A stretch of 38,803 bases of DNA from Arcobacter sp. (GCA_965662175.1 CBFIGT010000010.1:1-38803); one strand, 5' to 3'. Shown: positions 1-38,803, numbered from the stretch's first letter. Program-made: numbers and translations. The notes: generated by a model not told the origin, from the letters alone.

Positions 1-2
1 AA

Positions 3-749
3 GTTGAACTTTTTGAAGCAGCAGCTTCTATGAATTTACCAATTTTAATTAAAGGGCCAACAGGTTGTGGAAAAACTAGATTTATTGAACATATGGGTGA
101 AAAACTAAAAAGAGATGTATACACCATTGTTTGCCACGATGATTTAAGTGCAGCTGACTTAGTAGGACGTCATTTAATAGATGAAAATGGAACATATTGG
201 CAAGATGGACCACTTACAAAAGCTGTTAGAAATGGTGGTATTTGTTATTTAGATGAAGTAATTGAAGCAAGAAAAGATACAACTGTTGTACTTCATTCCC
301 TTGCTGATTATAGAAGAGTTTTACCAATTGATAGAACAGGTGAAGTTATTACTGCACATCCTGATTTTATGCTAGTAGTTTCATATAATCCTGGATACCA
401 AAATGTTTTAAAGGGTATGAAACCTAGTACAAAACAGAGGTTTATCTCTTTATCTTTTTCTTATCCAGAAGCTAATATTGAAAAAGAGATTATTATTAAA
501 GAGAGTGAAGTTGATGAAGATATTGCTATAAAACTTGTACAAATCGCAAATGAAATAAGACAATTAACTGATACAGATATTCAAGAAGCAGTTTCAACTA
601 GACTTTTAGTTTATGCTGCAAAACTTATAAAAAAAGGTTTTAATCCATATAATGCTTGTATTCACTCTATTGTTGAATCTTTAAGTGATGAAGATGATGT
701 TTTAGAAGTATTAGAGAAATTAATAGGTTTACATTTTTCAAAAAAATAA
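3..749 (+). CDS. CbbQ/NirQ/NorQ family MoxR-type AAA+ ATPase, 5'-truncated by the window edge
   Basis: Frame is open from base 3 (VELFEAAAS-MNLPILIK), so the true start lies upstream. Walker A GPTGCGKT, CHDDLSAADLVGR, Walker B YLDEVIEAR, SYNPGYQ, KPSTKQRF and STRLLVYAA are family motifs. Confidence 0.9.
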   Translation, partial: VELFEAAASMNLPILIKGPTGCGKTRFIEHMGEKLKRDVYTIVCHDDLSAADLVGRHLIDENGTYWQDGPLTKAVRNGGICYLDEVIEARKDTTVVLHSLADYRRVLPIDRTGEVITAHPDFMLVVSYNPGYQNVLKGMKPSTKQRFISLSFSYPEANIEKEIIIKESEVDEDIAIKLVQIANEIRQLTDTDIQEAVSTRLLVYAAKLIKKGFNPYNACIHSIVESLSDEDDVLEVLEKLIGLHFSKK

Positions 750-776
750 AAAGAGAATCTCTTCTCTTTTTATTTT
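743..776. terminator. Probable bidirectional intrinsic terminator between the convergent ATPase and purL genes
   Basis: Perfect 15-bp inverted repeat AAAATAAAAAGAGAA-tctc-TTCTCTTTTTATTTT with A/T tracts on both sides. Confidence 0.75.
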
Positions 777-780
777 AATA

Positions 781-2991
781 TTATAAGTCTTGTTCTATAA
801 CTTTTTTAAATTTATTAAAGTAAACATCTTTTGCATTTTCTAAAGAAATAGTCACATCATTGATAGAGATTTTATCTCCACCAACTGTTCCTAGTTTTGT
901 ACAAGAGATACCTTTTTCATTTGCTAACTTAGTAAATGCTTCAACATTTGCAGGTTCTAATTCAACAATTGCTCTACTTAATGATTCACAAAAAATATCT
1001 TTTTTATCATTTAAAGCAATATTTGCATCAACACCTTTGTTTCCAACTGTTGCCATTTTTGCTAGTGAAATAGCTAATCCACCAACATTGATATCTTTTG
1101 CAGATTTTAAAAGTGAAGCTTGATTTGCTTCAATAACTGTATTCCATAAAGCTAACTCTTTTTTATAATTAACCTCAGGGTGAACACCAGCTACTTTACC
1201 ATACATTTTTTTCATATATAAAGAAGCACCAAACTCACCTTTTGTATCACCTAATACAAGTAGAATATTTCCATCTTTTTGTAAGCTTGATGGTAAAACT
1301 TTATTTGCATCTTCATTTACACCAACCATAGCAATTGAAGGAGTTGGGAAAACACCAACACCATTTGTTTCATTATATAAAGATACATTTCCACCAATTA
1401 CAGGAGTTACAAGCTCTTTACAAGCTGTTTTAATTCCCTCACAAGCTTTTGCAAATTGCCACATAACTTCAGGGTTTTGTGGGTTTCCAAAGTTAAGACA
1501 ATCTGTAATTGCTTTTGGAACAGCTCCACTCATAGCTACATTTCTTCCTGATTCCATAACAGCAGCAGCAGCTCCAAGTTCAGGATTAATATAACAAAGT
1601 CTTGTATTACAATCAGCACTCATAGCTAAAGCTTTTCCTGTCTCTTTGATTCTAATAGAAGAACCATCAAGGCTTCCAGGACCTTTGATTGTATTTGTTT
1701 GTACCATTGAATCATATTGATTATAAACCCAAGATTTATCAACAACTTCCATATCACTAAACATTGAGTCAAAAGCTTCTTGATTACAAATATCTTTATC
1801 TAAAGTGATATTTGCAATATCTTTTAAATATTCAGGCTCTTTTACAGGTCTATCAAGAACTGGTGCCTCTTCAGATACAGGTTGAACAGGAACTTCAGCA
1901 CACTTTTCTCCATGCCAAAATAACTCCATATTTCCAGTTGCAGTTACTTCACCAATAACAGCAACATCTAATTCCCATTTTTCAAAGATATCAATAATTT
2001 GTTGTTCACAACCTTTTTTAGCACAAATAAGCATTCTCTCTTGAGATTCTGAAAGCATGAAATCATAAGGAGTCATTCCCTCTTCACGTGCAGGAACTTT
2101 ATCAAGATGCATAATCATACCAGATCCACTTCTTCCAGCCATCTCAAATGAAGATGAAGTAAGACCAGCAGCACCCATATCTTGAATACCAATAATTAAA
2201 TCAGTTTTAAATAGTTCTAAACAAGCCTCTAATAAAAGTTTTTCAGTAAATGGATCTCCAACTTGAACAGTTGGTCTTTTTGATTCACTATCTTCTGTAA
2301 ATGAAGCAGATGACATAACAGCACCACCAAGTCCATCACGTCCTGTTTTAGAACCAACATACATTACAGGATTTCCTAATCCCTCAGCTTTACCATAAAA
2401 AATCTCATCAGCTTTTGCTAAACCTAATGTAAATGCATTAACAAGGTTATTTCCAGCATAACACTCTTCAAAAGTTGTTTCACCACCAATTGTTGGAACT
2501 CCCATACAGTTACCATATCCACCAATACCAGCAACAACACCTCTTAATAAAAATCTGTGTTTTTGAGCAGTTTCACTATTACCTTCAATTCCAGCGAATC
2601 TAATAGAGTTCATATTTGCAATTGGACGTGCACCCATTGTAAATACATCTCTTAAAATTCCACCAACACCAGTTGCAGCACCTTGATATGGTTCAATAAA
2701 TGAAGGGTGATTGTGTGATTCCATTTTAAATACAGCAGCGTATCCATCACCAATATCTATAACACCAGCGTTTTCTCCTGGACCTTGGATAACCCAAGGA
2801 GCAGATGTAGGGAAACCGCTTAAATATTTTTTACTAGATTTGTATGAACAGTGCTCACTCCACATAGCAGAAAAGATACCAATCTCTACGTGATTTGGTT
2901 CTCTTTTTAAAATAGCTCTTATATTTTCTAACTCTTCAAGTGTTAAAGAGTGGGCAAGAGCCATCTCTTCAGTTGTCATCTCTTTTTGCAT
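781..2991 (-). CDS. purL: Phosphoribosylformylglycinamidine synthase subunit PurL (small-type)
   Basis: 736 aa. Motifs [64 protein letters not shown]. Confidence 0.98.
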
Positions 2992-3052
2992 TACTAACCT
3001 TAAGTTGTTTTATTAATGCGTGATTATATCCAAAGTAGATTTAATAATAGTT

Positions 3053-4015
3053 TTAACCCTCAGAAAGTATTGTGATTTTATTATCTTTTAATTCAAGATA
3101 AAGCTCTTTTACACCCTCATAAAAATAAGATTTTGTTCTATAATACTGATCCATAACAACCTTAAACATCTTTTTATTTTCAGTATTTGGATAAGGCATA
3201 ATATTCATATTTGAAAATTTAATTGTTTTTTTCTCATTTCTAGAGAAAATATATCTTTTATGTCTTTTAAAAGCTTTAAAATCTTGTCCATTTGCTCTTT
3301 TAAAATCTTCATTATAGTAAGATAAATACTCCTCAGTATCTGACCTTTTCCAAGAATCAGTCCATGAATAAATAAAAGCTAATACTTGAGCAATTTCATC
3401 TTTTGTAGTTTGTTCAACACTTTTTTCAGATATTAATAATACAGATTCATCATAATTAATACTATTATCAAGAGATACAAGATTTTCATTTTCTAAGGCA
3501 ATACACCCTTTTGTAAAATCTTCTCTTGTCTCATCCAAAGGCATACCATGAATCCATATACCATGACCATTTTTATTCAAAGATTTATCATATGTATTTG
3601 GATAATTTGTCACTAAAGCCAAGGGACCATAATATTGATCAAGTTTTGTAAGTTTTCTTGTTAATTTATAGGCACCAACTGGTGTCTTTTTATCACCCTC
3701 AAACTGTTTATCTCCAGCTTTTTCTCCTGTTATCATACTTTGAGTTAAAACTTTTAGAAATTTTTTATCCTCTTTTTTAAATAACTCTAATTTTTTTGAT
3801 AGTTTATCAGCAACAATTACATATTTTTTTGATTCATAGTAACCATAACTAACATCAATATTTTTTATATATGAGTTCCAATACTCTTTTGTCTTCAACT
3901 GTCTTTCAAGCTCTTTTTTTACCTCATCAATTCCCATAGTACGATAGAGTGTTACTAAATCAGCAGATAAGTAATTTGTGAATAAAAGTAAAAAAATTAA
4001 TAATATTTTTTTCAA
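3053..4015 (-). CDS. L,D-transpeptidase-fold peptidoglycan L,D-carboxypeptidase (Pgp2/Csd6-like) with NTF2-like C-terminal domain
   Basis: Signal peptide; GDKKTPVGAY, LVTNYPN, catalytic GIWIHG...TKGCIAL; C-terminal WTDSWK...YLSYY segment. TTG start with GGAG RBS. Confidence 0.85.
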   Translation of the reverse strand: MKKILLIFLLLFTNYLSADLVTLYRTMGIDEVKKELERQLKTKEYWNSYIKNIDVSYGYYESKKYVIVADKLSKKLELFKKEDKKFLKVLTQSMITGEKAGDKQFEGDKKTPVGAYKLTRKLTKLDQYYGPLALVTNYPNTYDKSLNKNGHGIWIHGMPLDETREDFTKGCIALENENLVSLDNSINYDESVLLISEKSVEQTTKDEIAQVLAFIYSWTDSWKRSDTEEYLSYYNEDFKRANGQDFKAFKRHKRYIFSRNEKKTIKFSNMNIMPYPNTENKKMFKVVMDQYYRTKSYFYEGVKELYLELKDNKITILSEG

Positions 4016-4093
4016 TAATTTCTCCAGAAAATTTTATTTAAGTTTTCAATTGTATAATATTACACTTAATTTTTAAATAAAAAGAGAAAATAA

Positions 4094-5263
4094 TTGAAAC
4101 AGCTTATAATTTTACTACTAATTGTTACATCGTTATTTAGTTTAGAAGTTCAAAAATTGTCATGGCCAAAAGGTGACACTTTTTTAACATTTTTAGAACA
4201 GAATGGAATTCCAAATAAACTATATTTTGATTTGGAAAAAGAGGATAAAGAGTTATGTTCTGAAATTAGAACAGGTTCTAGGTTTTATGTTACAAGGGAT
4301 GAGAATAATAATTTAATTCAAGCACTTATTGAAATCTCTGAAGAGATGCAACTTCAGCTATATAAAGAGGATAATGAATACAAATTTGATATTGTTCCTA
4401 TTAATTTTCAAGAAAAAGAGGAGCTTGTATCAATTCCTGTTCAATTTTCTCCCTATCAAGATATTGTAAATAGCACATCAAATAAAGAGCTTGCAAATGA
4501 GTTTATTAGAGCTTACAGTGGTAGTGTAAACTTTAGATATATGCAAAAAGGTGACCACATAATAATTAAGTTTAAACAAAAAGTTAGATTAGGTCAATAC
4601 CATGGAACTCCACAAATTATTTCAGCAATGGTTGAAGTTAGAAGAAAACCTTTTTTCATCTTTAAAAATGAAGATGATGGAAGATATTACAATGACAAAG
4701 CAAAAAGTTTAACAAGTTATTTTTTCAAAACACCATTATCATATACAAGAATTTCAAGTAGATTTACAAAAAAAAGATGGCATCCTGTTTTAAAAAGATA
4801 TAGAGCTCATCTTGGAATTGATTATGCAGCACCAATAGGTAGACATATTTATGCAGCAGCTGATGGAAGAATTACTTTTAGAGGTGTAAAAGGTGGATAT
4901 GGAAATGTTATTGAAATATCTCACAAAAATGGATACAAAACTGTTTATGCTCACCAAAGTAGATTTAGAGGTGGATTAAAACGAGGTAGTAAAGTTAAAA
5001 AGGGTCAATTAATTGGTTATGTAGGAACAAGTGGTGTTAGTACAGGACCTCATTTACATTTTGGTTTATATAAAAATGGAAGAGCAATAGATCCAAGTAA
5101 GGTAATTAGAGTTACTAAAACTAAACTAAATGGTAATGCTAAAAAAAGATTTTTAGAAAATGTAAAAGTTTTGGAAAAAGAGTTACTTAACAATAAAAAT
5201 GTAGAACCTGATAAAATGACTAACTTAAAAGAGCTACCATCAAAAAGTGATTTAAAAGTATAA
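4094..5263 (+). CDS. M23 family peptidoglycan DD-metalloendopeptidase (Csd3/HdpA-like)
   Basis: Signal peptide; Csd3-type N-terminal region (WPKGDTFLTFL); zinc motifs HLGIDYA (HxxxD) and GPHLHF (HxH); YAHQS. TATAAT at 4053-4058 upstream. Confidence 0.9.
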   Translation: MKQLIILLLIVTSLFSLEVQKLSWPKGDTFLTFLEQNGIPNKLYFDLEKEDKELCSEIRTGSRFYVTRDENNNLIQALIEISEEMQLQLYKEDNEYKFDIVPINFQEKEELVSIPVQFSPYQDIVNSTSNKELANEFIRAYSGSVNFRYMQKGDHIIIKFKQKVRLGQYHGTPQIISAMVEVRRKPFFIFKNEDDGRYYNDKAKSLTSYFFKTPLSYTRISSRFTKKRWHPVLKRYRAHLGIDYAAPIGRHIYAAADGRITFRGVKGGYGNVIEISHKNGYKTVYAHQSRFRGGLKRGSKVKKGQLIGYVGTSGVSTGPHLHFGLYKNGRAIDPSKVIRVTKTKLNGNAKKRFLENVKVLEKELLNNKNVEPDKMTNLKELPSKSDLKV

Positions 5264-5278
5264 ACTATAGGGATAAAT

Positions 5279-6628
5279 ATGTCTGATTTGAATATAATTA
5301 AAGACCCAAAGAAACTCTTACTAAAATTAGACACCCTACATCCAAGTGATATTGCATACTCCTTAAAAAAAATCGAAAAAAATAGTCAAGATGATTTTGT
5401 TTATGTTTTAAAAAATATTCCTGAAGATATTTTAGGTGATGTTATTCTTGAACTTCCTGAAAAACTAAGAGATTATGCTTATAGTGAATTATCAATTGAA
5501 AAACTTACAGATGCTGTTGATGAGCTTGAATCAGATGACCAAACGGATATTCTTCAAGAGATTGAAGAGATGGACCAAAATAAAGCAAAAGAGATTTATG
5601 ATGGTTTGGAAGAGGATGACCAAAAAGAGATTGACTGGCTAAAAAGATATGAAGAGGAGGAAGCTGGTGCTTATATGCAAACAGAGCTTTTCTCAGCTAA
5701 TATCAATGAAACACTTAGTTATTCTATAGAGAGATTAAGAGTTGCAAAAGAAGAGGATGAGTTAGAGAATATTCATCAAGTTTATATAGTTGATGATAAT
5801 AAAACATTAATAGCTTCAATACTACTTGAAGATTTAATCATATTTGATTATAAAAAAACCTACAAACAAGTAATTCAAGAGCATGAACCAAATAAGTTTA
5901 AACCTTTTAAAGTAAATGATGATGAAAATATAAATGATGTGGCTAAGCAGTTTGAAAAATATGATTTAAGTGTTGTTGCTGTTGTTGGCTATCAAAATAT
6001 GCTTATGGGAAGAATTACATCTGATGATATTTTAGATGTAATAGAAGAGAGTGCAACAGAGCAGATGTATCAATTAGCAGGTGTTGATGATGATTTTGAA
6101 CATGATGATTTATTTACAACTGCAAAAAAAAGAGCCATGTGGCTTTTTATAAATCTTGGAACAGCAATCTTAGCTTCCATTGTAATTGGATTTTTTGATG
6201 AAACAATTCAAGCTTATGTTGCCTTAGCAATTCTTATGCCAATAGTTGCTTCTATGGGTGGAAATGCTGGAACACAAACACTAGCTGTTATGGTTAGACA
6301 AATGGCTTTGGGAGAGATTGATTTTGAAAACTCAAAAGATGCCATAAAAAAAGAGGTTTTTATCTCCATATTTAATGGAATAATATTTGCGACCGTAGTT
6401 GGATTTATAGCTTATTTTTGGTTTAATACAGTTCTATTAGGAGTTGTAATAGCACTTTCTATGATAATAAATCTTTTTAGTGCTGGTTTCTTTGGAGCTT
6501 CAATTCCCCTAATCCTTAAAAAATATAATATCGACCCTGCTATTGGAAGTACAGTTTTACTTACAACAGTAACTGATATTGTTGGTTTTTTTAGTTTTTT
6601 AATGTTAGCTAAATTAATTTTACTTTAG
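5279..6628 (+). CDS. mgtE: Magnesium transporter MgtE
   Basis: Acidic N-domain (LHPSDIA), CBS pair, TM domain with MPIVASMGGNAGTQT and DPAIGS...TTVTDIVGF. Confidence 0.96.
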   Translation: MSDLNIIKDPKKLLLKLDTLHPSDIAYSLKKIEKNSQDDFVYVLKNIPEDILGDVILELPEKLRDYAYSELSIEKLTDAVDELESDDQTDILQEIEEMDQNKAKEIYDGLEEDDQKEIDWLKRYEEEEAGAYMQTELFSANINETLSYSIERLRVAKEEDELENIHQVYIVDDNKTLIASILLEDLIIFDYKKTYKQVIQEHEPNKFKPFKVNDDENINDVAKQFEKYDLSVVAVVGYQNMLMGRITSDDILDVIEESATEQMYQLAGVDDDFEHDDLFTTAKKRAMWLFINLGTAILASIVIGFFDETIQAYVALAILMPIVASMGGNAGTQTLAVMVRQMALGEIDFENSKDAIKKEVFISIFNGIIFATVVGFIAYFWFNTVLLGVVIALSMIINLFSAGFFGASIPLILKKYNIDPAIGSTVLLTTVTDIVGFFSFLMLAKLILL

Positions 6629-6666
6629 TTTCCAAACTTTTATAATATATTAAAAAAAGGTATTTA

Positions 6667-6780
6667 ATGAAATGTTTTTCATCAGCTTTTTTGATTTCTA
6701 TTAGCTACTTTATAATTACTCAAGATAATCAACTCTTAAGATAAATAGAGACTCTAAAAGGCTGGTTTTATATTTTTTAA
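6667..6780 (+). pseudogene. Possible decayed remnant of an N-terminal membrane module of a sensor protein
   Basis: TATAAT (6641-6646), AAGG RBS and ATG at 6667 read MKCFSSAFLISISYFIITQDNQLLR*IETLKGWFYIF*. The post-stop segment resembles the QTxKGWxF motif I recall from two-TM N-termini of signalling proteins. Confidence 0.4.
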
Positions 6781-6862
6781 TCTTCAAAATACTAAAAAAT
6801 AACAAAACTTCAAATAAGTTTATTTTTGTTATACTTTAATATGTTATATATTTAGGTTAAAA

Positions 6863-9800
6863 ATGACAAATACTAATTTATTACTTGATAGTTATCACAC
6901 AATAAAAAGTGAATTTTTTAATAACTCACCATTAGTTGCATTTATATGGAAAAATGATAAAAACTGGAGTATTGAAGAGGTATCTAAAAATATTATAAAT
7001 TTATTAGGATTTAACAAAAATGAGTTTATATCTGGAAAGCATGATTATATAAATCTTATACATCCTGATGATATAAAAAGAGTATCAAAAGAGGTTTTAG
7101 ATAATTCTAAAGCAAAAAAGAAAACTTTTTCCCATAAACCTTATAGGGTAAAAACATCAAAAAACAACTACATATGGGTAAAAGACACTACCTCAATTAT
7201 TTATAAAGATGATGAAATAACAAATTATGTTGGATATATTAGTGATTGTACAAGCGAAGTTGAAGCACTAAAGAATTTAGAAATTCAATATAAAAATAGA
7301 GAAAAAACTACACAAATGTGGATAGATGCTGTTGAGAAAAATGGAGATGGCTTATGGGAATGGGATATACAAACAAATGAAGTATATTTTTCACCCCAAT
7401 GGAAAAAAATGCTTGGATTTGAAGAGAATGAAATATCAAGTAATTTATCTGAATGGAAAAAAAGAGTACATCCAGATGACTTAGAAAAAGTAATTAGTGA
7501 TATTGAAAATTATATAAGTGGTAAAACTCTATATTATAGTAGTGAACATAGGGTTTTATGTAAAGATGGTAGCTATAAATGGATATTAGATAAAGGTTCA
7601 ATAACTACATGTACAATTGATGGTAAAGCTAAAACTATGGTAGGTATTCATAGTGATATTACTACAAAAAAACAGTTAATAATTGAAAAAATAAACTATC
7701 AAAAAAGATTTGAAGATATGTTTCAAAATCACGATATTATTATGTTTTTAGTAGACCCTAATAATGGTAAAATTATTGATGCAAATAAACAAGCTGTTAA
7801 ATTTTATGGTTATAGCTATGATGAGTTAGTAAATATGACAGTTATGGATATTAACCAACTTTCATTAAGCAAAATAAAAGAGATACTAAAACTTGTAAAA
7901 TCAAAAAAACTTAATAATTTTGAATTCCATCACAAACTAAAAAATGGTGAAATAAGAGTAGTTAATGTAAATTCATCACCAATTGAAATCTATAATGACA
8001 CAATTTTATTTTCCATTGTCAAAGATATTACAAAAGAGAAAAGAATAGAAGAGCTTTATCAAAAAACTATAGCTTATAATAGAACTCTTATTGATAATCT
8101 TCCCATACTAATTTGGTTAAAAGATGAAAACGGTAATTTTCTAGCTGTTAATCAAGCTTTTTCAAATGCAACAACAATTAATAATCCTGAATTAATAGTT
8201 GGAAAAAATGATTTTGATGTATGGCCAAAAGAGCTAGCTGAATCTTATGTAAAAGATGACAAAGAGGTATTAAAAAGTGCTAAAAGCAAACTTGTAGAAG
8301 AAAAAATATTAGATGGCAATGAGATAAAATGGTTTGAAACTTTTAAATCTCCAGTTTTTAGTTCTAATAAAAAGTTACTAGGTACTATTGGATATGCTAT
8401 AGATATTACAGATAAACTAAAAACTCAAGAACTATTAAAAAAACAAAACTCTCAATTAGAATTAGAAAAAATGAAACTCTCATCAATAATACATGCAATA
8501 CCTGACCTTTTATGGATAAAAGATAAACAAGGTAAATATTTACTTTGTAATGATAGATTTGAAGAGTTATATGGGGAGAAAAAAGAGCAAATAATTGGAA
8601 AAACAGATTATGATTTTATTGATAAAAACTTAGCTAACTTCTTTAAAATGCAAGATACAAAAGCAAGTCAAAGTGATAAACCTATCTCTAATTATGAGAC
8701 TCTTCCATTTAAATCAGATGGTCACATAGAGCAAGTGCACATAACTAAAACAAAAGTACTAACAAATGATGGAGAACTTTATGGTATTTTAGGTCTTGCA
8801 AGAGATATTAGTGAACTAAAAGAGTATGAAGCAAAACTAAAAAAACAAAAAAATGAATTTGAAACTATTTTTAATTATGCCCATGATGGTATAGCAATTA
8901 TTGATTTAGAATCAAAGTTTTTAAACTGTAATGATGCATTTTTAAAACTAACTAGATATTCAAAAGAAGAGCTTTTAACAAAAACATGTAAAGAGTTAAC
9001 AAAAAAAGAGGATAGAGAAAAAAACGAAGAAGCCTTAAAAACAGCAATAGAGCATGGTTTTATAGATAATGTAGAAAAACGATGTATTATTAAAGATGGC
9101 TCAATAGTATTTGTTAATATGAGTATGTCTTTATTACCTGATAAAAAAAGAGTTCTTATTATCTTAAAAGATACAAGTGAAATCAAAATATTGGAAGAGC
9201 AATCAAAACTAGCATCTATGGGTGAAATGATAGATAATATAGCACACCAATGGAGACAACCTTTAAGTATAATATCAACAATTTCAACAAGTATTTTACT
9301 GCATAAAGAGATGGGAATATTAAAAGAAGAGTTTCTAGAAAAAGATATGAATACTATAAATGAAAATGCCCAATATCTTTCAAAAACAATTGACGATTTT
9401 AGAAACTTTATAAAAAATGATTCTCAAATGTTAGAAATAAGTATCAAAGAGGCCTTAAACTACTCTTTTCATCTAACCCAAGCTAGTATTGGAAATAATT
9501 TTATTAAAGTAGTATCTAATGTTGAAGATGACTTAAGTATTGATGCAAATAAAAATGAACTTGTTCAATCATTTGTGAATATCATTAATAATGCAAAAGA
9601 TATATTAAAAGAGAAATGTAAAAAAGAGAATCGTTTTATATTTGTATCAAGCAAAAAAATCAAAAAAGATAAGCTAGAAATCACAATAAGTGATAGTGGA
9701 GGTGGTATATCAAGTGATATTATTGATAGAATTTTTGAGCCATATTTTACAAGTAAACACCAAAGTATAGGTACAGGTATTGGATTATCTATGGTAAATA

Positions 9801-9916
9801 AAATTTTAAGAGATAAGTATAAAGCAAAAATTAGTGTATATAATAAAGAAAATACATATAATGGAAAATCATACTATGGAGCATGTTTTCAAATTATATT
9901 CCCTAAAAAAGTATAA
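6863..9916 (+). CDS. Cytoplasmic multi-PAS sensor histidine kinase (about six PAS/PAC domains), orphan
   Basis: Repeated PAS/PAC motifs (IHPDD, DGLWEWDIQ...VHPDD, IWLKDENG, LWIKDKQG, DGIAIID); H-box IAHQWRQPL; N-box NIINNAKD; DSGGGI, FEPYFTSK, GTGIGL. No TM segment seen. Confidence 0.93.
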   Translation: MTNTNLLLDSYHTIKSEFFNNSPLVAFIWKNDKNWSIEEVSKNIINLLGFNKNEFISGKHDYINLIHPDDIKRVSKEVLDNSKAKKKTFSHKPYRVKTSKNNYIWVKDTTSIIYKDDEITNYVGYISDCTSEVEALKNLEIQYKNREKTTQMWIDAVEKNGDGLWEWDIQTNEVYFSPQWKKMLGFEENEISSNLSEWKKRVHPDDLEKVISDIENYISGKTLYYSSEHRVLCKDGSYKWILDKGSITTCTIDGKAKTMVGIHSDITTKKQLIIEKINYQKRFEDMFQNHDIIMFLVDPNNGKIIDANKQAVKFYGYSYDELVNMTVMDINQLSLSKIKEILKLVKSKKLNNFEFHHKLKNGEIRVVNVNSSPIEIYNDTILFSIVKDITKEKRIEELYQKTIAYNRTLIDNLPILIWLKDENGNFLAVNQAFSNATTINNPELIVGKNDFDVWPKELAESYVKDDKEVLKSAKSKLVEEKILDGNEIKWFETFKSPVFSSNKKLLGTIGYAIDITDKLKTQELLKKQNSQLELEKMKLSSIIHAIPDLLWIKDKQGKYLLCNDRFEELYGEKKEQIIGKTDYDFIDKNLANFFKMQDTKASQSDKPISNYETLPFKSDGHIEQVHITKTKVLTNDGELYGILGLARDISELKEYEAKLKKQKNEFETIFNYAHDGIAIIDLESKFLNCNDAFLKLTRYSKEELLTKTCKELTKKEDREKNEEALKTAIEHGFIDNVEKRCIIKDGSIVFVNMSMSLLPDKKRVLIILKDTSEIKILEEQSKLASMGEMIDNIAHQWRQPLSIISTISTSILLHKEMGILKEEFLEKDMNTINENAQYLSKTIDDFRNFIKNDSQMLEISIKEALNYSFHLTQASIGNNFIKVVSNVEDDLSIDANKNELVQSFVNIINNAKDILKEKCKKENRFIFVSSKKIKKDKLEITISDSGGGISSDIIDRIFEPYFTSKHQSIGTGIGLSMVNKILRDKYKAKISVYNKENTYNGKSYYGACFQIIFPKKV

Positions 9917-9932
9917 ACATATTTCCTTGCTA

Positions 9933-9966
9933 AGTAATATTAAAAACTAATATTTTTAATATTACT
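9933..9966. terminator. AT-rich hairpin between the convergent kinase and folE genes, probable terminator
   Basis: Perfect 14-bp inverted repeat AGTAATATTAAAAA-ctaata-TTTTTAATATTACT. Confidence 0.55.
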
Positions 9967-9982
9967 AATTTTATTTTGAAAC

Positions 9983-10555
9983 TTATTTATGCAAAGATTG
10001 AGCTACAATAGATAAAAACTCATCTTTAGTTTTTTTCTCTTTTTTAAATAAACCTCTTAATGCTGATGTTACAGTTGTAGAGCAAATTTTTTCAACTCCT
10101 CTCATCTCCATGCACATATGTCTTGCATCAATAATTACAGCAACACCTTTTGGTTTTAAATGCTCATTTAAAGCATCACAAATTTGCTCTGTCATTTGCT
10201 CTTGTATTTGTAATCTTCTAGCAAATACATCTACAACTCTTGGTATTTTAGAAAGTCCTACAACTTTTCCATTTGGTATATAAGCCACATGAGCTTTCCC
10301 TATAATAGGTAACATATGATGTTCACATTGAGAGTAAAACTCTATATCTTTTACTACAACCATTTCATCATTTGTTGAACTAAAAAGAGCTTTTTCAATT
10401 ATCTCTTTTGGGTCTTTTGTATAACCACTACACATAAACTCATAAGCTTTTCTAACTCTTGAGGGTGTATCTTGAAGCCCTTCTCTATTTATATCCTCTC
10501 CAACATGTTTTAAAATATCTTTCACAGCATTTTCAAAAATTTCATTATTTTTCAT
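9983..10555 (-). CDS. folE: GTP cyclohydrolase I
   Basis: [48 protein letters not shown]. Confidence 0.98.
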
Positions 10556-10568
10556 TTACTATTACCCT

Positions 10569-11756
10569 TTAGTTCAACATCCCACTCATATTCCAAATAG
10601 GAGTAAAAACAGCTAACATTATCCATAAAATTAGTGATGAAATTGCAATAAAAAAAATAGGTTCTATAAAAGAAGATAAATTTTTAATACTATTTTGAAA
10701 ATTATCTTTATAAATACTCTCTATTTTTTCTATACTTATTTGTAAAGAGTTACTCTTCTCTCCACTATTAAGTAAACTAATTATCAAATCATCGAAAATC
10801 TCTGTTTGCTCAAAAGCAAATGGAATTGACTTACCATTTTTTAGATGTTCATTTATTTTTTGTATTTTATCTAAAATGTATTGGTTTTTTATTAAAATAG
10901 TTGAATTATCTATTGCCACATGAAATTCATACTTAGATTTTAACAAAATATTCAAAGCCAAGAAAAAATTATATAGCTCATAATTTTGTATCATTTTTGA
11001 TACTACAGGAAAATAAAAAGCCATAAATTTATCTTTATAGTATGAAGCTTGAGGAAAAGTTTTTATTAAAATCTTTAAGAGTAAAAAAAGAGCAAATATT
11101 GCTATAACTATAAAAAAAGAGTAGTTTAATAAAAAATCTTTAGTTCCCAATAAAATAATTGTTGAAAGTGGCAAATCCATCTCATATTGACTAAATATGG
11201 TTTCAAACTTTGGTACAACAAAATTAAAAATTAGTAATAAGGCTATAAAAAAACTTGCTAATACTATTATTGGATATCTAATTGCTGAAAAAAGTTTTTG
11301 TTTATTCTCTTTTTTTATTTTTAATAGCAATAAAAGTGATGAGAAAAGAAGTTTACTACTTCCCCTATTTTCTAATATTTTAAAAAAAGGAATAATAATT
11401 GGGTCTAAATATTTTTCATGGTAAATCAAAGCACTATATATTGGTTTTCCATTTAATAGGGCGTTTTCCATTGATTCTAATATAGCTTTTAAAAGAGGTT
11501 TATTAGTACTCTTTTTTAATATAATTATTGCTTCACTAAGCAAAATATCTGAGTTTAAGATTATGTTTAACTGTATAAATAAATTATAAATTTCATCTTT
11601 ACTAACTGTTTCAAAAAACTGAATATTTTTTAGATTTATTGAGTTATAATCTTTTATTTTAATTATATTTTTTGGAAATAATGAGCTATCATTACTATTT
11701 AATACTACAGTTTTAGTCTTATTATTCTCTTGATAATATATTTTTATTTTTTTCAA
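10569..11756 (-). CDS. Type II secretion/type IV pilus platform protein, GspF/PilC family (CtsF-like)
   Basis: 395 aa with AIRYPIIV, FVVPKFETIF...LPLST, SGEKS, IEPIFF and FTPIW motifs and three TM segments. Overlaps the end of the gspE-like gene. Confidence 0.88.
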   Translation of the reverse strand: MKKIKIYYQENNKTKTVVLNSNDSSLFPKNIIKIKDYNSINLKNIQFFETVSKDEIYNLFIQLNIILNSDILLSEAIIILKKSTNKPLLKAILESMENALLNGKPIYSALIYHEKYLDPIIIPFFKILENRGSSKLLFSSLLLLLKIKKENKQKLFSAIRYPIIVLASFFIALLLIFNFVVPKFETIFSQYEMDLPLSTIILLGTKDFLLNYSFFIVIAIFALFLLLKILIKTFPQASYYKDKFMAFYFPVVSKMIQNYELYNFFLALNILLKSKYEFHVAIDNSTILIKNQYILDKIQKINEHLKNGKSIPFAFEQTEIFDDLIISLLNSGEKSNSLQISIEKIESIYKDNFQNSIKNLSSFIEPIFFIAISSLILWIMLAVFTPIWNMSGMLN

Positions 11757-13102
11757 TATATTACTTTATAAACTTCATCTATAGTTGTTAAGCCTAAGTT
11801 TACCTTATCTTTTGCATCCTCTAAAATTGTTTTAAAACCCCTCTCTTTTGCACTTATTAATATCTCTTTATTTGAAACTTTTTTATTAATTAATGTGGAG
11901 ATTTTTTCATCAATCTCTAAAATTTCAAAAATAGAGATTCTGCCATTAAACTTGGTAAAATTACACTTTATGCAACCATCACTGCACTCTTCACAAAGCT
12001 TTAAAACTAATCTTTGGGCAATAATAGCTCTTAAAGTAGAAGCTATTAAATATGGTTTTGCATCTAAATCAAAGAGTCGATTAAGCGTTGAAATAGAATC
12101 ATTTGTATGTAAGGTACTAAAAACCAAATGCCCTGTTAAGGAGGCTTGAATAGCAATAGATAAGGACTCCTTATCCCTAATTTCACCAATCATAATAATA
12201 TCAGGGTCTTGCCTTAAGACATTTTTTAAAACATCATTAAACTTTAAGCCAATCTCATTATTAATACTAACTTGTTGTATACCTTTTATTTGATACTCAA
12301 CTGGGTCTTCAATTGTTATTATTTTTTTAGTGTTATCATTTAATTCATTTAAAATAGAGTATAAAGTTGTAGTTTTTCCACTTCCTGTAGGTCCTGTTAC
12401 CAAAATCAAACCGTTTGATTTTTTTATAGATTTTTCTATTTTTTTTAAATTTAAACTTTCAAAACCTAGGGATTTTAAATCTTTATTTGTATTTGTATTG
12501 TCTAAAACTCTTATTACAATTGATTCCCCATAAATTGTAGGCATTGTTGAGACTCTAAAATCAATCTTTTTATTTTTAATTGTTTTCTCAAATCTTCCAT
12601 TTTGTGGCTCTCTTTTTTGTGTAATATCCAAATTTGATATAAGTTTTATAATTGAACTAATAATAGGATAGAATCTCTTATCATAATTAAAAAAAGTTTT
12701 TAATACCCCATCTCTTCTAAATCTTATTTTTAAACTACTCTCTTCACTCTCAATATGTATATCACTACACTTTTTATTAACAGCAAAAAATAGTAATATC
12801 TCCAAATACCCTTGCATATGAGACTCTTCATCCTCATCCATACAAGTAGTAGCTATTTTATAAAGTTTTAATTTTATTTCAAAATCACTAATACAAAATA
12901 GTATGTCATTTTTACTTGCATTTATCTCTTTTATTACTTGGTTTTGAAAAAAATCTTCATCTATTTTGCTATTATCACTAATTGCTATTTTTGTAAAATA
13001 GTTATCTTTTTTTATGGGTAAAACTAAACTCTGCTCTATTTTTTTGTTATCAAACTCATTTACTAAACTATAATCTATTATATAGTTATCTAACAGTGCC
13101 AC
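11753..13102 (-). CDS. GspE/PilB family assembly ATPase (CtsE-like)
   Basis: SDIHIE, REPQNGR, FRVSTMPT, Walker A GPTGSGKT, TIEDPVE, LRQDPDIIMIGEIRD, TGHLVFSTLH. GTG at 13102 (GGATG upstream) is preferred over ATG 13129, but the start is uncertain. Confidence 0.93.
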   Translation of the reverse strand: MALLDNYIIDYSLVNEFDNKKIEQSLVLPIKKDNYFTKIAISDNSKIDEDFFQNQVIKEINASKNDILFCISDFEIKLKLYKIATTCMDEDEESHMQGYLEILLFFAVNKKCSDIHIESEESSLKIRFRRDGVLKTFFNYDKRFYPIISSIIKLISNLDITQKREPQNGRFEKTIKNKKIDFRVSTMPTIYGESIVIRVLDNTNTNKDLKSLGFESLNLKKIEKSIKKSNGLILVTGPTGSGKTTTLYSILNELNDNTKKIITIEDPVEYQIKGIQQVSINNEIGLKFNDVLKNVLRQDPDIIMIGEIRDKESLSIAIQASLTGHLVFSTLHTNDSISTLNRLFDLDAKPYLIASTLRAIIAQRLVLKLCEECSDGCIKCNFTKFNGRISIFEILEIDEKISTLINKKVSNKEILISAKERGFKTILEDAKDKVNLGLTTIDEVYKVIY

Positions 13103-13823
13103 TGTTATACATCCATAGTTTGGTTTCATTATTATTTGTTTTTAATTTTATATAATCACTTCCAATAAATACTATTTTTTGTTCTTTTATTTTATCTCCA
13201 ACTTTAAACCAACTATCATTTATAAATGCCATATTTTCTACAATTGCATGTAGTTTTAAAAGTACTTTTTTATCTATTTTTTCATCTTTTTTTATCTTTA
13301 TACTCTCTTTTATCTCTTCTTTGTCAAATACATTTACTAAAGCTATATTCTCTTTTTCTTTATATGTTTTTTTATCCTTTAGGACTTTAACATCAAGAAA
13401 CAAACTAGTGACTTTTCTTCTTTTATCATATCTTGCATTGAATTTTTCAACTTTTAATAAAGAGTTTCTTTTTTCAATAAAATCTAGCATTCCAATAGTT
13501 GGAGTATACTCACCCTCTAATTCTAAAGTAAAACCCTTATCGATTAATTTTAATGAAACAATTTTTATATATTTCTCTTTAATATAGTTTTCTAAAGATA
13601 CTATAGTTACCAATAAATCAATATTTTCACTCTTTGAATCAAATGAGTTTATTATCTTTGTTAATTGGGATATTTGATTATCTTTTTCTCTATTTTCAAT
13701 ATCATTAAAGTTAAAATATAACAATAATACAAAAATAGCAGAACATAAAATATAGATATATTTTCTATTTTTATTAAATAAAGACTCAAGCTTTTTAGAA
13801 TAAAAAAGAGAGTTCAGCTTCAT
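13086..13823 (-). CDS. Bitopic membrane protein of the T2SS/T4P-like operon (PilO/GspM-like middle, CtsX/PilP-like C-terminus)
   Basis: Strong RBS AAGGAG; one N-terminal TM; C-terminal LKLHAIVENMAFINDSWFKVGDKI; operon position. Confidence 0.55.
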   Translation of the reverse strand: MKLNSLFYSKKLESLFNKNRKYIYILCSAIFVLLLYFNFNDIENREKDNQISQLTKIINSFDSKSENIDLLVTIVSLENYIKEKYIKIVSLKLIDKGFTLELEGEYTPTIGMLDFIEKRNSLLKVEKFNARYDKRRKVTSLFLDVKVLKDKKTYKEKENIALVNVFDKEEIKESIKIKKDEKIDKKVLLKLHAIVENMAFINDSWFKVGDKIKEQKIVFIGSDYIKLKTNNNETKLWMYNSGTVR

Positions 13824-14661
13824 ATAGGTTCTCCTTTTTTTTGTAAATTAATCTATTTACAAAAAGTTTTTTACATGATTTAAAAAATGTGTAAAAATTC
13901 TCTTTAGAAAGGGATTGAATTTTTAAGTTTATTCTTTTATCTTTATAATCAATTTCTAAAATTTTTATATTTTTTTCATCTAAACTCTTAAATAGTTTAG
14001 CAATTTTAAAATATAAATAATCCTCTTTTTTTACTAACATTTTTTTATTTATTTTATTTTGTAATTGATTAATCTTATTTTGATAATCTTCTTCACTTTT
14101 ATATTTATAATAATAACCCAAAATAAAAGGAGAAATTAAACTAAAAAGAACAAGTAAATAAAAAATATTTAGATTAGTAACTCTCTTTAAATAGTTTAAT
14201 TTAATCAAAGAATTATTGCTTCTATCTTTTAATTTTTCAAAATTTTCATCATCAATAAAAAAAGTTTTATTTATTTTAAAATTAAACCTTTTACTTATAT
14301 ACTCCTCTATATCACTTTTATCAATATCTTGATTAATCTTTTGGTAATAGTAAAAGTTCTCATTTTCAAAAATAAAAAAATACTCTTTATAAAGTATTAG
14401 GGTATTTGATTTATTATCTAAATACTCTTTAAAATATTCAAACTCTAAAGTTTGTATATTTTTACTTTTATAGTACAAAATAAAATACTCTTTAGAATAG
14501 TGCATAAATGAATAAATGATTTTAAAGTCTTTATGAAAAGGTAGATGATTTTTTTGGAATAGTGTTTTAGTGAACATAAATAGATTAGCTCTATTTATCT
14601 CTTCACTAACACTTTGTATTAAAAAATTAACTTCATCAAACTCTATTATATTATTTGGCAT
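13795..14661 (-). CDS. Hypothetical membrane protein, probable PilN/GspL-like alignment subunit
   Basis: 288 aa; cytoplasmic N-region, single TM (IFYLLVLFSLISPFILGYYY), coiled coil, small C-terminal domain; first gene of the operon with AGGA RBS. Confidence 0.5.
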   Translation of the reverse strand: MPNNIIEFDEVNFLIQSVSEEINRANLFMFTKTLFQKNHLPFHKDFKIIYSFMHYSKEYFILYYKSKNIQTLEFEYFKEYLDNKSNTLILYKEYFFIFENENFYYYQKINQDIDKSDIEEYISKRFNFKINKTFFIDDENFEKLKDRSNNSLIKLNYLKRVTNLNIFYLLVLFSLISPFILGYYYKYKSEEDYQNKINQLQNKINKKMLVKKEDYLYFKIAKLFKSLDEKNIKILEIDYKDKRINLKIQSLSKENFYTFFKSCKKLFVNRLIYKKKENLYEAELSFLF

Positions 14662-14666
14662 TTTGC

Positions 14667-14698
14667 ATCCTAAACTAATAATAAAGTTTATTATAAGT
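14667..14698 (-). promoter_or_regulatory. Leader with -10 box (ACTTATAATAAA) and RBS of the T2SS-like operon
   Basis: TATAAT within 14687-14698 on the minus strand; TAGGAT RBS at 14667-14672; closely matches the comM leader. Confidence 0.5.
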
Positions 14699-14755
14699 AA
14701 TCTTAAAAGTTATTAAGTTTTATTGCAAATAATTAAATTTGCAACTATTATATAA

Positions 14756-15637
14756 TTAATCTATATCATAACCTAACTCTTTTAATCCTTGTTTGTTTTT
14801 AGTCCAACCTTTTTTAATAGAAACAAAAAGCTCTAAGAAACATTTTTTACCTGTTAATTTCTCTATTTTAGTTCTTGCATCTTTTCCTATTCTTTTAATA
14901 GCTGTAGCACCTTTACCAATAATCATACCTTTTTGAGTTGATTTTTGTACAATAATAGTTGCTTTTATTACATCAACATTTGGTTTTTCTTCAACTTTGT
15001 TTATTAAAACATCTGTTTCATAAGGAATTTCATCAGAAATATTTTCGAAAATTGATTCTCTAATAAACTCTTTAAAAATATCTCTTAAATGCTCAGTTGT
15101 AAGAATTTCTGGGTCAAATAAATATGGATGTTCAGGTAAATGTTTTACAACATCATCCAAAATATCAGCATGTGTTGTAGCTTTTTTAATAGAAATTGGA
15201 ATAATAGACTCATATTTATCTGAAAACTGTTCATACTCTTTCATTTTGGCTAAAAGCTCATCATTTGATACAAAATCAATTTTTGTTAAAAGTAGTATAT
15301 GTTTTACATTTTTTGTATTTTTTTCTAAAAATGCTTCATAATGAGATATTTTATCAGTAACAGGTGCTAAAAATAGAATTAAATCACAATCTCCCATAGC
15401 TTTTAAAGCCTCATCTAACATAAACTGATTTAGCAACTTTTCTGTTTCATGAAGACCTGGAGTATCTACAAATACAATTTGATCATCATTATGCATTACA
15501 ATTATATTAGAACGTTTTCTTGTTGCATTTGCTTTATGAGAAACCATTGCAATTTTTTCACCAACTAACCAGTTTAATAGAGAACTTTTACCAGCATTTG
15601 GTCTTCCTATTACTGAAACATATCCACATTTTGTCAT
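14756..15637 (-). CDS. era: GTPase Era
   Basis: GRPNAGKS, DTPG, TKID, KH domain IIGKGA..IKRIG, LFVSIKKGW. Start moved to ATG 15637 (MTKCGYV) because of the AAGGA RBS. Confidence 0.97.
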   Translation of the reverse strand: MTKCGYVSVIGRPNAGKSSLLNWLVGEKIAMVSHKANATRKRSNIIVMHNDDQIVFVDTPGLHETEKLLNQFMLDEALKAMGDCDLILFLAPVTDKISHYEAFLEKNTKNVKHILLLTKIDFVSNDELLAKMKEYEQFSDKYESIIPISIKKATTHADILDDVVKHLPEHPYLFDPEILTTEHLRDIFKEFIRESIFENISDEIPYETDVLINKVEEKPNVDVIKATIIVQKSTQKGMIIGKGATAIKRIGKDARTKIEKLTGKKCFLELFVSIKKGWTKNKQGLKELGYDID

Positions 15638-15721
15638 TTTAATCCTTATAATCAATGTGAAGTTTATCTTCACAAAATCTAATTTTTTCGTATTGTACAA
15701 TAAAAAGGAAGAAATTAAAAG

Positions 15722-17230
15722 TTACCTTTTTCTATAACTTAATGCCTCCATTAAATGTTTGGTATTTATATTTTCACTCTCCTCTAAATCAGCAATAGTT
15801 CTAGCTACTTTTAGAACTTTATTTATACTTCTAAAGGAGAGTGAAAACTTTGTTGTTGCTTGATGTAAGATTGTTTGTGAGCTCTCATCTAAAATACAAT
15901 ATCTGTTTAACTCTTCATCGCTTAATTTTCCATTTAACTCTTTTTGTCCTCTTTTTATTTGTTGTATAAAGGCTTTTATAACTTTTTCATGCATGACTTT
16001 TGAGGAAAAACTTGCCTTATCATCAAAATTTACATCTGTCATAGTTATAAAAATATCAATCCTATCACAAAAAGGTTCTGATAGCTTTGCTTTATATCTT
16101 TGAACCTCCAAATCACTACATCTACACTCTTTTACACTACTTAATAAATTACCACAAGGACAAGGATTTAAAGCACTTGCAAATAGAAATTTTGTTTCAT
16201 AATTTACCTTACTATTTACTCTAGAAATCAAAATCTTATAATCCTCCAAAGGCTCTCTCATGGCTTCAAGTATAGATTTACTAAAGTGTGGGATTTCATC
16301 AAAAAACAAAATACCATTATTTGCTAAAGCCACTTCACCTATTTTAGAGTTTCTAGTACCACCGCCAAATATAGAGGCTTTTGTTGAGCTATGATGTGGT
16401 GACCTAAATACTCTACTTGCATCAAAAATTGGCTCAATAAGATTAAGTGAATCCATTTTTGCTTTTTCAAGAATTTGTTCAACTTTTTGTGGAGGCATTA
16501 TATATGGTAATCTTTTTATTATCATACTTTTACCACAACCAGGGCTTCCCTCAAATAAGATATTATGATTTCCAGCTGCTGATATTAAAGCTGCTCTTTT
16601 TGCATTTTCTTGACCTTTTACATCTTTAAAGTCAAGTTTATAATTTTGATTGTAATAAAAATAGTCTTGATTTATTAATATAGATTCACACTCTATTTTA
16701 TTTGCTTCAACTTTATAGACTGATTTATCTTTTAATTGAAAAAATGCAATAGCTTCTGCTAGATTTTTTACACTATAAATATTTATATTAGGAATCATTG
16801 CTACTTTTTTTGCTATTGAGTTTGGAACTAATACATTAATATTTTTATACTTTTTTGCTAAAGATAAAACTAATGCAAATATTGAATTATTCTCTTTTAA
16901 ATCACCATTTAAACTAAGTTCAGCAAAAATATAAAAATCATCAAAACTTATTTTACTTTCATTCAATGCTATTAAAAGTGCAATTGGTAAATCAAAATGC
17001 GTACCATTTTTACTTATATCAGAAGGTGATAAATTTATTGTGATTTTTTTGGGTGGGAATTTAAAATCATTTGTTAGAAGTGCTGATTTTACTCTATCTT
17101 TTGACTCTTGAATGGAAGAACTAGCCAGTCCAACAATAGAAAAACTTGGCATACCTTTAGTAAATGTAGCCTCAACGTCAACATCAATAGAGTCAAAAGA
17201 CTCTAAAGTAGCACTTTTAATAATTTTCAT
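15722..17230 (-). CDS. comM: YifB/ComM family Mg-chelatase-like AAA+ helicase (natural transformation)
   Basis: SIVGL...ESKDRVKSAL, ITINLSPSD, FDLPIAL, GSPGCGKS, FRSPHHS, GEVALANNGILFFDE, NPCPCG, KVARTIADL. Confidence 0.92.
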   Translation of the reverse strand: MKIIKSATLESFDSIDVDVEATFTKGMPSFSIVGLASSSIQESKDRVKSALLTNDFKFPPKKITINLSPSDISKNGTHFDLPIALLIALNESKISFDDFYIFAELSLNGDLKENNSIFALVLSLAKKYKNINVLVPNSIAKKVAMIPNINIYSVKNLAEAIAFFQLKDKSVYKVEANKIECESILINQDYFYYNQNYKLDFKDVKGQENAKRAALISAAGNHNILFEGSPGCGKSMIIKRLPYIMPPQKVEQILEKAKMDSLNLIEPIFDASRVFRSPHHSSTKASIFGGGTRNSKIGEVALANNGILFFDEIPHFSKSILEAMREPLEDYKILISRVNSKVNYETKFLFASALNPCPCGNLLSSVKECRCSDLEVQRYKAKLSEPFCDRIDIFITMTDVNFDDKASFSSKVMHEKVIKAFIQQIKRGQKELNGKLSDEELNRYCILDESSQTILHQATTKFSLSFRSINKVLKVARTIADLEESENINTKHLMEALSYRKR

Positions 17231-17234
17231 CTAA

Positions 17235-17267
17235 ATCCTATAACAAATAATATTATTTATTATAAGT
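17235..17267 (-). promoter_or_regulatory. Leader with -10 box (ACTTATAATAAA) and RBS of comM
   Basis: TATAAT within 17256-17267 on the minus strand; TAGGAT RBS at 17235-17240. Confidence 0.5.
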
Positions 17268-17303
17268 TTAAAACTATTAAAAGTTTATTATTAATAATCT
17301 AAA

Positions 17304-17822
17304 TTATATTTTTTTAGCTTGTAGTGATTTTTTATACTCTTTTTCAAACTTTTTTCTTTTTAGTAAAGATAATTTTTCAATAAAAAGATGACCCTCTAGG
17401 TGGTCCATCTCATGTTGCCAAGCAACAGCTAAAAAATCTTCAGCTTCCACTTTGTGTAAATTACCAAATCTATCTTGGTACTCTACAACTATATGTTGAG
17501 CTCTTTTGATATCTTCATTAAATCCAGGTACACTTAAGCAACCTTCAGTAAAAACTTGAATACCATCTTTGTGAGTAATCTTTGGGTTTATAGCTTCAAT
17601 TAAATTCTCTTTATCTTGAATATCATCCTCATCAGGTAAAGAAATAATCAAAACATTTAAAGGAACAGCAACTTGAATTGCAGCAAGCCCTACACCATTT
17701 TGAGCAATCATAGTATCATACATATCATCCAAAAGAGTGTGAAGTTCAGCGTTAAACTCCACAACATCTTCTGATTTTGTTCTAAGTAATTTATTTGGGT
17801 AAGTTATAACTTCTCTAAGCAT
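17304..17822 (-). CDS. def: Peptide deformylase
   Basis: GVGLAAIQV, EGCLSVP, QHEMDHLEG. Confidence 0.98.
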   Translation of the reverse strand: MLREVITYPNKLLRTKSEDVVEFNAELHTLLDDMYDTMIAQNGVGLAAIQVAVPLNVLIISLPDEDDIQDKENLIEAINPKITHKDGIQVFTEGCLSVPGFNEDIKRAQHIVVEYQDRFGNLHKVEAEDFLAVAWQHEMDHLEGHLFIEKLSLLKRKKFEKEYKKSLQAKKI

Positions 17823-17830
17823 ATTCTTCT

Positions 17831-18415
17831 TTACTTGTGATTTGTGATTACTTCATCAATTAAACCATAAGCACAAGCCTCAGCTGCACTCATAAAGTTA
17901 TCTCTATCTGTATCTTTTTCAATAACTTCAATTGGCTGACCTGTTTGCTCAGCAATCATAGCATTTAAAGTATCTTTCATTCTTTGAATCTCTTTAGCTT
18001 GAATTTGAATATCAGTTGCTTGACCTTGAGCACCACCTAAAGGTTGATGAATCATAACTCTAGAGTTTGGTAAAGAGTATCTTTTACCTTTAACTCCAGA
18101 ACTTAATAAAAATGCACCCATAGAAGCTGCTTGTCCAATACAAATAGTACAAACATCAGGTTTAATATAGTTCATAGTATCATAAATTGACATTCCACTT
18201 GTAATAACTCCACCCGGAGAGTTTATATATAAATAGATATCTTTATCTGGATCTTCAGCTTCTAAGAAAAGTAATTGTGCAACTACAGTTGAAGCAACTT
18301 GGTCATTTATCTCTCCGCTTAACATAATAATTCTATCTTTTAGAAGTCTTGAATAAATATCATAACTTCTTTCACCTCTACCAGATTTTTCTACAACGTA
18401 TGGAATATAACTCAT
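17831..18415 (-). CDS. clpP: ATP-dependent Clp protease proteolytic subunit
   Basis: [44 protein letters not shown]. Confidence 0.99.
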
Positions 18416-18436
18416 TTAATCTTCCTATTTTTAAAT

Positions 18437-19738
18437 TTATTTACCTAATTTTTCGTCTAATAATTTATTAATTACTTTATCTTCAATCATAGACATTTTA
18501 ATAGCTGGCATATACCCAGCATCTTGATACTGTTTTAACACTTGTTGTGGGTTTTGTCCCATTTGCATAGCTTCATAATAAATAACTTGAGTTAACTCTT
18601 GATCACTTACATCAACACTTTCAGCTTTTGCTAATGCATCAACAATAAATGTAGCTTTAACAGAAGTTTCAGCATCACCTTTTAACTCTTCTCTCATCTC
18701 TTCTACTTTAGCAGGATTTTCTTGAAGTTCTTTAATTTCATCTTCTGAAAAACCTCTTACTTTATTATTTAAAGCATAGTTGATTTCTTGTTCTACAACT
18801 GAAGTTGGTAATGCAAAAGTTAAAGTTTCTACTAATTTATCTAAATATGCAGGTTTTAACTCTTCTCTATAATATGTATACATTAACTCATTTTTCATTT
18901 GTTCTTCAATTTTAGCTTTTAAAGTATCAACAGTTGCACCCTCTTCGTTTGGTAACATTTTTTGTGCAAACTCATCATTTAATTCAGCTGGTACTTTTTC
19001 TTGAATTTCATGTAAAGTTACTTTAAATGTAGCCTCTTTACCTGCTAAATCTTTTGATTGATATTCAGCTGGGAATGTTACAACTACATCTTTTTCTTCT
19101 TCATATTTCATACCAATAATTTGCTCTTCAAATCCTGGAATAAATGAGTTAGAACCAACTTCAAGTGCATATTTCTCAGCTTTTCCACCCTCAAATGCAA
19201 CACCATCAACAAAACCTTCGAAATCAATAACAGCGAAGTCACCTTCTCTTACCATTCTTTTTCTAGCAATTTTTTCTAAAGGTGCTGATTGTTTAGTCAT
19301 ATCTTCAATTCTAGCATCAATATCTTTTGCAGCTACTTTTTTCTCTTTGATTTCTGGAAGTAAAGATTTATAATCACCTAAATCAAATACAGGTTTAGAA
19401 GATATTTTGATTTCAACTTCAACATCACCATTTTCTAATTTTTCATATTTACTAAATGCAGGCTCACCAATTAAATCTTCATTCGCAATTTTTAACTCAG
19501 CTAAACTATTTGTTAAAATATCTCTAACAACTTCACCCTCTGCATCTTGACTTAGTTTTTCACCATATCTTGCTTTTACAACGCTTACAGGTACTTTACC
19601 TTTTCTAAAACCTTGTACATCTAAAGTTTTAGCTGCTTCCTTAGCAATTTTGTCAATCTTTGCATTGATAGAAGCTTTTTCAATAGTTGCAGTTATTACT
19701 GCATTTGCTTCGTCAACTCTTTTTGCGTTAAAATCCAT
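18437..19738 (-). CDS. tig: Trigger factor
   Basis: Ribosome-binding GFRKGKVP; FKBP domain IDFEG...FIPGFEEQIIG...VTFPAEY; canonical tig-clpP order. Confidence 0.98.
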   Translation of the reverse strand: MDFNAKRVDEANAVITATIEKASINAKIDKIAKEAAKTLDVQGFRKGKVPVSVVKARYGEKLSQDAEGEVVRDILTNSLAELKIANEDLIGEPAFSKYEKLENGDVEVEIKISSKPVFDLGDYKSLLPEIKEKKVAAKDIDARIEDMTKQSAPLEKIARKRMVREGDFAVIDFEGFVDGVAFEGGKAEKYALEVGSNSFIPGFEEQIIGMKYEEEKDVVVTFPAEYQSKDLAGKEATFKVTLHEIQEKVPAELNDEFAQKMLPNEEGATVDTLKAKIEEQMKNELMYTYYREELKPAYLDKLVETLTFALPTSVVEQEINYALNNKVRGFSEDEIKELQENPAKVEEMREELKGDAETSVKATFIVDALAKAESVDVSDQELTQVIYYEAMQMGQNPQQVLKQYQDAGYMPAIKMSMIEDKVINKLLDEKLGK

Positions 19739-19836
19739 TAACTCTTCTCCAATATATAATTTTCAGCGATTTTATCTAAATTTTACTAAGGCTTTACTAA
19801 AATTAATTTTTAAACCAATTTCATAAAAAGGTAGTC

Positions 19837-21540
19837 ATGCAATTTCTATACCAAAATGTACTTTACTTAATGTTAGTACCAATAATAATTTTAATTTTTT
19901 TAATTGCAAGCAATAAAAGTAAGTTTGAACAAGTTTTTAATGAAGAAATAATCTCAAAACTCTCTATTAAAAATAAGTATCTAACAAAAAGCAGTAGAAA
20001 CATACTACTTTTTATTGCCCTTATTTTAATGACAATTGCCCTTGCTAGACCTGTAATTAATCCAAAAGAACAAAATATTACTCAAGAAGTTATACCTTTA
20101 GTAATAGCAATTGATGTCTCAAAATCCATGTTGGCACAAGATATATATCCAAATAGATTAGAAATGGCAAAAAATAAAATAATTGAATTAATTAATAAAC
20201 CAAATAATTTAGCAATTGGAATAACAATTTTTGCAAAATCATCTTTTGTCTTATCGCCACTAACTTATGATTTTACATCTTTAAAGTTTATAATCAATAA
20301 TTTTGATTATAAATTAAATATCGATGATGGCTCAAATATATTAGATGTATTAGAAGCATCTAATAAACTCTTAAAAGATAGTCCAAGTAAAAATATTATT
20401 CTTCTAAGTGATGGGGGAAATAAAAAAGATTATAATAAAGAGATAGAGTTTGCAAATAAAAATAACATAACTGTTTATACCTTGGCTTTGGCAACAAATA
20501 AGCCAACTCCAATACCAAGTGCAAATAATAGTTATCTAACAAATAAAAATGGTGAAATAGTTACTGTTAGTTTAAATGAAGCAATAAAAGAGTTAAGTTT
20601 AAAGACAAAGGGAGGATATATTAATTACACACTAAATAACAGTGATATTAACTCAATTATTGCTGATATTCTTAGTAATAGTTCTAAAATTAATCAAGAA
20701 TCACAAAAGTATAAAATATATACTGAGCTTTTTTATTATCCTTTAGGCTTAGCTATTTTTATACTTTTATTAGCATTCTCCTCAGTTCCAAAACTAAAGT
20801 TTTTTAGTTTTTTTGCTTTAACTATTTTTCTTACAAATGACAAAAGCTATGCATCAATATTGGATTTTAAAACTATAGATGAGGCAAATATTGCTTATAA
20901 AAATAAAGAGTATGAAAAAGCATCAAATAGTTTTAGTAATTTTTTAGAGAAAAATGAGGGAAAATATAACTATGGAAATGCATTATATAAACAAGGTAAA
21001 TATAAAGATGCCTTAAAAAACTTTAGTGACATTGAGACTACAAATGATGACTTAGAGTTTAAGAAACTCCATAATATGGGAAATTCTTATGTTAAATTAA
21101 ATGATTTAGAAAATGCTAAAAAAATGTATGAAAAAGCCCTAAAGATAAAAAATGACAAAGAGACAAAAGAGAATCTTGATTTAATAAATAAAGAGTTGGA
21201 TAAGAAAAAAAATAAAGAGAGCTCTAAAAATAAAGAGAATCAAAAGAGTAATGATGAAAAAAACTCTAATGAAAAAAATAAAAAAGATGATAATCAAAAA
21301 GAGAATAGTGATAATCAAAAAGAGAATCAGCAAAATAGTGAAAATAGAAATAACCAAGATAACAAAGAAGAAAAAAGTGAAAATAAAGAGAACAAAGATA
21401 AAAGCATAAATGAAAATATAATTTCAAATAAAGAGGAAAAAAAGTGGATGGAACTTCTTGAAAATGGGAAAGCACCAATCCTTTTAAGAAAAAATAATGG
21501 GAAAGAGGAAAACCAAGATAATTTAGTTTCCCCTTGGTAA
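19837..21540 (+). CDS. VWA domain + TPR membrane protein (BatB/BatC-like)
   Basis: N-terminal TMs, ALARP, MIDAS DVSKSM...PNRL, SPLT, LSDG; TPRs YNYGNALYKQG and HNMGNSY; low-complexity N/K/E/Q tail ending in PW. Confidence 0.88.
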   Translation: MQFLYQNVLYLMLVPIIILIFLIASNKSKFEQVFNEEIISKLSIKNKYLTKSSRNILLFIALILMTIALARPVINPKEQNITQEVIPLVIAIDVSKSMLAQDIYPNRLEMAKNKIIELINKPNNLAIGITIFAKSSFVLSPLTYDFTSLKFIINNFDYKLNIDDGSNILDVLEASNKLLKDSPSKNIILLSDGGNKKDYNKEIEFANKNNITVYTLALATNKPTPIPSANNSYLTNKNGEIVTVSLNEAIKELSLKTKGGYINYTLNNSDINSIIADILSNSSKINQESQKYKIYTELFYYPLGLAIFILLLAFSSVPKLKFFSFFALTIFLTNDKSYASILDFKTIDEANIAYKNKEYEKASNSFSNFLEKNEGKYNYGNALYKQGKYKDALKNFSDIETTNDDLEFKKLHNMGNSYVKLNDLENAKKMYEKALKIKNDKETKENLDLINKELDKKKNKESSKNKENQKSNDEKNSNEKNKKDDNQKENSDNQKENQQNSENRNNQDNKEEKSENKENKDKSINENIISNKEEKKWMELLENGKAPILLRKNNGKEENQDNLVSPW

Positions 21541-21545
21541 AAGGA

Positions 21546-22679
21546 TTAATAATCCGCTGATTTTCTCATTTGCATTAACTCTTTTTGAACAGAGATATTT
21601 ATTTTCTCATTTGCTTCAAAATTTAAAGCGTAGTTTCTGCCATCATAATCAACAGAGTTTAGAATAATTTTCATAGCCTCTACTCTTGATAAATGTTTAT
21701 CATCACTTCTAACTATATACCAAGGTGCAGACCTTGAGTTTGTACGTCTAAGCATTTCATATTTTTTTTCTGAAAATTCACCCCATAAATCTTGAGCTTG
21801 CATATCAACTTCAGAAAACTTCCAATGTCTAAGAGGGTCATTAATTCTTCTATCAAATCTTCTTTTTTGTTCATCTTTAGAAACAGAAAAGTATAATTTA
21901 ATTAAAATCATTCCCTGTCTAACTAAATCTTGCTCAAAATTAACAACATCTTCCATAAAAATTTCATGCTCCTCTTGGGTACAAAATCCAAAAATAGGCT
22001 CAACCATAGCTCTATTATACCAAGACCTATCAAATAAAACTACCTCTCCACCTGTTGGAAAGTGTTGTATATATCTTTGAAAAAACCACTGATTTTTTTG
22101 AGTATCATTTGGTTTACCAAGGGCAACTACTCTATAGTGTTTATTGTTCATATATCTAGTTATTCGTCTAATTGCTCCACCTTTTCCTGAAGCATCACGA
22201 CCTTCAAAAAGAATAATCATTCTTTTATTCTCTTTTTCTAAATAGTTTTGAAGTTTAATTAGCTCGATTTGATAATTTTTAAGCTCTTCTAGTTCATATA
22301 TTTTTTGAATGCCATTTTCTAGAACATTTTTATCTAATTTTTTATAATCACCCAATAGAGATTTTAAAAAATCATTTTCCTCTTTTAGCTTCTCTAATTC
22401 TTTATTCAAAACTTCATTATTTTGATTATTTAGTGAATCATTATGATTTACGTCTAAAGTAGTATTTTCATTTACAATAATTGAATCTTTAAATTTATTT
22501 AATAAATTTAAAGCATCTCTTTTTGTTAAATTATCTTTTTTAGTATATCCCAAAACTCTTACATATCTTTTTTTATCATATTGAAATCTTGCAATATATT
22601 TTCTACCATATGTTGCATGAGCTGCCTTTGAAATATATAATCCACTATAATTTGTCTTCTCAAAATCACTTAAATTCAT
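21546..22679 (-). CDS. ppk2: Polyphosphate kinase 2 with an N-terminal extension of about 120 aa
   Basis: EGRDASGKGG, FDRSWYNR, KLYFSVS, DPLRHWKFS, APWYIVRSDDK. Confidence 0.93.
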   Translation of the reverse strand: MNLSDFEKTNYSGLYISKAAHATYGRKYIARFQYDKKRYVRVLGYTKKDNLTKRDALNLLNKFKDSIIVNENTTLDVNHNDSLNNQNNEVLNKELEKLKEENDFLKSLLGDYKKLDKNVLENGIQKIYELEELKNYQIELIKLQNYLEKENKRMIILFEGRDASGKGGAIRRITRYMNNKHYRVVALGKPNDTQKNQWFFQRYIQHFPTGGEVVLFDRSWYNRAMVEPIFGFCTQEEHEIFMEDVVNFEQDLVRQGMILIKLYFSVSKDEQKRRFDRRINDPLRHWKFSEVDMQAQDLWGEFSEKKYEMLRRTNSRSAPWYIVRSDDKHLSRVEAMKIILNSVDYDGRNYALNFEANEKINISVQKELMQMRKSADY

Positions 22680-22682
22680 CTT

Positions 22683-23609
22683 CTATCTAATCCTTGCAAA
22701 TTTATTCTCTTTTTCCATCATTTCAATCTCTTGGGTCCCTGAAATCAAAACTTCTTTATCTATTTCAAATAAATTATCTTCCTCTTTATTAGGATAATTA
22801 ACCTGTGATAAAATATATTTAATACAATTTAATCTTGCTTGCTTTTTATTATCACTTCTAACTACAATCCATGGTGAGATATCTGTATTAGAAGCCATTA
22901 GCATTGAAAATTTAGCAATTGTATAGTTATCCCAAAGTTTTTGAGACTCTTTATCCACCGGTGATAATTTATACTGTTTTAAAGGGTCAATTTCTCTTTT
23001 TTTAAACCTTCTTGCTTGCTCTTTTTTTGAAACTGAAAAGTAAAACTTCATTAAAATAATTCCTGATTTTACTAACATTTTTTCAAACTCAGGAACCTCT
23101 CTTAAAAATTCATGATGCTCTTCAGTTGTACAAAATCCCATTACAGGTTCAACTCCACCTCTGTTGTACCAAGATCTATCAAATAATACAATCTCTCCAG
23201 CACTTGGTAGGTGTTGAGTATATCTTTGAAAATACCATTGTGTTTTTTCAATATCTCCTGGTTTTCCAAGGGCAACAATTCTTGCACCCCTTGGATTTAA
23301 GTGCTCAGTAATTCTTTTGATAGTACCACCTTTTCCAGCAGCATCCCTACCCTCAAAAAGCATAAGAACTTTTAAACCTTGGTCTTTAACATAGTTTTGA
23401 AGTTTCAAAAGTTCAATTTGTAACTGAGTTAACTCTTTTTCATATTCAAGAGTCTCTTTTTTAACCCAAATTTGAACTTTTTTACCCTTTTGCTTTAAAA
23501 TCTTTCTCTCTCTTGAGTAATTTTTACTTTTATGTTTTAACTCTTCTTGGGTATCAATCTCTTCTTCATCTTTAAACTCTTCGTTTATAATATCTCTATC
23601 TCTACCCAT
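22683..23609 (-). CDS. ppk2: Polyphosphate kinase 2
   Basis: EGRDAAGKGG, EHLNPRG, QWYFQRY, FDRSWYNRGGVE, DPLKQYKLSP. Confidence 0.96.
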   Translation of the reverse strand: MGRDRDIINEEFKDEEEIDTQEELKHKSKNYSRERKILKQKGKKVQIWVKKETLEYEKELTQLQIELLKLQNYVKDQGLKVLMLFEGRDAAGKGGTIKRITEHLNPRGARIVALGKPGDIEKTQWYFQRYTQHLPSAGEIVLFDRSWYNRGGVEPVMGFCTTEEHHEFLREVPEFEKMLVKSGIILMKFYFSVSKKEQARRFKKREIDPLKQYKLSPVDKESQKLWDNYTIAKFSMLMASNTDISPWIVVRSDNKKQARLNCIKYILSQVNYPNKEEDNLFEIDKEVLISGTQEIEMMEKENKFARIR

Positions 23610-23625
23610 AAATTATCCTTTTTTA

Positions 23626-24762
23626 CTAAGAAAGCTTAGATTTGTAATCATTGTACCCAAAATTCTTTACAATTTGGTAACAATCTGATTTTTTTATTGC
23701 AATAGATGGTAACTTAATTCCATTAAATGTCGTTGTTTTAACCATTGTGTAATGAATCATATCTTCTAAAATAATTCTATCACCAACTTCTAAAGGTTTA
23801 TCAAAAGAGTAATCTCCAATAATATCACCTGCCAAACAAGTATTACCACCCAATCTATAAGTGTATTGTTTAATTCCAGCTTCAGCACTATTTCTTATGG
23901 CTGCTCTATATGGCATTGCTAAAGTATCAGGCATATGAGCTTCAGCTGAAGTATCTAAAATAGCAATTTGCATACCATTTTCTACAATATCTAAAACTGT
24001 TGCCATGAGGTAACCTGTTTGCCAACCTACAGCTTCACCTGGTTCCATATAAACTTGAAGATGAGGATATCTTGATTTAAACTCTTTTAATAAAGTTATT
24101 AATCCCTCAACATCATAATCAACTCTTGTAATATGATGTCCTCCACCAAAATTCACCCATTTCATTTGAGGTAAAAATTCACCAAAATTCTCTTCAAAGT
24201 TTTGTAAAGCACCCTCTAGGGCATCTACATTTTGCTCACAAAGAGCATGAAAATGTAAACCCTCTACATCCTCAAGCTCATTTGCTAAAAAGTTTTTCTT
24301 TGTAATACCAAGTCTTGAAAATGCACCACAAGGATTATATAAATCAACTTCAACCGATGAGTATTCAGGATTAACTCTCAAACCAATAGATGATTTACCT
24401 AAAACTTTATGCTTTAGAGTTTTTAATTGATTAAAAGAGTTAAATACAACATGATGTGAAATATCAACAATCTCATCCATCTCCTCTTCTTTAAAAGCAG
24501 GAGAATAAGTGTGAACCTCTTTTCCAAACTCTTTTGAAGCTAAAAGCGCCTCATGCAAACCACTTGCACAACACCCCTCAAGATACTCTTTACATAAATC
24601 AAAAGAGGAGTAAAGGGCAAATCCTTTTAAAGCTAATAAAATTTTTATTCCAGCTTCTGTTTGAACTCTTTTTAGTAGTTTTAAATTATTTTCTAAAAGT
24701 TCTTCTTCACATACAAAACAAGGACTTGGTAACTCTTCAAAACTTTTAACAGTATTATCCAT
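23626..24762 (-). CDS. nspC: Carboxy(nor)spermidine decarboxylase
   Basis: LLALKGF (PLP lysine), GLRVNP, YNPC...[42 protein letters not shown] 24762 overlaps the rubredoxin stop (ATGGATAA). Confidence 0.95.
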
Positions 24763-24919
24763 TATAAGGCTCAAAATCATCTTTTCCTACACCACAATCA
24801 GGACATTCCCAATCATCAGGAATATCTTCAAAAGCTGTACCTGGAGCAATTCCACTATCTTCATCGCCTATTTCTGGATCATAAATATAATCACAAATTT
24901 TACATATATATTTTTGCAT
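24755..24919 (-). CDS. Rubredoxin (54 aa)
   Basis: [19 protein letters not shown]...[24 protein letters not shown] with two CxxC motifs; AAGGAG RBS before ATG 24919. Confidence 0.96.
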
Positions 24920-24929
24920 CGTATCTCCT

Positions 24930-26129
24930 TTATTTAACTGGTAATTCAACAATTTTCCAAGGAAGACCTTGAGTCATAAGTTCATCCATAAATGGTTTAG
25001 CATCAAACTCTTCTATATTAAATACACCTTGATTTTTCCAAATACCTTTATAAAGCATTTTAGAACCAATCATTGCAGGAACTCCTGTAGTATAACTTAC
25101 AGCTTGCGCTCCTGTCTCTTTATAACACTCTTGGTGATCACAAATATTATAGATATAAACTTTTTTAGCTTTACCATCTTTAATTCCCTCAATAATACAA
25201 CCAATATTTGTAAGTCCAACAGTTCTTGGTCCTAAGCTTGCAGGGTCTGGTAATAGTGTAGTTAAAAACTCAATTGGTGTAATCATCATCCCCTTGTGTT
25301 CAACAGGCTCAATACCTAACATTCCTACATTTTGTAAACAATTCATATGTTGAATATAAGCATCACCAAATGTCATAAAAAATCTAATTCTTTTTAGACC
25401 TTTGATATTTTTTACAAGTGATTCTAACTCTTCATGATAAAGTAAATAAGATGGTTTTACACCAACTTCAGGATAATCATGATCAACTCTTATTTCTAAA
25501 GGTTTTGTTTCAATCCACTCTCCATTTTCCCAATATCTACCATTTGCACTTACTTCTCTAAGATTAATTTCTGGATTAAAGTTTGTAGCAAATTTATAAC
25601 CATGGTCACCCGCATTACAATCCATAATATCTATTGTATGAATTTCATCAAATAGGTTTTGTTGAGCATAAGCACAAAATACACCTGTAACACCTGGGTC
25701 AAATCCACTTCCTAGTAATCCCATTATTCCAGCATCTTTAAATTGACCATCTCTAGCCCATTGCTCTTTGTACTCAAATTTTGCTTCATCAGGATGTTCA
25801 TAATTTGCTGTATCAACATAATCAACACCTGTTTTTGTACAAGCATCCATAATTGTTAAATCTTGATAAGGTAATGCAACATTTAAAACTAACTTTGGAT
25901 TAACTTTTTCAATAAGTTTTACAAGCTCATCAACACTGTCAGCATCAACAGATGCAACATCAATATCTACATTTTGATTTTTTTTAATATCATCTCTAAT
26001 AGATTCACATTTTGATATAGTTCTTGAAGCTAATGTAATTTTTTCAAATGTATCTATATTCATTGCACACTTTACAGTTGCAACCCTACTAACACCACCA
26101 GCACCGATAATTAAAATACCTTTTTTCAT
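24930..26129 (-). CDS. Carboxy(nor)spermidine dehydrogenase (saccharopine dehydrogenase family)
   Basis: [66 protein letters not shown]; clustered with nspC. Confidence 0.93.
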
Positions 26130-26157
26130 AATAAAACCTCTAAAATAAATTAATCTT

Positions 26158-26225
26158 ATTATACATTATTAGAAATTAAAATCATCAATAATTTAAAAAA
26201 GTTATATTATAATCTTTAAGAAGGA
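26158..26225. promoter_or_regulatory. Divergent sigma70-type promoter region (polyamine operon / Pel cluster)
   Basis: Minus-strand TATAAT at 26158-26163; plus-strand TATAAT at 26208-26213 followed by AAGGA RBS at 26221-26225. Confidence 0.55.
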
Positions 26226-26231
26226 TATCAA

Positions 26232-28055
26232 ATGAAATTATTTAAGTTGTTTATAATTTTTTTATTGCTGTTTTCTTTTGGAAATGCAAATGAGATAAAA
26301 AGAAAAATATTAGTAGTAGTGCCATATGGTGAAAATATAAAAATAAATGATGTACATACAAAATTAGAGGCTATTTTAAACTATTATGGTTTTTTTTGTG
26401 AATATGTGAGAGATGATGGAGTAAATTATCCTAAAAACATAGATGAATACAAAGGTTTTATTTTTTGGAACCAAGGTTTAGTTTCACCAAATCCACTAAA
26501 TCTAGCTAATTTCCTTACAAAATTTAAAGATAAAAAAAATATTATTATAGGTGATATTCCTATTGAAGACTTAAAAAATAATAATTATGAAAAAGAGATT
26601 AACAAAATTTTAAAAAAGAATTTTTATTTTTCAAGTGGTGATAATTGGGTAAAAAATCCTACTAATTTAAAAAAAGAGTATGATGATGAGTTTTTTGGAT
26701 TTGAGAAAAAAATATCATTTATAAAGGGAAATGAATTTTCAAATATAGAGATTCATAGTGATAAAATAAAAACAATTTTTAAAGAGGAGCTTGAACTTAA
26801 TAATGAAAAAATAATCTCTAATTCTGTTTTTATTGCACCATGGGGATTTTATGGTCAGTTTGATAAAGTATTTTATAAAGATGCTCAGATTAATAAAAAC
26901 AGATGGATAATAAATCCATTTAAAATGATAGAAAAAGTCTATACAAAAGAGTATCCAATACCAGATACAACTACAAAAAATGGAAAAAGAATTGCTTATA
27001 TTCATATTGATGGGGATGGAATATTATCAAAAGCATTTAATAGTAAATATACTATTGAAGTTGGATATAACTTCATTAAAAAACAACAACTAAAAACAGG
27101 TGTCTCATTTATTGTTTCAGAGTTAGATAAAAATGGACCTATATTAAAAAATGAGTATACAGAAAATGGTTCAAAAAAACATGACTATAAATTATTAAAT
27201 GATTTTGCAAAAGAGATTTATAAACTTCCCTTCGTAGAACCAGCCACACACACCTACTCACACCCTTTTAACTGGAGAGAGGGAATTGTAGCTTATAGTT
27301 CAAATAAAAATGCTACAAAAGCCATTTACAATGATATAGAAGCATACCAAGAACCGGATAAACAAGTTAACTTAGAGTTGGAAATTGAGTACTCTCTTAA
27401 TTATTTGAGAAAATTAACAAATAAACCAATAAATACCGTTTATTGGAGTGGTGATTGTTATCCATCAAAAAGAGATTTACAATATATTGAAAAAAATAAA
27501 CTTTTAGCTTTTAATGGGGGAGATAGTAGATTTGATTTGGAGTTTAACTCTTACTCTTATGTAACACCACTTAGTTTATACTCAAAAGAAGCTACACAAA
27601 TTTATTCATCAAATAGTAATGAAAATACTTATACAAATCTTTGGACAGAAAATTATTGGAGATTTAAAAATGTTGTTAAAACCTTTAGAAATACAGCTTA
27701 TCCAAAAAGAATTAAACCAGCTAACACCTATTATCATTTTTACTCTTTTGCAAAAAAAGGCTCTTTAAATAGTCTAAATAAAATTTATGCTTACTACAAA
27801 AAAAATGATTTTGAGTTTATCTATCCATCAGAGTTTATAAAAATAGCTAAAAATTTTCACGATATAAAAATTGAACAAAATAAAAACTCTTTTTTAATTT
27901 CAAATATAAAAGATTTAAGAGAGTTTAGATTTGAGGGTAAAAAAGAAGTTAGCTCAAAAGATATAGCAAAAGTATTTTATGACAAATCACTTGATGTAAC
28001 TTATGTTAGAATTAAAGATAAACTTAATCAAGCTACAATAATAGTAAATAATTAA
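26232..28055 (+). CDS. PelA-like polysaccharide deacetylase without the N-terminal hydrolase domain, paralogue 1
   Basis: Signal peptide; RWIINPF, PIPDTTTKNGKRIAYIHIDGDG, PATHTYSHPFNW, YWSGDC, FNGGD, NENTYTNLW, PKRIKP..TYYHFYS match the C-terminal half of PelA. Confidence 0.85.
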   Translation: MKLFKLFIIFLLLFSFGNANEIKRKILVVVPYGENIKINDVHTKLEAILNYYGFFCEYVRDDGVNYPKNIDEYKGFIFWNQGLVSPNPLNLANFLTKFKDKKNIIIGDIPIEDLKNNNYEKEINKILKKNFYFSSGDNWVKNPTNLKKEYDDEFFGFEKKISFIKGNEFSNIEIHSDKIKTIFKEELELNNEKIISNSVFIAPWGFYGQFDKVFYKDAQINKNRWIINPFKMIEKVYTKEYPIPDTTTKNGKRIAYIHIDGDGILSKAFNSKYTIEVGYNFIKKQQLKTGVSFIVSELDKNGPILKNEYTENGSKKHDYKLLNDFAKEIYKLPFVEPATHTYSHPFNWREGIVAYSSNKNATKAIYNDIEAYQEPDKQVNLELEIEYSLNYLRKLTNKPINTVYWSGDCYPSKRDLQYIEKNKLLAFNGGDSRFDLEFNSYSYVTPLSLYSKEATQIYSSNSNENTYTNLWTENYWRFKNVVKTFRNTAYPKRIKPANTYYHFYSFAKKGSLNSLNKIYAYYKKNDFEFIYPSEFIKIAKNFHDIKIEQNKNSFLISNIKDLREFRFEGKKEVSSKDIAKVFYDKSLDVTYVRIKDKLNQATIIVNN

Positions 28056-29031
28056 AAAGGAAAAATTTAATATGAAAAATAATATTATAATAACAATTGC
28101 ATTCATTTTTTTTACTAATCTATTCTCATATGCTTCAACTAATATAGAAAGAAAAGTGCTAGTTTTATATTCAGAAAAAAATCAAGTAAATACAAATAGT
28201 GTTCATATGAGATTAGAGTCTATTTTAAACTATTATGGATATTATGCTGAACACATCTCAACAAATCCAGATAATTATCCAAGTGATATATCATCTTATG
28301 CTGGTTTAATCTATTGGAATCAAGGTGAAAAGGTTAAAGAACCTTTAAAATTAGTACAATTTATTTCAAAATTTAAAGATAAAAAGAATATCTTTATTGG
28401 AGATATACCAACATCAGATATTAATGGCAAAAACTATATTAAAGAGATAAATCAGATTTTAAAAGATAGTTTTGGATTTCATTTTGGTGGTATTTGGATT
28501 GAAAATCCAAAAAACATAAAAAAAGAGTATGATAAAGAACTATTCGATTTTGAGATGAAAATATCTTTTTTTAATCAAAAATATTTTACCTATGTTATAA
28601 CTGATGATCCTAAAATAGATGTGGTTTTCAAAGAGTATTATAGAAATAAAATATCAAACTCCGCATTTTTTGCTCCATGGGGATTTTATGCACCACTAAA
28701 TAAAGTTTTTTATGATAATGATACTGTTGAGGGAAAAAATCGTTGGATTATTAATCCATTTAAATTAATAGAAAAAGTTTATGAAACAAATTACCCAATA
28801 CCTGATACAAGTACTAAAAACGGAAAAAGAGTTGCTTATATACATTTAGATGGGGATGGAATATTATCCAAAAATGAGAAACAAAAATATACTATTGAAA
28901 GAGCTTATAATTTTATTAAAGAGCAAAAGCTAAAAACAGGTGTCTCATTTATTGTTTCAGAATTAGATAAAAATGGACCTATATTAAAAAATGAGTATAC
29001 AAAAAATGGTACAAAAAATCATGACTATAAA
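27090..29031 (+). repeat. Near-identical 102-nt direct repeat inside the two pelA-like genes (27090-27191 and 28930-29031)
   Basis: Hand alignment gives 4 mismatches in 102 nt at an offset of 1840, equal to the offset between the two start codons. Confidence 0.85.
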
Positions 29032-29895
29032 CTTTTGAACTTTTATGCTAAAAAAATATTAGAACTACCCAATGTAGAACCAGCCACACACACCTATTCA
29101 CATCCATTTAATTGGAGAAAAGGTATTGTTTCTTATAGTGTAAATAAAGATGCTACAAAGGCTTTTCATGGGGATATTTCAGCATATCAAGAACCTGATA
29201 AACAAGTAAATTTGAACTTAGAAATTCAAAAATCTATTGATTATATTCAAAAGCTTATTCCAAATAAAAAAGTTAATACTATTTATTGGAGTGGTGATTG
29301 TTATCCCTCATTAAGAGACTTACAATATGTGGATAGTCATAATCTTTTAGCCTTTAATGGTGGTGATAATAGGTTTGATTTGGAGTTTAACAGCTACTCT
29401 TATGTTACACCTTTAAGTCTTTATTCAAAAAATGGTACGCAAATTTACTCTTCAAATAGTAATGAAAATACCTATACAGGGCTTTGGACAGAAAATCATT
29501 GGAGATTTAAAAATGTTATAAAAACATTTGAAAATACAGGATATCCAAAAAGAATTAAACCTGCAAATACATATTATCATTTTTACTCTTTTGAACATAA
29601 AGCATCATATAACTCTTTAAAAAAGATTTATTCATATTTACATAAAAATGATTTTGAATTTATTTACCCATCTGAATTTATAAAAATTGCTAAAAATTTT
29701 CATGATATAAAAATCGAAAAGATAAATGATTCGTTTAAAATATCTAATATCAAAGATTTAAGAGAGTTTAGATTTGAGGGAGAGAAGAAAATTTATTCTG
29801 ATGATATTAAGAAAATTTATTATGATAAAAAACTAAATGTTACTTATATTACTTTAAAAAATAATATTAATAGTGCCATTTTAAAAATAAGATAA
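28072..29895 (+). CDS. PelA-like polysaccharide deacetylase without the N-terminal hydrolase domain, paralogue 2
   Basis: Same length (607 aa) and motif set (HLDGDG, THTYSHPFNW, WSGDC, NENTYT.LW, YYHFYS); own signal peptide and AAGGA RBS. Confidence 0.85.
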   Translation: MKNNIIITIAFIFFTNLFSYASTNIERKVLVLYSEKNQVNTNSVHMRLESILNYYGYYAEHISTNPDNYPSDISSYAGLIYWNQGEKVKEPLKLVQFISKFKDKKNIFIGDIPTSDINGKNYIKEINQILKDSFGFHFGGIWIENPKNIKKEYDKELFDFEMKISFFNQKYFTYVITDDPKIDVVFKEYYRNKISNSAFFAPWGFYAPLNKVFYDNDTVEGKNRWIINPFKLIEKVYETNYPIPDTSTKNGKRVAYIHLDGDGILSKNEKQKYTIERAYNFIKEQKLKTGVSFIVSELDKNGPILKNEYTKNGTKNHDYKLLNFYAKKILELPNVEPATHTYSHPFNWRKGIVSYSVNKDATKAFHGDISAYQEPDKQVNLNLEIQKSIDYIQKLIPNKKVNTIYWSGDCYPSLRDLQYVDSHNLLAFNGGDNRFDLEFNSYSYVTPLSLYSKNGTQIYSSNSNENTYTGLWTENHWRFKNVIKTFENTGYPKRIKPANTYYHFYSFEHKASYNSLKKIYSYLHKNDFEFIYPSEFIKIAKNFHDIKIEKINDSFKISNIKDLREFRFEGEKKIYSDDIKKIYYDKKLNVTYITLKNNINSAILKIR

Positions 29896-30016
29896 ATTAT
29901 TCAAAAGTTATTATAAAAGGTTTTTTTGTTAAAATAGTTAGACTTTTATAATTAGATAAAATAAAAATTATTATTTAAACAAAAATAATATTAATATATA
30001 AAAAAAAGAGTTTAAT

Positions 30017-32926
30017 TTGAAATATAAAATAGTTTTTGCTTCCATTTTTGTATTAATAGCTTTTTTTATAGCCTTTGCTATAAAACCTGAAACAAAAGAG
30101 ATGGTTTATGTTTATGAAAAAAGTAAAAACCTAAAAAAACTAAATGAAGAATATACTAAAATAATAGAAACAAAACCTGATGACTTGGAATTATTAAAAA
30201 AATTAGCAGATAACTCTTATAAACTAAATGATGAAAGCTATTTACAGCACTCCATAAAATATTATAATTTAAAAAAAGATTATGAAATTCTAAGAAGAAT
30301 TATAGACGCATATAAAATAAAAAATGATTATACAAATGCCCTACAATGGTTAGAAATAGCATATAATGACTTTGATAAAATCGAAGACTTAAATGAAATC
30401 ATAGCAATTTCAAGTACTGCAAAAAATGAAGAACTTTTAAAAACTTATCTAAAAAAACTCTATTTAAGAAGTAGTGAAACAAAAATATTATTTACACTTT
30501 ATGGATTAAATGATAAAGAGTACTCCCTTGAAAAAATTTATAATTTAATGGAAAATAATCAATTAGATGAAGAGGATTATAATAAAGGTCTTATTTTAAG
30601 TATTTATGAAAAAGATTTAGATATTGCCTATAATTTTTACTCTAAAAAAGATTTAAAATTTTTAGATCCAATTAAATATGAAAAAGAGTATTCATATATG
30701 TTGGAAAACTTACAAAATACAGAAGAGATAATAAAACTAAATAAATTTCTTTATAAAAAGACAAATAATGAAACTTATTATAAAAACTTTACTGATAGAT
30801 TACTTTATGAGGGTGATATTGATAGATATTTAGAGACTGTAAAAGATAGATATGAAAAAGAAAAAAGAGTTTCTGATTTAAATGATATTATTAAATATGA
30901 TTATTTAAACGAAGATATTGAGAGTTATTTATCATTTTTAAGTGAAAAAGTAATTTTAGAAAAAGATATTAAAACTGCTGAATCTATAATAGCTTATTAT
31001 ATTGATTTAGGAGATGAAGAGGCATTAAAAAATATTTTATTAAAATTAAGTAATATTACAAAAGAGTATGATGAGTTTAAAGATTTATGCTTACGTACCT
31101 ATGCATATTTAGAGATGTATGAAACAGCTCAAGAGCTTTTATTAAAGTTTTCACCAAAAGAGGTAAGTCCAAATGTTGTTTATTCTGTATTTAATAGAAA
31201 AATAAATGAAAAATCAATGCCATATTTTATGGAAATTCTAAAAAACTCAAATGATAAAGTTACAAAGGGTAAGTTATTTAGATATAGATATAAAACACTA
31301 AAACTTTTTACAGAAGAGACATATGAGTATTTTGGTAAACCATCTACATTTAAGAAACTATACACATATATAGAGATGTTTCCAGATGAGGATAAAAATA
31401 AAAACCTATTAAAATTTGCAAATGAGTCAAGTGACCCAATGTTTATTTCAGAAATTGCCCAATACCTTTTATTTAAAAATAAAAAAACTGAAGCAGTTTC
31501 ACTTTTTGAAAAAGCCCTTTTACTCTACCCTTATAACAAACTATCTTTAAAAACATTAGCTTCAATTTATTTATACGATAATAAAAAAGAAAAAGCATAT
31601 GAAATGTTAAGTAAGCTGAAAAAAATAGATAACTCTGATGCTGAGATTGATTATTATTTAGCAGAGTATTACTATCAAAAAAATAATAAGAAAGAGTATA
31701 TTAAATATTATAATGAAGTTATAAATAAACTTGCAATTAAATCACTAAGAGAAGAGTACATAATTTTAAGAGCAAAATCAAAAATCACTTCATCATCAAA
31801 CTATAAAAAAGAGTTTGCACAATTAATTAGTGATTCTAAAAATGATGTTGACTTAATCGCTGATATTTGGTACTTATTTTATGAAGATAAAGAGTATGAA
31901 TATTTATTAAATGAAATTACAAATTTAAAAGAGCTAGTAGATAATAATTATAAATTACAAGAGATTGAAGTTATTACATATATGGCTTTAAATAAAGATG
32001 ATCTAGCAAAAAATAAAATTAAGGCAATTTTAGAAAAAGATAATGAGCCTTTGAACTCAGCCGTTTTATATGAAAGACTAGCCTATATTGAATATAAAAG
32101 ATTTAATAAATTTGAAGCTTTAAAAAACTATGAAAAAAGTCTTTCTTTGAGTTATTCAAAAGATAAAGAAGAGTTTACAAATGAACTAAAAAAAGAGTTT
32201 AGGACAAAAGTTGAAGTGGAAACGGGTGTAAGAAGTGATATAAAAGAGTTTCATTTAAACTTTAGAAAACTTATTGATAAAATAAAAGTAAATCTAACTT
32301 ATGATAGCTATGATGACTATAACTCAGCTAAAATCAAATTAAGTGATTTAGATGAAAAATATCTTTTTGGTATTGGAAAAGATTATGTAAAACTACAATT
32401 TAGTTATCTATTTGGTTTAAATTTAGCCTTAAGTTATGAAAAAAATATTGATACATCAAGTGAGCTTATAGTTAAAAATAAATTAAAACATGATATATTT
32501 TCTATAAGTTATTCAAGAGCATTATCCGATAATCTATTTTATAGTTTAAAAGGTGATTATTTTAGATATGATGATTTTAATAGAAAAAAACTTGAAAACA
32601 CACTTTATATGCCCTTTTATCAAACATACTTTACTTCATTTTCATTGATAAATGAAAGAGTTGATAAAGATAATATATTTGGATATGAGAGTGAAAATCG
32701 TTATATTCTAGCCTTTGGGGAGAATAATAAAATAAATGACAATTTACTCTATTTCTACTCATTTGGAGGAGAAAAAGATAAAAGTGATACAAGCTATTTT
32801 ATAAATTTTGATTTATATTTTAACCAGCGAGATTATGATGTATCTTTGAAAAACTCTTTTTCTAAAGATCCATTAAATAGTGATTATAATTTTAATAGTA
32901 TGTTAAATTTCTCATACTATTTTTAA
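30017..32926 (+). CDS. PelB-like TPR scaffold with probable C-terminal outer-membrane beta-barrel
   Basis: N-terminal hydrophobic segment, long helical TPR-like region (AVSLFEKALLLYPYN, YYLAEYYY, ALKNYEKSL), aromatic-rich alternating C-terminal region ending NFSYYF; position in a pel cluster. TTG start. Confidence 0.7.
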   Translation: MKYKIVFASIFVLIAFFIAFAIKPETKEMVYVYEKSKNLKKLNEEYTKIIETKPDDLELLKKLADNSYKLNDESYLQHSIKYYNLKKDYEILRRIIDAYKIKNDYTNALQWLEIAYNDFDKIEDLNEIIAISSTAKNEELLKTYLKKLYLRSSETKILFTLYGLNDKEYSLEKIYNLMENNQLDEEDYNKGLILSIYEKDLDIAYNFYSKKDLKFLDPIKYEKEYSYMLENLQNTEEIIKLNKFLYKKTNNETYYKNFTDRLLYEGDIDRYLETVKDRYEKEKRVSDLNDIIKYDYLNEDIESYLSFLSEKVILEKDIKTAESIIAYYIDLGDEEALKNILLKLSNITKEYDEFKDLCLRTYAYLEMYETAQELLLKFSPKEVSPNVVYSVFNRKINEKSMPYFMEILKNSNDKVTKGKLFRYRYKTLKLFTEETYEYFGKPSTFKKLYTYIEMFPDEDKNKNLLKFANESSDPMFISEIAQYLLFKNKKTEAVSLFEKALLLYPYNKLSLKTLASIYLYDNKKEKAYEMLSKLKKIDNSDAEIDYYLAEYYYQKNNKKEYIKYYNEVINKLAIKSLREEYIILRAKSKITSSSNYKKEFAQLISDSKNDVDLIADIWYLFYEDKEYEYLLNEITNLKELVDNNYKLQEIEVITYMALNKDDLAKNKIKAILEKDNEPLNSAVLYERLAYIEYKRFNKFEALKNYEKSLSLSYSKDKEEFTNELKKEFRTKVEVETGVRSDIKEFHLNFRKLIDKIKVNLTYDSYDDYNSAKIKLSDLDEKYLFGIGKDYVKLQFSYLFGLNLALSYEKNIDTSSELIVKNKLKHDIFSISYSRALSDNLFYSLKGDYFRYDDFNRKKLENTLYMPFYQTYFTSFSLINERVDKDNIFGYESENRYILAFGENNKINDNLLYFYSFGGEKDKSDTSYFINFDLYFNQRDYDVSLKNSFSKDPLNSDYNFNSMLNFSYYF

Positions 32927-32935
32927 AGGAACCCA

Positions 32936-34150
32936 ATGATTATACTTTATTTGTTAACCCTGTTTATGATTGTTTTTTCTTTTCAAGAAAATACTAATGT
33001 AAAAAAATACCTAATTGTATTTATGGTATTTAGTTTAGCTTATTTCTTCTTATCAGTTGAAATAATGGTTCCATATAAACAAAATGATTATTTATCTTTT
33101 TATGATTATCTTTTATCAATATATTTTCCATATATTATAGCAATGATAATCTCATTTTATATTCGATATGAAATTGAAAAAAAAGCCAAAATAATTAGTA
33201 AATTAGAGACTAATGTAAACACATATCATGAAAAAATACAAAATCTAATTCATATAAGTGAAAGAACAAAAAGAGAAAAAAATGATTTAGAAAAAAGATT
33301 AATATCAGAAGAAAAAGAGTCAATAAAAATTAGAGAGATTATGACAAAAATCAATAACTTTAGTCTATTAGATATTGAAAAAAATGTTATTAATTTCCTA
33401 AAAAAGATTGTACCAACAGCTGAAATGAGATTTTATAAAAATGAAGAGGGAAACTTAAAATATATTGACTCTACTAAAAAGAATTCAGAGCAAAATCTAA
33501 TAAAAAATGATGACTTATACAACTATATTTTCTCAAGAGATGAAGATATATCAAGTTCACTTGACTATAAAGATAGATTTAAAGAGAAAATAATTATTAC
33601 CTTAAGATTAGGTAAAAATGAAATTTTTGGAACAATTTTAATTGATGATATAGATTTCTTCTCATTAAATAAAGTTACAATTCAAAGTCTTTATTACTTT
33701 ACAGAGTTACTATCTTTACATATTGAAAAAAGTTTAATTTTTCAAAAACAAAAAGAGACCTCATACTCTTACAACTATAAAAATATCTACAATATCTTTT
33801 TCCTAAAAAAGATACTATACCATGAACTAAATACAGCCAAAAGACACAATTTAGACTCAGCTATTATAAAACTTACAAGTAAAGATTTTATGGATAAAAA
33901 TGAAGATGTTTTATTTGATGATATTGAGGATTTCTATGGAAAGTATTTAAGAAAAACAGACTTAGTATTTTATAATCAAGAGGAGAGGTCTTTTATATTT
34001 GTATTCCCAATAACAAAAATTGAAAAAGTTAAATTTATTAAAGAAAAAATTGTTTCAAATTTATCTAATTACTATTTAAAAGTTAATTCATACTATATTA
34101 CAAAAAATAAGCAAGAAAAAGAGTTATTCTTGGATATTGGAATAAAATAG
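32936..34150 (+). CDS. pelD: PelD-like c-di-GMP receptor (TMs, coiled coil, GAF, degenerate GGDEF)
   Basis: N-terminal TMs, coiled coil, GAF-like segment (FGTILIDDIDFFSLN), RxxD I-site RKTD at 33950-33961, no GG(D/E)EF motif; precedes pelE/F/G. Confidence 0.72.
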   Translation: MIILYLLTLFMIVFSFQENTNVKKYLIVFMVFSLAYFFLSVEIMVPYKQNDYLSFYDYLLSIYFPYIIAMIISFYIRYEIEKKAKIISKLETNVNTYHEKIQNLIHISERTKREKNDLEKRLISEEKESIKIREIMTKINNFSLLDIEKNVINFLKKIVPTAEMRFYKNEEGNLKYIDSTKKNSEQNLIKNDDLYNYIFSRDEDISSSLDYKDRFKEKIIITLRLGKNEIFGTILIDDIDFFSLNKVTIQSLYYFTELLSLHIEKSLIFQKQKETSYSYNYKNIYNIFFLKKILYHELNTAKRHNLDSAIIKLTSKDFMDKNEDVLFDDIEDFYGKYLRKTDLVFYNQEERSFIFVFPITKIEKVKFIKEKIVSNLSNYYLKVNSYYITKNKQEKELFLDIGIK

Positions 34151-35002
34151 ATGATTTTTTGGATTTTTTGGATTTCTTTATCATCCTTATTTTTTGGAAT
34201 ATTAGGCTTTATTGCCTCACTATTTTCAATATTTATTTATTATATATTTAAAACTAATCTTTTTAAAATTGTAAATATAAAAGATAAGGGCTTGAATAAA
34301 AAAACTCAAAGAGAAAATCTAATGCTTGATTTAACAGAGGTTTTAGAAAAAGAGAAAAATGTCAAGTTTGATATAAATAGAGTAAAATCATATAAACAAA
34401 TTTTATATTATGGAACTGTTAGAGAAAAAATTGAACTAATTGGAATGGTTGTTTATAATCCATCTTCAGAGTTTGTAGATTTGATTAGAATAGCTCTTGA
34501 AGACGAAGATGAAACAGTTAGAATACTTAGTTCAACTTCTTTACAAAAAATGGAATCCTATTATGAAGATAAAATAAAAGAGTTTCAAACTAAGTTTCAA
34601 ACTTTTACACAAATTAGGAAAAAAAATCTATTTTTTAGAAAATTAATTTTTACATATGATAAATATATTGATTCTACTTTGATTGATTATTATTTAAAAG
34701 ATATTTACATAGATAAAATGTTTAATGAGTTTAAAAATATAGAAGATTTAAAAGAGAATAAACTTATTTTATATGTTTATATTAAGATGTCTGTTAAATA
34801 TCAAAGATTAGAGGGAATTGAGGAGATATTATTTGAATTGATTGAAAAAAGAGATCGTATTTCTGATAGATTTTTATTAATTGAGCTTTATTATAAACAA
34901 TCAAATTTTACAAGATTGTATGAGGTACTTAACTCAATAGATATTAATAAAATAAAAAATACTAAGCAAATTGATTCTTATGAGTATTGGAGAAGTATAT
35001 AA
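34151..35002 (+). CDS. PelE-like inner-membrane protein with HEAT/TPR-like helices
   Basis: Hydrophobic N-terminus; LIRIALEDEDETVRILSSTSLQKME HEAT-like motif; lies between pelD and pelF. Confidence 0.65.
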   Translation: MIFWIFWISLSSLFFGILGFIASLFSIFIYYIFKTNLFKIVNIKDKGLNKKTQRENLMLDLTEVLEKEKNVKFDINRVKSYKQILYYGTVREKIELIGMVVYNPSSEFVDLIRIALEDEDETVRILSSTSLQKMESYYEDKIKEFQTKFQTFTQIRKKNLFFRKLIFTYDKYIDSTLIDYYLKDIYIDKMFNEFKNIEDLKENKLILYVYIKMSVKYQRLEGIEEILFELIEKRDRISDRFLLIELYYKQSNFTRLYEVLNSIDINKIKNTKQIDSYEYWRSI

Positions 35003-35004
35003 AT

Positions 35005-36507
35005 ATGAAAAATACAAAAAAAATAGCAGATATTTGTCTTATTATTGAGGGAAGTTACCCTTATGTAAAAGGTGGTGTTGCTAGTTGGGTTCATCAAATT
35101 TTAACAAACTACTCTGAATTTACTTTTGATTTAGTTGTACTTGTTGCATCAGATAAAACCAAACTTGTATCTAAATATGACTTACCATCTAATGTAAATA
35201 AAGTTTATAATCTTCCAATAAGAAGAGAGGTAAAAGTTCCAATTTTTTCAAAAAAGAGAATGAAACATTTTCCACTATTTGAAAAGTTCTTAAGTACTTT
35301 TTTTGATTTTCAAGAGTTTGAAAACTTAATAAAAAACTTAATAAAACTTAATAAAAATGAAAAATATAGATTACTTGAAGACTCTTTATATTCAGAAGAG
35401 ATATTTGATTATATAAATGAGTTCTATCAAAATAGTAGAGAGTTTAAAACAAAACCATATATTGACTTTTTTTGGTCTTTAAGAAGTATCTATTTCTCTT
35501 TTTTAAATGTTTTGATTTTTGATATGCCAAAAGCAAAGGTTTATCACACTATTTCTACAGGTTATGCAGGGCTTTGTGCCTCAATTTGTAAAATAAAATA
35601 TCCCAATTCTAGATTACTAATTACAGAACATGGTATTTATACAAGAGAAAGAAAAATGGATATTACAATTGCTGATTGGTCAGATAGAGATTATGAAGCC
35701 TATAATCCAAAAAATAGTATATCTTTATATAAAAATATGTGGGAAGATTCATTTGAAATAATTTCAAAAACCACATATAAATATTGTGATGAAATTCTCT
35801 CTTTAAATCTAAAAAACAACCTTATACAGATAAAAGAAGGAGCACAAGAAGATAAAGTCTATTTTGTTAGAAATGGAATAAATTTAAGTAGATTTAACTT
35901 TATAGAGAGAAAAAGTATAAATAAAGAGAGTATAAAAATTGGCTTTTTAGGAAGAGTAGTAAATATCAAAGATGTTAAAACATTCATAAAAGCTGCTGAT
36001 ATTGTTAAATCATCATATCCAACAGTTAGTTTTTTAATTGCAGGACCTAATGATGAAGATATTGATTATTTTAATAGTTGCCAAGATTTAGTAAATGCTT
36101 TAAACTTAAAAGATAATGTTAAATTCATAGGTACTGTAAAAGCAGAAGATTTCTTACAAGAGATTGATATTATGGTATTAACTTCACTCTCAGAGGGTCA
36201 ACCTTTAGTAATAGGTGAAGCAAATGCCTGTGGAGTTCCTTGTGTAGTAACTGATGTTGGTGGTTCAGCGGAGATGGTTTTAGGTGGAGCTGATGATACA
36301 ATTGGTCCATCGGGAATTGTTACTAAATCTGTTAATCCAATACAAACAGCAAATGGAATATTAAAATTTATTGAAAATGAGAAATTTTATAATGAGTGTT
36401 CAAAAAATGGGGTAAAAAGAGTAAAAACCTTTTATAATGAGCAAACTTTTCTTAATAAATATAGAGAAATATATCAAAATAATATTGCAAAAAGTGAGAC
36501 TATATAA
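35005..36507 (+). CDS. pelF: GT4 family Pel glycosyltransferase PelF
   Basis: ADICLIIEGSYPYVKGGVASWVHQI, HTISTGYAG, ITEHGIYTRER, GRVVNIKDVKTFI, SLSEGQPLVIGEA, TDVG. ATG 35005 is preferred to TTG 34987. Confidence 0.95.
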   Translation: MKNTKKIADICLIIEGSYPYVKGGVASWVHQILTNYSEFTFDLVVLVASDKTKLVSKYDLPSNVNKVYNLPIRREVKVPIFSKKRMKHFPLFEKFLSTFFDFQEFENLIKNLIKLNKNEKYRLLEDSLYSEEIFDYINEFYQNSREFKTKPYIDFFWSLRSIYFSFLNVLIFDMPKAKVYHTISTGYAGLCASICKIKYPNSRLLITEHGIYTRERKMDITIADWSDRDYEAYNPKNSISLYKNMWEDSFEIISKTTYKYCDEILSLNLKNNLIQIKEGAQEDKVYFVRNGINLSRFNFIERKSINKESIKIGFLGRVVNIKDVKTFIKAADIVKSSYPTVSFLIAGPNDEDIDYFNSCQDLVNALNLKDNVKFIGTVKAEDFLQEIDIMVLTSLSEGQPLVIGEANACGVPCVVTDVGGSAEMVLGGADDTIGPSGIVTKSVNPIQTANGILKFIENEKFYNECSKNGVKRVKTFYNEQTFLNKYREIYQNNIAKSETI

Positions 36508-37868
36508 TGCAAAAAAAAGAATCAAATATACTAAAACTTTTTGAACAAGAAAACAATAAAATAAATGAATTTGAGATTATTAAATCAATTTTCACAACCT
36601 CAGGAGCTTGGTTAATCTCTATTATTACTCTTTTATCTATTAAATTTCTTATGAAAGATATTATTACAAAAGAGTTATATGATTTATTTTTAACAATAAT
36701 TATTTATAGTTTTATTTTTTCAATGATTATAACAGCACCATTTATAAATATGATAAATAGATATTTAGGAGATAAAATTTATCTAAAAGAGTATGATTCT
36801 ATTTTACCTATATTTATAAGCTCATTTATTTTAATAGCCCCTGTTTCATATTTAAGCTCATTTTATTATGTAAGATATTTTACAAATCTTGGGGATTTTA
36901 GTTTTGTTATTGCGCAATTTTTTACCTCTTTATCCATATTATGGCTAATTATGATATTTATAACTATTTTTAAACACTTTGCAATAATAAACTTTTCATT
37001 TTTAATTGGAATGATTATTTCAATAGTTTTAATAAAATATCTATTTCATGATGACTTATATAGTCTAATTTTGGGCTTTAATAGTGGAGTACTATTTACA
37101 GTATCAGTATTAGTTGCAAAATTAAAATATGATTTTACATTCCGAAGCTATTTTGATTTCTCATTTTTAAAAGAGAAAAAATATTATCTCTTTTTTCTAA
37201 GTGGATTATTGTTATATTTAGCCTTATGGACTGATAAATTTATGTATTGGGCTTCAGGATATGGAGTTGAAATAGAAAAAGGTTTTTATTTTTTTCCTGA
37301 ATATGATTTTGTTATTTTTATCTCTTATTTGGTAATTATTCCTGTAAATTCATACTTAACTGTATATATAAATGATGTTTTTAATATCGAACAAAAGCAG
37401 TATTTTAAAGCAATTGAAAACAAAAAAAGCTTTGCAATAATAAATAACTTTGCTAGAAATTTACAAAATACCTTTTATAGAGGTATTTTTAAAATCACTC
37501 TTTTTCAGTTTATTATATCTTTACTTTTTGTATTTTCTATACACTATTTTTTTGATAAATTTAATATAAATGTAGAGTCAATTCCTATGTTGAGAATTGT
37601 AGTTTTTGCTATTACAATACAGATGATTTTAATGGCAATTATTGTTTTCTTATACTATTTTGATTTTCAAAAAGAGATATTCTTTATCTCCCTTTGTTAT
37701 TTTATTTTAAACTTTAGCTTCTCATATTTTATGGTTAATTTATCATATGATTATATTGGATACTCTTATTTTATTTCAGCATTATTGACGCTATTTATAG
37801 CTTTTATAATTTCCTCATATAAAATGGAAAGAATTAACTTTTATATTATTGCAAGAAATGAGGTTTAA
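36507..37868 (+). CDS. pelG: Pel exopolysaccharide transporter PelG
   Basis: About 12 TM segments; SGAWLISI, RYLGDKIY, LWTDKFMYW, YDF..FISYL, LYYFD; coupled to pelF by TAATG. Confidence 0.88.
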   Translation: MQKKESNILKLFEQENNKINEFEIIKSIFTTSGAWLISIITLLSIKFLMKDIITKELYDLFLTIIIYSFIFSMIITAPFINMINRYLGDKIYLKEYDSILPIFISSFILIAPVSYLSSFYYVRYFTNLGDFSFVIAQFFTSLSILWLIMIFITIFKHFAIINFSFLIGMIISIVLIKYLFHDDLYSLILGFNSGVLFTVSVLVAKLKYDFTFRSYFDFSFLKEKKYYLFFLSGLLLYLALWTDKFMYWASGYGVEIEKGFYFFPEYDFVIFISYLVIIPVNSYLTVYINDVFNIEQKQYFKAIENKKSFAIINNFARNLQNTFYRGIFKITLFQFIISLLFVFSIHYFFDKFNINVESIPMLRIVVFAITIQMILMAIIVFLYYFDFQKEIFFISLCYFILNFSFSYFMVNLSYDYIGYSYFISALLTLFIAFIISSYKMERINFYIIARNEV

Positions 37869-37869
37869 T

Positions 37870-38604
37870 ATGTTTAGAATAATTTTTATATTTTTATTTT
37901 CATTTAATGTATATGCATTAGATAATTTAAAAGTTTTAATACCACTTTATAGTGTCCCTTCTTTATGGATAGAGCAAATAGAAAAGCTAAAGTCAATCAA
38001 AGATAAAGAGATAACTACTTATGCCATTATAAATCCAAATAATGGACCTGGAGAAAAAGAGCAGCAAGATTATATTGATGGAATAAAGCTACTAAAAGAG
38101 CATAATATTCATGTAATAGGGTATGTTTATACACTTTATGGGAAAAGAGACCCAAATATAGTTAAAGAGGATATTTACAAGTGGTCAAGTTTTTATCAAG
38201 AGTATGGATTAGAGGGTATATTTTTTGATGAAACAGACAATAAAGTTGACTCTTTAGAGTTTTATAAAGATTTGACAACATACTCTAAAACCCATGATTT
38301 TAATTTTAATATCTTAAATCCAGGTTATACAATAGATGAGGCTTTTATTGATCAAAATATCGCTGAACTAATTGTAACTTACGAAAACTCATATAAAAAC
38401 TGGGAAAATTCATTTCCAACAGTTAAAAATCAAGAAAATGAAAAAACAAAACTCTCTTTACTTTTACATAGTATGGAAAAAGATGGCTTTGGAATTGTTA
38501 TGCACAAAGCCAAATCTCAGGGCTTTTCATATATATATTTAACAGAAGATAAAGATAGTAATCCATGGGATTCAATTTCTGAGTACTTTTTAAAATATTT
38601 TTAG
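37870..38604 (+). CDS. Spherulin-4/Sph3-like (GH135) secreted glycoside hydrolase
   Basis: Signal peptide MFRIIFIFLFSFNVYA; IPLYS.P, IINPNNGPG, IGYVYTLYGKR, GIFFDE, LNPG, VTYE, YIYLT...NPW motifs; GAGG RBS before ATG 37870. Confidence 0.85.
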   Translation: MFRIIFIFLFSFNVYALDNLKVLIPLYSVPSLWIEQIEKLKSIKDKEITTYAIINPNNGPGEKEQQDYIDGIKLLKEHNIHVIGYVYTLYGKRDPNIVKEDIYKWSSFYQEYGLEGIFFDETDNKVDSLEFYKDLTTYSKTHDFNFNILNPGYTIDEAFIDQNIAELIVTYENSYKNWENSFPTVKNQENEKTKLSLLLHSMEKDGFGIVMHKAKSQGFSYIYLTEDKDSNPWDSISEYFLKYF

Positions 38605-38605
38605 A

Positions 38606-38611
38606 TATAAT
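38606..38611 (+). promoter_or_regulatory. -10 box of the ssrA promoter
   Basis: Perfect TATAAT ending 15 nt before the mature tmRNA 5' end. Confidence 0.6.
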
Positions 38612-38626
38612 TCAATTCCAATTTAT

Positions 38627-38803
38627 GGGGATGACTTGGTATCGATTAGAGCAGTGAGGATTAGTTGCATGTCGGCCTGAACATGCCGTTACACGGTTCA
38701 CTTTTTTTAGACGCAAATAATACAAATTACGCTCCAGCTTACGCTAAAGCTGCGTAAGTTTAACAACTTATTGACTCGCCTAACGGCTTGAGTCTCGGAG
38801 ACT
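38627..38803 (+). ncRNA. ssrA: tmRNA, 5' part (runs off the window end)
   Basis: Begins GGGGATGACTTGGTATCGA (tRNA-Ala-like 5' end); tag frame 38713-38757 reads ANNTNYAPAYAKAA*, a Campylobacterota-type tag. Confidence 0.96.

What the first reader, a model, noticed from the sequence alone, without database searches (positions are those of the whole stretch)
26232..38604. Remodelled Pel-type exopolysaccharide system in a Campylobacterota genome: pelA(DA)-pelA(DA)-pelB-pelD-pelE-pelF-pelG-GH135
Seen: eight co-directional, mostly tightly coupled genes with clear PelF and PelG motifs. Established: the Pseudomonas operon is pelABCDEFG, with one bifunctional hydrolase-deacetylase PelA and a PelC lipoprotein, while Gram-positive clusters split PelA and lack PelB/C. 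Inference: this cluster mixes the two, with a diderm PelB-like exporter, deacetylase-only PelA in two copies, no pelC, and a hydrolase from a different family. I know of no characterised Pel system in Arcobacteraceae, but cannot verify that here. It predicts a c-di-GMP-controlled, partly de-N-acetylated alpha-1,4-GalNAc biofilm polymer.
Basis: partly seen in the sequence, partly recalled or inferred. Interest (0 to 1): 0.85.

Follow-up and report, generated by a model that had tools for sequence, protein, structure and literature searches.

The report
Streamlined PelC-free Pel biofilm locus
A rare, likely horizontally acquired eight-gene cluster in an Arcobacter-family genome encodes a trimmed version of the Pel biofilm-sugar machinery, without the outer-membrane helper PelC that Pseudomonas needs, with two deacetylase-only PelA copies and a fungal-type hydrolase, so it is predicted to make and export a Pel-like polymer by a simpler route.

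Summary
Observation confirmed. All eight open frames are intact and their labels hold. PelF and PelG pass curated cut-offs. The 969-aa protein models as TPR repeats plus a 16-strand barrel closest to PelB (Z 23.5, tied with PgaA). PelD and PelE match by profile, and GH135 keeps both catalytic acids. No pelC was found in this genome or in the two family members with the locus.

The "Gram-positive hybrid" reading fails: both PelAs are Gram-negative CE21 enzymes starting exactly after the hydrolase domain, not CE26. A model supports PelA docking on PelB.

The locus is in 3 of 184 Arcobacteraceae genomes, sits in a normally empty spot beside ssrA, and belongs to a different lineage from the Pel operons of other Campylobacterota. 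Relatives suggest a series: whole PelA, then split PelA, then hydrolase replaced by GH135. The pelA duplicate is in 1 of 5 complete loci. c-di-GMP control is uncertain, because PelD's third essential Arg is Lys.

Split PelA in diderms and Pel in Campylobacterota are already tabulated, and this scan noted pelC-less loci before on other DNA. Verdict: new variant of a known kind.

The parts
26232..28055 (+). pelA1: signal peptide, mixed alpha/beta domain, CE21 deacetylase and a short beta-rich tail; no GH166 domain
   Evidence: 9cgy E 1.4e-47. The clade profile aligns to chain 256-812, about PtPelA residue 292 onward, the start of the alpha/beta domain. H258, D260, D262, H340, H344, E464 and H502 are present.
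28072..29895 (+). pelA2: tandem paralogue with the same domains and a full catalytic set
   Evidence: 66% identical to A1: about 51% over residues 20-240 and 80% over 241-545. Motifs intact. Junction bridged in 4 of 4 runs.
30017..32926 (+). pelB: N-terminal hydrophobic helix, TPR solenoid (26-726) and 16-strand beta-barrel (731-968) with a short helix between strands 7 and 8
   Evidence: AF2 pLDDT 84.7; barrel alone 93.9. Top match 9h80 PelB, Z 23.5, rmsd 3.5, 312 aligned; PgaA Z 22.9 is tied. Foldseek ranks 9h80 first.
32936..34150 (+). pelD: TM helices, coiled coil, GAF-like and degenerate GGDEF region with RxxD (R339-K-T-D342); Lys371 at the PaPelD R402 position
   Evidence: The clade-only profile matches other PelD at 97.4%, E 1.2e-11. 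A mixed profile hits PDB PelD at E 6e-16. Motifs.
34151..35002 (+). pelE: membrane-anchored helical-repeat subunit
   Evidence: The clade-only HMM hits PelE-position proteins at E 2.3e-11, and the Pseudoalteromonas one at 7.4e-7. It lies between pelD and pelF.
35005..36507 (+). pelF: GT4 glycosyltransferase (the ORF tool gives an upstream TTG at 34987)
   Evidence: NF038011 393.6 bits against a cut-off of 100; DUF3492 plus GT4.
36507..37868 (+). pelG: inner-membrane exporter; its N-terminus lacks the conserved start seen in relatives
   Evidence: PF16933 E 6.5e-80, matching from residue 23; 11 hydrophobic segments.
37870..38604 (+). GH135 (Sph3-like) hydrolase with a likely signal peptide (the ORF tool gives 37849)
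   Evidence: PF12138 E 4.6e-46. Aligns to Sph3 5c5g with D127 and E179 at its catalytic acids. Found in the same 3 of 184 family genomes as pelF and pelG.
38627..38803 (+). 5' part of ssrA (tmRNA), right flank of the insertion site
   Evidence: 90% identical to an ARAGORN-called tmRNA in G535; 87-96% to relatives.
24930..26129 (-). Left flank: conserved 399-aa gene (saccharopine-dehydrogenase-like, label recalled from its sequence) that is back-to-back with ssrA in relatives
   Evidence: Adjacent to ssrA, with no Pel genes between, in 3 of 4 same-genus genomes tested and in G535 and G552.

Best explanation
This is an intact Pel-family synthase locus of a separate lineage in which no pelC was found, likely acquired horizontally, and it is predicted to make and export a partly de-N-acetylated alpha-1,4-GalNAc polymer through a PelB barrel that would work without the PelC ring.

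Steps: (1) PelDEFG polymerise UDP-GalNAc and move the chain across the inner membrane. The homology is shown; the activity is inferred. No epimerase lies in the cluster, but the genome has 6 NAD-epimerase-family genes. (2) PelA1 and PelA2, CE21 deacetylases that lack only the part not needed for PelB binding, dock on the PelB TPR scaffold and remove acetyls. Catalytic residues are shown, docking is modelled for A1 only, and activity is inferred. (3) The chain exits through the 16-strand PelB barrel with no PelC, as PgaA and BcsC do. The fold is modelled; PelC independence is inferred from absence. (4) A free periplasmic GH135 takes over the trimming and release role of the lost GH166 domain. 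Residues and co-occurrence are shown; the role is inferred. (5) c-di-GMP binding to PelD RxxD probably gates synthesis (about 60%). The second pelA is likely a redundant or dosage copy that is partly homogenised by gene conversion.
For: Family cut-offs are passed. CE21 residues are invariant in 40 aligned homologues, H258 in 39 of 40 (motif numbering from PMC12022489). PelB fold and the Plug-I-like helix (PMC12141448).

PelA1-PelB(230-630) model: score 0.73 against a best of 3 controls of 0.23. The mark was reached by 116 of 157 solved and 2 of 215 mismatched pairs; runs agree in at least 76% of contacts; partner pLDDT at least 88; my own alignments were used, so the counts hold only roughly. 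The modelled interface uses the deacetylase and alpha/beta domains, as reported for Pseudomonas. 17 of 22 interface residues are identical in A2.

pelC was not found in G000 (94% complete), G535 (99%) or G552 (86%) with a profile that hits PDB PelC at E 3e-49 and 3 of 3 control genomes. Gene order A-B-D-E-F-G-GH135 is kept in 5 distinct complete loci whose PelF is 62-64% identical to the window's, which points to selection on the whole set. The genome has 31 GGDEF domains and 6 epimerase-family genes.

Acquisition: 3 of 184 family genomes, in three genera, none of the 7 congeners. GC is 23.4%, below all 314 equal-length genome windows (mean 28.1%). The site is empty in relatives. PelF and PelA trees separate this clade from other Campylobacterota.
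Against: There are no expression or biochemical data. The barrel match to PelB is tied with PgaA, and identity is 11%. G000 is a 249-contig assembly, and a very divergent PelC substitute would be missed. The PelD Arg shown essential in P. aeruginosa (R402) and B. cereus (R395) is Lys in 6 of 6 members, and the nearest outside relative L067 lacks RxxD. The window PelG has lost the conserved N-terminal motif. GH135 prefers acetylated stretches more than GH166 does (PMC12054363), so the polymer may differ from Pel. The complex model may pass by likeness to other TPR-enzyme pairs, and I chose the PelB fragment. The PelA tree is the quick version and is midpoint-rooted, so the direction of change is not established.
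Confidence: 0.72

Rival explanations
1. The machinery is the same, but export still needs a ring lipoprotein: an unlinked, very divergent PelC or an analogue supplied by the host.
For: PelC is essential in P. aeruginosa (PMC12141448 passages). G000 is incomplete. Weak profile hits at E about 0.1 exist and were not followed up.
Against: There is no room for a gene between pelB and pelD (9 bp), and none in 5 complete loci or L067. No hit in a 99%-complete genome, while controls hit at E below 1e-54. PgaA and BcsC export without such a ring.
Confidence: 0.1
2. The locus makes a related but chemically different polymer, for example mostly acetylated GalNAc or a Gal/GalNAc chain like fungal GAG, and is not gated by c-di-GMP.
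For: PelF is only 32-37% identical to canonical PelFs. The hydrolase is of the fungal GAG family. PelD has Lys for the third essential Arg, and L067 has no RxxD.
Against: All CE21 catalytic residues are kept, in two copies here. PelF passes the PelF equivalog cut-off four-fold. RxxD is kept in 6 of 6 members.
Confidence: 0.13
3. It is a hybrid of Gram-negative export genes and a Gram-positive PelA_DA.
For: Deacetylase-only PelA plus a separate hydrolase is the described Gram-positive arrangement (PMC7890745).
Against: No DUF2194 match. The only significant PDB match is CE21 PtPelA; B. cereus PelA_DA is CE26. The nearest full-length relatives are diderm PelAs with a GH114-like domain. Whether entry 9ZAU is in the PDB copy searched was not checked.
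Confidence: 0.02
4. It is a silent or decaying island.
For: Patchy distribution, a divergent PelG N-terminus, and no demonstrated expression.
Against: No stops or frameshifts in 12.4 kb. Catalytic residues are intact. The same sequence is found in independent runs with few differences.
Confidence: 0.03

Closest known systems
Pseudomonas aeruginosa pelABCDEFG (PelA CE21/GH166, PDB 9cgy; PelBC, PDB 9h80; PelD, PDB 4dmz/4etx)
   Same: Gene order A-B-(C)-D-E-F-G, CE21 active site, TPR plus 16-strand barrel with a helix between strands 7 and 8, PelD RxxD, PelF and PelG families.
   Different: No pelC. PelA lacks GH166 and most of the beta-rich tail, and is duplicated. PelB is shorter (969 against 1193 aa) and its last loop is not glycine-rich. 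GH135 is appended. PelD has Lys at the R402 position.
Nautilia/Aquificae-type pelC-D-E-F-G-A-B operons (PMC7112194 supplement 9; 17 of 400 other Campylobacterota sampled)
   Same: Same phylum and same core synthase.
   Different: Different gene order and full-length PelA (827-933 aa); pelC is present in 15 of 17. A separate clade in the PelF and PelA trees.
Bacillus cereus pelDEA_DAFG with separate PelA_H (PMC7112168, PMC13254593)
   Same: Deacetylase and hydrolase on separate genes; no PelC.
   Different: Its deacetylase is CE26/CBM114, membrane-anchored and partnered with PelG; there is no PelB; its hydrolase is PelA_H-like, not GH135.
Split-PelA diderm loci (Desulfovibrio salexigens and Magnetococcus marinus in PMC7112194 supplement 9; Azospirillum thermophilum)
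   Same: Stand-alone PelA deacetylase gene in a diderm.
   Different: They keep the cognate hydrolase gene next door and a pelC.
PgaA (PNAG) and BcsC (cellulose) secretins
   Same: TPR plus 16-strand barrel that exports polymer without a lipoprotein ring (Z 22.9 and 20.8).
   Different: Different polymers and GT2 synthases (recalled); here the synthase is PelDEFG.
Aspergillus Sph3 (GH135, PDB 5c5g)
   Same: Fold family and both catalytic acids.
   Different: A fungal GAG enzyme; here it is the last gene of a bacterial Pel operon.

Membership tests
Pel synthase-dependent system (broad) | PelF GT4 adjacent to PelG | tested here: met
   both are over their curated cut-offs.
Pel synthase-dependent system (broad) | PelD and PelE upstream of pelF | tested here: met
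   Clade-only profiles: PelD 97.4%, E 1.2e-11; PelE E 2.3e-11.
Pel synthase-dependent system (broad) | PelA-type deacetylase with the full catalytic set | tested here: met
   HxDxD, HxxxH, E464 and H502 in both copies.
Pel synthase-dependent system (broad) | Product is partly de-N-acetylated alpha-1,4-GalNAc | not testable with these tools
   Needs chemistry.
Pel synthase-dependent system (broad) | c-di-GMP binding to PelD (RxxD plus a second Arg) | tested here: inconclusive
   RxxD is kept in 6 of 6; the second Arg is Lys in 6 of 6.
Canonical Gram-negative pelABCDEFG | PelB TPR plus 16-strand barrel | tested here: met
   (tied with PgaA by Z).
Canonical Gram-negative pelABCDEFG | pelC lipoprotein | tested here: not met
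   Not in the locus; not found in 3 of 3 genomes with the locus (86-99% complete); controls positive.
Canonical Gram-negative pelABCDEFG | Bifunctional GH166-CE21 PelA | tested here: not met
   Both proteins start at the alpha/beta domain; no hydrolase-profile hit in the locus.
Gram-positive pelDEA_DAFG | CE26/DUF2194 membrane-anchored PelA_DA | tested here: not met
   No PF09960 hit; the only significant PDB match is CE21.
Gram-positive pelDEA_DAFG | No PelB | tested here: not met
   A PelB-like barrel is present.
GH135 | Spherulin-4 domain with the Sph3 catalytic Asp and Glu | tested here: met
   activity not tested.

The most novel reading that the evidence does not exclude
This lineage shows that the PelC ring, described as the unique essential part of Pel export, is a dispensable add-on. 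It also records the stepwise dismantling of bifunctional PelA: whole (L067), split into hydrolase plus deacetylase (L065, L066), then the hydrolase replaced by a fungal-type GH135 (Arcobacteraceae). That yields a minimal PelB-only secretion system. In it, two deacetylases with homogenised active sites but divergent alpha/beta domains would alternate on one PelB site to set the polymer's charge, under a PelD with weakened c-di-GMP gating.
Probability: 0.35. Interest if true: 0.65.

Novelty: new variant of a known kind. Interest (0 to 1): 0.45.

Why it matters
In Pseudomonas all seven pel genes are required, and PelC is called the feature that sets Pel export apart. A compact natural system with a 969-aa PelB and no PelC gives a direct test of what the ring is for. 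Its single-function CE21 enzyme and free GH135 separate two activities that are fused in PelA, so their effects on polymer charge and release can be studied one at a time. It also adds a candidate matrix polymer to a family that is common in wastewater and coastal water, for which my searches found none described. The chemistry and most parts are known, which limits the score.

Tried and rejected
Pfam and NCBIfam gave nothing for PelA1, PelA2 and PelD, and single-sequence PDB search missed PelD; profiles were needed. Foldseek on full-length PelB returned mostly generic TPR proteins. The wide VIA search on the barrel did not run.

The promoter scan was at chance level (118 found against 104.5 +/- 11.8) and found no terminator-like site within the cluster or between it and ssrA. 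Rfam found nothing at gathering score, so no riboswitch. ARAGORN missed the cut tmRNA. No flanking repeats appeared among those listed (20 largest of 23 direct-repeat families shown), and all eight frames are accounted for, so the cluster holds no integrase gene. No RNA holder was listed. Short joints skipping the cluster probably come from related organisms; I relied on genomes instead.

I considered the stand-alone PelA-hydrolase-like gene on G000:C21 as this operon's lost domain. It is 37-46% identical to the L065-L067 hydrolases, but it has no evident signal peptide, is in 1 of 184 family genomes, and lies beside a gene tied to a different GT4 locus. This is left open.

I first read the pelA pairs as independent duplications; one search shows that conversion can mimic this. 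The Sulfitobacter stretch has no pelC but also no PelA deacetylase hit, so it was not counted. Duplicates were dropped before counting loci: L001 = G535, L062 has the same proteins as G552, and L061 is partial.
Full report
OBSERVATION. The eight frames are present and unbroken at the stated places. PelF scores 393.6 bits on NF038011 (cut-off 100), PelG matches PF16933 at E 6.5e-80, and the last gene matches PF12138 at E 4.6e-46. The two 607-aa proteins are 66% identical. Contigs from 4 of 4 public runs laid, from four studies, bridge their junction; the best holder, which could be the source sample, was left out. The cluster is followed after 22 bp by the 5' end of ssrA. The genome is in the same family as G535, whose record is titled Arcobacteraceae.

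PELA. PelA1 matches P. thermotolerans PelA (9cgy) at E 1.4e-47. A 40-sequence profile aligns from chain position 256, about residue 292, where the mixed alpha/beta domain begins (domain limits from PMC12022489 passages; the offset is inferred from the HxDxD motif). So exactly the GH166 domain is missing, plus most of the beta-rich tail. All CE21 residues are present in both copies: H258, D260, D262, H340, H344, E464, H502. B. cereus PelA_DA is a different family, CE26 (PMC13254593 passages). Neither Pfam nor PDB linked the window proteins to it. The Gram-positive-hybrid idea is therefore rejected; the likeness is convergent.

PELB AND PELC. The AF2 model (pLDDT 84.7, 7 sequences) has an N-terminal hydrophobic helix, TPR helices to residue 726 and 16 strands from 731 to 968. 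A short helix lies between strands 7 and 8 and a loop between strands 11 and 12, as described for P. aeruginosa PelB (PMC12141448 passages). The best structural match is PelB of 9h80 (Z 23.5, rmsd 3.5, 312 aligned), tied with PgaA (22.9) and above BcsC (20.8). Foldseek on the barrel ranks 9h80 first.

A PelC profile that hits PDB PelC at E 3e-49 and 3 of 3 control genomes whose PelCs were in the alignment found nothing in G000, G535 or G552 (94, 99 and 86% complete). A 51-sequence HMM gave a best E of 0.12 over 9,736 G000 frames, against 3.7e-43 for an independent Pseudoalteromonas PelC.

A complex model of PelA1 with PelB 230-630 scored 0.73 against a best control of 0.23. The mark was met by 116 of 157 solved and 2 of 215 mismatched pairs; runs agree in at least 76% of contacts; partner pLDDT is at least 88; my own alignments were used. 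It supports binding but does not show it. The interface is on the deacetylase and alpha/beta domains, as modelled for Pseudomonas, where the isolated hydrolase domain does not bind PelB. 17 of 22 interface residues are the same in PelA2, so both copies would use one site (inference).

PELD, PELE, GH135. A profile of six clade PelDs matches other PelDs at 97.4%. RxxD is kept in 6 of 6, but the third residue shown essential in P. aeruginosa (R402, PMC2170427 passages) and B. cereus (R395, PMC7112168 passages) is Lys371 in 6 of 6. The outside relative L067 has no RxxD. The genome has 31 GGDEF domains, so gating is plausible, about 60%. The clade PelE profile hits other PelEs at up to E 2.3e-11.

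GH135 keeps D127 and E179 at the Sph3 catalytic positions. The family is a retaining alpha-N-acetylgalactosaminidase that favours acetylated stretches more than GH166 does (PMC12054363 passages). In the family, GH135, pelF and pelG occur in the same 3 of 184 genomes, always in this locus. GH135 also lies next to full-length pelA in 2 of 80 metagenome loci, L110 and L111. I recall that the 2015 Sph3 paper noted a bacterial homologue near pel genes; I could not read it.

DISTRIBUTION AND ORIGIN. Complete A-B-D-E-F-G-GH135 loci: G000, G535, G552, L063 and L064. Only G000 has two pelA, though G552's contig ends about 640 bp upstream. Two more probable pairs exist among database proteins sharing contig lengths, context unseen.

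Of 401 phylum genomes, 23 pass the PelF cut-off: G000, 17 with D-E-F-G followed by full-length PelA, and 5 that belong to a different GT4 locus. pelC lies upstream in 15 of the 17 and was not found in the other two, both 99% complete. PelF and PelA trees put the window clade with L067 and apart from those operons (quick and FastTree, midpoint-rooted, with compositional bias flagged).

The nearest relatives form a series. L067 has whole PelA-B-D-E-F-G with no pelC. L065 and L066 have a separate hydrolase gene, then PelA_DA, then PelB (partial contigs). A Cloacimonadota-labelled MAG has tandem whole PelAs. The direction is inferred, not shown. Hydrolase-less PelAs of 620-800 aa are frequent among the 120 listed homologues, with names from Bdellovibrionota, Minwuia and Bryobacteraceae.

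The cluster sits between two genes that are back-to-back in 3 of 4 congeners tested and in G535 and G552. G535 carries its copy 3' of ssrA, and G552 carries its copy on a different contig from ssrA. GC is 23.4%, below all 314 equal-length windows. Horizontal gain is likely; no mobility gene was seen.

DUPLICATES. A1 and A2 are about 51% identical over residues 20-240 and 80% over 241-545. Four-fold sites match at 23 of 28 in residues 241-340 against 29 of 72 elsewhere (region picked after the fact). The pair P0003/P0006 is 100% identical in the catalytic part and 59% in front. Gene conversion is the likely cause; assembly collapse is not excluded for that pair.

LITERATURE. No held paper joins 'Pel polysaccharide' with Arcobacter or Arcobacter with pelF. 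'Lacking pelC' had no occurrence in the 15 of 51 papers listed. The 15 of 157 listed for Campylobacterota had no pelF or pelG. Searches were listings only. Supplement 9 of PMC7112194 (parts 22-23 of 37 read; files 13-18 not searched) lists a Nautilia operon and split PelA in D. salexigens and M. marinus, all with pelC; no Arcobacter row was found in the files searched. I also read parts 1-2 of 4 of PMC7890745, section 8 of PMC12022489, and passages of PMC9894940, PMC7112194, PMC7112168 and bioRxiv 2020.05.26.111013. The last notes that earlier surveys used PelC as the query, which would miss this locus by design. Unheld subscription papers and unseen supplements could hold the same layout. Earlier notes of this scan report pelC-less loci in other phyla; I checked only the Azospirillum split-PelA claim.

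VERDICT. It works like Pel (0.72). It is not a member of the canonical seven-gene type or of the Gram-positive type. It is a new variant of a known kind, with each single feature seen elsewhere and the combination rare. Interest 0.45.

Noticed in passing
G000:C91:274-9494 (L143); also L049, L050, L051, L059, L060: A second, conserved locus built round a PelF-like DUF3492-GT4 (about 27% identical to the window PelF) with no PelG. In L050 the order is outer-membrane efflux protein, GT4, a ~530-aa unknown, a 300-450-aa probable lipoprotein, a ~730-aa unknown and an HD-domain protein, with a GH135 upstream. Seen in 5 of 400 other Campylobacterota plus G000. It may be an undescribed polysaccharide system.
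   Followed up: partly
G000:C21:7465-8181 (-) (L142): Stand-alone PelA-hydrolase-like gene with catalytic-type motifs, 37-46% identical to the L065-L067 hydrolases, no evident signal peptide, found in 1 of 184 family genomes. It lies next to a 326-aa lipoprotein gene whose homologues flank the second GT4 locus.
   Followed up: partly
G057 (L036) and G341 (L038): Two 99%-complete Campylobacterota genomes of one other family have canonical-type pelD-E-F-G-A but no pelC found genome-wide, suggesting an independent loss.
   Followed up: partly
window 36507-36570: PelG lacks the conserved N-terminal motif of its relatives; an independent contig (run X2) covers this stretch with few differences.
   Followed up: partly
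window 38602-38627: The GH135 stop codon abuts the -10-like box of ssrA and no terminator-like site was found between them, so read-through into ssrA is possible.
   Followed up: no
G000:C100 (L144): This contig overlaps the window's end by 77 bp in reverse orientation and carries a 431-aa integrase-like frame (label by eye) next to the ssrA end, suggesting an island 3' of ssrA.
   Followed up: no
L098, L135: High-GC loci with hydrolase-less PelA, a short 257-264-aa protein in the PelB position with no room for a barrel, D-E-F-G and no pelC.
   Followed up: no
L044-L048: Five Campylobacterota PelFs carry a ~70-aa insertion that splits the profile match.
   Followed up: no
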